64,000 bases of DNA from the IMG/VR virus record IMGVR_UViG_3300028283_000231. One strand, written 5' to 3'. The notes beneath the pieces were generated by a model. That model saw only the letters and a program-made list of their open reading frames with translations. It did not search any database and was not told the DNA's origin. Below are positions 1 through 64,000 of this stretch, in pieces. A program made the position numbers and the translations under genes. Origin of the DNA: a virus (lineage: Duplodnaviria > Caudoviricetes). Every line of letters starts with the position of its first letter. The first letter of the stretch is position 1.

Positions 1-50
1 GTTTTGAGACGATTCGATGCGTCACAATAAAAATGTAATCTGAAAACAAA

Positions 51-106
51 GAATACTTACAGCAAATAAAAAACTTTCTTCCAAAAAGTGAATAAAAAGT
101 ATTCTG
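51..106 (+). ncRNA. Stem-ACAGCAA structured RNA motif, copy 1, containing a Gly(UCC)-like anticodon stem-loop
   Basis: GAATACTT (51-58) pairs with AAGTATTC (97-104); ACAGCAA at 59-65; inner hairpin ACTTT-CTTCCAA-AAAGT at 73-89. Confidence 0.5.
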
Positions 107-112
107 TAATAC

Positions 113-184
113 GCAGGAGTAGTACAATGGTTAGTACGTCGGCTTGCCAAGCCGAGGATGTGAGTTCGATTCTCATCTCTTGCT
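113..184 (+). tRNA. tRNA-Gly(GCC)
   Basis: Cloverleaf: acceptor GCAGGAG/CTCTTGC, anticodon arm TCGGC-TTGCCAA-GCCGA, T loop TTCGATT, U73, no encoded CCA. Confidence 0.93.
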
Positions 185-202
185 CTATATATTAAAATAA
201 AT

Positions 203-274
203 GCGAAAGTAGTATAAAGGCTATTACTCCAGCCTTCCAAGCTGGACATGAGGGTTCGATTCCCTTCTTTCGCT
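203..274 (+). tRNA. tRNA-Gly(TCC)
   Basis: Acceptor GCGAAAG/CTTTCGC, anticodon arm CCAGC-CTTCCAA-GCTGG, T arm GAGGG-TTCGATT-CCCTT. Confidence 0.93.
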
Positions 275-279
275 CAATT

Positions 280-351
280 GCGAATATAGTTCAGTGATAG
301 AATATTTGCTTCCCAAGCAAAGGGTAGTGGGTTTGAGTCCCACTATTCGCT
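280..351 (+). tRNA. tRNA-Gly(CCC)
   Basis: Acceptor GCGAATA/TATTCGC, anticodon arm TTTGC-TTCCCAA-GCAAA, T arm GTGGG-TTTGAGT-CCCAC. Confidence 0.9.
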
Positions 352-353
352 CA

Positions 354-434
354 GAGATTAACTTACCTTTATTGATGCACACCATTGCGTGATTGGTAGG
401 AGATGTGGAGTAATTCTCCATCTACGTTAATCTC
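354..434 (+). ncRNA. tRNA-sized structured RNA of unknown class
   Basis: Perfect 9-bp closing stem GAGATTAAC/GTTAATCTC encloses two hairpins (TTACC...GGTAG and TGGAG-TAATT-CTCCA); lies between tRNA genes. Confidence 0.45.
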
Positions 435-443
435 AAAATTATT

Positions 444-542
444 GCGGAGGTAGTTTAGTGGGAAAATTGCCATGATCAGCCATACTGTTTAAGTGCAGAT
501 GAATTTGGTGGGTAGTCAAAGGTTCGAATCCTTTTCTTCGCT
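444..542 (+). ncRNA. tRNA-like RNA with Gly-type acceptor, D and T arms and an expanded, non-canonical anticodon arm
   Basis: Acceptor GCGGAGG/TCTTCGC plus U73, D arm GTTT-AGTGGGA-AAAT, T arm AAAGG-TTCGAAT-CCTTT; about 34 nt replace the 7-nt anticodon loop. Confidence 0.7.
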
Positions 543-544
543 CA

Positions 545-650
545 GGGTGGTTGGTATAATAGGTGAAACCATCAATGTTCTCGCCCTTCCCAGTAGCTTC
601 GGTGATTAATAGAACTTCGGTTCGCTGACCAAGGATAAAAGAGAACGCCC
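545..650 (+). ncRNA. Branched structured RNA of unknown class
   Basis: GTTCTC/GAGAAC and CCTT/AAGG stems, two C-UUCG-G tetraloop hairpins (GAAC-TTCG-GTTC is perfect), 5' GGGT able to pair with 3' GCCC. Confidence 0.45.
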
Positions 651-656
651 AACAAT

Positions 657-739
657 GCGGCTATCGTATAATGGCAACGAGAGTTAGATTATGTCGGTCT
701 TCCAAACCGAGGATGTGAGTTCGATTCTCACTAGCCGCT
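657..739 (+). tRNA. tRNA-Gly(TCC) with a hairpin insertion in the D loop
   Basis: Acceptor GCGGCTA/TAGCCGC, anticodon arm TCGGT-CTTCCAA-ACCGA, T arm GTGAG-TTCGATT-CTCAC; D loop contains extra AAC-GAGA-GTT. Confidence 0.85.
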
Positions 740-743
740 CAAT

Positions 744-811
744 GAATGCTCACAGCAACCAAAAGCTTTAATAAGCAACAAACTTGTAATTTGTAGAAAA
801 AAAGCATTCTG
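744..811 (+). ncRNA. Stem-ACAGCAA RNA motif, copy 2, containing a Thr(UGU)-like anticodon stem-loop
   Basis: GAATGCT (744-750)/AGCATTC (803-809); ACAGCAA at 752-758; ACAAA-CTTGTAA-TTTGT at 778-794. Confidence 0.5.
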
Positions 812-815
812 TATA

Positions 816-897
816 TGGCCCTGTAATGGCAGAGTCTTCTAAACTCTAAGCGCATAATGGAAACTGAAAATAAGGGTTCGAGTCCCTTCTGGGTCAC
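816..897 (+). ncRNA. D-armless tRNA-like RNA with Arg(TCT) anticodon loop and long variable region
   Basis: TGGCCCTG/CTGGGTCA acceptor-like stem, only TAATGGC in place of a D arm, AGAGT-CTTCTAA-ACTCT, T arm AAGGG-TTCGAGT-CCCTT. Confidence 0.6.
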
Positions 898-942
898 AAA
901 ATAAATAATTAAAATTGATTTTTTTATATTAAAACTTTGTCG

Positions 943-950
943 TATATTTG
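943..950 (+). promoter_or_regulatory. Bacteroidota sigma-A -7 element (TAnnTTTG)
   Basis: TATATTTG in an intergenic gap, upstream of the second tRNA group. Confidence 0.55.
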
Positions 951-995
951 CAATAAGAAACTAAAATTTAAAGAAAGGAAATGACGTTAAATCAA

Positions 996-1077
996 GTTGG
1001 ATAATGGAAACCCAGCCTGCCTCACTAGCAAGGAAATGAAAGTCCGAATCTTTCTCCGCCCTACTCAAAAAGGGGCG
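996..1077 (+). ncRNA. Degenerate, possibly permuted tRNA-like element
   Basis: D-like arm GTTGG-ATAATGGAAAC-CCAGC, 7-nt loop CTCACTA, T-like arm GAAAG-TCCGAAT-CTTTC; its acceptor complement GGGGCG lies downstream, not upstream. Confidence 0.35.
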
Positions 1078-1144
1078 TGTGGGTAAAAGCCAAATGATGT
1101 CGAAATAGTGTAACGAGATTTGAATATATAATTGATTATCAAAT

Positions 1145-1216
1145 GGTTCCGTAGATCAACGGATAGATCGGGTGACTTCTAATCTCCAGATACAGGTTCG
1201 ATTCCTGTCGGGACTA
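1145..1216 (+). tRNA. tRNA-Arg(TCT)
   Basis: Acceptor GGTTCCG/CGGGACT, loop CTTCTAA, T arm ACAGG-TTCGATT-CCTGT. Confidence 0.9.
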
Positions 1217-1229
1217 CAAATGGAAAACA

Positions 1230-1298
1230 GCGGATGTGGTGTAATGGTAACATACTTGCTTTGGGAGCAAGGGTAGCGGTTCAAGTCCGACATCTGCT
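1230..1298 (+). tRNA. tRNA-Pro(TGG) with a shortened T stem
   Basis: Acceptor GCGGATG/CATCTGC, anticodon arm CTTGC-TTTGGGA-GCAAG; T stem only CGG/CCG. Confidence 0.7.
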
Positions 1299-1341
1299 AC
1301 AAGGATTTAAGTTCAAAACAGAAAAAACTGACTTTTATATA

Positions 1342-1359
1342 TTTATATATAAAGTAAAA
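1342..1359 (+). promoter_or_regulatory. Putative phage promoter motif W(T/A)ATATATA; the 18-mer TTTATATATAAAGTAAAA recurs exactly at 5762-5779
   Basis: Core recurs shortly upstream of many starts on both strands (see findings). Confidence 0.55.
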
Positions 1360-1366
1360 GATTTGT

Positions 1367-2227
1367 ATGAATTATATTGGTTCTGAATATCATATAGAAA
1401 ATGCTAAAAAAGCTTCTGTATTAGGGAATAAGAAAATACAAGAAATTAAGAATGAAAGAATTATAAATTATAATAATTTTCCTAATTTTTGTTTGAATTG
1501 CAATAATCCATTATCTTATAATAAAAGAAGTAATAAATTTTGCTCAAGTTCTTGTTCGGCTACTTATAATAATAGAAATAGAATAGTCACAGAAGATCAT
1601 AAATTAAAAACAAGTTTGAGTCTAAAGGGAGTTAGTAAAGGTGGTAAAAGAGAACTCAAAGATTATAAAAGAAATTGTGGGGAATGTGGTAATGTTTTTA
1701 TAGTTCCTAGAATTGAAAATGGAAAATTATCACAACAAAAATATTGTTGTGATAAGTGTTCTAAAACAGGAATGAAGAAAAATTTAAGTTTGAATGTTAA
1801 AGAAAAAGTTAGAAACGGAACACATAAAGGTTGGACAAGTAGGAATATAATATCATACCCTGAGAAGTTTTTCATTGAAGTATTGAAAAATAACAAATTG
1901 GAATACAAACAAAACTTTGTAATAAGTAAAAGAGATTTAGGATTAAACGATATAAGTAATTATTTTTTAGACTTTTATTTTGAAGATGGGAAAATAGATT
2001 TAGAAATTGATGGTAAACAACATTCATACAAGGATAGAAAAGAAAAAGATATAACAAGGGATAAGTTGTTGGAAAGTGTTGGTATAAAAGTTTATAGGAT
2101 AAAATGGAAGAATCCAATAAATGAATCAAATAAAGAATATTTAGATAAAGAAATACATAAATTTTTAAAATTTTATGAAATTAATAAACTTATATTTAGG
2201 TTTAAAGGATCAAATGCCTTTGAGTAG
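1367..2227 (+). CDS. Putative homing endonuclease, Zn-finger repeats plus DUF559/Vsr-like PD-(D/E)xK domain
   Basis: CxxC...CSSSC repeats; C-terminal DFYFEDGKIDLEIDGKQH...RD..L...G..VYRI; directly downstream of the tRNA array. Confidence 0.8.
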   Translation: MNYIGSEYHIENAKKASVLGNKKIQEIKNERIINYNNFPNFCLNCNNPLSYNKRSNKFCSSSCSATYNNRNRIVTEDHKLKTSLSLKGVSKGGKRELKDYKRNCGECGNVFIVPRIENGKLSQQKYCCDKCSKTGMKKNLSLNVKEKVRNGTHKGWTSRNIISYPEKFFIEVLKNNKLEYKQNFVISKRDLGLNDISNYFLDFYFEDGKIDLEIDGKQHSYKDRKEKDITRDKLLESVGIKVYRIKWKNPINESNKEYLDKEIHKFLKFYEINKLIFRFKGSNAFE

Positions 2228-2444
2228 ATTTATACGTAATCTACGTAAAGGTCACGTCTTGGGTTTATTTCATAAAAGAAGTCATTTTACTTTCGAAGGA
2301 AAAGAAAAGGTATCATATGGTTCCAAAGAGTCAGCAACCAAGGCTGCTCAAAAGATGAGAGAAAAGAAAGGAACTTATTATTCTAATTATAAATGTATTT
2401 TTTGTGACGGTTATCATTTAGGTAGAAATAGAGAAAACAAATAA
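2214..2444 (+). CDS. Small basic hypothetical protein with CxxC..H motif
   Basis: ORF track 2175-2444; ATG at 2214 fits better; YKCIFCDGYH. Confidence 0.55.
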   Translation: MPLSRFIRNLRKGHVLGLFHKRSHFTFEGKEKVSYGSKESATKAAQKMREKKGTYYSNYKCIFCDGYHLGRNRENK

Positions 2445-2446
2445 AC

Positions 2447-2947
2447 ATGGAAACAGTTAAAAATGTAACAGATCCTTACGGGGAGGAGAATTGGAGTGAC
2501 GTAAAAGAATCACCAAAGAAGAAGAAAATTGAATGGGTGCCCACTGCGGGTTTATGTTTTATGTTCTTACTCCTTGCTTTTATGGTAACTACTTGCGCTT
2601 TTCATGATAAAATGAAATATGATAATATTAAGAGAATTGAAGTAAAAATGGTTGTTACTAATGAAATTTTCAGAGATGAAAGAGAAGGTAAACAAGACGT
2701 GACTAACTTCTATCTTCGTGTAGAAAGTCCTTTTATGAAGACTCCTGAACCTGATTATTTACTGAGGTCTAAAGATTATCCAGCAGCAAGAATACATGAT
2801 ACTCTTGTTTGTTTAGTTAAATATTCAAATACTTTTAGAAAAGAATGGTATTCAAATATATCAAGATTAACTGAAAATAATATAGACGAAAGAGAGAAAA
2901 TTCTATTCAATATAGTAGGACTATCAAAGATTATAAAATCTAAATAA
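2447..2947 (+). CDS. Hypothetical membrane protein with N-terminal DPYGEExW motif
   Basis: One hydrophobic segment; DPYGEENW near the N terminus. Confidence 0.6.
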   Translation: METVKNVTDPYGEENWSDVKESPKKKKIEWVPTAGLCFMFLLLAFMVTTCAFHDKMKYDNIKRIEVKMVVTNEIFRDEREGKQDVTNFYLRVESPFMKTPEPDYLLRSKDYPAARIHDTLVCLVKYSNTFRKEWYSNISRLTENNIDEREKILFNIVGLSKIIKSK

Positions 2948-2958
2948 CATTAAAAGAT

Positions 2959-3864
2959 ATGATTGGAAGAATAAACTATGGTGGTGTAACATGGGAGCAT
3001 CTTGTTAAACCAACTAGCGCTGAATTTATAGAAATAAAAGACGCTTATAATTTTCACCCTCTCACTATGGAAGACTGTAAAACTAATAGTCTTCATCCAA
3101 AGGTTGATACATATGATGGTTACTATTTTTTAAACTTGCATTTTCCATATTTAGATAAATCTGGAACAGTAGTAGATATTAAAGAGGTAAAAATATTTTG
3201 GGGAAACAATTTTCTTGTAACTATTGGAAAAACACATTGGTTGTTTACACAAGAATTTGAAAAGGAAAAAGCTTTAGCGTCAGATAAAAGAATGGTAGTA
3301 ACAAGTTCTGATATGCTTCTCTACACTCTACTTGATAAAGTTATGAAGGCTACTCAGCAATTAGTTGATAAAGTTGACGAAGAGGTTGATAAATGTGGTA
3401 AATCTATTTTCGGTAAAAGAGCAGAAAAAATAATTGAACATATTAGTATTACTAGGAAGAATGTTATCGTGATGAATACTATGTTCAAACCACAGTTAGC
3501 TATTTTCAGTAAACTCACCAATGGAGCAATTAAAGGTTTTGCTGAAGATATGGAAAACTACTGGGGTAACATTCACGATTATTACCAGAATATATGGGAC
3601 ACAGTTGAAGACGCTGGTGAACTTATAAAGGGTTATAGTACAACATTCGACTCTTTACAGGTAAATAAAACAAACGAAGTGATGAAAATATTAGCTTTAG
3701 TTTCTTCTATTTTATTACCAATATCGTTCTTAGCTAATCTTTACGGTATGAATATTAAAATACCTTTTCAGAACCACGATCAATTTTATATGTATCTTGG
3801 TGGTTTAATGTTAGTTATGATAGTTGGAATGTTTTCGTATTTCAAATTTAAGAAATGGATGTAA
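2959..3864 (+). CDS. corA: CorA/ZntB-family Mg/Co/Zn transporter
   Basis: FHPLTMED, HPKVDTYDGYYFLNLHF, TNEVMKIL, YGMN signature and two C-terminal TM helices. Confidence 0.92.
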   Translation: MIGRINYGGVTWEHLVKPTSAEFIEIKDAYNFHPLTMEDCKTNSLHPKVDTYDGYYFLNLHFPYLDKSGTVVDIKEVKIFWGNNFLVTIGKTHWLFTQEFEKEKALASDKRMVVTSSDMLLYTLLDKVMKATQQLVDKVDEEVDKCGKSIFGKRAEKIIEHISITRKNVIVMNTMFKPQLAIFSKLTNGAIKGFAEDMENYWGNIHDYYQNIWDTVEDAGELIKGYSTTFDSLQVNKTNEVMKILALVSSILLPISFLANLYGMNIKIPFQNHDQFYMYLGGLMLVMIVGMFSYFKFKKWM

Positions 3865-3878
3865 TTATATATAGTAGA

Positions 3879-4206
3879 ATGAGAATAATTTTTATATTTT
3901 TAATAGGTATATTTTTCTTATTTGTTGGGTGTAAAAAGAAGGAACCAACAATTATACCTTTTACTTATACAAGTTTAAAAGCATCTGATTCAACTATCAG
4001 AGTGAATGAAATGACTAACATTGTTGCTGAGGCAACAGGTGATGAATTGGTTTATAAATGGAGCTACTTATGGAACATTTGTAGGTAGTGGGAATACAGT
4101 TCAGTGGACGGTTTGCCACGCTGATAATTTTATAATCACATGTGAAGTAGTAGATAAGAATAATCATTCAGATACAAAAAGTGTAACTATTAAGGTAATT
4201 AATTAA
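3879..4206 (+). pseudogene. Frameshifted PKD/Ig-like lipoprotein (pseudogene or sequence error)
   Basis: Lipobox FVGC; the frame ending ...GDELVYKW continues sensibly as ATYGTFVGSG... in the second track ORF; shift near 4070. Confidence 0.55.
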
Positions 4207-4236
4207 AATATATACAAATATGAATAAGAAAGGAGA

Positions 4237-4273
4237 GGTTTTTCGGTAAGTGTTAAAAATTAATCGAAAAACC
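4237..4273 (+). promoter_or_regulatory. 11-bp hairpin abutting the start codon at 4275
   Basis: GGTTTTTCGGT pairs with ATCGAAAAACC. Confidence 0.5.
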
Positions 4274-4274
4274 C

Positions 4275-4580
4275 ATGAGTTACAAATGTAAAGTAGAAAT
4301 GGATATTACTGATAACAGGTATGTCTATAACAGATCAAGAAAAGTTTACCTCGAACAAAAAGGTAAAATTCATTGCTCTCGCTGTGGTTATCACAGAGGA
4401 GAAAATGATGAAAGAAAATCATACGGCACCACAGGATTTTGGAGAAAGACTGGAAAGCGTCTTCGTCACCCAAACTGGAAATTGGTTTCTAAAAACAGAA
4501 AACAATGGATGAAAAAACCAATTATAAGAGTGGTTAAAAAAAGCCAATGGTTCGAGGATTATCTTAATATTGATTTTTAA
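4275..4580 (+). CDS. Small basic hypothetical protein with CxxC..H motif
   Basis: CSRCGYH, Arg/Lys/Trp-rich C terminus. Confidence 0.6.
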   Translation: MSYKCKVEMDITDNRYVYNRSRKVYLEQKGKIHCSRCGYHRGENDERKSYGTTGFWRKTGKRLRHPNWKLVSKNRKQWMKKPIIRVVKKSQWFEDYLNIDF

Positions 4581-4587
4581 GAATTAA

Positions 4588-4672
4588 GCCTGGTTCCGAT
4601 AGCGATCGATTCGACCTGTTTCGTAAACAGGAGTATGATATACCATCGTTGGTTTGAATCCAACACCAGGCT
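4588..4672 (+). tRNA. tRNA-Thr(CGT)-like gene with long variable arm and atypical D arm
   Basis: Acceptor GCCTGGT/ACCAGGC, CCTGT-TTCGTAA-ACAGG, variable hairpin GTAT-GAT-ATAC, T arm GTTGG-TTTGAAT-CCAAC. Confidence 0.75.
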
Positions 4673-4704
4673 CGAGAGTACATTAAAAAATAATAATAGA
4701 ATTA

Positions 4705-4923
4705 ATGAAATATTGTAAAGTTTGCGGTGAAGAGATTCCAGAAGGAAGAGTTAAGGCGTTACCAAACGCTGAGACCTGTGTGGAACATTCAGGAGCAAAA
4801 AAGAAGAAAGGATTTGTTGTAATTAGTAGTAAAACTACATACAGCGAATTAGATATAGTGGATGATAACACTTATAAAATGTTAAAGAAATTAGATAGAG
4901 ACGGTTGGCACGCTTGTAATTAA
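4705..4923 (+). CDS. TraR/DksA-type C4 zinc-finger protein
   Basis: CKVCGEEIPEGRVKALPNAETCVEH matches the DksA/TraR finger pattern. Confidence 0.8.
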   Translation: MKYCKVCGEEIPEGRVKALPNAETCVEHSGAKKKKGFVVISSKTTYSELDIVDDNTYKMLKKLDRDGWHACN

Positions 4924-4944
4924 TAAAAAATAAAAACAAATAAA

Positions 4945-5628
4945 ATGAAAAAGATTCAAATCGAAATCATGGCTTCCGAGGGAGGTAATGATTCAAAACT
5001 ATTAGTGGTAGATCTTATGGATATTTATATCAGATCAGCAAAAAACCAAAACTTCAATTGAAGAGTAGTTGAAGTCAAAGATGGTTTTGCTTCGATATGA
5101 ATAGAAGGTGATAGCGTAAACAAATTTTACGCAAACGAAAGTGGAGCACATTGCTTTTCGAGGATACCACCAACAGAAAGAAATGGTAGAACTCAAACAA
5201 GTATAGTTAAAGTGGCGATAATGAACCCAGAAAAAGAAGCGGGATACGTTTTGAATAGAAATGATGTAACAAAAAATTATATCAGATCTTCAAAAAAAGC
5301 GGGTGGCCAAAATTTAAACAAAGTTTCTTCTTGTGTTCAATTAATACATATTCCAACTGGTATTCAGGTTAAAGTTCAGGACACAAGAGATCAAACCAAA
5401 AATGAAATTATCGCGTGGGAAAGATTGACTCAAAAATTAAAAGTCATCGAAGACAAGAACGATCGTGAAAAAATTGATAACAAACGCAAGGATCAAATTG
5501 GAGAACATGGTAGAGGAAATAAAAGAAGAACATACAGATTGAAAGAAGATATCGTGCAAGATCATATCACTGGCAAATCATGTAGATGGAAGGATATATT
5601 GAAAGGTAAAATAGAGTTACTTTTCTAA
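4945..5628 (+). CDS. Class I peptide chain release factor homolog (RF1-like PxT, GGQ; lacks domain 1) with in-frame TGA at 5059 and 5098
   Basis: Reading from ATG 4945: EIMASEGGNDSKLLVVDLMDIYIRSA...NFN*RVVEVKDGFASI*IEG...ESGAHCFSRIPPTERNGRTQTS...KKAGGQNLNKVSSCV...RRTY; in frame with track ORF 5212-5628. Confidence 0.85.
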
Positions 5629-5784
5629 TTTTTCTTTGAATTTTTCACTTATTTTTATATATTTTTCGTTGTTTAAAGTCAGATTTTTTAATCTTAGTAT
5701 TTTTTATTTGAAGAAAAAATTCTTAACTTTGAATATAATCTTCAATTAGGTCATACAAGTTTTTATATATAAAGTAAAAACTTT

Positions 5785-6423
5785 ATGAATTTCACAATAT
5801 ATGGATTGAAGGAGAAGGGCAATGATGAAATCAAATATATTGGTTTAACAACATCTAAATTAAGCATTAGATTCAGTAAACATTTAAGTGATAAAAAGGT
5901 TGATCATAAAACCAATTGGATAAAAAAAATTGGCAAGGATAATGTTGAAATTGTTGTTATAGAAGATGAAATATCAGATATAGATACATTACATGAAAAA
6001 GAGATATTTTATATTAATAAATATAAAAAGGAAGGCCATAATTTAACTAATATAACTAATGGTGGAGAAGGCTGGTATAATATGGTTTTCTCAGATGAAC
6101 ACAAAAAAAATATTAGTTTAAATCATGCTGATGTAAGTGGAGAAAATAATCCCATGTTTGGTAAAGAACACACTATTAATGTGAAAAATAAAATAAGGGA
6201 TTTTAGATTGAATTATAAAATTTCAGATGAAACAAAAGAAAAAATGAAGTGTAGTAAATTAGGTGAAAAAAATACTAATGTTAAATTAACATCCGATGAT
6301 GTATTGAAAATAAGACAATACGTTAATGAATACACACAAAAGGAATTAGCATCTATGTTTAATGTTAAACCTGGGGCAATTAGTAAGATAATAAATCACA
6401 CTACTTGGAAACATTTAAAATGA
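5785..6423 (+). CDS. GIY-YIG homing endonuclease with NUMOD3 and HTH
   Basis: IYGL...KYIGLT...R...H, LTNITNGGEG, GENNPMFGK, C-terminal HTH. Confidence 0.88.
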   Translation: MNFTIYGLKEKGNDEIKYIGLTTSKLSIRFSKHLSDKKVDHKTNWIKKIGKDNVEIVVIEDEISDIDTLHEKEIFYINKYKKEGHNLTNITNGGEGWYNMVFSDEHKKNISLNHADVSGENNPMFGKEHTINVKNKIRDFRLNYKISDETKEKMKCSKLGEKNTNVKLTSDDVLKIRQYVNEYTQKELASMFNVKPGAISKIINHTTWKHLK

Positions 6424-6962
6424 ATTATATGAGTTATTTTGATAATTTCGTTTTGGCGCCTTATATTTTAAAAGCGACAGCTCTTATAGGGGTTCATCGT
6501 AAATGTGGCGGAAATCAATTTCGTCATCAATTCGCAACACTTGGAATCTTATTAGACTATAAATATTTCAATGATTCGGTTCTTTTAAAAGCCGCGTTGT
6601 TGCATGATATTATAGAGGACGTTGTCGATTCAGAAATGGATGCTATTCGTTCTTTAGATGGTGACGGACAAGCAGTTATAAACTTAGTACAAGAAGTATC
6701 TAAAAGTAAGGAGGAGACTAAGGCTGATTATCTTAAAAGAATTTTGGAAACTGGTTCGGATAGGGCTAAGATTTTGAAATGTGCAGATAGAATCAGTAAT
6801 CTTACTGATATGCACTTAGATACACATACATCAGGTAAGATAGCACAATATCTTGATCAGACTGAGCGGTATATTATTCCAATGGCTCTTTCTATTTCTA
6901 ATCTTGATTTTGTAAGGGAATTAGCAGATTTAATTATTCAGAGAAGATTATTAATTGCGTGA
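6420..6962 (+). CDS. HD-domain hydrolase, Mesh1/SpoT-like small alarmone hydrolase
   Basis: H..R..G...F.H, AALLHDIIED, KCADRISNL; ATGA overlap with upstream gene. Confidence 0.8.
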   Translation: MNYMSYFDNFVLAPYILKATALIGVHRKCGGNQFRHQFATLGILLDYKYFNDSVLLKAALLHDIIEDVVDSEMDAIRSLDGDGQAVINLVQEVSKSKEETKADYLKRILETGSDRAKILKCADRISNLTDMHLDTHTSGKIAQYLDQTERYIIPMALSISNLDFVRELADLIIQRRLLIA

Positions 6963-7230
6963 AATGGACAACACGGTTGAAGTAGCAAAAGATTTCATTA
7001 AGGATATTGATGAAATTATAGAAGAAGGTTGGTCGGAAGACAGGGATTATCTAGCCGAACAATTTGTTAAATATGCTAGTTTAATTGATAATAAAATGAT
7101 AACTAAAGATTGTCAGGCGTTAGATTTTAAAAATTGTGAATACTGGCAAAATACATTATACGGTTGTTCTAGCTGTTATCATTGGCATAAATTCGAAACG
7201 AATTCAAAATTTAATTATAATATAACTTGA
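6955..7230 (+). CDS. Hypothetical protein
   Basis: ORF track, tightly packed in operon. Confidence 0.5.
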   Translation: MREMDNTVEVAKDFIKDIDEIIEEGWSEDRDYLAEQFVKYASLIDNKMITKDCQALDFKNCEYWQNTLYGCSSCYHWHKFETNSKFNYNIT

Positions 7231-7562
7231 ACACAACTCTTTATAGACCAGTAAATAAAGCAGAATTGGATCTTATCATAGCAAGCGATTGGACCCAATT
7301 TCCACCACGTTTACCCGAGCAACCAATATTCTATCCAGTTCTTAGTTTAAGTTACGCTAAGAAAATAAACGAATGGAACGTAAACGCTTACGGTGAAGGG
7401 TTTATAGTGGAATTTCAAATTGATAATATGTATTTAGTTATACATAATATTGATGTTCATAATGTTGGAGATAAAGACGATAATGAATTTTGGATAAGAG
7501 CAGATCAATTAGATTCTTTCAATAAAAATATAGTAGGAAAAATAAAATTATGTATTACATAG
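7227..7562 (+). CDS. Small protein of the family annotated ADP-ribosylation/crystallin J1-associated
   Basis: TLYRPV...EL.LI..S.W..FPPRLPEQPIFYPVL, recognised family pattern. Confidence 0.65.
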   Translation: MNTTLYRPVNKAELDLIIASDWTQFPPRLPEQPIFYPVLSLSYAKKINEWNVNAYGEGFIVEFQIDNMYLVIHNIDVHNVGDKDDNEFWIRADQLDSFNKNIVGKIKLCIT

Positions 7563-8344
7563 TACAAGAAAGATTATACAGAGAAGACGAGTGGGACGAT
7601 CTTATTCACGCACTGGAAAGATTCAATCTTAATTACGAGATTGTTAAACTTATTCCATTCGTTGACGATTTTGAATTTGAGACAAAAGAAAAAAATGTCT
7701 TTTGTTTTGGTGCGCTTAAGATGGCAAGACTTGCTCCAAAGTACGGTTGGTATCCTGGAATTCTTATGACGCCTAATCACGATTTTAATGTTTATAAAGA
7801 ATATTACAAAGAAAACTTATTGAATTATGACTCAAAAATATACAGAATATCCGAAGATTTTGAATGGAACGGTGATTTCTTTGTTAGGCCTGTATTGGAC
7901 ACTAAGATTTTTAATGGAAGACCTTATGCCATGCAAGACTGGAAAAAAGAAAGCAATCGTCTCTTGTGTAACTCCAAAAGTGATAAGGATAATGGAATAA
8001 CCAACATAGTTAGCGAAGACACTCTTATACAAGTTAGTAGTCTTAAAAATATTCAAAAAGAATTTAGATTCTATATCGTTGATGGTAAGATAGCTACAGC
8101 GAGCCTTTATAAAGAAGGATATTTTGTGAGGTATAGTGATATAGTTGATCAAGGGGCTATAGATTATTGTAACGAGATGATAAAAGTGTTTCAGTTGGCT
8201 GACGCTTTTGTAATGGATATTTGTTTGACTGACGATGAGTGGAAGATAATTGAGTGTGGTTGCCTTTCGTGCGCTGGTCTCTACAAAGCTAACATACCTA
8301 AACTTCTAATGGCATTAGAAGATAAATTTAACATTGAGATATAA
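7550..8344 (+). CDS. ATP-grasp protein (DUF4343/R2K-like)
   Basis: FFVRP..DTK.FNG, EFRFYIVDGKI, FVMDIC, IIECGC.SCAGLY. Confidence 0.75.
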   Translation: MYYIVQERLYREDEWDDLIHALERFNLNYEIVKLIPFVDDFEFETKEKNVFCFGALKMARLAPKYGWYPGILMTPNHDFNVYKEYYKENLLNYDSKIYRISEDFEWNGDFFVRPVLDTKIFNGRPYAMQDWKKESNRLLCNSKSDKDNGITNIVSEDTLIQVSSLKNIQKEFRFYIVDGKIATASLYKEGYFVRYSDIVDQGAIDYCNEMIKVFQLADAFVMDICLTDDEWKIIECGCLSCAGLYKANIPKLLMALEDKFNIEI

Positions 8345-9144
8345 TCTTCTTCTAATCTTTTATTTTTAGAAGAATTAGTGGATCTTGTTGTTATACATAA
8401 GTTATCGATGGATGATATAATTGATGGTAATATACCGTTATCAAATCCATGTTTTATGGATATTTTATGATCTATTGTTGGATATTTTTTATCATTACTA
8501 TTTAAGATTAAATCGTTTTTAATATATTCACCAGTGTAATGATCGAATCCGTCCCATTTATCAAAAACCTGATTAGCAATTAGTAAGGTATATTTATTAA
8601 CTAATAATTCATATTTATGATAATCGCTTCTTTCTTCACGAGAAGACCATCTCTTACTTACAACATTAGATATATACATTTTTTCTTTAACTTCTTCACT
8701 CATAGTTGGATACGGGACATTTAATTTTTCCATACACGTATTCACTTTTTTCAGCTTTATATCTGGTCTTTGAGATGGATGTTCAAATCCATATTTTTTC
8801 AAATTTGTAATTTTAAATTTATTTTTACCTATTTCTGATTGTATTGAAACCTCGGTTCCATAATTTTTTAAGCAAGTTTGTTTACTCTTATCGTTTGAAC
8901 ATTTTTGGGAACAGGAATAATAACCATAGTTATTTACACTTTTCATATATTCTCTATATTGTAATATTTTAATTTTTTCACAAACATCACATTTAACTGT
9001 TATTTTAACAGGACTGCCTGATATTAAATCATTTATATTAACAATAAAAATATCATACATTTTTGTAAAAATATAACCTTTATCAACATAATATTTTTTA
9101 TTGTTACTGTTCCAAGTCATTTTAACTTCTTTATCTAAAATCAT
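8281..9144 (-). CDS. Putative HNH-type homing endonuclease with Zn ribbon
   Basis: CDVC...CSQKC, KYG repeats, TIDHKISIKHGF...NLCITTRSTNSSK. Confidence 0.7.
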   Translation of the reverse strand: MILDKEVKMTWNSNNKKYYVDKGYIFTKMYDIFIVNINDLISGSPVKITVKCDVCEKIKILQYREYMKSVNNYGYYSCSQKCSNDKSKQTCLKNYGTEVSIQSEIGKNKFKITNLKKYGFEHPSQRPDIKLKKVNTCMEKLNVPYPTMSEEVKEKMYISNVVSKRWSSREERSDYHKYELLVNKYTLLIANQVFDKWDGFDHYTGEYIKNDLILNSNDKKYPTIDHKISIKHGFDNGILPSIISSIDNLCITTRSTNSSKNKRLEEDYISMLNLSSNAIRSLGMLAL

Positions 9145-9308
9145 AATATATAAAATTCTTTTTCATTTATAACATCATTCTTAATAAGATCTGTATATAT
9201 TAAATGTTCAATATATTTAGATTTATTTTGAAAATTATCTTCCAAGTATGTCTTTATCTTATCATCTAATGTTATTGATATTTTAACTCTTGATTTTACT
9301 TTTTTCAT
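9141..9308 (-). CDS. Ribbon-helix-helix DNA-binding protein (missed by ORF track)
   Basis: MKKVKSRVKISITLDDKIKTYLEDNFQNKSKYIEHLI; stop overlaps the HNH start (ATGA). Confidence 0.65.
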   Translation of the reverse strand: MKKVKSRVKISITLDDKIKTYLEDNFQNKSKYIEHLIYTDLIKNDVINEKEFYIL

Positions 9309-9389
9309 ATTAATAGGGTTTTAATAGTATATATTAATAAAATAAAGTCATATTTTTCTATTTTGGTTTTTTTATTCAAAATAAATTAG

Positions 9390-9397
9390 TAAATTTG
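9390..9397 (+). promoter_or_regulatory. Bacteroidota -7 element (TAAATTTG)
   Basis: 20 nt upstream of the RHH-clpB operon. Confidence 0.5.
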
Positions 9398-9417
9398 TAA
9401 TTCAAAAAAAAATAGTT

Positions 9418-9582
9418 ATGGGAAGACCTAAAGTTAAAGACAAGAAAGTATCTATATCTGTTACTATTAACGAAAAACTTAATCAGGAACTAGACAAGTT
9501 TCTGGTTGAGAATAATTTAAGTAAATCGGAGTATATAGAATATCTAATCAAGAAAAACAATCCTAATTTAGATCAGAAATAA
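9418..9582 (+). CDS. Ribbon-helix-helix (CopG/Arc-like) protein (missed by ORF track)
   Basis: MGRPKVKDKKVSISVTINEKLNQELDKFLVENNLSKSEYIEYLI. Confidence 0.75.
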   Translation: MGRPKVKDKKVSISVTINEKLNQELDKFLVENNLSKSEYIEYLIKKNNPNLDQK

Positions 9583-10284
9583 ATGGATTTTACAAAGTTT
9601 ACAGTTAAAGCAAAAACCGCAATCCAAAAGGCTAGAGAGATTGCCCAAGTCAAAGGACATAAATCTATTGAAACTTCACATATTCTTAAAGGGATTATGT
9701 TAGTTGACGATAATGTTGCTCCTTACATTCTTAAAAAGATGAATGTTGACGTTGACCTTCTTATGAAGATCGTTGATAATATTATAAAATATTATCCAAG
9801 AGATCTCATTAGTAGAGAACACTTGTCACCTTACTCAAATCAGGCATTAGATAGAGCTATCACTTATTCTCTTGAATATGGTGATGAGTTTGTTTCTGTT
9901 GAACATATTCTTATGGGTATTCTTGGTGGAACAGACGTTTTAGCTAAAGAGTTTGTAAAAGAAGGTATTACAATAGAAGGGATTAAATCTGGTTTAGAAG
10001 ATATTAGAAAAGGTGTTAAAATCACTTCTCCAGAAGCTGATATAGCAATCAACGCCACAAATAAATATACTAGAAATCTTAATGAATTGGTAAAAGCAGG
10101 CAAACTTGACCCAGTTATCGGAAGAGACGACGAAATTAAAAGAATTCTTCAAATTCTTTCAAGGAGAACAAAAAATAATCCACTTATCATAGGTGAATCG
10201 GGATGTGTAGACGGTGATACTATTATTACTATTAGAAAAATTTCAAATGATACTACACATGAAAATATAGAAATAGACTATTAA
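9583..10284 (+). CDS. clpB: ClpB-like ATPase, N-terminal fragment fused to split-intein N part
   Basis: Clp_N repeats, KLDPVIGRDDEIKRILQILSRRTKNNPLIIGESG then CVDGDT... Confidence 0.92.
   Translation: MDFTKFTVKAKTAIQKAREIAQVKGHKSIETSHILKGIMLVDDNVAPYILKKMNVDVDLLMKIVDNIIKYYPRDLISREHLSPYSNQALDRAITYSLEYGDEFVSVEHILMGILGGTDVLAKEFVKEGITIEGIKSGLEDIRKGVKITSPEADIAINATNKYTRNLNELVKAGKLDPVIGRDDEIKRILQILSRRTKNNPLIIGESGCVDGDTIITIRKISNDTTHENIEIDY
10204..10281 (+). mobile_element. Split intein N fragment, only 26 aa
   Basis: Block A CVDGDTII directly after the Walker A half GESG, stop after 26 residues. Confidence 0.85.
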
Positions 10285-10341
10285 ATTTTTATATATAACT
10301 TTATCAGGGACAGGAAAAAACCTAACCCTGATGAACTAAAT

Positions 10342-11511
10342 ATGGAAATAAATATAAAAGGTAAACAAAAATTAATATTATCTGATTTTATTGAATTTTA
10401 CGATTATGTTATTAATAATATAATTTTTGAATTGAAATTTGATAAAGATAAAAAATTAGAGCGTTTTTATGAAAATAATAATTATATAAATGGAATAAAA
10501 TTATTTAGATTGAAAATAAGATCTATGTATTATAATTTAACAACATTAAAAATTGATTATTGGTTAAGTAGAGGATGGTCATATGATGAATCTGTAAACA
10601 GAATAAAAGAAATACAATCTATTAGAAGTAATATTTCTAAAGAAAAAATGTTAACATTAAAAGAAATAGATTATAAAAAATGGTGTGAAACGCGTAACAC
10701 AAGGAAAGAATTTTATATGAAGAAGGGGTTAACAGAAGAAGAATCTGTAGATCTTTTAAAAGATAGACAAAAAACATTTTCAATAGAATCCTGTATAATT
10801 AAATATGGCGATAATGGATATGATGTGTGGAAGAATAGGCAAATTAAATGGTATAGTAAAATAAAGAATATAGATTGTGATAGAGATTCAAATTCATCTG
10901 ATTTCTATAAAAATAAATATGGTGATAATTGGATTTTTAAAGCAATTGATGATTGTTCTTTTTTAAATAAAGATTTAATTAAAAATATTATTCAAAAAAC
11001 GAATAATGATTTTGTGTTTTTCATTAAAGAATTAGATGAAAGAATAGAAATAGTAGCTTTAAACGACATTTATTTCATATTTAATTCAAAACTATTGCAA
11101 AATTATTTTGGTAAAAATAAAGAAGAATTAACTGAAATAATATTAGGCACATTAAATATAAACATAAAAGGATTTGGAAATATAAGATATTTCAACAGAC
11201 ATATATGTAGAAGTAATGGAGAATATTATATAGCTAAAAAATTAAAAGAACTTAACATAGATTATGTTTATGAGAAAAAATATCCAAATTCAAAATATGT
11301 CTGTGATTTTTATATACCAATTTTAAATCTTTACGTTGAATATATGGGTATGCTAAAAAGTAATTATATACAAGAAAATCGTCTTGACATATATTTAAAA
11401 TATAAAACTAGATATGATGATAAAGAGAAATTTTGTAAAGATAATAATATAAAATATTTATTTAATAATAATATGGTGGAAATAATAAAAAAAATAACAA
11501 ATGGAAATTAA
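10342..11511 (+). CDS. Free-standing homing endonuclease (PD-(D/E)xK/Vsr-like C terminus) between the split-intein halves
   Basis: SNGEYYIAKKL...YVYEK...CDFYIPILNLYVEYMG; N-terminal W.SRG/KYG repeats. Confidence 0.78.
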   Translation: MEINIKGKQKLILSDFIEFYDYVINNIIFELKFDKDKKLERFYENNNYINGIKLFRLKIRSMYYNLTTLKIDYWLSRGWSYDESVNRIKEIQSIRSNISKEKMLTLKEIDYKKWCETRNTRKEFYMKKGLTEEESVDLLKDRQKTFSIESCIIKYGDNGYDVWKNRQIKWYSKIKNIDCDRDSNSSDFYKNKYGDNWIFKAIDDCSFLNKDLIKNIIQKTNNDFVFFIKELDERIEIVALNDIYFIFNSKLLQNYFGKNKEELTEIILGTLNINIKGFGNIRYFNRHICRSNGEYYIAKKLKELNIDYVYEKKYPNSKYVCDFYIPILNLYVEYMGMLKSNYIQENRLDIYLKYKTRYDDKEKFCKDNNIKYLFNNNMVEIIKKITNGN

Positions 11512-11911
11512 AATTGAAGATTTTTATAATTTAATTAAAAATGATGGTGGCACTTTTGAAGTACTAACGCCAGATGGATTTAAATTAATTGGATATGTTT
11601 ATAAAAAAAATAATAAACAAATATATTCAATAAAATTAGAAAATGGTTTAATCTTGAAAGGTTCAAATGATCATCTAGTTAAAATATATACGTATAATAT
11701 TGAAGAAAACAATATTAACCCTAATATAGAAATATTAGATAACGATACATGGATTAGATTTTCTAATATTAAATATAATGATATAATATGCACTAAAATT
11801 GGAGAATTCAGTGTAGTTAAAATTGACAAGTTAAATAAAAATATAACATATGATTTAGAAGTATTGGATGATAGACACCAATATTATTCTAATGATATAA
11901 TTTCTCACAAT
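11501..11911 (+). mobile_element. Split intein C fragment, 137 aa
   Basis: Block B-like GSNDH, block F YDLEV, terminal HN followed by Thr +1. Confidence 0.85.
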
Positions 11912-13525
11912 ACTGGTAAAACTGCTGTAGCACTTGGTATAGCACACAAGATTGTTAGTGGTGACGTTCCAGATAGTCTGAAAACTAAACAAATCTATTC
12001 ACTTGACCTCACAAATATTGTATCTGGGGCTAAATATAAAGGTGAATTCGAAGAAAGACTTAAAGGCGTCTTTAACGAAATTATCGCATCCAACGGTGAG
12101 ATCATTCTTTTCATTGATGAGATTCATAACCTCATTGGAACTAACGGGGGTGAAGGTTCAATGGATGGTGCTGATATTCTTAAACCCATATTATCAAGGG
12201 GTGAGATGTTAGTTATTGGTGCTACTACTACAAAGGAGTATCATAAATATTTTGAACAAGATAAATCATTTGAGCGTAGATTTCAAACTGTTACCATTGA
12301 AGAACCAACAGTTGAAGAAGCTATTGCCATCTTAATAGGATTGAAAGGAAAATATGAAACTTTCCACAATGTAACTATTAAAGATGAAGCTGTTGTGGCT
12401 GCAGTAGAACTTTCTAAAAGATATATTTCTAATAGATTTTTACCAGATAAAGCCATTGATATTCTCGATGAGGCCTCTTCTAAATTAAAGTTGGACGCTG
12501 AAGTAAAAGAAAAAGTGGTTGACGCCGATCAAATTGCTATAGTTGTATCGGAAGTAAGTCAAATTCCTGTTAATAAATTAAAAGGCAGTGAAAAGGAAAG
12601 ACTTGTAAATCTTGAAAAAGAATTACATAAAAGGGTTATTGGACAAAATGAAGCCATCAAAGCTGTTTCAGATGCTATACGTAGAAGTAGAACAGGTCTT
12701 CAAGATCCAAAGAAACCCATCGGTTCATTCATATTCCTTGGTACCACAGGGGTTGGAAAAACAGAGCTTGCTAAGGCTCTTGCTGAATTTCTTTTCAATG
12801 ACGAAAATTCTATGGTTAGGATTGATATGTCTGAATACATGGATAAAAGCTCAGCTAGTAAACTTATTGGTTCTGCACCAGGTTACGTTGGTTATGATGA
12901 GGGTGGACAACTCACTGAAGCAGTTAAGAGGAAACCTTATAGTGTAGTTCTCCTTGATGAAATCGAGAAGTCCCACCCAGACGTCTTTAATACACTTTTA
13001 CAGGTATTGGACGACGGTAGATTAACAGACAATAAAGGTTATCTTGTTGATTTCAAGAATACTATTATAGTAATGACTTCAAATCTCGGTTCTAGCATCA
13101 TTCAGTCTAATATGCAAGGAATGACTGATGAGACAAGGGATGAAGTTATTAAGAAAACAAAAGATGAAGTTATCGCGATGTTAAGGAGAACAATTAGACC
13201 AGAACTTCTTAATCGTATTGATGAGACTATTGTATTCCAACCTCTTACAAAATCTGAAATTCTTGATATTGTTAAGATGCAGTTTAATGGTATAAAGAAG
13301 ATGTTAAAGAAGAATGGTGTGGATATGACGGCATCTGATGAAGCTTTAAAACAGATTGCTGAGTGGGGATATGATCCTCAGTTTGGTGCAAGACCTGTTA
13401 AGAGGGTAATTCAGGAAAAAGTTATCAATGTACTTTCTGGTTTAATGTTGGAAGATAAGGTATCGAAAGATAATGCAATATTTATTGATGTAAAGGACGG
13501 TCAGTTATTATTTATAAATAAATAG
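11501..13525 (+). CDS. clpB: Split-intein C part fused to the ClpB-like C-terminal fragment (rest of NBD1 and NBD2)
   Basis: ...YYSNDIISHN/TGKT, LFIDEIH, GTTGVGKTELAK, RIDMSEY, LLDEIEKSHPDV, FGARP. Confidence 0.93.
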   Translation: MEIKIEDFYNLIKNDGGTFEVLTPDGFKLIGYVYKKNNKQIYSIKLENGLILKGSNDHLVKIYTYNIEENNINPNIEILDNDTWIRFSNIKYNDIICTKIGEFSVVKIDKLNKNITYDLEVLDDRHQYYSNDIISHNTGKTAVALGIAHKIVSGDVPDSLKTKQIYSLDLTNIVSGAKYKGEFEERLKGVFNEIIASNGEIILFIDEIHNLIGTNGGEGSMDGADILKPILSRGEMLVIGATTTKEYHKYFEQDKSFERRFQTVTIEEPTVEEAIAILIGLKGKYETFHNVTIKDEAVVAAVELSKRYISNRFLPDKAIDILDEASSKLKLDAEVKEKVVDADQIAIVVSEVSQIPVNKLKGSEKERLVNLEKELHKRVIGQNEAIKAVSDAIRRSRTGLQDPKKPIGSFIFLGTTGVGKTELAKALAEFLFNDENSMVRIDMSEYMDKSSASKLIGSAPGYVGYDEGGQLTEAVKRKPYSVVLLDEIEKSHPDVFNTLLQVLDDGRLTDNKGYLVDFKNTIIVMTSNLGSSIIQSNMQGMTDETRDEVIKKTKDEVIAMLRRTIRPELLNRIDETIVFQPLTKSEILDIVKMQFNGIKKMLKKNGVDMTASDEALKQIAEWGYDPQFGARPVKRVIQEKVINVLSGLMLEDKVSKDNAIFIDVKDGQLLFINK

Positions 13526-13527
13526 AA

Positions 13528-13749
13528 ATGAATTTACTTTGTTTAATATTTGGTCATAAGAAGATTGTAAGAAATTGGTACCCAACTGATCCGATAACAT
13601 CGTTGGGATGTACAAGATGTAGGAAAACTCTTGATCAGAGACCGAATCCTGGTTATATAGCAGATTGGTATTATTCGGGATTAAGGCAAACTTTTAAAAG
13701 GGTATTTTCAGCAAATGATCCATATGGTGAAGAAATATGGGACGAATAA
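13528..13749 (+). CDS. Small hypothetical protein, C..FGH/CxxC, ending in DPYGEEIW
   Basis: ORF track and motif. Confidence 0.6.
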   Translation: MNLLCLIFGHKKIVRNWYPTDPITSLGCTRCRKTLDQRPNPGYIADWYYSGLRQTFKRVFSANDPYGEEIWDE

Positions 13750-13784
13750 GATATTTTAAATTTTTTTATAATTAAATTTTTTAC

Positions 13785-13792
13785 TATATTTG
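13785..13792 (+). promoter_or_regulatory. Bacteroidota -7 element (TATATTTG)
   Basis: 18 nt upstream of the CDF gene. Confidence 0.55.
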
Positions 13793-13810
13793 TAAAAAAT
13801 ATAGAAAAAT

Positions 13811-14728
13811 ATGTCCAATAACAACGGCTCAATGGTAGCAGTATTTTATGCACTGGGTGGTAATGCTCTTATTGCCGCTATCAAATTTACTGCTGCAATA
13901 TTAACAAGTAGTGCTGCTATGATGGCTGAATCTATACATTCAGCAGCAGATACTCTCAATCAAGTATTTCTTTTAATTGGTAATAAAAGATCTCAAAAAG
14001 AACCAACAGAAGCTCATCCATTTGGTCACGAAAGAGAATCTTTCTATTGGGCTTTATTGGTAGCTGGTCTTTTATTTGTTGGAGGTGGTATTTTCTCTAT
14101 ATATGAGGGTATTCATAAGATTTACAATCCTGAACCAATACACAATATATATTTGATATTTGTAATATTATTCGTTTCAATAGGAATTGAAGCCAAATCT
14201 TTCTCTGTTGCTTATAAAGAATTCAAAAAGAAATCAAAAGAAAGTTTCTTTAAGGGTATTAAGAATTCAACCGATACTAATCTAATTGTAGTTTTACTTG
14301 AAGACTTCGCTGCTCTTGCTGGTCTTATTGTTGTTGTGATTACAACAGTATTATCTTTATTTAATCCAATTTTTGACGCTTTTGGTTCGATTTGTGTTGG
14401 ATTATTGTTATTATCCATTTCTCACACTCTGGCTAACGAAATTAGAAAACTCATTGTGGGTGAAAGCATGCCAAGAGAATCAAGAGCTAAGATTAAAGGT
14501 ATAATTCATCAATATGATATAGTTGAACATATTAACGGTGTTAAAACTATGGCTATTGGTAATAATAAATATTTAGTTGTTATATCAGTAGATATCGACG
14601 ATGATGCCACTGGATATGATATTGAAGATCACTTTGAACAAATTAAAATTGATATTTTCAAGGAGTTGCCAGAAGTCAAAGTTATAACTATCGATATTCA
14701 GGATCCAAATAAAAGTACACTAATGTAA
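13811..14728 (+). CDS. Cation diffusion facilitator (CDF) metal transporter
   Basis: S.AMMAESIHS.AD, HPFGH.RE, LLEDFAAL, six TM segments and C-terminal dimerisation domain. Confidence 0.92.
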   Translation: MSNNNGSMVAVFYALGGNALIAAIKFTAAILTSSAAMMAESIHSAADTLNQVFLLIGNKRSQKEPTEAHPFGHERESFYWALLVAGLLFVGGGIFSIYEGIHKIYNPEPIHNIYLIFVILFVSIGIEAKSFSVAYKEFKKKSKESFFKGIKNSTDTNLIVVLLEDFAALAGLIVVVITTVLSLFNPIFDAFGSICVGLLLLSISHTLANEIRKLIVGESMPRESRAKIKGIIHQYDIVEHINGVKTMAIGNNKYLVVISVDIDDDATGYDIEDHFEQIKIDIFKELPEVKVITIDIQDPNKSTLM

Positions 14729-14734
14729 AATAAA

Positions 14735-15058
14735 ATGGAAAACGTAAATTATTTTGACGATAAAATGTCTGATCCTCAGGGACGTGGATACGTTATGTAT
14801 CGTATGTATGACGACGGAGTTCATGTACTTATGGGAAGTCATACTGATTTTGCACATAGGGGTAAAGGAATTTTTAAAACTCTATTTGAAAGGTTCTTAG
14901 AGAATGAGGTTAAATTGGGAGAGATTGTTTATATTGCGCTTATTAATAAAAAAATTCTTCCTTACCTTTTAGGTAAAGGATTTGTTAAAATAAAAGAACC
15001 TATCAGACATTGGGGTAAGGTAGGTAATGGTGTGAATTTGAAATACGTGAAGAAATGA
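14735..15058 (+). CDS. GNAT-like acetyltransferase
   Basis: HRGKGIFKTL acetyl-CoA motif A. Confidence 0.55.
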   Translation: MENVNYFDDKMSDPQGRGYVMYRMYDDGVHVLMGSHTDFAHRGKGIFKTLFERFLENEVKLGEIVYIALINKKILPYLLGKGFVKIKEPIRHWGKVGNGVNLKYVKK

Positions 15059-15246
15059 AGAAAGGTAAAAATGTAGGATTTAATATTCTAGTGGTTGGAG
15101 AATGGATTTGTCCATACTGTCATGAAGTTATAAAGATTGAATATAATACAAGTCCTTATAGGGAAATTGCTGAAGACCCGCCAGATCATAAATGTCCTAT
15201 TTGCAGAGAATATTTCACTTTAGATTTTTATGATAACGAAGAATAG
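15055..15246 (+). CDS. Small double-CxxC Zn-ribbon protein
   Basis: CPYC...CPIC. Confidence 0.6.
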   Translation: MKKGKNVGFNILVVGEWICPYCHEVIKIEYNTSPYREIAEDPPDHKCPICREYFTLDFYDNEE

Positions 15247-15250
15247 ATAA

Positions 15251-23999: not shown

Positions 24000-24843
24000 T
24001 GTGATTGATTCTGAATTAAAGGCTTATCTAATTGGACTTTTTTATGCTGATGCTTATCTATCAGATCGTGTTTTACAATTATATTTGTCTATAAAAGACA
24101 AAGAGTATGTTGAAAAATTAGCAAATATATTAGGAGTTAAAACACATAATAAAAAATTATCTATTGGATTTAATATATGCAACAAAAAAATTGTAGATTC
24201 CTTGTATAAAATGGGATTTATTAAAAGGAAATCATACCAAAGAGATGATATAGTCTTTAAAAATATACCAGATGAATTAAAAAGACACTTTATTAGGGGG
24301 TATTTTGATGGTGATGGAACAATATACATATCTAAATATAAAAAGAAAAATGTTGATTGGAAGGAAAGTATTAAATATGGAATTGGTTTTATATCAATAA
24401 ATAAAGAATTATTGAATAGTATTAAAAATTACTTCTCTGTATCATTAAGTTTATCAGATAAAAAACTGAGAAGTGAAAACTCTGGAAGATTTATAAGTGA
24501 TATTAACGATGAAGATCCATATGGTGAAGAACAATGGGAAAACAACGAAATTAAATATATTAGACTGATTTATAGTGGAAACATTATTTGTAAAAAAATA
24601 TTAGATTTTTTATATGAGGGATCTACTATCTATATGGATAGAAAACATGATAAATATAAAGAGATAAGTATATTTAAACCGAAAAATTATCATTTTCATA
24701 AAAGAAGTAATAAATGGAGATATGTGTATGATGATAATGGATTAAAGAAGTATAAATTGTTTAAAACAGAAGATGAAGTTAAAAACTTTATAAAAAATAA
24801 AATTAAAAATTATGAAAGCTTTACTAGCAAAATGGTTGGATAG
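23983..24843 (+). CDS. Two-motif LAGLIDADG homing endonuclease with AP2-like C terminus
   Basis: AYLIGLFYADA and HFIRGYFDGDG; overlaps both DUF2828 fragments. Confidence 0.88.
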   Translation: MKINFDVIDSELKAYLIGLFYADAYLSDRVLQLYLSIKDKEYVEKLANILGVKTHNKKLSIGFNICNKKIVDSLYKMGFIKRKSYQRDDIVFKNIPDELKRHFIRGYFDGDGTIYISKYKKKNVDWKESIKYGIGFISINKELLNSIKNYFSVSLSLSDKKLRSENSGRFISDINDEDPYGEEQWENNEIKYIRLIYSGNIICKKILDFLYEGSTIYMDRKHDKYKEISIFKPKNYHFHKRSNKWRYVYDDNGLKKYKLFKTEDEVKNFIKNKIKNYESFTSKMVG

Positions 24844-25846
24844 AAAAGGTCCAAAGGCAAATAAAATTAGAAAATATCTTGGTTTAACACCAAAGGATTA
24901 CAGAAAGATGATAGTATCGCTATCACAGACTGTTGAGCAGTTAATGTGCGCAAAGCAATTTGAAGGCATTAACTACGAACACGTTCCTTCTGTAGCTATG
25001 AACAAGTACAGAAAAGCTTTCTACAAGAAAGATTCTGGTAGGTTCGCAGAATACATCGCAAATGTAAAGAGTGGTGTTGCCAAGATGTGCGCAAGCGCTA
25101 TCTACCCATACCAACTTTACGACGCTTTCCTAAGAGCTAGGACAGAATTCGATAATTTGGCTATTGAGGCTCAATGGTATTCGTTGCCAAACTACATGGA
25201 AGGATCAACCGAGAGGTTGCTTCCAATGGTTGATACATCGGGTTCTATGGAATTCTATGGTGGATTACCAGCAAGAGCAGGTTGGTCACTTGGTCTTTAT
25301 ATTTCTGAAAGAAACGAGAGCATTTTCAAGGACGCTTTCATGACTTTCCATACTCATCCAAAGATGATGTACTTACAGGGTAGCATCGCCGAAAGGGTTC
25401 GTGCTATCAGAGGAGTAGAATGGAAAGGTACTACAAACCTTGAAGCAGCGTTTGAATTATTGCTTAACAAAGCAATTGAGAACAAGATTTCTGAAGCAGA
25501 AATGCCAACAGTTATCTTGATCTTATCAGATATGCAGTTTGACCCATCGAAAGCTTGCTACAACGCAAACGCTTACGAAATGATGAAAGCTCATTACGCT
25601 GCAGCTGGATATAAGATTCCAAGAATCATCTTCTGGAACCTTAGAGCAGCAGAGGATAAAGTAACAGCATCAGCATTTGACGAAAATGTTGGTCTTGTAT
25701 CTGGTTTCAGCCCAAGTGGTTTGAAGGCTATTCTTCAAGGAGAAGAAATTCAAGATGAAGTAAAGGTCGAACCAAAGAAAGAAACTCCTTACGAATTGAT
25801 GATGAAAGTCATTGACGGTGAGAGATACGCAGCAGTTACTATATAA
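24812..25846 (+). CDS. DUF2828 protein, C-terminal fragment with vWA domain
   Basis: LLAKWL, INYEHVPSVAM..Y.KAF, MIDAS VDTSGSM, ILSDMQFD, IIFWNL. Confidence 0.88.
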   Translation: MKALLAKWLDRKGPKANKIRKYLGLTPKDYRKMIVSLSQTVEQLMCAKQFEGINYEHVPSVAMNKYRKAFYKKDSGRFAEYIANVKSGVAKMCASAIYPYQLYDAFLRARTEFDNLAIEAQWYSLPNYMEGSTERLLPMVDTSGSMEFYGGLPARAGWSLGLYISERNESIFKDAFMTFHTHPKMMYLQGSIAERVRAIRGVEWKGTTNLEAAFELLLNKAIENKISEAEMPTVILILSDMQFDPSKACYNANAYEMMKAHYAAAGYKIPRIIFWNLRAAEDKVTASAFDENVGLVSGFSPSGLKAILQGEEIQDEVKVEPKKETPYELMMKVIDGERYAAVTI

Positions 25847-25924
25847 TGATCAAACACGTGTAACCTGAAAAGGTGAAAGGTCTCGCGAGCCTAGGTAAAG
25901 GAATATCCCACGTTTCCCTGATCA
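25847..25924 (+). ncRNA. Candidate multi-stem RNA in the 3' end of the DUF2828 transcript
   Basis: TGATCA/TGATCA and ACGTG/CACGT closing stems; CCT-GAAA-AGG, C-GCGA-G, GGA-ATA-TCC; GC-rich island. Confidence 0.4.
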
Positions 25925-25926
25925 AT

Positions 25927-25954
25927 AAAAAACCCAGTTTATCTGGGTTTTTTT
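25927..25954. terminator. Bidirectional intrinsic terminator
   Basis: AAAAAACCCAG-TTTAT-CTGGGTTTTTTT between convergent genes. Confidence 0.85.
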
Positions 25955-26700
25955 ATGCCTATTATAATAAAATCTAATCCTATATCAGCAATGAAAATAA
26001 CTGTTAAATTAAACATTTCATATATTTTTTCTAAAATATTTAAATCAAAACAATGCTGGTGAAGGCATCTATTTTCAAAATTCTTTAGACTTCTTTCTCT
26101 GAAATTGGGGACAGGATGTAATTGCATATCGTGTAAAGTTAATATTTCATCCAAATGTGAAAGGTCGTCTTCTTTTATGTCGTTTTTAAAATCTTCGACG
26201 AGATGTTCAAATTTTACAATTTCTCTTTTATGATCAAAATTGGATTCTTTATTGGGGGCAATTACTACAAGCGCACCACCTTCATTTAATATAGATAACC
26301 ATTGTTCTATTGCTTTAAGTGGATTTGCTATATGTTCTATATTATTACAAGATAATACAAAATCATATTTTTCTTTTATAGATGATAGATCAGTAGCGTC
26401 AAGTATGTACTGATTACCTAATCTTTTACCTTCTACGACAAAACCTTTATCTACTTCTATTTTACCTGTCCATACAGTTGATGAAGAGAAATTTATGCCA
26501 TCTAATCTAGCTACCGATTTTCCGTCGGGTATATGCCAAAATTGGTCTCCGTATATGTGCATTTTTGGATTACTAAAATATCTCATGCTAGGTCCACCTA
26601 TTTCGATACCAACTTTACCGTAAAAATATTCATTTAATATACTAGTCATCTTATCTTGATATTCTTTTGATAAAATGAGAGTGGCGTTTTCGTTTACCAT
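25939..26700 (-). CDS. Class I SAM-dependent methyltransferase
   Basis: GIEIGG, YDFVLSCNNIEHIANPLKA..W..IL..GG; start reassigned to ATG 26700. Confidence 0.8.
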   Translation of the reverse strand: MVNENATLILSKEYQDKMTSILNEYFYGKVGIEIGGPSMRYFSNPKMHIYGDQFWHIPDGKSVARLDGINFSSSTVWTGKIEVDKGFVVEGKRLGNQYILDATDLSSIKEKYDFVLSCNNIEHIANPLKAIEQWLSILNEGGALVVIAPNKESNFDHKREIVKFEHLVEDFKNDIKEDDLSHLDEILTLHDMQLHPVPNFRERSLKNFENRCLHQHCFDLNILEKIYEMFNLTVIFIADIGLDFIIIGIKKPR

Positions 26701-26722
26701 AAAAATTTTTGTTTTATATATT

Positions 26723-26751
26723 AAAAAACCCAGTCCTTTCGGGCTGGGTTT
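26723..26751 (-). terminator. Intrinsic terminator
   Basis: Minus strand AAACCCAGCC-CGAAA-GGACTGGG-TTTTTT downstream of ORF 26795-27622. Confidence 0.8.
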
Positions 26752-26794
26752 ATCATTCACTCTGTTACGTTCAAAGAAGAGGCTTTACAGAGCA

Positions 26795-27622
26795 TCATAA
26801 GTTTTCAAGAATATTCTTCAATCTTGATGGATCAATAGGTCTTACATCTGGATTTTCCTCACCAATAAGAGAATAATTTAAATTGAGAATATCAATAATA
26901 ATAAATTTAGGAGATTCAACTCCTTTTTCTCTCTCAGGCACGTAAACTATGAAATTATATTCGTTAAGTTTATCTGCTATTTTCTTTTCGTAGGGAATTT
27001 GAAATTTATATTTATTTTCTTTCGAATATTTTCTTTCTGGACCAGGATCTGCCATAGGTTGTTCAACTGGTTGCTCAACTGGTTGTTCTACTGGTTCTTC
27101 AGCTGCTTCTTTTAAAAAAGACTTATAATTTTTTAATACACTCTTTTCCATGATTTCTCTTTTGTTTTTTGGCTCTTCTTCATCGAAGATTAATTCGTCC
27201 TCATCCTCATCGTAATCAACTTTGTCTGTTCCTAATTCATCCTCTTCGTAGTCTTCATCGTCATCAACTTCATCATAGTCATCTTCACTATTCATAAAAG
27301 ATTCAATATCCTTTTTAGCTTTTTCTCTATTATTTATACCCTTTAATTCATCGTAAAGATTTATAGCGTCCTCTTCATCTGCTATACCAGAAGCTACTAA
27401 TTTATCGTAATATTCATCGTCCTGAGCAAGATGATCCATTGCCACTTCCGTAGCTATATCTGGGTTATCAGTATGTTCACGTTCGATTTTTGTTCCAATT
27501 TCTATATCATCTGGATTGAAATCATCTGGTGTTTTATCATCAGCTCTCCCACCTTTTAAATGATCTTTCCACTTTCTGTTTCCGAAATCTGTAAAATCTA
27601 ATATAACTTTGCCCTTTTTCAT
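26795..27622 (-). CDS. DUF5661-containing phage protein with acidic linker and EQPV repeats
   Basis: IEIGTKIEREHTDNPDIATEVAMDHL..D.EYYDKL. Confidence 0.75.
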   Translation of the reverse strand: MKKGKVILDFTDFGNRKWKDHLKGGRADDKTPDDFNPDDIEIGTKIEREHTDNPDIATEVAMDHLAQDDEYYDKLVASGIADEEDAINLYDELKGINNREKAKKDIESFMNSEDDYDEVDDDEDYEEDELGTDKVDYDEDEDELIFDEEEPKNKREIMEKSVLKNYKSFLKEAAEEPVEQPVEQPVEQPMADPGPERKYSKENKYKFQIPYEKKIADKLNEYNFIVYVPEREKGVESPKFIIIDILNLNYSLIGEENPDVRPIDPSRLKNILENL

Positions 27623-27665
27623 AATATTATATATTAAATTGTTTTATTAATGTTTTTTCTTTTTG

Positions 27666-28352
27666 TTAACGAACTTCATATAATTCATTCTTCTTTTCAT
27701 TATATCTAAAAAACTTACATTTTAATTTATCAATAATTTCATTTTGCCTGATAATATCCCTATTTTTCAAATTTCCGTTACTATCATAATGTTTTGGTTC
27801 ATCGTATTCAATTGCTATGTTGTTATTTTTATCATACGCGTCAATAAAATATCCTAGATCAGATATATATAATTCCCCACCGTTTAAAGCATGTTGCAAA
27901 TTCCAATGGTTTGTTTTTGATAATTCATCAAAATATTTACAAGCGTTTATATTATGCATTGGGCAAACTCCACCATTTTTGTTTTGAATATAGTTTATTT
28001 TAGACAATCTCATTTTCTTTTTTGTTTCATTCGACGCCTTTTTACCTATCATTTTTAATCTCATTTTTTCTATAGATCCTGGAGTGTGCGCATTTTTTGT
28101 AAAATTTTCGATGTTTGATCTCAATCTTTCTTTATATTCGTCACTGTGAGTTTCACCAAACATTCCGTTATTCATTCCTGAATTTTTTTCTGATATTTTT
28201 TGTTTAGTTAATTCAGATGTTTCATGCCCCTTTAAAGATGAACTAATTTTTTCTTTAGTATCATCAGATAATTTTCTACCAATCATCCATTTTCCAATTC
28301 CTTTATTTTTACAGGATTCACTTATTTTCCTTTTGGTTTCTTCTGAATGCAT
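27666..28352 (-). CDS. NUMOD3 plus Vsr-like homing endonuclease
   Basis: HSEETKRKIS repeats; FIDAYDKNNNIAIEYDEPKH. Confidence 0.82.
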   Translation of the reverse strand: MHSEETKRKISESCKNKGIGKWMIGRKLSDDTKEKISSSLKGHETSELTKQKISEKNSGMNNGMFGETHSDEYKERLRSNIENFTKNAHTPGSIEKMRLKMIGKKASNETKKKMRLSKINYIQNKNGGVCPMHNINACKYFDELSKTNHWNLQHALNGGELYISDLGYFIDAYDKNNNIAIEYDEPKHYDSNGNLKNRDIIRQNEIIDKLKCKFFRYNEKKNELYEVR

Positions 28353-28383
28353 GCCTCTATATATTAATTATTTTTATCCGTTT

Positions 28384-28614
28384 TTATTCTTTCGATGGTA
28401 AGTCCAATAAATATAATATTTTAGTGTAATCCTTATCCCTATAAACATACGATTGTAACCTCTCACTCCAACTCACAAGTTGTTGAATTTTAGAATGATC
28501 CTTTCTTTTTATTTCAAAATATAGTCCGCTAGGTAGTCCAACGAGTTCCATAATTTCATCGGGATCGTATTCGTCTTCGAGATAACCTATATGTTCATTA
28601 AAACTTTTTATCAT
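28384..28614 (-). CDS. Small hypothetical protein with leader-like N terminus
   Basis: MIKSFNEHI. Confidence 0.55.
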   Translation of the reverse strand: MIKSFNEHIGYLEDEYDPDEIMELVGLPSGLYFEIKRKDHSKIQQLVSWSERLQSYVYRDKDYTKILYLLDLPSKE

Positions 28615-29465
28615 TTCTTTAATTTAAAATATCTTGTACTATAATAAGTATTATCACCTTTAACCCAAACAGCGTCGCCACTTGGTTTAGTTATATCAAA
28701 TATAGTATATTCTTTTCCTATTTCCAGTCTTCTGCCACCACCGCCTTCTTTATTTGTACAAATAATAATATCACCGTCTTCCCAAAGAGAAGGATCATTT
28801 AAATCTATATCTGGTTTATCCCATACTTCTTCACCGTAGGGATCTAAGTCTTCTACGTTTTCTTTAATCATTCCAGTATTTATAAATATATGTTTTGGCC
28901 ACCATATAGGTATTATACCTTCATATTTTATAATTTTATCATCTGATTCAAATTCGTCTAATGCTTTGCTTTTACCGTAATATTTAAAAAAATCAGCTTT
29001 AATTAAATTCGCTTTTCCTCTAACTTCAATAAAATATCCATCTTCATCTGGACTTATATTAATAATTTCATACTCTTCTCCCTCACTAAGTTCAATTCCT
29101 TCTGTTGTACATGTTGTAGTACATCTGATAATACTTCCAATTTTTTCAATGTCTTCATCACTCCACCATTCTTCACCGTAAGGATCTAAATCTTCTACGT
29201 TCTCTTTAATATATGTATCCTTTTTAAATCTTTTCATCATCCACCAACCACCTAAACCTTTTAGATTTATATGATTATGATGTACAGAGATAACCTCGTA
29301 ATCAACTCCTAATTTGATTTTATTTGGAAAATCCAATCCACTATCGTCTATACAAATAACTATATCTCCCTCATGAATCCTATCTTCATTATCGTTCCAA
29401 ACCTCTTCACCGTAAGGAACAAGATCATTATTCTCTTTAATATATGTATGAAATTTCTTTATCAT
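28611..29465 (-). CDS. Three-module repeat protein (KE-N..DPYGEExW plus SH3-like beta module)
   Basis: Three PYGEE.W copies, each followed by GD.(V/I).C...G.(D/E)Y.(V/I). Confidence 0.7.
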   Translation of the reverse strand: MIKKFHTYIKENNDLVPYGEEVWNDNEDRIHEGDIVICIDDSGLDFPNKIKLGVDYEVISVHHNHINLKGLGGWWMMKRFKKDTYIKENVEDLDPYGEEWWSDEDIEKIGSIIRCTTTCTTEGIELSEGEEYEIINISPDEDGYFIEVRGKANLIKADFFKYYGKSKALDEFESDDKIIKYEGIIPIWWPKHIFINTGMIKENVEDLDPYGEEVWDKPDIDLNDPSLWEDGDIIICTNKEGGGGRRLEIGKEYTIFDITKPSGDAVWVKGDNTYYSTRYFKLKK

Positions 29466-30256
29466 TAGTAACCTCCTTGTTGTCCCACTGCTATAATAGC
29501 TGGATTTGAGGAAGTCCCTACTCTATCGGCGCCAGCGTTAACATAGGCTTCTATATCTTGTAAAGTTCTTACGCCACCACTGGCTTTAATTTTGATATGG
29601 TCGGGTAATATACTTCTCATAAATCTAACTTTATCAATTTCAGCGCCTTTTGTGGCGTAACCTGTTGAAGTTTTAACAAAATCAACACCAGCTTTTGTAC
29701 AAAGTTCACAAGCCTTTTTTACTTGGTCCAAAGTTAATTCACCAGATTCAATAATAACCTTTAATACAACACTATCCGATCCGTGGCAAACATCAGCAAC
29801 TTTTCTAATATCATCAAATAACTTTTGTTCCATATCTTTCTTCTTTTCGTCATCTGATTCCTTTGACCATTTCTGTAAAAGTTTCCAATTCATAACCATA
29901 TCAATCTCGTCAGCACCATTGGATATAGCTTTTTGTGTCTCTACAACTTTCTCTTGTGTTTTATCTTCGCCCTTATGGAAAGAAATAACAGTACACACTT
30001 TAACATTCGTTCCTTCTAAGAAATTAACAGCATAAGATACGAAATCAGGTCTTATACAAACGCTATAAAATCCGTTCTCTTTTGCCTGTTGGCAGATCTC
30101 TTCAATTTTATCTATATTAGCGTCTTCACGAAGATAAGTATAATCAATGATACTATTAAATCTACGTGGATCAGGGCCACCCTTTACTTTAGGTTTGGCT
30201 ATAACTTGGGGGTTATCTAATGCCTCTCTTACGAATTTATCAAATTTTTTTACCAT
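29465..30256 (-). CDS. deoC: Deoxyribose-phosphate aldolase with N-terminal extension
   Basis: IDYTYL, SVCIRP, GADEIDMV, LKVIIE, DFVKTSTG, IKASGGVRT, GADRVGTS. Confidence 0.93.
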   Translation of the reverse strand: MVKKFDKFVREALDNPQVIAKPKVKGGPDPRRFNSIIDYTYLREDANIDKIEEICQQAKENGFYSVCIRPDFVSYAVNFLEGTNVKVCTVISFHKGEDKTQEKVVETQKAISNGADEIDMVMNWKLLQKWSKESDDEKKKDMEQKLFDDIRKVADVCHGSDSVVLKVIIESGELTLDQVKKACELCTKAGVDFVKTSTGYATKGAEIDKVRFMRSILPDHIKIKASGGVRTLQDIEAYVNAGADRVGTSSNPAIIAVGQQGGY

Positions 30257-30354
30257 AATGTGCTGTATATTTTTCTGTATATATTAATTTTTTGTTCCCA
30301 ATTTTAAACAACGACCTAGTTCAATGTTATATATAAATAAAATCAAAAGAACTT

Positions 30355-31173
30355 ATGGTATCAATAAAAATAGACGATATATTGTTTGCCCACGGTGATT
30401 ATAGTACTGCTATTCAACAATCTAAATATATCAAATGGAACAGAAATTTTATAGTTGGAAACGAAGACATGGCTATTTACACAGATGGTTCTCTACCAAG
30501 AGTTAATAATAGAATTAAAACAAAAATTGCTTGGTTACTTGAATCCCCAGCAGTTAGTGCTTATCAACACGAATGGATAAAAAACAACTACAAAGCATTT
30601 GATATAATATTCACCAATAACAGAGATTTATTAGAAATGAATAGTAAATTTAAGTTTCTGCCCACTGGTGGTTGTTGGATAAGGAACGAAGAGCAATATA
30701 TTTATCCTAAGACTAAATTAATATCTATCATTGCATCTAATAAGAATTGGACAGACGGACACGCTTTACGTAATAACATTGTTAATGAAATTAGAAACGG
30801 TCAAATAAAATGTGATCTTTACGGTAGAGGGTTTAATGAATTACCAGAGAAATTAGATGGTTTAAAGGACTATATGTTTTCTATTGTGGTTGAGAATACA
30901 AAGAAGGATTACTATTTTACTGAAAAACTTATAGATTGTTTTATGACTGGAACAATACCTATTTATTGGGGATGCCCATCCATAGGTAATTATTTTGACG
31001 AAAGGGGAATGTTGGTGTTTAATACCGTACAGGAATTGAAGAATATAGTGAATGGCATAAGTCCAGAGTTGTATAATTTGAAATTAGAATATGCTAGAAA
31101 GAATTTTGAAGTAGCCAAGGATTATATGATTGCTGAGGATTACATGTACGAAAAATATTTGAAACAATTATGA
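30355..31173 (+). CDS. GT10 (fucosyltransferase-like) glycosyltransferase
   Basis: YMFSIVVEN...YFTEKLIDCF..GTIPIYWG. Confidence 0.82.
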   Translation: MVSIKIDDILFAHGDYSTAIQQSKYIKWNRNFIVGNEDMAIYTDGSLPRVNNRIKTKIAWLLESPAVSAYQHEWIKNNYKAFDIIFTNNRDLLEMNSKFKFLPTGGCWIRNEEQYIYPKTKLISIIASNKNWTDGHALRNNIVNEIRNGQIKCDLYGRGFNELPEKLDGLKDYMFSIVVENTKKDYYFTEKLIDCFMTGTIPIYWGCPSIGNYFDERGMLVFNTVQELKNIVNGISPELYNLKLEYARKNFEVAKDYMIAEDYMYEKYLKQL

Positions 31174-31721
31174 AATACCTAGTAGTATCTTATGGTGGAG
31201 TCGGTACTTATATGATGATGGATGTAATAGGTAAAAATAACTTTTTAAAAATACCAGAAACAAGTGGAATATGGCAAAAAGAATATCATCACATTAAATG
31301 TCCACCAAAAACTTTCGGTGAACCCGTTAAAGTTATATATATCTACGGTGATCCGTACAACGCTCTAATATCTCATTTTAGAAGAAGATGCATTTTAAAA
31401 GAGTGGGCACGTAATCATTGTAAAAACATGCACGGTGAATGGTGGAAATTAAATACTGATTGGGAATTGCTGGATTATTTAAAAAATGGTGAGGACTTGT
31501 TTAAATTCGAGGAACATTTTGATAATTGGGTAAATATAAAAGATAAAGATTATGACGTTATGGTGTTAAAATATGAGTTTGTAAAAAAATACGAAAATGT
31601 GGTATTATCATATTTAGATTCAGAAAATCCTATTAATTATAAAGAACGTTTATCAAATTGGAACGATCTAGATAGTGATAGTTTCGAATTGTTAAAAAAT
31701 TATGTATGGAAAATTTTATGA
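31170..31721 (+). CDS. Sulfotransferase-like hypothetical protein
   Basis: SYGGVGT P-loop-like N terminus, IYIYGDPYNALIS; weak. Confidence 0.4.
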   Translation: MKYLVVSYGGVGTYMMMDVIGKNNFLKIPETSGIWQKEYHHIKCPPKTFGEPVKVIYIYGDPYNALISHFRRRCILKEWARNHCKNMHGEWWKLNTDWELLDYLKNGEDLFKFEEHFDNWVNIKDKDYDVMVLKYEFVKKYENVVLSYLDSENPINYKERLSNWNDLDSDSFELLKNYVWKIL

Positions 31722-31774
31722 TAAATATTTATCATATCCGCCCATTATAATTTATTAAAAAATAAATAAATATT

Positions 31775-32308
31775 ATGAGAAGAATAAAAGATTTATTAAA
31801 AGAATACAGGATGGGGGATATATTAGATGATTGCGGTGGAGTTAATTTATTACACGGATTAAATCAATTAATACATGAAAATTTAAATAAAGATTCTGTT
31901 ATTTGTGAAATAGGATCATACGAGGGAAAATCATCAGAGCTTTTTGCTTTATTATGTAAGGAAGTTTATTGTGTTGACGTTTTTTATGATCAGAGGGCTA
32001 CCAAAATATTCGATGATATGATTAGAAATTATAGTAATATATGGAAAATTGAAAAATTGAGTTCTTTGGCATCTAAAGAATTTCCAAATAATTTTTTTGA
32101 TTTCATATATATTGACGCCAATCACGATTACGATTCTGTTAAACAGGATATTATAAATTGGATCGATAAAATTAAAATTGATGGATATGTTGGTGGACAT
32201 GACTATCACCAAGGATCTGGTGGAGTATATGAAGCAACGCAAGAATTATTTAAAGATAAAGATTTGAAAATATATCCAGATTCTAGTTGGATATTAAAAA
32301 TAAATTAA
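31775..32308 (+). CDS. Class I SAM methyltransferase (Methyltransf_24-like)
   Basis: EIGSYEG.S, DFIYIDANH.Y, GGHDY. Confidence 0.85.
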   Translation: MRRIKDLLKEYRMGDILDDCGGVNLLHGLNQLIHENLNKDSVICEIGSYEGKSSELFALLCKEVYCVDVFYDQRATKIFDDMIRNYSNIWKIEKLSSLASKEFPNNFFDFIYIDANHDYDSVKQDIINWIDKIKIDGYVGGHDYHQGSGGVYEATQELFKDKDLKIYPDSSWILKIN

Positions 32309-32312
32309 AACG

Positions 32313-33482
32313 ATGTTATTAGAAATAGCTAGGAAGTACAATGTAGATAAAGCCGAATTAGGACAATCGGGAGGGCATAATTATATCCCCTTCTACGAAC
32401 AAATTTTAAGAGATAAGAAAGAATCAGCTAAAAATGTATTAGAAATAGGTGTGGCTGGAGGAGCATCATTGAAAATGTGGAGAGACTATTTTGAAAATGC
32501 CACTATATATGGATGGGACATTTTAGACACATCACATTTAAACGAAGACAGAATAAAAACTTTTATTATCGATCAATCCAATATAAATAGTATAAATAAT
32601 TTTTTCTTTAAAAATGATATAACATTTGATTATATTATAGATGATGGTAGTCATATGCTTAAAGATCAAATGATTAGTTTATTCGAATTATTTCCAAAAT
32701 TAACGAAAGGTGGGATTTATATCATAGAGGATTTGTGGCATCATAATATAGATAGTTTTTTAAAATTGGGCAAAAAGGATGAATATATTGAATTAATTGA
32801 TCCTGTTATTAAAAGTTTTGCGACAGAGGATAAAATAAAATTTTTACTGGATAATCTTATTTGTTGCCAAAAAAATAACGTCATTTTTTCTTCAGCTATA
32901 GATAAAACAGATCATCATTTTTATACTTTCTATAAAAAAATAATATGTAATGTGGGTCTAAGATATAATATTTTTAATAAATATTTAAACGAATATTTCG
33001 TTGAAACTGGTAGTTTTAATGGTGGTGGGATATCGTGGGCTTTAGATTCTGGGTTTAAAAATGTGGTATCAATAGAACTATCTGAATTATATTATAATAA
33101 ATGCAAAGAATTATATAAAACTAAAGATAACGTTTTTTTATATTTGGGTGATAGTAGTATAATTTTAGGTGATATTATAAGGAGTATAAATACTCCAATG
33201 ACTTTCTGGTTAGATGGGCATTATTCTGGTGGTGATACAGCGATAGGTAAATATAATAGTCCATTAATGCAAGAGCTGGATATAATAAAAGATCATCCTA
33301 TAAAGACTCATACAATATTGATAGATGATATGAGGTGTTGGAATGACTTACATGAATTCAATAAAAATGATATTCTCAATAAATTAGAAGAGATCAATAA
33401 AGATTATGAAATAACTTACGAAGACGGATTTATAGATAAAGACATTTTAGTGGCAAAAATAAATAATAAAAATGTTTTATAG
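32313..33482 (+). CDS. Tandem two-domain SAM methyltransferase-like protein
   Basis: LEIGV..G.S, IIDDGSH, YIIED; second domain VETGS..G, FWLDGH.SGG, ILIDD. Confidence 0.78.
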   Translation: MLLEIARKYNVDKAELGQSGGHNYIPFYEQILRDKKESAKNVLEIGVAGGASLKMWRDYFENATIYGWDILDTSHLNEDRIKTFIIDQSNINSINNFFFKNDITFDYIIDDGSHMLKDQMISLFELFPKLTKGGIYIIEDLWHHNIDSFLKLGKKDEYIELIDPVIKSFATEDKIKFLLDNLICCQKNNVIFSSAIDKTDHHFYTFYKKIICNVGLRYNIFNKYLNEYFVETGSFNGGGISWALDSGFKNVVSIELSELYYNKCKELYKTKDNVFLYLGDSSIILGDIIRSINTPMTFWLDGHYSGGDTAIGKYNSPLMQELDIIKDHPIKTHTILIDDMRCWNDLHEFNKNDILNKLEEINKDYEITYEDGFIDKDILVAKINNKNVL

Positions 33483-34077
33483 TCAACAAAAAGAAGATGA
33501 GATACTTTATAATAAGTATTTAAATTATAAAAATGGATTTTTTATTGAAATTGGGGCGATGAATGGTATAGACTATTCAAATACAAAATTTTTCGAAGAC
33601 AATCTTGTTTGGAATGGTATTTTAATTGAACCAACTAGTCAATTTATCGAATTGGAAAAGAATAGACCAAAGTGTTTAAATTTCAATCTTGCCATTTCTG
33701 AAAAAATTGGTGAAATTGAATTTATAGGGAAAGGAGCCCTTAGTGGATGTAAAGAAAGTATGAGTGATTCGTATAAAAAATTATGGGGAATAGATGAAAA
33801 ACTATCATATAAAGTAAAATCTGTCCCTTTCCATGTTCTGACAAGTAAAATAGATATAAAAAAAGTAGATCTATTTTCAATTGATGTAGAAGGCGGAGAG
33901 ATAGAAGTTTTAAATACATTTGATTGGAGAATACCAGTTTATATTATTCTTATTGAACTAGATACACACAATCCAGATAAAGATGAAAAATGTAGAGAAA
34001 TTTTAAGAAAAAGGGGATTTGAATTCAAATTGAGAATAGGGTCTAATGATGTTTGGATAAATAGAGAGAATATATGA
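33472..34077 (+). CDS. FkbM-family methyltransferase
   Basis: FYSQ..ED, FFIEIGA..G, GILIEP, SIDVEGGE. Confidence 0.88.
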   Translation: MFYSQQKEDEILYNKYLNYKNGFFIEIGAMNGIDYSNTKFFEDNLVWNGILIEPTSQFIELEKNRPKCLNFNLAISEKIGEIEFIGKGALSGCKESMSDSYKKLWGIDEKLSYKVKSVPFHVLTSKIDIKKVDLFSIDVEGGEIEVLNTFDWRIPVYIILIELDTHNPDKDEKCREILRKRGFEFKLRIGSNDVWINRENI

Positions 34078-34946
34078 AAATAATTTACGTTATATTATTG
34101 GATGAAAGTGAAAGGCATCATTGTTATTTACCAGATGTTTTAAAAACTTGGATAGTGCCATCTATTAATCAGTGCCATAGATTAAATCCAGATTGTGAAA
34201 TAGTTGTCATAACTGATACTAAAATATTCGAAAATGAATTACCGTTTGTTAAATTTTTTGAAATTGAAGATTATGTGGATGATGATATTATGTGGTTCAA
34301 AAATAATTATATTCATTTGAGCACAAATCAATATCAATTTGAAAAAAATGCCATCCTTAGATTTTTATATCTTAAAAATTTCTGTGTTAAACATAAAATA
34401 GATCATTTTCTTCATTTGGAACCAGATGTATTAGTTTTTAGTGACATTTTGGAAGATATGATTTTTTTTAAAAATTATAATATTACATTGATACATCATA
34501 TAGGCGCTGGTGTTTGTTTCTTTAATAACGCTACAAATGTTTTACTCGAATTTTTTACATATATAAAAAATTCATATACTATTCCACAGTTAAATCCAAG
34601 AGCCTTTGACATTAAATCTGAAAAGGAATTTTATGATCACAATATAAAAAATGAAATTGGAGCAGGTGGTGTATCTGATATGCATTTTTGGAATCTTTAT
34701 AATTCTTTACACGAAAATGAATCGTTTTGCGAAATGGATAGAAATATAGATAATATTTTTTATCACACCTTTTTAGTGGATCAAACAAAAGAACAAAATT
34801 GGTTAAAGGAAAATAATTTGAAAAAATTATTTCTTGAAGAAGACAAATGTTACGGTTTTCACGTTGATAAAAAAGTTAGAATTAAATATTTACACTGCCA
34901 CGGAAATAACAAATTGTTGATACCAAAAATAATAAACAATGAATGA
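34074..34946 (+). CDS. Putative GT-A fold glycosyltransferase
   Basis: RFLYL, HLEPDV.VF, SDM. Confidence 0.55.
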   Translation: MKIIYVILLDESERHHCYLPDVLKTWIVPSINQCHRLNPDCEIVVITDTKIFENELPFVKFFEIEDYVDDDIMWFKNNYIHLSTNQYQFEKNAILRFLYLKNFCVKHKIDHFLHLEPDVLVFSDILEDMIFFKNYNITLIHHIGAGVCFFNNATNVLLEFFTYIKNSYTIPQLNPRAFDIKSEKEFYDHNIKNEIGAGGVSDMHFWNLYNSLHENESFCEMDRNIDNIFYHTFLVDQTKEQNWLKENNLKKLFLEEDKCYGFHVDKKVRIKYLHCHGNNKLLIPKIINNE

Positions 34947-35860
34947 TATACAATTTAAAAAATGTTTACCTAAGTAGAAATGGATCTATATTAGATGAAG
35001 ATTTCAATCTGATAGAAGATGCGTCAGAATTGTTCATCAAATGGGATTCTTTTGGTTATGAAAATAATATACCACTTAAAGATTATACTGAAAATAAAAT
35101 AAAGAGCGGTAACTTAAAAAAATTAGATAATAAACAATATATTTATGCTTATCCGTATCATAACATATACGTATATGGCCATTTATGGGATTCTTTTAGA
35201 CAAATAAAAGAGATTGAGGAAAATAATATAAAAGGTAGTCTTTTATTGGGGATTGAATCGCGACATATAACTAATCTATATCATCATCTGGATATATTCG
35301 GATATGATAGGTCGAAGACCTTAAGTTGTGATTGTATGAATTATGTTTATTTTGTTCCAAATTTAATAGTGCCTGTTGATGGAGTCTACATGTCAAGATT
35401 GAATAAAGACGAATTTGAATGGCTAAGAAATAGATATTTTTATAAAAATAAATTAATGAATGTATCAAAGATTAACAACGATGATAAATTTAAATTGTAT
35501 TTATCAAGAGGATCTTCAAATTCAGATTATAGAAGTGTTATAAATGATAATGAGGTGTCTGACTTTTTATTAAAGAATGGATATATAAAAATAACAGGGA
35601 ACGAATCTTTAGAAGAACATATATACTATTTTTCTAATGCCACACATATCATTGGCTATCACGGTGCAATATTTAAAAATTGTATATTTTGCTGTAAACA
35701 ACCAATAATACATGAATTCTGTTCAAAAAATTGTGAAAAATGTTTTTTAAATGTTAGTGATACATGTGAAATAACAAAAAATCATCAGCAGATCAAAATA
35801 GATTCCGATGATAGATATAATACTACAATAGATATTGAAATAATAAAAAATATAATATGA
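34943..35860 (+). CDS. GT61/DUF563 glycosyltransferase
   Basis: YGH.WD, LYLSR...R.V.N, YFSNA..IIG.HGA...N. Confidence 0.75.
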   Translation: MIYNLKNVYLSRNGSILDEDFNLIEDASELFIKWDSFGYENNIPLKDYTENKIKSGNLKKLDNKQYIYAYPYHNIYVYGHLWDSFRQIKEIEENNIKGSLLLGIESRHITNLYHHLDIFGYDRSKTLSCDCMNYVYFVPNLIVPVDGVYMSRLNKDEFEWLRNRYFYKNKLMNVSKINNDDKFKLYLSRGSSNSDYRSVINDNEVSDFLLKNGYIKITGNESLEEHIYYFSNATHIIGYHGAIFKNCIFCCKQPIIHEFCSKNCEKCFLNVSDTCEITKNHQQIKIDSDDRYNTTIDIEIIKNII

Positions 35861-36627
35861 AAAAAATATCATTTATTCCAAATATGGGCGCCAGATTTGG
35901 TCATCAGTTCGTAGAATGGTTATATGGATATATCTATTGTAGAAATAATAATTATATATTCTATCATCATGAATTTATCGGTAAATCTCCAAAATTTGAT
36001 AATTTTTTAAATTTATCTCACGGTGAGAGAAATTTTAATTCCTACGGTGAAAAAATCATAACAATGAAAGATATGTCAATAGAGGAATATTTGTCTTCAA
36101 ATTGCATGGAACTATATCTTTATGATTATTATAATGATGATTCAAGAGTTTATGCTACAAACGATATGATGATAGAAGATGATATTAGAAATATATTAAG
36201 AAATAAATATTTCTCAAATCATAATAAAATTAATTATGATAATACTATATCAGTGCATATTAGAAGAGATGACGTTTTTAAAGATAGTCCTTATTGGGCC
36301 AGTAGATATATACCAATAGAATATTTTATTAATATTCTAAACGACTTGCATGATGAGTATCCATCATTTGATGTGAGAATTTTTTCGAGTAATGTAGACG
36401 AATCTTTTAAAGATATAAAAAATATTAAATATGAAAATATATATTATCACATAGATGACAGTATAGAGAACACATTAAATTATTTGATAAAATCTAAAAT
36501 ATTAATAACCAGTAACAGCGGTATATCTTTTATACCAACTTTATTATCGAAAGTGGATAACATTAAAATATGTCAGGATAATTTCTGGCTTAAATGGCCA
36601 AAAGAATGCATTATAAAAAATACTTAA
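35857..36627 (+). CDS. GT11-like (alpha-1,2-fucosyltransferase-like) protein
   Basis: FGHQ, ISVHIRRDD, IFS, LITSNSG.S. Confidence 0.72.
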   Translation: MKKISFIPNMGARFGHQFVEWLYGYIYCRNNNYIFYHHEFIGKSPKFDNFLNLSHGERNFNSYGEKIITMKDMSIEEYLSSNCMELYLYDYYNDDSRVYATNDMMIEDDIRNILRNKYFSNHNKINYDNTISVHIRRDDVFKDSPYWASRYIPIEYFINILNDLHDEYPSFDVRIFSSNVDESFKDIKNIKYENIYYHIDDSIENTLNYLIKSKILITSNSGISFIPTLLSKVDNIKICQDNFWLKWPKECIIKNT

Positions 36628-36632
36628 ATTGA

Positions 36633-39600
36633 ATGAAAAAATTACAAAGGAAAATAATAGATGATACTGAACATCTTAGACCATTACCAAAATATCCTAC
36701 TTATCCACCATATCATGTTGGATATTACATAGAAGATTATTTTTTCAACTATTATTTGAAAAATAATGTGGAGACAGATAGAATTTATCTACCAATTTTC
36801 TGGACCAGTTGTTATAACAATACTTGGTATGATAATAATATAGTTATGCCAGATATACAATCTTTTTTAAATACGCTAGATCCAAATTTAAAATATTTTA
36901 CTGTTTGTCAACACGAACGCGCGCCTCAAGAAAAATTACCAAATAACACTTTAATTTTTTCTTCCAGTGGTAAAATTCACGCTGATAATAAAAGTAATAA
37001 TCATGTTCCTATTCCACTTGTTTGTTCACCTATAAAAAACATAAAATTGAACAAAAAAAGAGATATTTTTTGTTCTTTTATTGGGGCAAATACACATAAG
37101 ATAAGAAAGGATATGTTCAACGCATTAAAAAGTGAAGACAGATATTATCTATCTTTAAATGAATGGAATATTGACACACCAAAACCAAAAGAAGATGAAT
37201 TCAAAAATATTACAGAGAGATCTGTTTTCGCCTTATCACCAAGAGGAGATGGACCTACTAGTTTCAGAACTTATGAGGCTATGCAGTTAGGAGCAATACC
37301 CGTTTATATTTATGATTATAAATGGATACCATATGAAAATAAAATAAATTGGAATGATTTATGTATTTTTATACATGAAAACGAAATACCTCATTTGAAA
37401 GATATTTTAGAACATATACCCGAAGATAAAATAGAAAAAATGAGATTAGAAATTAAAAGGGTATATAACGATTTTTTCACATTGCAATCAGTGTCTAAAA
37501 ATATAATATCACATTTAAAGGAAGAAAAAATGAGATTGATCACATTTTATACAGAATCACATAAAGAACTCATAGAAAATTATTTTTTACCAACGATTGA
37601 AAAATTCAACGAATTTGATGTTAAAATAGAAAATTTCGATCAGAACTGTGAAGGTTATTACAGATGTGATGGTTGGGGTGATGCCATGTTAAATAAAGTA
37701 AATCTAATTATTAGAACTATAAAAGAAACATGGGGAGATTATTTTGTTTATTCTGATTGTGATATTATGTTTTTTGATAAAATAAAAGATCAATTATTGA
37801 AATCAATAAGAAATCATGATATATCATTTCAACACGATGGTAATAGTGTGTGTGCTGGATTTTTTATATGTAAATCAAATGAAAACACTTTAAAATTGTG
37901 GGAAACTGTGAAAGAAAATACATATAAATTTAATGACGATCAATTAACTTTAAATCAATATCTTGATATTATAAATTATAATAGACTACCAATATCGTTT
38001 TTTACTATTGGTAATGTTAACGGATTTAAGAGATGGGATGGAGAGAAAAGTTACTCCATACCAAAAAATATAGTTATGTTTCATGCCAATTGGACGATTG
38101 GAGTTAATAGAAAAATTGAACTTTTTAATTATATCATAGACAATATGAAACATAAAATTGATCTTTCGGACATGAAGATTGAATATTTCAATAAAAAAAC
38201 AGTACACAATTTTAATAATGGGAAAGTACTTATTGGCGATTTGGTTGATGGAAATATCACTAATCCAATATATTTGAACATTAATATAATTAGTGATATT
38301 GTTTTTAATGAGAAAGGTATTAATGTATTTTATAATTACTACGATGTAAAAAACAAAGATAGGAAAAAAGAGTTAAAATATTGTTTGGATATGTTATTAT
38401 CAAATAAAAAAATAAGTAACCTTTATATACTATGTAGTAATAAATTAGACATTGAACAAAATAACGTGACAAAAATAGATTTCAATTTTGAGCAACCATC
38501 GTTTAAAGATTATTTTAATATTATCAATTTTTATTCAAGTGATGAGAGTATTAATATTCTTTTGAATTCTGACTGTTTTGTTGATGAAAAGAATATAGAT
38601 TTAATATCAAAAAATATAAAAGAAAATGAAGTTTATTGTTTATCCAGATGGGATATAGTTTCGAATAAAGATTTTAAAAGTACTCATTATGATATAGAGT
38701 GTAGTCAAGACGCTTGGATTAAAATAGGTAAATTTTCTAATCGTATAGAGGGTAATTATAAAATGGGTGTACCAGGTTGTGATAACGCGATTGCCTACGA
38801 ATTTCAAAAAATTGGATATAAAATATCTAATCCTTCCAAAGATATTAAAATATACCATTACCATTTATCTGATGTTAGAACATATGGAGTATCACATGAT
38901 GATAAAGAAAGTCATAGAATTCGAAGACCTTATGTATTCGTTCAAAGTTCGAAACTCGATGAAAATACAATAACAAAAAAAATAATATCTGATGATGTAA
39001 CTGAGAAAAAAGAAAATTTCAACTCATCTACTTTGAATAAATTCGTTGATAATGTTTATCTTATAAATCTTAAAAGAAGAGATGATAGATTAAACCATAT
39101 GATAAATGAATTTGATAAAATAAATGTTTCTTTTAAAAGGTTCAACGCAATAGATGGTAAAATTATGGGTGATGGTCTTAAATCTTCTCAAGTGGCATGT
39201 TTAAGAAGTCATGTTGGAGTTATTAGAGACGCTTTAAGGATGGGATATAATAGGTTTGTTATTTTTGAAGATGACGTCATATTTTGTGACGATTTTGAAA
39301 AAAGGTTCAAGTATTATTCTGAGAATGTGCCAGACGATTGGGATATAATGTATCTTGGATGTAATTTACATAGTTCCAGCAATCCAAAATTCATTAAAAA
39401 TTTTATCTATAAAGTAGAAGAATGTTACGGGTGCTTTGCTATGATTTTAAATAATAAAAATGGATTGTTTGAAAAAATTATAGAAATAACTAAAGACGAA
39501 GAAAAACCAATAGATAATTATTATCACGAACAAATATTGAAAGAATTTAAAGCTTACGTATTTGCCCCATTTTTCGTTAAGACATTAAATACTATATCTG

Positions 39601-39935
39601 ATATAAGTGATAATAAAAACAAATTTTCTTACGAAGAGGTGGATAAATATTTTAAGAATGAAGTCGATCTTACTATATTTTCGAAAATACCTATTTTCCC
39701 TAAAACGTTTCCAACTCCACCTCCTCCTAAACCGCAAATAGACTATGTTAAAAGTAATCAAGATATATGTGAAGATTTTGTAAAAGGTAATTTACCTTTC
39801 CAAATATTCCATAATAATAGATTGATATTTGATAGTGATTCATCAGATAAAATGAACTTGAGATTCTTTAGAGATAGTTTTACACTATACGGAAGACAAT
39901 TTAACTACCAAGGCATGTTAATAAAAAGAAAATAA
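36633..39935 (+). CDS. Multidomain glycosyltransferase (exostosin/GT47-like, nucleotide-diphospho-sugar transferase, unknown domain, GT25-like)
   Basis: FALSPRGDGPTSFRTYEAMQLGAIPV; YSDCDI, CAGF, DDQ, FHANW; YLINLKRRDDR, IFEDDV. Confidence 0.82.
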   Translation: MKKLQRKIIDDTEHLRPLPKYPTYPPYHVGYYIEDYFFNYYLKNNVETDRIYLPIFWTSCYNNTWYDNNIVMPDIQSFLNTLDPNLKYFTVCQHERAPQEKLPNNTLIFSSSGKIHADNKSNNHVPIPLVCSPIKNIKLNKKRDIFCSFIGANTHKIRKDMFNALKSEDRYYLSLNEWNIDTPKPKEDEFKNITERSVFALSPRGDGPTSFRTYEAMQLGAIPVYIYDYKWIPYENKINWNDLCIFIHENEIPHLKDILEHIPEDKIEKMRLEIKRVYNDFFTLQSVSKNIISHLKEEKMRLITFYTESHKELIENYFLPTIEKFNEFDVKIENFDQNCEGYYRCDGWGDAMLNKVNLIIRTIKETWGDYFVYSDCDIMFFDKIKDQLLKSIRNHDISFQHDGNSVCAGFFICKSNENTLKLWETVKENTYKFNDDQLTLNQYLDIINYNRLPISFFTIGNVNGFKRWDGEKSYSIPKNIVMFHANWTIGVNRKIELFNYIIDNMKHKIDLSDMKIEYFNKKTVHNFNNGKVLIGDLVDGNITNPIYLNINIISDIVFNEKGINVFYNYYDVKNKDRKKELKYCLDMLLSNKKISNLYILCSNKLDIEQNNVTKIDFNFEQPSFKDYFNIINFYSSDESINILLNSDCFVDEKNIDLISKNIKENEVYCLSRWDIVSNKDFKSTHYDIECSQDAWIKIGKFSNRIEGNYKMGVPGCDNAIAYEFQKIGYKISNPSKDIKIYHYHLSDVRTYGVSHDDKESHRIRRPYVFVQSSKLDENTITKKIISDDVTEKKENFNSSTLNKFVDNVYLINLKRRDDRLNHMINEFDKINVSFKRFNAIDGKIMGDGLKSSQVACLRSHVGVIRDALRMGYNRFVIFEDDVIFCDDFEKRFKYYSENVPDDWDIMYLGCNLHSSSNPKFIKNFIYKVEECYGCFAMILNNKNGLFEKIIEITKDEEKPIDNYYHEQILKEFKAYVFAPFFVKTLNTISDISDNKNKFSYEEVDKYFKNEVDLTIFSKIPIFPKTFPTPPPPKPQIDYVKSNQDICEDFVKGNLPFQIFHNNRLIFDSDSSDKMNLRFFRDSFTLYGRQFNYQGMLIKRK

Positions 39936-39939
39936 AATT

Positions 39940-40608
39940 ATGTTAAGTATAGTTACAGGTACATTAGATAGACTTGATTTACTCAAAGAAGTCATAAAGA
40001 ATACAGTAGATAGATCTGATAAAATAGAACTAGTTCTATTAGACGGTGGTTCAACTGACGGTACAATAGAATATGTTAAAAGTCTAGACAACGAAAGAAT
40101 AAATTTAATTGAAATAGGTGGAAGATCTACTTACCCGAGTTTTATGAACACTGGTATAAGAGCAGCAAAGTACGAATGGATAGTCCAATGGAACGATGAT
40201 GTACTTCTGATAAACGAATGGGACGATGTTATTAATATGTTAAACGACGGCAACGATGTTTATATATTCGACTGGAACAGAGGTACACTAGAAGAATACA
40301 CCAATAAAACGCATGAAAACCAATGGATATGTTTTCACGACTGTATGAATTTTGGTATTTACAGGAAAGAAATATTCAGAAAAATAGGTATGTATGATAG
40401 CCAATTTAAATATTACGAATGTGATCACGATATGGCAACACGTTGTTTATCATTTGGTTATAAAGTAGTTAACGCTCATAATATAAAGGTTATGGAAGTT
40501 AGAACAGAGAAAAGATGTATAGAATACGGTGGTGATAGATCTATATGGTTCAAGAATAGAGAGTTATATCACGCTGGTATAATACCAAATACAATTGAGA
40601 AATTATGA
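39940..40608 (+). CDS. GT2-family glycosyltransferase
   Basis: LLDGGSTDGT, MNTGI..AK, WNDD, DHD...R. Confidence 0.85.
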   Translation: MLSIVTGTLDRLDLLKEVIKNTVDRSDKIELVLLDGGSTDGTIEYVKSLDNERINLIEIGGRSTYPSFMNTGIRAAKYEWIVQWNDDVLLINEWDDVINMLNDGNDVYIFDWNRGTLEEYTNKTHENQWICFHDCMNFGIYRKEIFRKIGMYDSQFKYYECDHDMATRCLSFGYKVVNAHNIKVMEVRTEKRCIEYGGDRSIWFKNRELYHAGIIPNTIEKL

Positions 40609-41285
40609 AGAAGGTTATAAGTTTTAGTATATATGGATCAGATCCTAAATACACAATTGGGTTATTAAGGAATTTAGAATTATCCAGTAAGATATATCCT
40701 GGTTGGGTAGTTTACGTTTATTATAATAGTACTGTTTCAGATTTTATGATTGAAGAATATAAGAAATTTAATAACGTTGAGTTAATAAATATGGACGGGA
40801 ATGATTTACCTGGAATGTTTTGGAGATTCACACCAAAGGAGGGAGTAGAGAGATTCATAAGTAGAGATGTTGATAGTAGATTATCTATAAGGGAAAAATT
40901 AGCTGTTGATGATTGGATAATTTCAAATAAAACTTTACATATTTTGAGAGATCACCCTCATCACGAACACGAGGTAAATGGAGGTATGTTTGGACTTGTT
41001 ATAAATGAAAAATTTGATATGTTGAGTGAAATCAATAAATGGTTAGAAGGTAAGCATTTAGATTTATTTAATAAATTTGGAGATCTAGATTTTTTAGATA
41101 ATGTTATGTTTGTTGAATTAAAAGACGACTTAATAGCTCACGATTCCGTGTGGAGAAGTAGAGTTGGTTCTGTTCCTTTTCCAACACCTATGGAAGATTA
41201 TAAATTTGTTGGTGAAATTTACGACGAGAACGAAAACAGGTATCATCAATATCAAGAATGGGTAAATAGAAAGGAAGTTAGATGA
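40605..41285 (+). CDS. Putative glycosyltransferase-like protein
   Basis: ISFSIYG...Y..G, MFWRF, SRDVDSR, RDHP.H...GGMFG, DLDFL. Confidence 0.55.
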   Translation: MKKVISFSIYGSDPKYTIGLLRNLELSSKIYPGWVVYVYYNSTVSDFMIEEYKKFNNVELINMDGNDLPGMFWRFTPKEGVERFISRDVDSRLSIREKLAVDDWIISNKTLHILRDHPHHEHEVNGGMFGLVINEKFDMLSEINKWLEGKHLDLFNKFGDLDFLDNVMFVELKDDLIAHDSVWRSRVGSVPFPTPMEDYKFVGEIYDENENRYHQYQEWVNRKEVR

Positions 41286-42754
41286 AAGATAATATAGCGA
41301 TTGGCATAATGACTTCTATAAATCTTAAACAACGTTTTATGGCTTGTAAAAACACTTGGACCAAAGATTTCGATAACGTTTTCTTTTTTGGTGGAGATAA
41401 ACAAGACGATAATCTAATAAGATTGGAAGGAATAGGAGAAGATTATAGTAGTGCCTTTATGAAACAACAATTAGGCATGAAACGTATGTTCGAAGCTAGT
41501 CCGGAATTTGATTGGTACTGTATGATAGGTTGTGATCATATAATATTCAAAGATAGTCTTTTAGAGTCCTTGAAAAATTTTGATAGAAATGAAGATATAA
41601 TAATAAGTCAAGTGCGTGATAAAATCATCATAGATAATATTGAGACTGTAATATTTTCAGGAGGAGCTAGCTTTTTCATGAGTAATTCTTTAATGAAAAA
41701 AATATATCCAAAAATAGATGAGTTTAATGTTCATTGGGGGAATATAACTAACCCTACAACTTATTTTTCAAATGTTTCTTACGACTGGGCTGATATAGCT
41801 ATAGCCTATATAGTGAAAAAATATACTAATATAGACGCTACTAATGTGTTAGGTATGTATTCACAAAATCCGTCATTCTACGATGAGTATAACATTCAAG
41901 AAGGTATAAAATACGGAGGGTTAAAACAAGATAATGTTAGTCATCTTAAAAATCCAATTTCATTTCATTATATAAGACCAGATGAAATGAAATCAGTTTA
42001 CGAAAAATTTAGAAAGAAAAAGTACTTATTTTATCACATATATCTCTACGATAAAATAAACGATATAGTGGGTGATCAATTAAAGAAATTAAAAAATAGT
42101 GGATTATTAGATATATCTGAATTGCATGTTACTATAATGGATAATTATGATGGATCTTATAAAATAGATGACGCTAATATGGAAATTATAAATAAATACG
42201 CTACGGAAATATATTACGATAATAGTAACACTTTTGAATTATTCACTCTTCAAAAACTTCATCAACACGCTTTAACACACTGCGGTAATTATCTTTATTT
42301 TCACACAAAGGGATGTACAAGAGTTAACGACACTAATGTTGAAAATTTCGCCTTTGGTCCTTATGTTGGTAATTATTCTTACAAGAACGTAGAAAATTGG
42401 AGAAATATAATGGAACATTTTACAATAGAACATTGGTTGGAATGTGTGGAGTATCTTAATAATGGTAGTGATTTAGCTGGTTGTAATTATAACAGTAAAT
42501 GGAGTCCTCAACATTACTCTGGTAATTTTTGGTGGGCAAGTTCAGATTTTTTAAAAAAATTACCAGATCCTTTTTCTTTTGGAGTAGATAGAATGAACGC
42601 TGAAATGTGGATAGGTAGAATTAAACATAAAGCTACATGTTTATATCCCTTACCAATTAAAGAAGATGAACATAATAGATTTGTTGTATATACCGACCCA
42701 GAAGATTACTTAAACAAGATCGATATAAAAGAATATTATAATTATGATAAATAA
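41282..42754 (+). CDS. Fringe/GT31-like domain fused to an H.KG...GNFWW domain
   Basis: TW, DWYCMIGCD, FSGGA, D.AI, FHY; YFHTKG...WR..M...HYSGNFWWASS. Confidence 0.65.
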   Translation: MKDNIAIGIMTSINLKQRFMACKNTWTKDFDNVFFFGGDKQDDNLIRLEGIGEDYSSAFMKQQLGMKRMFEASPEFDWYCMIGCDHIIFKDSLLESLKNFDRNEDIIISQVRDKIIIDNIETVIFSGGASFFMSNSLMKKIYPKIDEFNVHWGNITNPTTYFSNVSYDWADIAIAYIVKKYTNIDATNVLGMYSQNPSFYDEYNIQEGIKYGGLKQDNVSHLKNPISFHYIRPDEMKSVYEKFRKKKYLFYHIYLYDKINDIVGDQLKKLKNSGLLDISELHVTIMDNYDGSYKIDDANMEIINKYATEIYYDNSNTFELFTLQKLHQHALTHCGNYLYFHTKGCTRVNDTNVENFAFGPYVGNYSYKNVENWRNIMEHFTIEHWLECVEYLNNGSDLAGCNYNSKWSPQHYSGNFWWASSDFLKKLPDPFSFGVDRMNAEMWIGRIKHKATCLYPLPIKEDEHNRFVVYTDPEDYLNKIDIKEYYNYDK

Positions 42755-43967
42755 TAATATATGTCCTATAACAAATAGTAAAAAGAAATTAAAATATTTT
42801 GATCTTGGTGAAATGCCATTAGTTAATAATTTAACCGATACATTCGAGGAATCTTTATTCGTAAAAAAATATCCATTATCTGTATCTTTATTCGACGAAT
42901 CAAATCTTAGTGTACTCGATGTTATTATAGATCCAGACGAAATGTTTGAAAATTATACATTTAGATCAAGCACCAATAAACCGTATTTTTTTCATTGTAA
43001 AAAAATGTACCTGTACTTACAAGATTTCATAGATATTAAAAAAGAAGATTTGTGTATTGATATCGGTGGGAATGACGGTACTTTATTACTGGCGTTTAAC
43101 GAAGTAAGTAAAGATATGGATTTACCAATCTGTGATAAAATAAATATAGATCCAGCCAAAAATATATCAAAAATATCTATCAGTAAAGGCATCAACACGA
43201 TGGTAGAATATTTCGGTGAAAACACATATAAAAACATAGATAAAAAAGCCAAATTAATAATATCTACAAACGTATTCCAACACCTGTACGATATAAAGAG
43301 TTTTGTAAAAGGTATAAATAACTTATTAGATGATAATGGTATATGGTGTTTAGAATTTCCGTATTGGGCATATACAATGGAAACAAATCAGTTTGATCAA
43401 GTTTATCACGAACACATATATTATTATTTAGTTACACCACTTAAACAATTCTTTGAAAATAATAATTTGAAAATAATTAACATATCAGAACATTTCATTC
43501 ACGGTGGTTCATTAAGATTAATCATAACTAAAAAAGGATCAAATAGAGAACCAGATCATACCATACAACCTTATATAGACAAAGAAAAGAAATACGATAT
43601 AAATTATTACGATAATTGGTACGTTAAAGTTAACGAACATTTGGAAAAATGTAGAGAAGTTTTAAGAAATTTAAATGGTAATTTATTTGGTTTCGGTGCA
43701 GCGGCCAAAGGATGCATTTTTTTAAATACTTTAAATTTGAATTATAATGATATTCAATATGTTATAGATGATACAGTTTTAAAACAGAATAAATACATAC
43801 CTGGAACTGGAATTAAAATAATAGACAGATCAATCATTAAGGTTTACGATATAGATTACATACTTATATTAGCACATAATTTTGCTGATTATATTATGAA
43901 ATCTTTAAACGAATACGGTTATAAAGGAAAATATATTATTCTTCTACCTGAAATAAAAATAATTTAA
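42744..43967 (+). CDS. NDP-sugar C-methyltransferase-like protein
   Basis: DLG.MPL.N, DIGGNDGTLL, NVFQH, YHEH..Y, HGGSLR, GFGAAAKG, IDD...KQ.KY.PG. Confidence 0.85.
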   Translation: MINNNICPITNSKKKLKYFDLGEMPLVNNLTDTFEESLFVKKYPLSVSLFDESNLSVLDVIIDPDEMFENYTFRSSTNKPYFFHCKKMYLYLQDFIDIKKEDLCIDIGGNDGTLLLAFNEVSKDMDLPICDKINIDPAKNISKISISKGINTMVEYFGENTYKNIDKKAKLIISTNVFQHLYDIKSFVKGINNLLDDNGIWCLEFPYWAYTMETNQFDQVYHEHIYYYLVTPLKQFFENNNLKIINISEHFIHGGSLRLIITKKGSNREPDHTIQPYIDKEKKYDINYYDNWYVKVNEHLEKCREVLRNLNGNLFGFGAAAKGCIFLNTLNLNYNDIQYVIDDTVLKQNKYIPGTGIKIIDRSIIKVYDIDYILILAHNFADYIMKSLNEYGYKGKYIILLPEIKII

Positions 43968-43971
43968 TAAA

Positions 43972-44529
43972 ATGATAAGTTATATACCAACAAAAAGAGA
44001 AAATCCAAAAGTTATGACTGATATGCCATCAGCCTGGTGCGATATACCAACTATCCTTAAAGATATTATAGATAGATTTAATATTAAACAAAATAAAGCA
44101 CTAGAATTCGGCGTTGAATGGGGTTACTCCACATCAGCCTTATCTAACTACTTCGAAACAGTCACAGGAGTCGATACATTCACCGGCGACGTTAACTCCT
44201 ACCTCAAAGAAAATCACTTTGAAAAAACTAAAGATCTACTAAAAGATTATAAAAATATTCAACTTGTGGAGTCTGATTATCAAGATTTTATAAAAAATAA
44301 TAACGATATTTACGATTTAATTCACGTGGATATTGTGCATAATTATGACCAAACTTATAAATGTGGAGAGTGGTGTGTTCAACATTCTAAAATTACTATA
44401 TTCCACGACACCATATCTTTTGCGGAGGTTTATAAAGTATGTGAAGATTTATCCAATAAGTATAATTTAGAATTTTACAATTATCCAAATTCTAACGGTT
44501 TAGGTATATTAATTAATAACAGTATATGA
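43972..44529 (+). CDS. Class I SAM methyltransferase-like protein
   Basis: LEFGVEWGYS, DLIHVD..H.Y, FHD. Confidence 0.75.
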   Translation: MISYIPTKRENPKVMTDMPSAWCDIPTILKDIIDRFNIKQNKALEFGVEWGYSTSALSNYFETVTGVDTFTGDVNSYLKENHFEKTKDLLKDYKNIQLVESDYQDFIKNNNDIYDLIHVDIVHNYDQTYKCGEWCVQHSKITIFHDTISFAEVYKVCEDLSNKYNLEFYNYPNSNGLGILINNSI

Positions 44530-45176
44530 GAGAACTTTACATCTATCATCACATGGGGCTAGGTGACCATTTAATTTGCCATGGCATCATTAGACACTAC
44601 GCTAATGAATACGATGTGGTGCATAATTTTGTAAAACCTCATAATTTTAAGAGTGTAAGTTTCATGTACAGAGATTTAAAGAACGTTGATTTAATTGAGG
44701 ATTACGATCAAGACGCTGAAAAATATACAAAAAATGTATTAAAAATAGGATTTGATAATTTGTTTTACGGTGGTAATACTTTTGATAAAGGGTTTTACGA
44801 ACAAATTGGTTTACCATTTGAAAATAGATGGGAATTATTTAAAATTGAAAGGGATATTAAGAAAGAAAAAACAATTTATAACGAATATAATATAACAGGC
44901 AATTATAATTTTGTACACGATGATAGTAGATTTCCTATTCCGTTGCAGTATAAAAACAATAGTGTTTCACCTAGAATTGGTTTAACAGAAAACATATTTG
45001 ATTATTTGACGTTAATAGAAAAGGCTGATGAAATACATTGTATAGAAAGTAGTTTTCTATTTATGATTGATTCCGTTATTAAAGGAAAAAAGGTTTTCGT
45101 ACACAGATCCTCAAGATGGAACCCAAGTAACGAAATACCACATTATAGTAATAAAAATGAATATATTATATTATGA
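44526..45176 (+). CDS. Putative GT-B/GT9-like protein
   Basis: HHMGLGDHL, A.EIHC.ESSF. Confidence 0.45.
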   Translation: MRELYIYHHMGLGDHLICHGIIRHYANEYDVVHNFVKPHNFKSVSFMYRDLKNVDLIEDYDQDAEKYTKNVLKIGFDNLFYGGNTFDKGFYEQIGLPFENRWELFKIERDIKKEKTIYNEYNITGNYNFVHDDSRFPIPLQYKNNSVSPRIGLTENIFDYLTLIEKADEIHCIESSFLFMIDSVIKGKKVFVHRSSRWNPSNEIPHYSNKNEYIIL

Positions 45177-45703
45177 AATATAAACAAGCAATTATAGAAT
45201 CAATGGAATTACTATCCAAAGATACAAAAACACTGTTCCTTGGATACGGTATTAAATACGGCGGTAAAGCTGGTGGTACCTTATCAACAATAAATACTGA
45301 ACAATTAATAGAAACTCCGTTGGCTGAAAACTTAATGGCTGGTTTATCAGTAGGATTATCTATTGAAGGATATAAACCAGTTTTATTTGTGGAAAGATTC
45401 GATTTCATCTTAAACGCTTTAGACGCTATTGTTAATCACCTTGATAAATTTAAAATTATATCAGAAAATCAATATAAACCTAAAGTCATAATAAGAACCT
45501 GTATTGGTAGAAGATTATCTCCGTTTTTAACTGGACCAACTCATACTCAGGACTTTACAGATGCTATGAAAGAATTAGTATCTTTTCCCATATTAAGACC
45601 AAGAACAGCAAGTGAATTAATTGATTGTTACAAGATGGCTTATAATTATAATGATAGTGTTATGATTGTAGAGGAGTTGGACTTATATGATATTGATTTC
45701 TAA
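45173..45703 (+). CDS. ThDP enzyme E1-beta/transketolase pyrimidine-binding domain (truncated)
   Basis: LIETPLAEN.MAG.SVG.S..G.KPV......F..NA.DAIVNH, GPTHTQ. Confidence 0.8.
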   Translation: MKYKQAIIESMELLSKDTKTLFLGYGIKYGGKAGGTLSTINTEQLIETPLAENLMAGLSVGLSIEGYKPVLFVERFDFILNALDAIVNHLDKFKIISENQYKPKVIIRTCIGRRLSPFLTGPTHTQDFTDAMKELVSFPILRPRTASELIDCYKMAYNYNDSVMIVEELDLYDIDF

Positions 45704-45719
45704 AAAATAATGTAAAGAT

Positions 45720-46772
45720 GTGACTTCTAATAAATATGACGATAAGAAGATAGTTTGGTTTCCAGAGAAATTGTTCTCAATGAAAGATGATATAGTGAAA
45801 CCACCTATATATGTAAGAGTAAAACCTATAAATAGATGTTGCCATAAATGTTTCTTTTGTGTATATAACAGTGATTTTTCAAATATGCACGAAACAATGG
45901 ATAAGAAAGACATTTTAAGTAAAGATAAAATGTTTGAAATACTTGATGATTTTAAAGATATGGGAGTTAAAGCCATAACCTACTCTGGTGGTGGTGAACC
46001 ATTAATGCATCCAAATATATTAGATATAATAAGAAAAACAAAAGAAAATGGAATTGATTTATCAATAATAACTAACGGTCAATTATTGAAAGGTGAAATA
46101 GCTAAAGAATTTTACGATAGTAAATGGGTTAGAGTATCAGTAGATTATTTTAATAGTAAATTGTTTAGTGAATCAAGAGGAGTAAAAGAGAAATTCTTTT
46201 ACGAAATTGTTGAAAATATAAAAGATTTTGTTGAAAATAAAAATAAAGAATGTGAAATAACATTAAATTATATAATAACAAAAATTAATCACGACACTAT
46301 ATACGAAGCTTGTAAATTCTTTAAAGACTTAGGAATTGATAATATAAGACTATCACCAATGTGGACACCGGATTTTATGGAATATCATAAAGATATTAAG
46401 GACTTGGTGCTTAGTTCAATAGATAAAGCTAGGAATGATTTACAGGACGATAGTTATATGGTATATGATAGTTACAGAATAACACCAGATGCGACTAAAA
46501 GAACTTATCATAAATGTTACGTGATGCAGATAATACCTGTAATTGGGGCTGATGGTATTGTTTATAATTGTCACAATAAAGCTTACTCAGAAGATGGTGT
46601 GATAGGGGATATTAATAATCAATCGTTTAAAGAAATGTGGTTTAGTAAAGAAACAAATGAATATTTTAAGACGTTTGATCCAGTGGTACATTGTAATCAT
46701 CAGTGTTCGAACGATAATAAAAATATTATTATTCGTGACTTGGTAAATGTTTACGGTGATAATTTTGTATAA
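45720..46772 (+). CDS. Radical SAM/SPASM-domain protein
   Basis: CCHKCFFC (CxxxCxxC), SGGGEP, TNG, C-terminal C...ADG.VY.C. Confidence 0.9.
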   Translation: MTSNKYDDKKIVWFPEKLFSMKDDIVKPPIYVRVKPINRCCHKCFFCVYNSDFSNMHETMDKKDILSKDKMFEILDDFKDMGVKAITYSGGGEPLMHPNILDIIRKTKENGIDLSIITNGQLLKGEIAKEFYDSKWVRVSVDYFNSKLFSESRGVKEKFFYEIVENIKDFVENKNKECEITLNYIITKINHDTIYEACKFFKDLGIDNIRLSPMWTPDFMEYHKDIKDLVLSSIDKARNDLQDDSYMVYDSYRITPDATKRTYHKCYVMQIIPVIGADGIVYNCHNKAYSEDGVIGDINNQSFKEMWFSKETNEYFKTFDPVVHCNHQCSNDNKNIIIRDLVNVYGDNFV

Positions 46773-46785
46773 AATAAATATAAAT

Positions 46786-47391
46786 ATGAATAAAGAAGAT
46801 TTAATTAATTTTGAGAAAGAAGTCATAGAAATGTTTGAGGATGGTGACGTGCCTTATCTTTTACATATATGTGGGGGAAACGAAGAAGAGTTAATAAATA
46901 TATTTAAAAACATTAAACAGACTGATTATAAAATATCAACTCATAGAACGCACTATCATTATTTGCTTTCGGGTGGTGATCCAGTTAAATTAAAAGAAGA
47001 TATAAAGAGAGGTAAGAGTATGTTTATTTTTGATAAAGAATTAAATTTCTTATCTACTTCTATTGTAGCTGGTGGACCTTGTATAGCGGCCGGTATAGCT
47101 TACGGTTTAAAAATGAAAAATTCAGATCAAAAAGTTTGGTGTTTCTTGGGTGACGGAGCAGAGGATGAAGGACATTTTTACGAGGCAGTAAGATTTGTAG
47201 ATGGTTACGATTTACCGTGTACTTTTGTAATAGAAGATAACAATAGGAACGTATCTACAACAAGAGAACAAAGAATGGGTAAATCAACAATCGTTTGGCC
47301 TTCTTGTGTAGTCAGATATAACTACGTAGCAACGTTTCCACACACTGGGACAAATAGTGGTAAAAGAATAAATTTTAAATTCAATTCTTAA
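46786..47391 (+). CDS. ThDP enzyme E1-alpha-like subunit (truncated)
   Basis: H...G.EE, STHR.H.H, GDGAEDEG.F.E...F...Y.LP..FVIEDN. Confidence 0.82.
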   Translation: MNKEDLINFEKEVIEMFEDGDVPYLLHICGGNEEELINIFKNIKQTDYKISTHRTHYHYLLSGGDPVKLKEDIKRGKSMFIFDKELNFLSTSIVAGGPCIAAGIAYGLKMKNSDQKVWCFLGDGAEDEGHFYEAVRFVDGYDLPCTFVIEDNNRNVSTTREQRMGKSTIVWPSCVVRYNYVATFPHTGTNSGKRINFKFNS

Positions 47392-47438
47392 ACAAACCCT
47401 TCTTTTTCTAGTATATTCTAAAAAACAATCATATAACG

Positions 47439-48665
47439 ATGAAAGAACTTTTTACGCTTGGTAAGTTAAACGTATCAGACTTTATTCCAACAAATAAAAT
47501 CACTTTATTCACTAAACCACACGAACTTAAATTGATGTTGGAAGAAGAAACTGGCGCTGTTAGATTAGAAAAACCAGCTCCAATGGACGCAATGTACGGT
47601 AAATACTGGTACAGAAGTGGTATCAATCAAACAATGCGAGACGAACTTAAAAATGTTGTAGAATCTGTATTAAAAGTACATAAATTAAAAGAGAATGATA
47701 TTTGGCTAGATATAGCTTGTAATGACGGCACGATGTTTGAATTTATGCCAAAGAATATAATAAAAGTTGGAGTTGATCCTTGTGACGATTCTTATAAAGA
47801 CGAGTCTGAAAAGAAGGCAGATTGTATAGTTCAAGATTATTTCAATTACGAAAATTATAGTAAATCTAAATTCGGTAAAATGAAAGCTAAAGTTATATCT
47901 ATCATAGCAATGTTCTACGATTTAGATAAACCAGATCCTTTCTTACAAGACGTCTTTAAAGTTTTAGATGACGATGGTTTATTGGTTATGCAAATGAGTT
48001 ATACACCATTAATGATAAAACAATTAGCATTTGATAATATTTGTCACGAACACATTTACTACTACTCTCTTTTCAATATAAAGAAAATACTTGAAAGAAA
48101 CGGATTTAGTGTAGTAGATTGTACATTAAACGATATTAACGGTGGTAGTTTCAGAGTCTTTATGAAGAAGACTGGGCACGAGAATGAATTTTACACACAA
48201 CCGTATCGAGACGTTGCTAATTTTAGAGTAGATTCTTTATTAGAGTATGAAAAGACATTGAAATTAGATAGTGAAGAAACTTGGTTAGATTTCTTTCGTA
48301 GAATAAATGAATTAAAAGTACAAACAGTTAAATTTATTAAAGAAGCAAAAGCTAATGGTAAAACTGTTTGGGGATACGGGGCGTCGACGAAAGGTAACAC
48401 TACACTTCAATATTTTGGTCTAGATGAAACATTAATCGATGGTATAGCAGAAAGAAGTACTTATAAATGGGGATTAAAGACAAGTGGCACTAATATTCCA
48501 ATTTATTCAGAAGAAGAGATGAGACACGCAAAACCCGATTATCTTTTAATTTTACCGTGGCATTTTATAAATGAATTTAAAGAAAGAGAAAAAGATTATT
48601 TGATAGGTGGAGGAAAATTCATTGTTCCTTGCCCAAAATTTGAAGTTGTGAGTTATGGAAAATGA
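47439..48665 (+). CDS. NDP-sugar C-methyltransferase-like protein (second paralog)
   Basis: YWYRSG.N..M, DIACNDGT, ICHEH..YYS, NGGSFR, YGASTKGNT, LPWHF. Confidence 0.85.
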   Translation: MKELFTLGKLNVSDFIPTNKITLFTKPHELKLMLEEETGAVRLEKPAPMDAMYGKYWYRSGINQTMRDELKNVVESVLKVHKLKENDIWLDIACNDGTMFEFMPKNIIKVGVDPCDDSYKDESEKKADCIVQDYFNYENYSKSKFGKMKAKVISIIAMFYDLDKPDPFLQDVFKVLDDDGLLVMQMSYTPLMIKQLAFDNICHEHIYYYSLFNIKKILERNGFSVVDCTLNDINGGSFRVFMKKTGHENEFYTQPYRDVANFRVDSLLEYEKTLKLDSEETWLDFFRRINELKVQTVKFIKEAKANGKTVWGYGASTKGNTTLQYFGLDETLIDGIAERSTYKWGLKTSGTNIPIYSEEEMRHAKPDYLLILPWHFINEFKEREKDYLIGGGKFIVPCPKFEVVSYGK

Positions 48666-48828
48666 ACAATTACCAATAGTTAAAAGATTATTGGATCAAA
48701 TAGGTGATAGAGATATCGTGGGGTACGGATCGTCTGTTAAAAAAGAACTCATAGTTGACGAAAATTATCATATTTTTCTATTTTTAAAACAAAAAGGTAG
48801 AAAAATAATATAAAATAAAAAAAAGATT

Positions 48829-48990
48829 ATGGGAAGACCTAAGATAAAAGATAAGAAAGTTGTTATGTCGATAACAATCAACGAATTACTCAATGAAAAA
48901 TTAGATAAATATATAGGAGAGAAAAAACTAAGTAAATCGGAGTATGTTGAGTATCTTATCAAAAAAGATATTCATAAAGATGCATCCTAA
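48829..48990 (+). CDS. Ribbon-helix-helix protein, paralog of 9418-9582 (not in track)
   Basis: MGRPKIKDKKVVMSITINELLNEKLDKYIGEKKLSKSEYVEYLI. Confidence 0.75.
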   Translation: MGRPKIKDKKVVMSITINELLNEKLDKYIGEKKLSKSEYVEYLIKKDIHKDAS

Positions 48991-49753
48991 TATTATTTCT
49001 GTCTCACGAAGAGAAGATATTCCGGGTTTTGATAACAGATCAGAATGGTTTATGCAAAAATTGAAAGAAGGTAAAATTGATCTTTCTAATTTTTACCAGA
49101 GTTATGAAGTATCTTTTGATAAGACTTACTTTGCTGTGTTCTGGACTAAAAATCCAAGACCCTTTATGAAACATATAAAGGATTTACCATTTAACTATTA
49201 TTTTCAATATACTCTAAATGATTATCCCGAATACGAACTTCGTGTTCCACCCTTAGAAGAAAGAATACAAACATTTAAAGATTTATCTACTGAAATAGGA
49301 CAAGAAAAAGTTATATGGAGATTCGATCCTATTATAGTCAATGACGATATAAGTGAAGACGAAATCGTTAAAAGAATTAAAAATATTGGCGATCAAATAT
49401 ATCAATACACCAATAAATTAGTCTTTAGTTACATTGATCCTTATAAAAAATTAGCTAAATATTTTAAAGAAATAGATGACAGAACCAAAATATCTATAGC
49501 AGAAAAACTCATAGAACTAAATAAAATATGGGGATTAACATTAGCAACATGTGCTGAAGTGATTAATTTAGATGGGATTGAACACAATAAATGTATTGAT
49601 CCTGTTTTAATAGAGCAGATTTGTGGTCCTAATAAATGGATAACAAGGAAAAAGGATAAGGCTCAGAGACCAGTTTGTGGTTGTATTGCTAGTGCTGATA
49701 TAGGAACATTTAAAACATGTAGACATTGCTGCACCTATTGCTACGCTAGTTAA
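48980..49753 (+). CDS. DUF1848 family protein
   Basis: ISVSRREDIP, FWTKNP, WRFDPI, CAE, CID, CGC..S.DIG...TC.H.C.YCYA. Confidence 0.88.
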   Translation: MHPNIISVSRREDIPGFDNRSEWFMQKLKEGKIDLSNFYQSYEVSFDKTYFAVFWTKNPRPFMKHIKDLPFNYYFQYTLNDYPEYELRVPPLEERIQTFKDLSTEIGQEKVIWRFDPIIVNDDISEDEIVKRIKNIGDQIYQYTNKLVFSYIDPYKKLAKYFKEIDDRTKISIAEKLIELNKIWGLTLATCAEVINLDGIEHNKCIDPVLIEQICGPNKWITRKKDKAQRPVCGCIASADIGTFKTCRHCCTYCYAS

Positions 49754-49768
49754 AAAATAAATAATATA

Positions 49769-50992
49769 ATGTATTACGCTGAAAATGAAACAGATAAATA
49801 TATAAGGGAAACTTATTTTCCTGATTTTTCTTATAGGGGGATTATGGTTGAAGTAGGTGCTGGTCCTCCAGAGTGGATTAGTATGTCAAAACATTTTAGG
49901 GAAGAAGGTTGGAGATGTATTTGTGTAGAGCCTAATCCTAAATTCGTAAAGATGCACAAAGAAGCTGGTAATGAAATATATCAATGTGCTTGTTCGAACG
50001 ATGATAAAGTTTCAAATTTTAAAATTGTAAATACACATAATTGGGACGAAGATAAAGAAGGAGTGAGCTATTCTTCACTAGGAATAAGATACATGCCGTT
50101 TGATCCTAATAAAAATGAAGTCGAAAATATACAAGTAGAAGTTAAAAAATTAAATACTATCTTAGAAAATGTTAATGTACAACACGTTGATTTTGTGTCT
50201 ATTGATACAGAGGGATGGGAGATTGATGTAATGATGGGGTTTGATGTAGTTAGATATAATCCTAAAGTTATATTACTTGAAAATTACGGTCATAATTCAA
50301 ATTATACAACTTATATGGAGAGTTTGGGTTATTATTTAGATAAAAAAATAGAATTTAATTATATGTATGTGAAAAAGAATATAAATTATTACGGACAGCA
50401 TGGTGAAGACAAGGTTATAGAAAAATATTTCCCAGGAGGATTTGTAGGAGGTTGTATAGATATTGGGGCCACAGATGGAGTATCCATTAGTAATACTTTA
50501 CATTTTGAACAGAACGGTTGGTATTGTTTGTGTGTTGAGCCAAATCCTAAATTCTATAATAATTTGAAGAATAATAGAAAGAACGCTTTAAATTTGGCTG
50601 TATCAGATCACAATGAGGATTTTGCTACTTTTAATATAGTTGTTTTGAATAATCAAATAGAGGACGCTATAAGCAGTTTGAAAATTGATGATAGATTAAT
50701 AAAAGATCACTCTCAATACGATATAAAAATAATACCTATAACTTGTGATATAAGAACTCTTGATTATTGTATTGATAATCATTATAAATATGATACAATT
50801 GATTTTGTAAGCGTTGACACAGAAGGGACAGAATTAGATGTTTTAAAGGGGTTTGATATTAATAAGTGGAGCCCTAAATTATTTATCATTGAGAACAATT
50901 ACGAAGATAAAAACATAGAGGAGTATATGAACAGTTTTGGTTACGTGAAAGATCAGAGATTAGCTGTTAACGATTTTTATATTAAAAAATAA
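49769..50992 (+). CDS. Tandem double FkbM-family methyltransferase
   Basis: Two units each with (E/D)(V/I)GA, CVEPN and S(I/V)DTEG.E. Confidence 0.88.
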   Translation: MYYAENETDKYIRETYFPDFSYRGIMVEVGAGPPEWISMSKHFREEGWRCICVEPNPKFVKMHKEAGNEIYQCACSNDDKVSNFKIVNTHNWDEDKEGVSYSSLGIRYMPFDPNKNEVENIQVEVKKLNTILENVNVQHVDFVSIDTEGWEIDVMMGFDVVRYNPKVILLENYGHNSNYTTYMESLGYYLDKKIEFNYMYVKKNINYYGQHGEDKVIEKYFPGGFVGGCIDIGATDGVSISNTLHFEQNGWYCLCVEPNPKFYNNLKNNRKNALNLAVSDHNEDFATFNIVVLNNQIEDAISSLKIDDRLIKDHSQYDIKIIPITCDIRTLDYCIDNHYKYDTIDFVSVDTEGTELDVLKGFDINKWSPKLFIIENNYEDKNIEEYMNSFGYVKDQRLAVNDFYIKK

Positions 50993-51001
50993 GATTAATT
51001 A

Positions 51002-51253
51002 ATGGAAACATTTGGAAATTTAGTGGACAAACTTACGATAGTAAATCTTAAAATATGGAAATATGAAGATATTAAAAGAGACTCTAAAGAGGATAGTGAA
51101 ATAGCTGAGGCCACTAGAAAAACAAATATATTAAATCAACAGAGAACAGATTTAATACAAGAAATTGACGAGATGTTGATTGAAGCTTCTAAAGGTAAAA
51201 TATCATTCAAGAATTATAAACAGGGTGATACAAAAAGTTACGGTAAGAAATGA
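51002..51253 (+). CDS. DUF4254-like coiled-coil protein
   Basis: DKL.I.NLKIW..ED..R...N..NQ.R.DL...ID. Confidence 0.65.
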   Translation: METFGNLVDKLTIVNLKIWKYEDIKRDSKEDSEIAEATRKTNILNQQRTDLIQEIDEMLIEASKGKISFKNYKQGDTKSYGKK

Positions 51254-51930
51254 CTACAAATTTCATAACATACTACGATGATAAAGGTGATAGTAGATAT
51301 TTAAGAGAGGCTAATAGGACTAAAAATAGTGCTGTTAAATTTTTTGACAGTGTTACTGTTTATAATAGAGATACTTTAATTAAAGAACCTTTTTACGAAG
51401 ATAATAAAACCATATTAGATCAAACTAGATACGCTGGTTGGTGTCTTTGGAAACCATTTTATATTCACAAAAAATTAATGGAAATGGAATATGGTGACGT
51501 TCTTTTTTATATGGATGTAGGTGATATATTACATTATAATATAAAAGGTTTTTTGTTAAGTATAATAGAACAAAATGACGGTTTCTTCTTAGTTCAGTCC
51601 ACTCACTCCAATAAAGTTTGGACAACCAAAGATTGTTTTGTTTTAATGGGGTGTGACGAACCTAAATACTGGGAAGCCAACCAATTAGAGGCGGGTGCTA
51701 TAGGATTTAAGAAAACTGATGAAACAATTAAATTTGTAGAAGAGTGGTTAATGTTTTGTAAAAATGAACATATTTTAACTAAAAATAATATAAATGAAAA
51801 CCATTCTGAATATTGTGGTGATAATAGGGCAGATCAATCTGTTTTAACTAATTTGAAAATTAAACACGATATTAAAACGGTATCTATTTTTTCCATCTTA
51901 ACGTTCATTCAACATAATATACCAGGATAA
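51250..51930 (+). CDS. Putative glycosyltransferase-like protein
   Basis: W.LWKP..I...L, LFYMD.G, DQSVL. Confidence 0.55.
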   Translation: MTTNFITYYDDKGDSRYLREANRTKNSAVKFFDSVTVYNRDTLIKEPFYEDNKTILDQTRYAGWCLWKPFYIHKKLMEMEYGDVLFYMDVGDILHYNIKGFLLSIIEQNDGFFLVQSTHSNKVWTTKDCFVLMGCDEPKYWEANQLEAGAIGFKKTDETIKFVEEWLMFCKNEHILTKNNINENHSEYCGDNRADQSVLTNLKIKHDIKTVSIFSILTFIQHNIPG

Positions 51931-51944
51931 AATAATGAAATTTA

Positions 51945-52907
51945 ATGAGAGTATTAATAACAGGAGGATTAGGTTTTATAGGTTCAAATTTAGCGACAAT
52001 TCTTTCTAACACTGGTAATGAAGTTACTGTGATAGACAATTTAAATCCGCTTTACGGTGGCAACGAATTTAATTTATTCGACGCCAATAAAGATAATATT
52101 AAAGTAGTTAAAGGCGACGTTAGAGATAAGGAATTATTAAATGAATTAATTAAAGACGTTGATGTAGTTTTTCATTTCGCTGCACAGGTTAGTTATATTG
52201 ATAGTTTGAGTATGGTATATGAAGACGCTGATGTTAATTCAGTTTCCACTTTAAATATACTTGAAAGTATTAAAAAAATAAATCCTAATATCCTTGTATT
52301 TTTCACTAGTTCTAGATTAGTTTACGGTAAAGTTGATGTTATGGTTAATGAAGAATACGCTACAGTGCCAACATCAATATACGGTACTCATAAATTAACG
52401 TCTGAAAGATATTTGGAAATATATCATAGAAATTTTGGTATTCCTTATGTCATATTAAGATTGGCTAATCCTTACGGTATTAAGCAACAAATGAAACACA
52501 GTAAGTATTCTATGGTTGGTTGGTTTATTCGACAAGCGATGGAAGGTAAGACTATAAATATATTTGGGGACGGTAATCAAAATAGAGATTATATTTATAT
52601 AGATGATATTATTTCAGCCATATTAAATCTTATAAATGAAAATTATTATAATAACATTTATAACTTGGGTTATGGTCATTCGATAAGATTTAAGGATATG
52701 GTGGAAAAAATTGTAAGTATTGTTAAATGTGGTGAAGTTAAATACGTTGAGTGGCCATCAAATTACGAAAAGATTGAAACTGGCAATTTTGAGATAGATA
52801 ATCGTAAATTAATAAGAATTGGATGGTACCCTAAAATAACTTTTGAAGAAGGTATATTTAAAACTTACGATTTTTATAAAAAATATAAAGAACATTATTT
52901 CACATGA
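51945..52907 (+). CDS. NAD-dependent NDP-sugar epimerase/dehydratase
   Basis: ITGGLGFIGS, FHFAAQ, YGTHK (YxxxK), LRL.NPYG, RDYIYIDD. Confidence 0.92.
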   Translation: MRVLITGGLGFIGSNLATILSNTGNEVTVIDNLNPLYGGNEFNLFDANKDNIKVVKGDVRDKELLNELIKDVDVVFHFAAQVSYIDSLSMVYEDADVNSVSTLNILESIKKINPNILVFFTSSRLVYGKVDVMVNEEYATVPTSIYGTHKLTSERYLEIYHRNFGIPYVILRLANPYGIKQQMKHSKYSMVGWFIRQAMEGKTINIFGDGNQNRDYIYIDDIISAILNLINENYYNNIYNLGYGHSIRFKDMVEKIVSIVKCGEVKYVEWPSNYEKIETGNFEIDNRKLIRIGWYPKITFEEGIFKTYDFYKKYKEHYFT

Positions 52908-53713
52908 AAAATTTAATAATAGGTGAATCATCACAATTATCACATTTCTTCCCAGATGATTACGAAAAAATATCGTCCAGAAATATAGATGTGAGTTATC
53001 TTAGATATAATAAATGGGACTCAGTTTATATTACATTCGCGGAGCAGCGTGTTTACATGAGTGATATAGATTATATTACTCCAAATTTTATATATACTAG
53101 AGATATTATAGAAAATCTTGTAGGTTCTTCAAATAAAATAGTTATATACGGAACCTGCGACCTTTGGAACAATATAATAGGTTGTGTTTATCATGGTGAT
53201 GAATTCTTCTACTCTTACTCAAATGATTATTGTCTATCTAAAGAGAAGTTAATCAAATATATATGGGATAGGAGAGATAACGGATGGTGGAAGAACGTTA
53301 TTATAATTCAGCCATTTAATTTCAATTCTACTTATAGGAAACAAGAGTTTTTATTTGGTAAAATTTTTAATTCTATAATAACAAAAACCCCGGTTGAAAT
53401 AGGTAATACTTATTTTTACAGAGATTTAGTACACACTAAATATATGGTAGAAAGATCTATGAAAGCCACAGAAGATGAAATGGTTGGAAGTGGTAGATTG
53501 TTTTTTGTTAACGATTTTATTAAGGATTTATATAAATATTTTGGTATGGATTATGATAAATACGTTAAAGATAATAATGTGACTAAGAGCAGACATTCAG
53601 AGAAATTGTTTTATTCTTATCAAAAAAATATCTACACTTACGATATGTTATTAATGGACACGATTGAGGATATAGAAAAAAGAATTAAACAATTAAAAGA
53701 AAATAAAGTATAA
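52904..53713 (+). CDS. Degenerate NDP-sugar epimerase/dehydratase-like protein
   Basis: YCLSK (YxxSK), PFNFNS..R...F..KI, G.....RD.VH. Confidence 0.6.
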   Translation: MKNLIIGESSQLSHFFPDDYEKISSRNIDVSYLRYNKWDSVYITFAEQRVYMSDIDYITPNFIYTRDIIENLVGSSNKIVIYGTCDLWNNIIGCVYHGDEFFYSYSNDYCLSKEKLIKYIWDRRDNGWWKNVIIIQPFNFNSTYRKQEFLFGKIFNSIITKTPVEIGNTYFYRDLVHTKYMVERSMKATEDEMVGSGRLFFVNDFIKDLYKYFGMDYDKYVKDNNVTKSRHSEKLFYSYQKNIYTYDMLLMDTIEDIEKRIKQLKENKV

Positions 53714-53720
53714 TCGCGAT

Positions 53721-53924
53721 ATGAACAGAAAAAATACAATAGAAAGTTTTTTAAATCTAAAAGACCCCGAAATAGATATGTTATATAGATCTTGGGATAA
53801 AGGGGATTGTTCCGAAGTTGGACTTTGTGAAATACTTTTATATCAAATCATTAAAGAACATAAAGAAGAGAACGGTGTGTATTACGACACAGATTACGAT
53901 CAGATAGTATTAAGAATAAAATAA
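53721..53924 (+). CDS. Hypothetical protein
   Basis: ORF track. Confidence 0.5.
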   Translation: MNRKNTIESFLNLKDPEIDMLYRSWDKGDCSEVGLCEILLYQIIKEHKEENGVYYDTDYDQIVLRIK

Positions 53925-53937
53925 AAGAATAAACAAA

Positions 53938-54294
53938 ATGGTAAAGATAAAGAAATACAAAAGCCTCATGGATGGTTGGACTCTTAAAAGATACGAGGAT
54001 TATAAAGATCCAAAATATGATAAAAAAAGAAGGACATCTGATGAGTTGACAAATGAAGAATTTAAAAACGTTGATTGGACAAAATTTAAAATTATAGTTC
54101 CAACACAAAAAGATAAAAAGGAATTAGAAGAAACATTACATTATCTTCACAACGCTGATATAGATACCGATTATATTACCGTTAATCAATTAGTACATGG
54201 GTATCTAAATGAAGATGAGGGTTATGAAAACAATATTATTGTGGATAAAGATTTGTACGATAAATTACCAGAGTATAAAAAAGTAAATGAATAA
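53938..54294 (+). CDS. Hypothetical protein
   Basis: ORF track. Confidence 0.55.
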   Translation: MVKIKKYKSLMDGWTLKRYEDYKDPKYDKKRRTSDELTNEEFKNVDWTKFKIIVPTQKDKKELEETLHYLHNADIDTDYITVNQLVHGYLNEDEGYENNIIVDKDLYDKLPEYKKVNE

Positions 54295-54296
54295 AT

Positions 54297-54845
54297 ATGG
54301 AAAATAAATGGTACGTGATTAGATGTTCAAGTGGGAAAGAAAAGAAAGCCTACAAACATATAGAAAAAGAGTTTGAAAAACAAAATTTAAACGAATTTGT
54401 TACTAGAATGGTTATACCTACTAGGAAAGAAGTCTACGTTAAAAACGGTAAAAAAGTTAATAGGGAAGTAAATTACTATCCTGGTTATATTCTTATTGAA
54501 GCAGACCTAAGAGGTGAGATTCAACACATTATAAAAGAAACTTCTGGTGTTATAAGTATATTAGGTGGAAAAGATAAAAATGGTAAAGACGTACCAGATG
54601 CTATTCGTCCTGAAGAGGTTAAGAAGATTCTAGGTAAGATTGACGCTTTGGCTGAAGCGGGTGATAGTACCAAATTAGATTTTGTAACTGGTGAAAATAT
54701 AGTAATATCGGAAGGTCCTTTTGCTAATTTCAATGGTTGTATAGAAGAAATTAACGAAGAGAAGAAACGTCTTAAAGTTAGTATTAAGATTTTCGGAAGA
54801 AAAACTCCAGTTGAATTGGATTTTGCACAAGTAATTAAAAATTAA
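54297..54845 (+). CDS. nusG: Transcription elongation factor NusG
   Basis: KWYVI...SGKE, YPGYILIE, KOW GE.I.I.EGPFANF.G.IEE, IFGRKTPVELDF.QV. Confidence 0.94.
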   Translation: MENKWYVIRCSSGKEKKAYKHIEKEFEKQNLNEFVTRMVIPTRKEVYVKNGKKVNREVNYYPGYILIEADLRGEIQHIIKETSGVISILGGKDKNGKDVPDAIRPEEVKKILGKIDALAEAGDSTKLDFVTGENIVISEGPFANFNGCIEEINEEKKRLKVSIKIFGRKTPVELDFAQVIKN

Positions 54846-54849
54846 AGTT

Positions 54850-55194
54850 ATGAATTATTTTGAAGAAATAACAGGTAAGAAGTACTTTTTTGTAGAATGT
54901 GATGAGTTTTATTGGAACGTAGTTCACAAAGAGCCTTTTGGTAAAATAAGACCTAATGATTCTTTTGATCAATTTTTCTCTAATAATTTCACAAGGGCTC
55001 ATACAAAAGATATAGAAATAAATGATACATATACAATTGAAGACTTTCTAGAAGAGTCTGGTGATAATTATTTAGTATTCTGTTTGAACGGTGAAAGTAT
55101 TTATCATTACGGTAATCATAACGTGGCTTACTGTGAACATCCAGAGGGATGTACAAAAAAATTTATTAGAGTTTATATAGATTATAAAAATTAA
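54850..55194 (+). CDS. Hypothetical protein
   Basis: ORF track. Confidence 0.55.
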   Translation: MNYFEEITGKKYFFVECDEFYWNVVHKEPFGKIRPNDSFDQFFSNNFTRAHTKDIEINDTYTIEDFLEESGDNYLVFCLNGESIYHYGNHNVAYCEHPEGCTKKFIRVYIDYKN

Positions 55195-55202
55195 TAATTA
55201 TT

Positions 55203-55415
55203 ATGAAAGTAAAAATAGGTAATAAAATTTACGATAGTAAAGATGAACCAATAATGCTCATCTTTTCTGATGACGATATGCGCAAAAATGTAGCTCAACA
55301 TTTAACTGATATGCCTGAAAAAGAAGGCATTAGAAAGTATGCTATATTTAATAACGAACATCCAAAGGAAGAAATAGATAAGTTTATGGATTTAAAAAAT
55401 AACGATGAATTATGA
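55203..55415 (+). CDS. Hypothetical protein
   Basis: ORF track. Confidence 0.55.
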   Translation: MKVKIGNKIYDSKDEPIMLIFSDDDMRKNVAQHLTDMPEKEGIRKYAIFNNEHPKEEIDKFMDLKNNDEL

Positions 55416-55639
55416 TGGAAAGTATTCAAGAAGAAGATGGTATATTATTTAATGTTGTTAGGGCTGATGTAAGTAGTTACGATCCTTATGATATAATGGA
55501 TTTCGTAAAAGGTGGATTTTGTAAAGTTATTTTAATTATTGATGAGATCACTATTAGAACGTATTATTTTAAAAACGGAGTGGAGACGTCGAAAGAGAAA
55601 ATACTTCAGGACGAGAGACTAAAACAATTAAGGAGATAA
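55412..55639 (+). CDS. Hypothetical protein
   Basis: ORF track. Confidence 0.5.
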   Translation: MMESIQEEDGILFNVVRADVSSYDPYDIMDFVKGGFCKVILIIDEITIRTYYFKNGVETSKEKILQDERLKQLRR

Positions 55640-55643
55640 ACAT

Positions 55644-57230
55644 ATGAATAGAAATTTTTATATCATTACAATTTTCAATAAAGAAAAATTAATATCTGAT
55701 GTAGTTTACGGGGTTATAAATAATTTAAGTGAAGACTCTAAAAATTACATCATTTGTGTGCTAGATGGGTGTAAGGATAATACTGAAAATATAATAGATG
55801 AAATCGCGTCTAAAAATTTAGCGAACATTATTAAATTAAAAGTGAACGACGTGCACGAGCTATTGTCTTTGAACGCCGCTTTTAAATATATTGATGATAA
55901 TTTCCCCATTTTACCTGAACCAGATAGATCTATATCTGAATTTGGTTATAATATTCCAAATGATATTTATTACTTGTTGCAAGACGATGTAATACTGGAT
56001 GAAAATTTTGAAAAACCATCAAGAGAAATATATAATGAATATCCCACTCTTGGTTATATTTCTTTTAGATGTGGAATGACTTTAAAATCTAACGGTGCTT
56101 CTATCGACGAGTACGAGTTTGTAGAATCAGAATTTGGGCATTGGAAACAAATGGGGTCCACAAATTTCAGAGAACTAAAACATGGCGAGATGATATTTTG
56201 TGAAAGTCTTATAAAAAGTCCAACAGCGATTAAAAGAGATGTTTTAAATCACGTTGGTTATTTCGATGAAAAACTCGCACCTTTCGGACACGACGATACT
56301 GACTTATGTATAAGATTAAACATGCTAGGTTACCAGAACGTTGTAAAAGGTGTTAAATTTAAAAGTTTATTATCATGGGGAGGCACAAGAGAACACGGTC
56401 GACCAGATCACGATAGAATCATTGTAAGAAATAACCAATATTTATCTAAAAAACACGCAAATTATTTTAAAAATAGAACACCATTAAAAGATTTATTATT
56501 AGAATACGAAAAATCTAAACAATGGGTAGATACTTACGAATATAACAATTTCATTTACGATTGGTATTTATCCAAAGTTGATTCTTACGATTTTCTATCA
56601 AATCACCATCAAATTGTTTTAAGTAGAGGATTAGGTTACGGTGAAAGAGCTTTCAGATATTTTTGGCTTCTAATAGGTGCTATGATGCGACCAAATAGTA
56701 AATTTCTAGAAATAGGTGTTTATAAAGGATCTATTCTTGCCCTGATGCAACTAATAAGTAATAAATTAAATAAATCATTTAAAATATACGGTGCCACACC
56801 TTTAGACTCAACAGGAGATAAATACGGTTCTTACGATAATACCAACTACTTAGAAGATATTAAAAATTTATATTCTTTGTTAGGATTAAATATTAGTAAT
56901 CTCACGTTAATAAAAGGATTATCCACTAGCGATGAAGTGAAAACAAATATTCATAATTTTGGAACATATGATTGTATGTACATTGACGGAGGACACGATT
57001 ACGAAACAGTTGTTAACGATTTACTAATAGCTGAAAAAGAACTAAAACCTGGTGGTTTTCTAATTTTAGACGACTCATCAAGTGATTTAAAATTATCTGG
57101 AAGAGAAGGCAGATTTAACGGTCATCCAGATGTAGCTAAAGCGATAAAAGATTACATAGATACCAACGATAATTATACACATTTATTCGCCTGTGGACAC
57201 AATAGATTATGGAGAAAGAAATATGAATAA
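55644..57230 (+). CDS. GT2 glycosyltransferase fused to SAM methyltransferase
   Basis: VLDGC.DNT, LLQDDV, GYFDE...HDD.D.C.R; LEIGVYKG, MYIDGGHDY, L.PGG..I.DD. Confidence 0.85.
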   Translation: MNRNFYIITIFNKEKLISDVVYGVINNLSEDSKNYIICVLDGCKDNTENIIDEIASKNLANIIKLKVNDVHELLSLNAAFKYIDDNFPILPEPDRSISEFGYNIPNDIYYLLQDDVILDENFEKPSREIYNEYPTLGYISFRCGMTLKSNGASIDEYEFVESEFGHWKQMGSTNFRELKHGEMIFCESLIKSPTAIKRDVLNHVGYFDEKLAPFGHDDTDLCIRLNMLGYQNVVKGVKFKSLLSWGGTREHGRPDHDRIIVRNNQYLSKKHANYFKNRTPLKDLLLEYEKSKQWVDTYEYNNFIYDWYLSKVDSYDFLSNHHQIVLSRGLGYGERAFRYFWLLIGAMMRPNSKFLEIGVYKGSILALMQLISNKLNKSFKIYGATPLDSTGDKYGSYDNTNYLEDIKNLYSLLGLNISNLTLIKGLSTSDEVKTNIHNFGTYDCMYIDGGHDYETVVNDLLIAEKELKPGGFLILDDSSSDLKLSGREGRFNGHPDVAKAIKDYIDTNDNYTHLFACGHNRLWRKKYE

Positions 57231-58206
57231 TATAGTAATAACAACAATAAATCCACTAAACGATAATATTAAACAATTCACAAAAGTTCCTAATTTTAAA
57301 ACTATTATAGTTGGAGACGATAAAAGCACTATTTATCACTATAAAGATTTGATATTTTTATCGTTAGATGATCAATTAGATTTAAAATATAGATCTATAT
57401 CTACCACACCTGAAAATCATTATTCGAGAAAGAATATTGGTTATCTTTACGCTATGGTTAATGGGGCTGAGGTTATATATGAATCTGATGATGATACGTT
57501 TATAAATAACGATAATTTTCTTAAAGATTTCAAGTTTGAGTGTAATAATAAGATAAATTCATCTTCTAGTATTATCAATATTTATAAATTGTTTACTAAA
57601 GAGAATATATGGCATCGAGGATTTGATATAACTAAAATAAATGAAAATATAGATTATAAAGAAGAAAGATATTCTTCCAGTATAGGAGTATGGCAAGGTT
57701 TAATAAATAGGGACACTGATGTAGATGCCATATATAGATTAACAAATAAGAAAGTGGATATAAAATTCGATGAGGGTAAAGAAATTTCTTTAAACATGGG
57801 GTTGTATAGTCCATTTAACACGCAGAATACGCTATGGAGGAAAGAATGTTTCCCATTGATGTATTTACCCATGTCTGTTAATTTTAGATTTACTGATATT
57901 TTAAGAGGTTACGTAGCGCAAAGAATAATGTGGGAATACGGTTATAATTTAGGATTTCACAGTCCTGATACTTACCAGATAAGAAATAAACACGATTATT
58001 TGAAAGATTTTAAAGATGAAATGTCTATGTACCTAATTGTTCCAAGATTGATAGATATTTTAAATAATGTTAAATTATCTGGAATAAGTATGACTACCGA
58101 TTTGTGTTTAGTATATCATAAGTTATTTGACGAGGATATAGTATCGAAATACGAACTTCTCTCAATTAAAAATTGGGTGATGGATTTAAACTATCTTTTG
58201 AAATAA
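57223..58206 (+). CDS. STELLO/DUF288-like glycosyltransferase
   Basis: VITTIN, RKNIGYLYAM..GA..IYE.DDD, W.RGF, QGL...D.DVDA.YR, PFN.QNT, RFTDI.R. Confidence 0.82.
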   Translation: MNNIVITTINPLNDNIKQFTKVPNFKTIIVGDDKSTIYHYKDLIFLSLDDQLDLKYRSISTTPENHYSRKNIGYLYAMVNGAEVIYESDDDTFINNDNFLKDFKFECNNKINSSSSIINIYKLFTKENIWHRGFDITKINENIDYKEERYSSSIGVWQGLINRDTDVDAIYRLTNKKVDIKFDEGKEISLNMGLYSPFNTQNTLWRKECFPLMYLPMSVNFRFTDILRGYVAQRIMWEYGYNLGFHSPDTYQIRNKHDYLKDFKDEMSMYLIVPRLIDILNNVKLSGISMTTDLCLVYHKLFDEDIVSKYELLSIKNWVMDLNYLLK

Positions 58207-59295
58207 GTACTGATTAGTTTCATCGTTGTAAAATTTGCATTTTACTATTGTTCCTGTCCTATAATATCCGTGAGGAGTTATCCAATGGAATATGCCCTTT
58301 TTAAATTCTGTTTTATAACTATAAAGTAACTCTTTATCCTGGTAAAAATCAATTCTTATTTTATGAGGAGCGTCTTCAAAAGGCGTGATTATTATTTTAT
58401 TATCTTTACTAACTACGTCAACTATATTGTTATAGTTATTCTGTTTTAATAATTCTCTTTTTATTGTTTCGTATATGTTATCAAATTCGTAATTATTTAT
58501 CCATACTTTTGAGCATAATGTTTGGTCGTACCAAGCACCGTCACTAAATATGTTGCAAATAAATATAAAAGTTTTATCAACGTCATCAAAGTTCTCTTTT
58601 ACTTCCGTAAATGAATAAGGACCCGACGCCCTACCTATAATGACAGTACAGAAAGTAGATAAATAAGAAATTTCATTTAAATCTGCGCCAGCTTTAATAA
58701 TATCGGAAGTATATAAAACATTTTCTCTTTCTATAACGTCTTTCTTATCAGTTAATATAAAATGAGTTTTTGGAAATTCGTCCGCTAATTTTTCAATTAA
58801 AGCTTTAAAATCAATAGGAAGAGATTGATTAGAATAAACGTCACCGTTACAAACAATGACTTTAGAGAAAGCTCTATTATTTTCAATATATTCATTGATT
58901 CCAGATATTTCAAATTGTTTATAATCTATTACTGGTAAGTAATGTTTTTTCTTTTCCATCGGCACTCTCAACTTATTAAAAATTATTTGAAAATAATCGT
59001 AAAATATTGGTAAACTAACGTCGTTAACTTTATCAACAAATATCTCGTAAACTCCAAGATGGGTATTAATATACGTTTCATTATTGATAATGTGAAAAGG
59101 TGAATCAATTTTACAATTTTCGTTTAGTTGTCCGTGTTGTAATTTTGGTATATCCATTAACAATTTAGGACTTCTTTTATGAAGAAAGTAATATTCGTCG
59201 TAATTAGTTTTTTGAACTATATCTCTAACGAATTCCCTAGTGAAATGTATATCACCGTTGTTATGATTATTATAAAAAATAAGTTTGTTTATCAT
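58186..59295 (-). CDS. Hypothetical, possibly GT-B-like protein
   Basis: H.NGDIH..R, DL.EI.YLS..C..IIGR.SGP. Confidence 0.5.
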   Translation of the reverse strand: MINKLIFYNNHNNGDIHFTREFVRDIVQKTNYDEYYFLHKRSPKLLMDIPKLQHGQLNENCKIDSPFHIINNETYINTHLGVYEIFVDKVNDVSLPIFYDYFQIIFNKLRVPMEKKKHYLPVIDYKQFEISGINEYIENNRAFSKVIVCNGDVYSNQSLPIDFKALIEKLADEFPKTHFILTDKKDVIERENVLYTSDIIKAGADLNEISYLSTFCTVIIGRASGPYSFTEVKENFDDVDKTFIFICNIFSDGAWYDQTLCSKVWINNYEFDNIYETIKRELLKQNNYNNIVDVVSKDNKIIITPFEDAPHKIRIDFYQDKELLYSYKTEFKKGIFHWITPHGYYRTGTIVKCKFYNDETNQYLFQKIV

Positions 59296-59310
59296 ACGCT
59301 TTCTATATTT

Positions 59311-60027
59311 TTATTTCCAAAGGTTAACAATTTTATTCATTGTGCAAAATAGAACAAAGAATTTAAATCCCATAGGTACAAATCTTTTATGAATTAAGTC
59401 CTCCATTAAAGATTGATCAAGATTGTCGTGAAATTCAAAAGCTATTTTTCTAATACCTAATTTTTCAATTGTACTATCTGATAACCCCTTAAATATTTTA
59501 ACTTCACATCCTTCTGTATCAATTTTTAAGAAATCCACTTTTTCTATTAATCCACATTCATATAAATCATCAATGGTAGTTGTATAAATTTTCTCAGTAG
59601 AATAACATTCATCTATGTTAGATACGGTAGCACACCCTAAATGATTTATATTTGGTGTAGTAAGAGTTTCAACTCCTCTCTTATCAGATATAGCAAATTT
59701 ATAAGCTTCAGCGTTATCTGGAAGATTATCTAATAAACATTTAAAAGATAATTTTGATGGCTCCACACTTATTATTTTTGAAGCCCCGTCGTGGGCAGCT
59801 CTATTAGTAAATAATCCAACATTAGCACCTATATCTAACACTATATCCCCTTTTTCGATTTTACATCCGTGTCTTTGGTATATACATCCATTAGAATCAT
59901 AATCTGCATTTTTCCACATTTCTGAATAAATCAAATTATATTCATCGAAAATTATATTATCGTCTCTGAATATTCTTTTAACGTAAACCCCTTCTGGGGA
60001 TAAGACAGTATATTCTTTATCTTTCAT
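59311..60027 (-). CDS. FkbM-family methyltransferase
   Basis: VLDIGANVG.F, VEP, DFLKIDTEG.E. Confidence 0.88.
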   Translation of the reverse strand: MKDKEYTVLSPEGVYVKRIFRDDNIIFDEYNLIYSEMWKNADYDSNGCIYQRHGCKIEKGDIVLDIGANVGLFTNRAAHDGASKIISVEPSKLSFKCLLDNLPDNAEAYKFAISDKRGVETLTTPNINHLGCATVSNIDECYSTEKIYTTTIDDLYECGLIEKVDFLKIDTEGCEVKIFKGLSDSTIEKLGIRKIAFEFHDNLDQSLMEDLIHKRFVPMGFKFFVLFCTMNKIVNLWK

Positions 60028-63000
60028 ATGCTCTCTATGTTTTTTCTATCTATAAAATTACCGTAAGATTTAATATTGGTAAACACTTCATCGTTAACTT
60101 TTATAATTTTATTCTTCAACACCTCATTGCCATTAATAACTCTGAAATTGATTTCAAAATTATCACCTTTAGTGAATTTAACCTTTTTGTAATATATAAA
60201 CTTTTTATCAATTGGTTTAAGATCAGTTAATATGATATTACCATTCTTTCTCACTGCTATATTAAAATCTCTACTATCGAGTGAGTTTGCTGAGCTAAAC
60301 CATATAACGAATTTATCTGGTTCGTTCTCAACTGGTAATATAGTATTATATTCAATTAAAGAAAATAAATTAATTTGACTTGTTGGGAACAACTGATCCT
60401 CATTAATTTCCTCCAATAACAAATCTTTAGTTTTATTTTTTAAAGAATGATATACGAAATTTTCAAGACAATTGGTATTTGAACCCACTTTTTGCATTTC
60501 TTCTATGTAAAGTTTTTCGTTGGTTATGTATTTAAATGTATTAATAAAATAATCAACATCAGTTATAAAGAATATTGTTTTATAATGTACACCTTCTGTT
60601 TCAGGTGTGTTCATAAAGAATGCCTTTTTACCTTCCATTCTCATTCTATTTATTCTATCGTCTATTACTTTTTTATCTTCAGCACTAAACACCATATCAA
60701 AATTGGTACAAACAGCGGTGTTAAATCCTTGTGATTTAGCTAAAATTAAACTGTTATAATAATTTAAGAAGACGCCAAGAGCGTGATTAAAATTATTGTC
60801 TTCTTTAGTTATGTTTAAATGAGCGTGATAATCAGTTGCTGGAAACCAACTGTTTGTGTAAAAGTCGTGTTTTATAAGAGGATTATTCTTATCGTAAATA
60901 AAATAATCAGCTAATTTTTGTATATCTGTTGATACAGGACAATGTGCTGACAAAATAACTTTTTCACCAAATAATCTAATGTTTTCTAAAGTCTTTTTAG
61001 TTATGTCTTCTGACATTTTATAATTAGGGTGAGAAGTGATAATATAAACTGAATTTGGTTTTATGAATTCTATTGGTTCTGCAATAGATTCAACGATAAC
61101 TGGTTCATCTTCTTTCTGTTTAAAATCGTGAAAAATAACAGAGGTATCGTCCTTTAAACAATCTTTATATTCGTTTCTTAAATATAAAAAATCAAATTTC
61201 ATTCCGTTTATTTTACTTTTAGTATCTTTATCTTCAAGAATAAAAGTTAAATTATTGTATTCTTTATTTAATTTTCTAATTTGTTCAGTTTCTTCTTTAT
61301 CAATTAATACTACTTTATCGAATATATTACAGAAACAATAAGTAGATCCGTAATATTTAGATCCAATTTCTAAAACACTTTGATTTCCTTTTATCATTAA
61401 ACTTTTAATAAAGTCTTTATAGTCGTATTTATTTTCTTGTTCGCCATATTTTCTAAAAGACCAAGAAACTAATTCGTTGGCAAATTCTTCATGATCTGTT
61501 CTGTAAATTAAAGGATGGAACCATTGTAAATAAAGATTCTTATATCCTATTTTTTCGTAGTTGAAATTTTCATACACTTTCACGTTAGGATTGCTTGTTA
61601 TCCAGATTTCAGAAAGAAATCTATTTTCATTATTTTCTGGTTCGCCTAGTGTTCTAATATATTCAGATTTAGTCCAGAAGAAATGTCCACCTAAAACATA
61701 TCTTTGATGCATGTCGTTAAAATTCCAATCTACACAAACAACATCGTTATCTTTTAAATGTTCTATATTTTCTTTCCATTTATTTATAGTAAAGTAGTTA
61801 AGATATTTTCTCCACGTTGGTATTCCAACATTTGGATCTATTTCCTTACTTATAACACCTTTCAAATGAAAATAACAGATATAGGTGTGTTTATCTTCAC
61901 TATATTTTTTAAGATGCTTGAGAGCGTCGTACTCGTAATTATTCTGTTGTAACTCTATTATTTTCCATTTTTTAAGTGTATCTTCCTGTTCTATAATATT
62001 TCTAAATTCATTAATATTATTTTTATCGTCAGCGTAAATTGTGGCAAATATTTCTGTACATCCTTCATAAAGACCGTTATTTTTCATTAAAAATATTTGT
62101 TCTTCCAGTATATCTTTCCAACCATATCTTAGATAACAATGATGAACGATAACAATTCTTGGTATGACTTCACCAAAGAATCTATGACTTGCTAAAACAT
62201 CTGGAATATATTTAATTTTTAAATTTTGAGCGTTAACGACATTTTCACAAGCTTTAATATATCTATGATCGTGTCCAAAATAATCGTCCCAATTAAACAT
62301 TTTACCAATGTCCGCTTTAAATAATATTCCTAGTTGATCTATTTCACAATCTTGTATTCTATCAGCCAATGGTAGTACGTAGTTTGTCCATTCTTTATCG
62401 TTATAATGTATTCTACAAATAACCATTCCAGTTTTATTATCGATTTGAGCAATCATTTTTTCAAAATAATCTGGATAAATTATATTATCGTCGTCTAAAT
62501 GTAATATGTAATCACCAGTTACTTTCTCCAACATGAAATTTCTTTGAGCAGCACCGTAGTTATTCCTTCTTTCTATCTCATAATAAAATATCTTATCGTG
62601 TTTATTATCTTCTTTAAATTTATTATATTCGTCTGAAGGTCCGTCGTGACAAACAAGAATTTCAAAATTATCGTAGTTTTGATCTAACACAGATTTTATA
62701 GCTTCTTTTAAAAGATTAAACCTATTATAAGTTGGAATAAGAACACTAATCTTGTAATGAGAATCCCCCTTATAATCTTTAGCGTCTATTGGAGCGTAAT
62801 AAAAACCGTAATCTTTTGGAATATAAAAATTATAAAATTTATTAGGTATTCTATTTATCCATTTCTCACATTCAACTCTACACCAAGTCTTCGCTTCATC
62901 GTTGGGATCTGGATCGTTCTCTTTAACGTACTCGAGTTTTGGTAACTTCTTTATATACTTAGAGTTAGCCCACCAGAAATTACCGCTAAAGAGTGGTTCT

Positions 63001-64000
63001 TTTTCGTTATAGTTATAGAGTGCTCCGACTACCTCGTAACCTTCGTCTAATTTCTTTACACAATTTTTCCATTTTTCTATATTAAAATATTCAAGACATT
63101 CCCTCCAACTATCTATCGCTAATCTATTACCAGCGCTATTATAAATGCTCCAAACTCCTTTTAAATGGAAATATAAAATATAAGCGTTTTCGATTTTAAC
63201 GAATTCCTGTAAAGCTTGAAGTGTAGGATATTCAAAAAAGTTTTCTTCTATTCTAATTATATTAATTCTGAATAAATTATCGTAAGAATTTACCTTACCT
63301 TGAAATTTATTAAACTCTTTATCTTCTCCAAAAACGTACATGAATAAGATTGTGAGTTCGTCGTATAGTCCGCTTTCTTTTAATATTTTAAGTTGATTAT
63401 CTAATATAGAGTTCCAATTGTTCACAAGATAATTATGTGAAAAAGCGTAAATTGGTATAGTTTTATTTTCTTCACCTATAACTTGCACTGATTGGAAGTC
63501 ACATCTTTTATTAAAATCAGATATAGAAGTTAAACTAAAAGGTCTATTGTGTGAACCACAACCACCTGATAAATTCCAATCACTTAATCTATCAGCTACA
63601 CCAGCTGATCTTCTAGTCATGTATTTATGTGCTATCCATTTAAAATGTAAATGTTTTATATCTCTTGTTTCACTATATTTAACTGGACCTATTGGATCAC
63701 ATCCGTGACTACCTATATGATAGTTAATATCAATGGATGATTTGAATATTGATTTCTTATCTAAAAAGACTGAGTCTCTTACTCCCCTGTTTACGATATC
63801 TGGTAAATATTTCCCTTCTTCGAATTTTGGAATTTTTTTACTTATCATGTCATAACCCTCTGTTAATGGTATAGTTACACCGTTTTTATCGTATTCTTTA
63901 AGTTTTTCTTTAAGATTTGGGTGATATATAAATTCATCTATATCGCAGACTATTATCCAGTCGTATTGTTCCCTGTATGGTTTCCAACCATCGTTTCTAA
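60024..64000 (-). CDS. Large multidomain glycosyltransferase, 5' partial (GT2-like, two H.KG/FFW domains, GT2, degenerate methyltransferase)
   Basis: Frame stays open past track start 63848 to the window edge (WIIVCDIDEF DxD); YFHLKG...GNFWWA; VLIPTYNR...HLDDDN; YFHLKG...GGHFFW; LEIGS. Confidence 0.8.
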   Translation of the reverse strand, partial: RNDGWKPYREQYDWIIVCDIDEFIYHPNLKEKLKEYDKNGVTIPLTEGYDMISKKIPKFEEGKYLPDIVNRGVRDSVFLDKKSIFKSSIDINYHIGSHGCDPIGPVKYSETRDIKHLHFKWIAHKYMTRRSAGVADRLSDWNLSGGCGSHNRPFSLTSISDFNKRCDFQSVQVIGEENKTIPIYAFSHNYLVNNWNSILDNQLKILKESGLYDELTILFMYVFGEDKEFNKFQGKVNSYDNLFRINIIRIEENFFEYPTLQALQEFVKIENAYILYFHLKGVWSIYNSAGNRLAIDSWRECLEYFNIEKWKNCVKKLDEGYEVVGALYNYNEKEPLFSGNFWWANSKYIKKLPKLEYVKENDPDPNDEAKTWCRVECEKWINRIPNKFYNFYIPKDYGFYYAPIDAKDYKGDSHYKISVLIPTYNRFNLLKEAIKSVLDQNYDNFEILVCHDGPSDEYNKFKEDNKHDKIFYYEIERRNNYGAAQRNFMLEKVTGDYILHLDDDNIIYPDYFEKMIAQIDNKTGMVICRIHYNDKEWTNYVLPLADRIQDCEIDQLGILFKADIGKMFNWDDYFGHDHRYIKACENVVNAQNLKIKYIPDVLASHRFFGEVIPRIVIVHHCYLRYGWKDILEEQIFLMKNNGLYEGCTEIFATIYADDKNNINEFRNIIEQEDTLKKWKIIELQQNNYEYDALKHLKKYSEDKHTYICYFHLKGVISKEIDPNVGIPTWRKYLNYFTINKWKENIEHLKDNDVVCVDWNFNDMHQRYVLGGHFFWTKSEYIRTLGEPENNENRFLSEIWITSNPNVKVYENFNYEKIGYKNLYLQWFHPLIYRTDHEEFANELVSWSFRKYGEQENKYDYKDFIKSLMIKGNQSVLEIGSKYYGSTYCFCNIFDKVVLIDKEETEQIRKLNKEYNNLTFILEDKDTKSKINGMKFDFLYLRNEYKDCLKDDTSVIFHDFKQKEDEPVIVESIAEPIEFIKPNSVYIITSHPNYKMSEDITKKTLENIRLFGEKVILSAHCPVSTDIQKLADYFIYDKNNPLIKHDFYTNSWFPATDYHAHLNITKEDNNFNHALGVFLNYYNSLILAKSQGFNTAVCTNFDMVFSAEDKKVIDDRINRMRMEGKKAFFMNTPETEGVHYKTIFFITDVDYFINTFKYITNEKLYIEEMQKVGSNTNCLENFVYHSLKNKTKDLLLEEINEDQLFPTSQINLFSLIEYNTILPVENEPDKFVIWFSSANSLDSRDFNIAVRKNGNIILTDLKPIDKKFIYYKKVKFTKGDNFEINFRVINGNEVLKNKIIKVNDEVFTNIKSYGNFIDRKNIESI

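Follow-up and report, generated by a model that had tools for sequence, protein, structure and literature searches.

How a phage might make a working Clp/Hsp100 ATPase from a gene that is interrupted inside the NBD1 Walker A motif, and what the reading frame lying in the gap is for, are the questions raised by a locus in the window analyzed here, a 64,000-nucleotide stretch of DNA from a large lake phage (IMG/VR record IMGVR_UViG_3300028283_000231). A sequence-only reading had proposed that a ClpB gene is divided there by an atypically split intein with an endonuclease gene between the halves. Our analysis makes it quite likely that the locus is a "fractured gene," a mobile intein-nuclease cassette in the NBD1 P-loop codons of a phage Clp/Hsp100 unfoldase, from which a spliced Clp protein would be produced and in which ORF2, the gene in the gap, would serve in homing.

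Results

The ORF listing gives three co-oriented genes at the locus (Table 1), and the observation behind the proposal was confirmed base for base. Gene 1 ends in ...NNPLIIGESG followed by a Cys-initial 26-residue tail that closes with ...EIDY, and the first 137 residues of gene 3 end in ...IISHN, after which the extein resumes with TGKT. This places the fracture in the NBD1 Walker A motif and makes Thr the +1 residue, both as claimed. A script returned the expected counts for IntN (26 residues) and IntC (137 residues). The joined exteins (207 plus 537 aa) give 744 aa, with GESGTGKT restored at the junction. The intein halves belong to separate genes, with a TAA after IntN and an ATG before IntC. 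The start codon of gene 1 abuts the stop codon of a 54-aa ORF upstream, and the last 11 nt of ORF2 are also the first of gene 3 (an overlap of 11 to 17 nt in relatives). Gene 1 and ORF2 are in frame with each other, with the TAA alone standing between them (a 408-aa open frame); ORF2 and IntC lie in different frames. The spacer hairpin has a minimum free energy of -16.7 kcal/mol (z score of -5.7), and none of 200 shuffled sequences folded as well. The spacer region also folds in relatives, with the common motif CAGG...GGnAAA; RNAalifold found no shared consensus structure among the spacer hairpins of relatives.

Table 1. Coordinates of the features of the locus, numbered along the window
Feature	Position	Strand	Description
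Gene 1	9583-10284	+	233 aa; N-extein and IntN; stop codon TAA (at 10282)
N-extein, 207 aa	9583..10203	+	Clp_N and start of NBD1, through the first half of Walker A (GESG)
IntN, 26 aa (Cys1 ... Tyr26), and TAA	10204..10284	+	Predicted first beta-hairpin of the HINT fold
Spacer hairpin	10300..10335	+	Within the 57-nt spacer, just 5' of the ORF2 start codon
ORF2, 389 aa	10342..11511	+	Free-standing putative homing endonuclease
ORF2 nuclease domain	residues ~276-389 (nt 11167-11508)	+	Restriction-endonuclease-like
ORF2 N-terminal and central module	residues 1-275		Helical, with repeats
Gene 3	11501-13525	+	674 aa; IntC and C-extein; ATG at 11501
IntC, 137 aa	11501..11911	+	HINT domain without the first hairpin
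C-extein, 537 aa, and stop	11912..13525	+	Thr+1, TGKT, remaining NBD1, NBD2, D2-small

The same arrangement was recovered from a second lake-water run, whose contigs match the window with zero differences at 10046-11013 (spanning IntN, the stop codon, the spacer and ORF2), 11187-11773 (the end of ORF2 and the start of IntC) and 11752-12161 (IntC into the extein). A contiguous cis form was absent from all contigs of that run, which supports the reading of the intein as split. Metatranscriptome contigs contain pieces of all three genes; contigs from RNA libraries may be carried-over DNA.

The HMM comparison suggested by the earlier reading identified IntC as a HINT domain with VidaL as its nearest solved relative. 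Among PDB sequences, IntC matched VidaL (6vgv) at an E value of 6e-6 and gp41-1 at 8e-5, and profile searches returned the same two inteins at 3e-15 and 4e-12, respectively; the Pfam Intein_splicing match was weak (E = 0.0024) and under the cut-off. In the AF2 model of IntC (pLDDT 90.7), helix alpha1 comprises residues 5 to 15, and a Foldseek search with this model placed VidaL at the top (E = 4.6e-8; TM 0.71/0.78; rmsd 2.0), with all of the top 50 PDB matches being inteins or intein-like (BIL) HINT domains. The locus is far beyond chance, because the 137-aa piece alone matches VidaL, gp41-1 and 59 clusters in which IntC is joined to Clp. The division falls at site S1, since IntC helix alpha1 is intact and aligns to the VidaL helix. 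Atypically split inteins have an IntN of ~15 to 37 aa and a large IntC, and they are divided either before alpha1 (S1, the VidaL/PolB16 type) or after it (S2, the TerL type) (PMC13014065); the 26- and 137-aa pieces fit this range. The proposal of an atypical short-IntN intein was thereby confirmed, with VidaL taking the place of AceL-TerL and GOS-TerL as its nearest relative.

The motifs of a class 1 intein are present. In block A, Cys1 follows GESG and recurs in all IntN homologues examined; block B reads S55-N-D57-H58, the same SxxH form found in gp41-1; block F comprises T116, Y117, D118 and H126; and block G is S135-H136-N137. Across an alignment of 26 to 27 IntC relatives at 43 to 69% identity, no variation was seen at S55, H58, T116, D118, H126, S135, H136, N137, G+2 or K+3, and next to none at D57, Y117 and T+1. 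To judge from this alignment, the invariance of the splicing residues indicates purifying selection on the intein. Thr occupies the +1 position in 58 of the 59 other IntC-Clp clusters (Cys in the remaining one) and is the most common +1 residue in the wider IntC family. On the N-terminal side, an IntN of 24 to 26 aa with conserved C1, T6, K12, S14 and H19 closes the N halves in P0220, P0222, L023-L029, L033 and L035; the IntN motif is retained in 10 further loci or proteins. From sequence and model together, the element is predicted to be a class 1 intein with a HINT fold and splicing-competent residues, and it is real and probably functional.

The host is ClpB-like. Pfam recognizes Clp_N in gene 1 (E = 3e-18) and AAA, AAA_lid_9, AAA_2 and ClpB_D2-small in gene 3, so that the Clp_N domain and two AAA+ modules of a ClpB disaggregase are present. 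The N-extein covers positions 1 to 204 of the NCBIfam ClpB model, and the extein, which retains the Walker B, pore-loop and sensor motifs, is 62 to 65% identical to a full ClpB-like ORF. Across the junction, the joined sequence aligns colinearly with intein-less homologues reading ...NNPILIGEPGTGKT... The alignment to the ClpB-like ORF of L010 skips its residues 410 to 527, a 118-aa M domain, and the NCBIfam model is matched in two stretches that together score 799 bits against a cut-off of 1,232. A canonical ClpB was rejected on these grounds: the coiled-coil M domain is missing and the score falls below the ClpB cut-off, and the host named ClpB in the sequence-only reading is therefore better called ClpB-like. 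No IGF-type tripeptide (the ClpP-docking IGF/L loop) was found in NBD2, which reads TSNLGSSIIQSN...; a ClpC-like relative, P0058, carries GIGF. Neither ClpP nor a second Clp gene was found in the 108-kb record.

ORF2 matched no Pfam or NCBIfam family, and its AF2 model (pLDDT 90.9) was compared with known structures. Over residues 281 to 389, VIA-align paired it with the homing endonuclease I-Bth0305I (3r3p; Z = 9.2, rmsd 3.0, 88 residues aligned), Vsr (1cw0; Z = 8.4) and DUF559 (3hrl; Z = 8.0), its best structural matches at 10 to 16% identity; Z values of 8 to 9 are middling, just moderately above background. Matches in BFVD include viral homing endonucleases. E294, D322, E333 and K361 are invariant in 26 family members; of these, E294, D322 and E333 align to the metal-binding E20, D55 and E65 of T7 endonuclease I, an enzyme that this triad fits better, minus its Lys. 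I-Bth0305I and Vsr carry the motif E-x-x-G-x-H, whereas ORF2 reads EYMG-x-LK: the catalytic His is absent after E333 in all 26 members, as is the Lys of the ExK motif. Membership in the Vsr-like/EDxHD (I-Bth0305I) family was rejected, since the fold matches but the signature His is missing, and ORF2 is therefore filed as a putative PD-(D/E)xK-superfamily nuclease that may work like the Vsr/EDxHD enzymes. A PhoH-associated relative in L032 has ...EYNGSHIH, and the distant member P0379 bears Pfam DUF559. The central module is common to the PhoH-fracturing ORF of phage LR756500.1 (GenBank; hhalign 98.9%). The ORF2 family numbers ~40 clusters, full length at 31 to 60% identity, which lie on contigs with IntC genes and always adjoin an intein; homologues sit between the intein halves in L026-L029, L033 and L035. 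The claim of a homing endonuclease between the halves thus agrees with the position of ORF2 and with its Vsr/I-Bth0305I fold, although the catalytic His typical of that family is missing.

The cassette is not a singleton, a possibility rejected because at least 59 further metagenomic clusters have Clp ATPases bearing the same IntC. The three-gene layout recurs in L026-L029, L033 and L035, and in L034 the IntC gene is present without an N half nearby, which shows the family to exist as genes that are truly separate. Some relatives need two ligations, and relatives point to a second intein family, of S2 type, at the NBD2 P-loop. The same HMMER family also includes IntC-first proteins whose exteins resemble terminases, and a weak match came from a terminase family of PHROG. 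In unrooted trees, the extein of the window groups with intein-less ClpB-like genes (99/99) and is separated by a long branch from the 58 other intein carriers, whereas its IntC nests among the IntC of those carriers. Pairwise values show the same contrast: IntN is 100% identical to that of P0220 and 85% identical to that of P0222, compared with 74% and 32% for the N-exteins. The GC content of the cassette is 20.5%, versus 33 to 35% for the exteins. With trees that disagree and a low GC content, the cassette looks horizontally acquired. An intein-less allele of the exact host lineage, which would be a potential homing target, was not found.

Discussion

Splicing, the need for it, DNA cleavage and the target site are steps that we infer. 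The cassette runs from IntN through the spacer hairpin and the free-standing nuclease gene to IntC, and three proteins would be made from the locus: an N precursor of 207 plus 26 aa, the ORF2 nuclease, and a C precursor of 137 plus 537 aa. The short IntN hairpin would dock into the near-complete IntC and finish the class 1 HINT fold. Cys1 would then form a thioester at Gly207, the N-extein would be transferred to Thr+1, and Asn137 would cyclize with the aid of His136 and the block F residues. An O-to-N shift would leave a normal Gly-Thr bond within GESGTGKT and yield a two-ring ATPase of 744 aa; if ligation did not occur, the NBD1 Walker A motif would stay in two parts. In a coinfection, ORF2 may cleave clp alleles that lack the intein, in or close to the P-loop codons, and repair would copy the whole cassette (collaborative homing). 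The N-extein, at 207 aa, is large and folded and may slow the assembly of an S1-split intein.

Several other explanations were weighed. That the split is an artifact of assembly or gene calling, and that an unbroken cis-intein with the endonuclease inside it occupies the real locus, would suit the open frame shared by gene 1 and ORF2 and the existence of a contiguous relative (P0060). We consider it next to impossible: contigs of the second run cross every junction with zero differences, the three-gene layout is repeated in at least six unrelated contigs, ORF2 and IntC occupy different frames, and the frame relation of gene 1 to ORF2 is not conserved, differing in L026, L028 and L029 and containing an in-frame TGA in L027. 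A less improbable but still unlikely alternative is that ORF2 has lost, or never had, homing nuclease activity, being instead a DNA-binding or regulatory passenger or an enzyme with another target in a vertically inherited cassette. The missing catalytic His and ExK Lys and the want of a Pfam or NCBIfam match speak for this, as do relatives in which the gap holds other genes (DUF723 genes in L023, small ORFs in L024) or the locus is rearranged (L034). Against it stand the four invariant residues, three of which match the metal ligands of T7 endonuclease I, the full-length preservation of a family that is intein-adjacent in every case, and the tree incongruence and low GC content, which suggest that the whole cassette moved.

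The intein itself could be a splicing-dead relic, in which case the intein halves would hold the Clp pieces in a noncovalent complex or the gene would be heading for loss. A recent invasion of an otherwise intein-less host lineage could have been crippling, and the record holds no ClpP or second Clp gene. Every nucleophile and the residues of blocks B, F and G are nevertheless intact and conserved in relatives, the three ORFs are unbroken and recur in a second sample, and the extein keeps its ATPase motifs and its identity to a full ClpB-like ORF; we regard a relic as very doubtful. Equally doubtful in our view is conditional splicing as a phage switch, by which the unfoldase would become active once both halves were made and conditions allowed ligation. 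A fracture in the catalytic P-loop is predicted to let ligation strictly gate activity, the intein depends on Cys1 (making redox state a candidate condition), mycobacterial DnaB provides documented examples of P-loop inteins that splice conditionally, and some relatives need two ligations. The locus shows no sign of regulation, however, both halves lie in a single co-oriented gene run, and a selfish element better fits the patchy distribution, low GC content and tree incongruence. A broader proposal, speculative and improbable, is that a large VidaL-type family, equipped with a non-His nuclease gene of its own, hops among the Clp/Hsp100 lineages of big aquatic phages, that some unfoldases come in three pieces joined by two distinct atypical split inteins (S1 at the P-loop of NBD1 and S2 at that of NBD2), and that ligation is a checkpoint. 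If so, the checkpoint would keep an M-domain-less, potentially dangerous unfoldase off until the halves accumulate or until redox state or temperature permits. The mobile intein-nuclease cassette remains the reading that we prefer.

Short-IntN split inteins are highly valued for the semisynthesis of proteins and for editing proteins in live cells. Natural ones with a synthesizable N piece are few; four (AceL TerL, GOS TerL, VidaL and PolB16) are named in the 2026 literature consulted (PMC13014065). The locus adds a predicted S1-split intein with Cys1, Thr+1 and a 26-aa IntN, and its ~60 natural variants at 43 to 69% identity form a pool for orthogonal pairs; the relatives with an S2-type family in the NBD2 P-loop may be a natural source of three-piece ligation. 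A protein-quality-control ATPase would join the replication and packaging enzymes among the hosts of fractured genes. The locus would also provide a clean case of an intein-nuclease cassette spreading horizontally via conserved P-loop codons, and ORF2 a variant nuclease family for target-site studies.

In fractured genes such as gp41-1, NrdJ-1 and IMPDH-1, split inteins flank a free-standing GIY-YIG or Vsr-like endonuclease (PMC2677866). The locus has the corresponding parts, an endonuclease ORF between co-oriented halves, an upstream hairpin and a frame overlap, and so shares with the loci of Dassa et al. 2009 (PMC2677866) the order of IntN half, hairpin, free-standing endonuclease, overlapping frames and IntC half; gp41-1 is also the second-best PDB match to IntC. 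It differs in three respects. The inteins of Dassa et al. are canonically split with a long IntN, whereas this IntN is short; ORF2 has the Vsr-like fold without the Vsr-type His; and the hosts listed for them work in replication, repair and packaging and include neither a Clp protein nor a chaperone (PMC2677866). The literature searched gave no description of an intein in a Clp/Hsp100 ATPase, and the host is new for an element of this kind.

The Thr +1 nucleophile is present as proposed but is not unprecedented, being known from Mxe GyrA and the split Neq Pol inteins (PMC11766414). Neq Pol is, like the present intein, naturally split; these two systems are a canonical split and a cis-intein in other hosts and are not close in sequence. 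AceL-TerL and GOS-TerL (IntN of 25 and 37 aa) are likewise short-IntN, naturally split inteins of phage-type metagenomic origin, and they sit in terminase, another P-loop ATPase, but they are split after alpha1 (S2; PMC13014065) rather than before it and have Cys rather than Thr at +1. VidaL (6vgv/6vgw; S1) is the best match to IntC in sequence, profile and fold, at ~21% identity over the fold. Its IntN has 16 aa, compared with 26 aa, a longer hairpin and a conserved His19 here; its +1 residue is Ser instead of Thr; and the host here is a Clp unfoldase. The crystallized VidaL chain ends in ...SHA-SGK, a similar P-loop +1 context. Both inteins depend on Cys1 and both are split before helix alpha1, and the N piece of each is therefore the first beta-hairpin alone.

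Results

The clp gene of the window is fractured at the Walker A motif (P-loop) of NBD1, the first of its two AAA+ modules. Gene 1 carries an N-extein of 207 aa and the N-terminal intein part (IntN), gene 3 carries the C-terminal part (IntC) and a C-extein of 537 aa, and ORF2, a putative free-standing nuclease gene, lies between them. These genes and the 54-aa ORF preceding them are all co-oriented, and ORF2 and gene 3 overlap by 11 nt. Gene 1 ends in ...NNPLIIGESG and then 26 residues with Cys first, while the 137 N-terminal residues of gene 3 finish in ...SHN, with TGKT next. Once the 26 + 137 residues are excised, the motif reads GESGTGKT and the predicted product has 744 aa; intein-less homologues (...NNPILIGEPGTGKT...) align with it colinearly and without indels. 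The sequence-only reading had described just these gene ends, intein parts, motif and product, and the ORF listing and homologue alignment therefore show its description to be exact.

Features of the clp locus and its neighborhood, and contigs of a second sequencing run that match the locus with zero differences
Feature	Position	Strand	Evidence or content
287-aa protein, upstream of clp operon	8281-9144	-	DUF7487 and HNH-like C terminus; PHROG "homing endonuclease," E 5e-14
55-aa ORF	9141-9308	-	
54-aa ORF	9418-9582	+	ORF listing of 8.5-15 kb
Gene 1, 233 aa	9583-10284	+	ORF listing; Pfam Clp_N
His19 of IntN	10258-10260		
Spacer, 57 nt	between gene 1 and ORF2		
ORF2, 389 aa	10342-11511	+	ORF listing
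Gene 3, 674 aa	11501-13525	+	ORF listing; Pfam AAA, AAA_lid_9, AAA_2, ClpB_D2-small
73-aa ORF, directly after clp gene	13528-13749	+	Pfam DUF1660 (prophage protein family), E 1.5e-4
398-aa ORF	18199-19395	-	phrog_1211, E 2e-98
Zero-difference contig	10046-11013		Extein, IntN, stop, spacer, ORF2
Zero-difference contig	11187-11773		ORF2 end, IntC start
Zero-difference contig	11752-12161		IntC, extein

The host protein had been called ClpB, of which "ClpB-like" holds and canonical ClpB does not. ClpB is its best NCBIfam model, in two stretches and with a score below the cut-off, and the ClpB-like ORF of a related locus (L010) aligns at 62-65% identity with its residues 410-527, the M domain, exactly skipped; thus, the name is only an approximation. 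An IGF-type ClpP loop is absent from NBD2, and no ClpP was found in the 108-kb record, which is about half a genome. By these alignments, the host is a ClpB-like Hsp100 protein that lacks the regulatory middle domain.

Several neighbors of the locus are listed in the table. The 55- and 54-aa ORFs are mutually similar, face each other over a 109-nt gap and look ribbon-helix-helix-like by eye; gene 1 starts at the exact end of the latter. The family matched by the 398-aa ORF is annotated as a PurZ-type adenylosuccinate-synthetase homologue of phages with 2-aminoadenine DNA, and the ORF could equally be an ordinary PurA.

The fractured layout is real. The window is part of a 108-kb IMG/VR virus record, a recorded 208-kb contig also encodes the ORF2 protein, and lake-water runs contain the clp stretch. 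A second run, from another sample with another study code, yielded contigs with zero differences over all junctions, and none of its contigs bridges across the ORF2 region or has a contiguous form. Two metatranscriptome runs contain identical pieces of gene 1, ORF2 and gene 3; as such libraries may be contaminated by DNA, this hints only weakly at expression. Two apparent joints in run contigs (10767 to 13755 and 12474 to 12822) were set aside as chance or another organism because each has one side of 21-22 nt and a single contig. Read-through of the TAA would fuse gene 1 to ORF2, since the two share a reading frame that contains no other stop, yet this was discarded because relatives do not keep the frame relation.

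By itself, the 137-aa piece matches two inteins of solved structure, VidaL (E 6e-6) and gp41-1 (8e-5), and a profile of 27 relatives strengthens both matches (3e-15 and 4e-12). Modeled with AlphaFold (pLDDT 90.7), residues 1-160 of gene 3 have only inteins and intein-like HINT domains among their 50 best Foldseek PDB matches, VidaL being first (E 4.6e-8, TM 0.71/0.78, rmsd 2.0 A). The class 1 features are complete, with Cys1, block B S55-x-D57-H58 (the SxxH form is common to gp41-1), block F T116-Y117-D118 and H126, block G H136-N137, and Thr+1. In the model, helix alpha1 comprises IntC residues 5-15; the break therefore lies before it, and IntN would contribute the first beta-hairpin. His19 of IntN is kept in all homologues seen, the cis form included; it lies outside the canonical block residues and has no counterpart in the 16-aa IntN of VidaL. 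In mechanism, the element is predicted to pair an ordinary class 1 trans-splicing intein with a free-standing nuclease.

With the IntC region as query, 5.8 billion proteins yielded 59 other clusters in which IntC is joined to a Clp C-extein (45-69% identity); all read ...SHN followed by (T or C)GK(S or T), and 58 have Thr+1. The catalytic columns of the alignment are invariant, which indicates a family under selection. N halves ending in a 24- to 26-aa IntN were recovered as well (protein clusters P0220 and P0222; loci L023-L029, L033 and L035). An exhaustive HMMER search extended the family to 129 representative proteins, most with IntC at the extreme N terminus, whose exteins include many P-loop ATPases (AAA+, terminase-like, helicase/RecA-like and PhoH-like); 58 of the proteins have T at +1, 30 have S and 27 have C. 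Related inteins in GenBank phages lie in TerL and UvsX genes, and a like module fractures the PhoH gene of an uncultured 462-kb phage (LR756500.1); no Clp gene is among the GenBank phage matches. Nineteen viral-contig loci taken as intein-bearing relatives proved to be all intein-less, their tblastn extents from residue 119 being spurious extensions. The 108-kb record, about half a genome, yielded neither a second intein of the family nor a second copy of ORF2.

ORF2 has no family match in Pfam or NCBIfam, and its sole annotated match is a PHROG family named "HNH endonuclease" (E 7e-6). Its own family comprises about 40 clusters of ~390 aa (31-60% identity), with members placed between both halves on the same contigs as IntC genes. 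The AlphaFold model has a pLDDT of 90.9, and as a whole it retrieved nothing below E 0.001 from the PDB with Foldseek. The C-terminal domain was identified by VIA-align and the viral and AFDB libraries alone: in VIA-align, residues 281-389 match the catalytic domain of the homing endonuclease I-Bth0305I (Z 9.2), Vsr (Z 8.4), a DUF559 protein (Z 8.0) and VRR_NUC (Z 8.0), and the hits to this domain in BFVD and AFDB were homing endonucleases of phages, entries named "restriction enzyme," a group I intron protein and DUF559. E294, D322, E333 and K361 are invariant in the family, and the first three align with E20/D55/E65 of T7 endonuclease I in a weak profile match (E 0.45). [quoted passage not shown] It probably acts in the manner of the Vsr-like homing endonucleases found in fractured genes. 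The central repeat module of ORF2 also occurs in the PhoH-associated ORF of LR756500.1 (hhalign 98.9%). A stable hairpin precedes the start codon (z -5.7); the spacers of relatives each fold individually, and RNAalifold found no consensus structure across seven spacers.

Relatives show other arrangements. In many (P0002, P0008, P0010, P0012, P0019 and others), the Clp gene is cut again at the NBD2 Walker A motif (G-x-G-K, then C...), a site that is intact in the window; double-fracture loci are L023:7977-12340 and L028:2234-5331. The split there is also atypical, with an IntN of 37-38 aa that includes alpha1 (S2-like, that is, split after this helix) and an IntC ending in SHN before T, and the ORF between the halves has 506 aa in L023 and 113 aa in L028. 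Such an unfoldase would require two trans-splicing events among three polypeptides. P0058 (1088 aa) has a contiguous LAGLIDADG-type maxi-intein between GK and T at NBD2 (Pfam Hom_end, Hom_end_hint). P0060 (1012 aa) has the NBD1 intein in contiguous cis form, one frame holding the IntN part, a ~20-aa linker and the retained IntC Met, and looks like a re-fused split intein. At L034:137-3628, the IntC-Clp gene and an ORF2 homologue are divergent with no N half within 6 kb; hence, dispersal of the halves over a genome is possible. In LR756500.1 (L032:1135-4397, unannotated), a PIN-PhoH ATPase is cut at the P-loop (..LTGKAG, then C..; IntN 26 aa), followed by a 430-aa ORF with the ORF2 central module and the nuclease motif ...EYNGSHIH kept, and by an IntC 34% identical to that of the window, ending in SHN before TGKT. 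On a 346-kb contig (L023:4181-7893), a pair of large DUF723 genes on opposite strands (613 and 617 aa) takes the place of an ORF2 homologue between N half and IntC gene; DUF723 genes also flank the clp locus in L026, L033 and L034.

Discussion

Taken over anatomy, homology and family data, the sequence-only reading was essentially right. How the cassette (IntN, spacer, ORF2 and IntC) reached this gene can be considered from trees and composition. In the NBD1 extein tree, the window clusters with intein-less ClpB-like genes (99/99 support), a branch of 1.26 separating it from 58 other carriers, whereas in the IntC tree it is nested among carriers P0002-P0011, to which the paths are short. For relatives with 45-51% identity in the exteins, IntC identity reaches 69%; IntN is 100% identical to that of P0220 and 85% to that of P0222, against 74% and 32% for the N-exteins. 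The GC content of the cassette is 20.5% (GC3 8-13%) versus 33-35% (GC3 21-25%) for the exteins. Together, the tree conflict, the excess of intein identity and the low GC content fit horizontal entry via the conserved P-loop codons. The cassette may instead have been anciently present and then lost many times, since both trees are unrooted and have long branches. A degenerate P-loop junction pattern, used to seek an empty-site allele of the exact Clp lineage, gave only ~50%-identity relatives in viral contigs and no match in metagenome contigs, an outcome without bearing on whether such an allele exists.

The hosts in the fractured-gene paper are helicase, IMPDH, DnaE, NrdA/J, ligase and terminase, with no Clp (PMC2677866), and the protease-related hosts in the intein census of Novikova et al. 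are only ClpP and archaeal LonB (PMC4760082). A literature search for inteins together with ClpB, with InBase and subscription journals outside its scope, found nothing relevant. New here are the class of host protein, the Cys1/Thr+1 design with a 26-aa/137-aa split at S1, the extent of the natural family and the variant nuclease, and the clp split intein has practical value for protein chemistry. The hairpin 5' of ORF2 matches the layout that Dassa et al. gave for fractured-gene loci, and Thr+1 has precedents in Mxe GyrA and the split Neq Pol intein (PMC11766414). The atypical split with a short IntN holds as first proposed; AceL-TerL and GOS-TerL, named there for comparison, are split at S2, whereas the clp intein is broken before alpha1, at S1, the position of VidaL and PolB16 (PMC13014065), with an IntN of 26 aa compared with 16 aa in VidaL.
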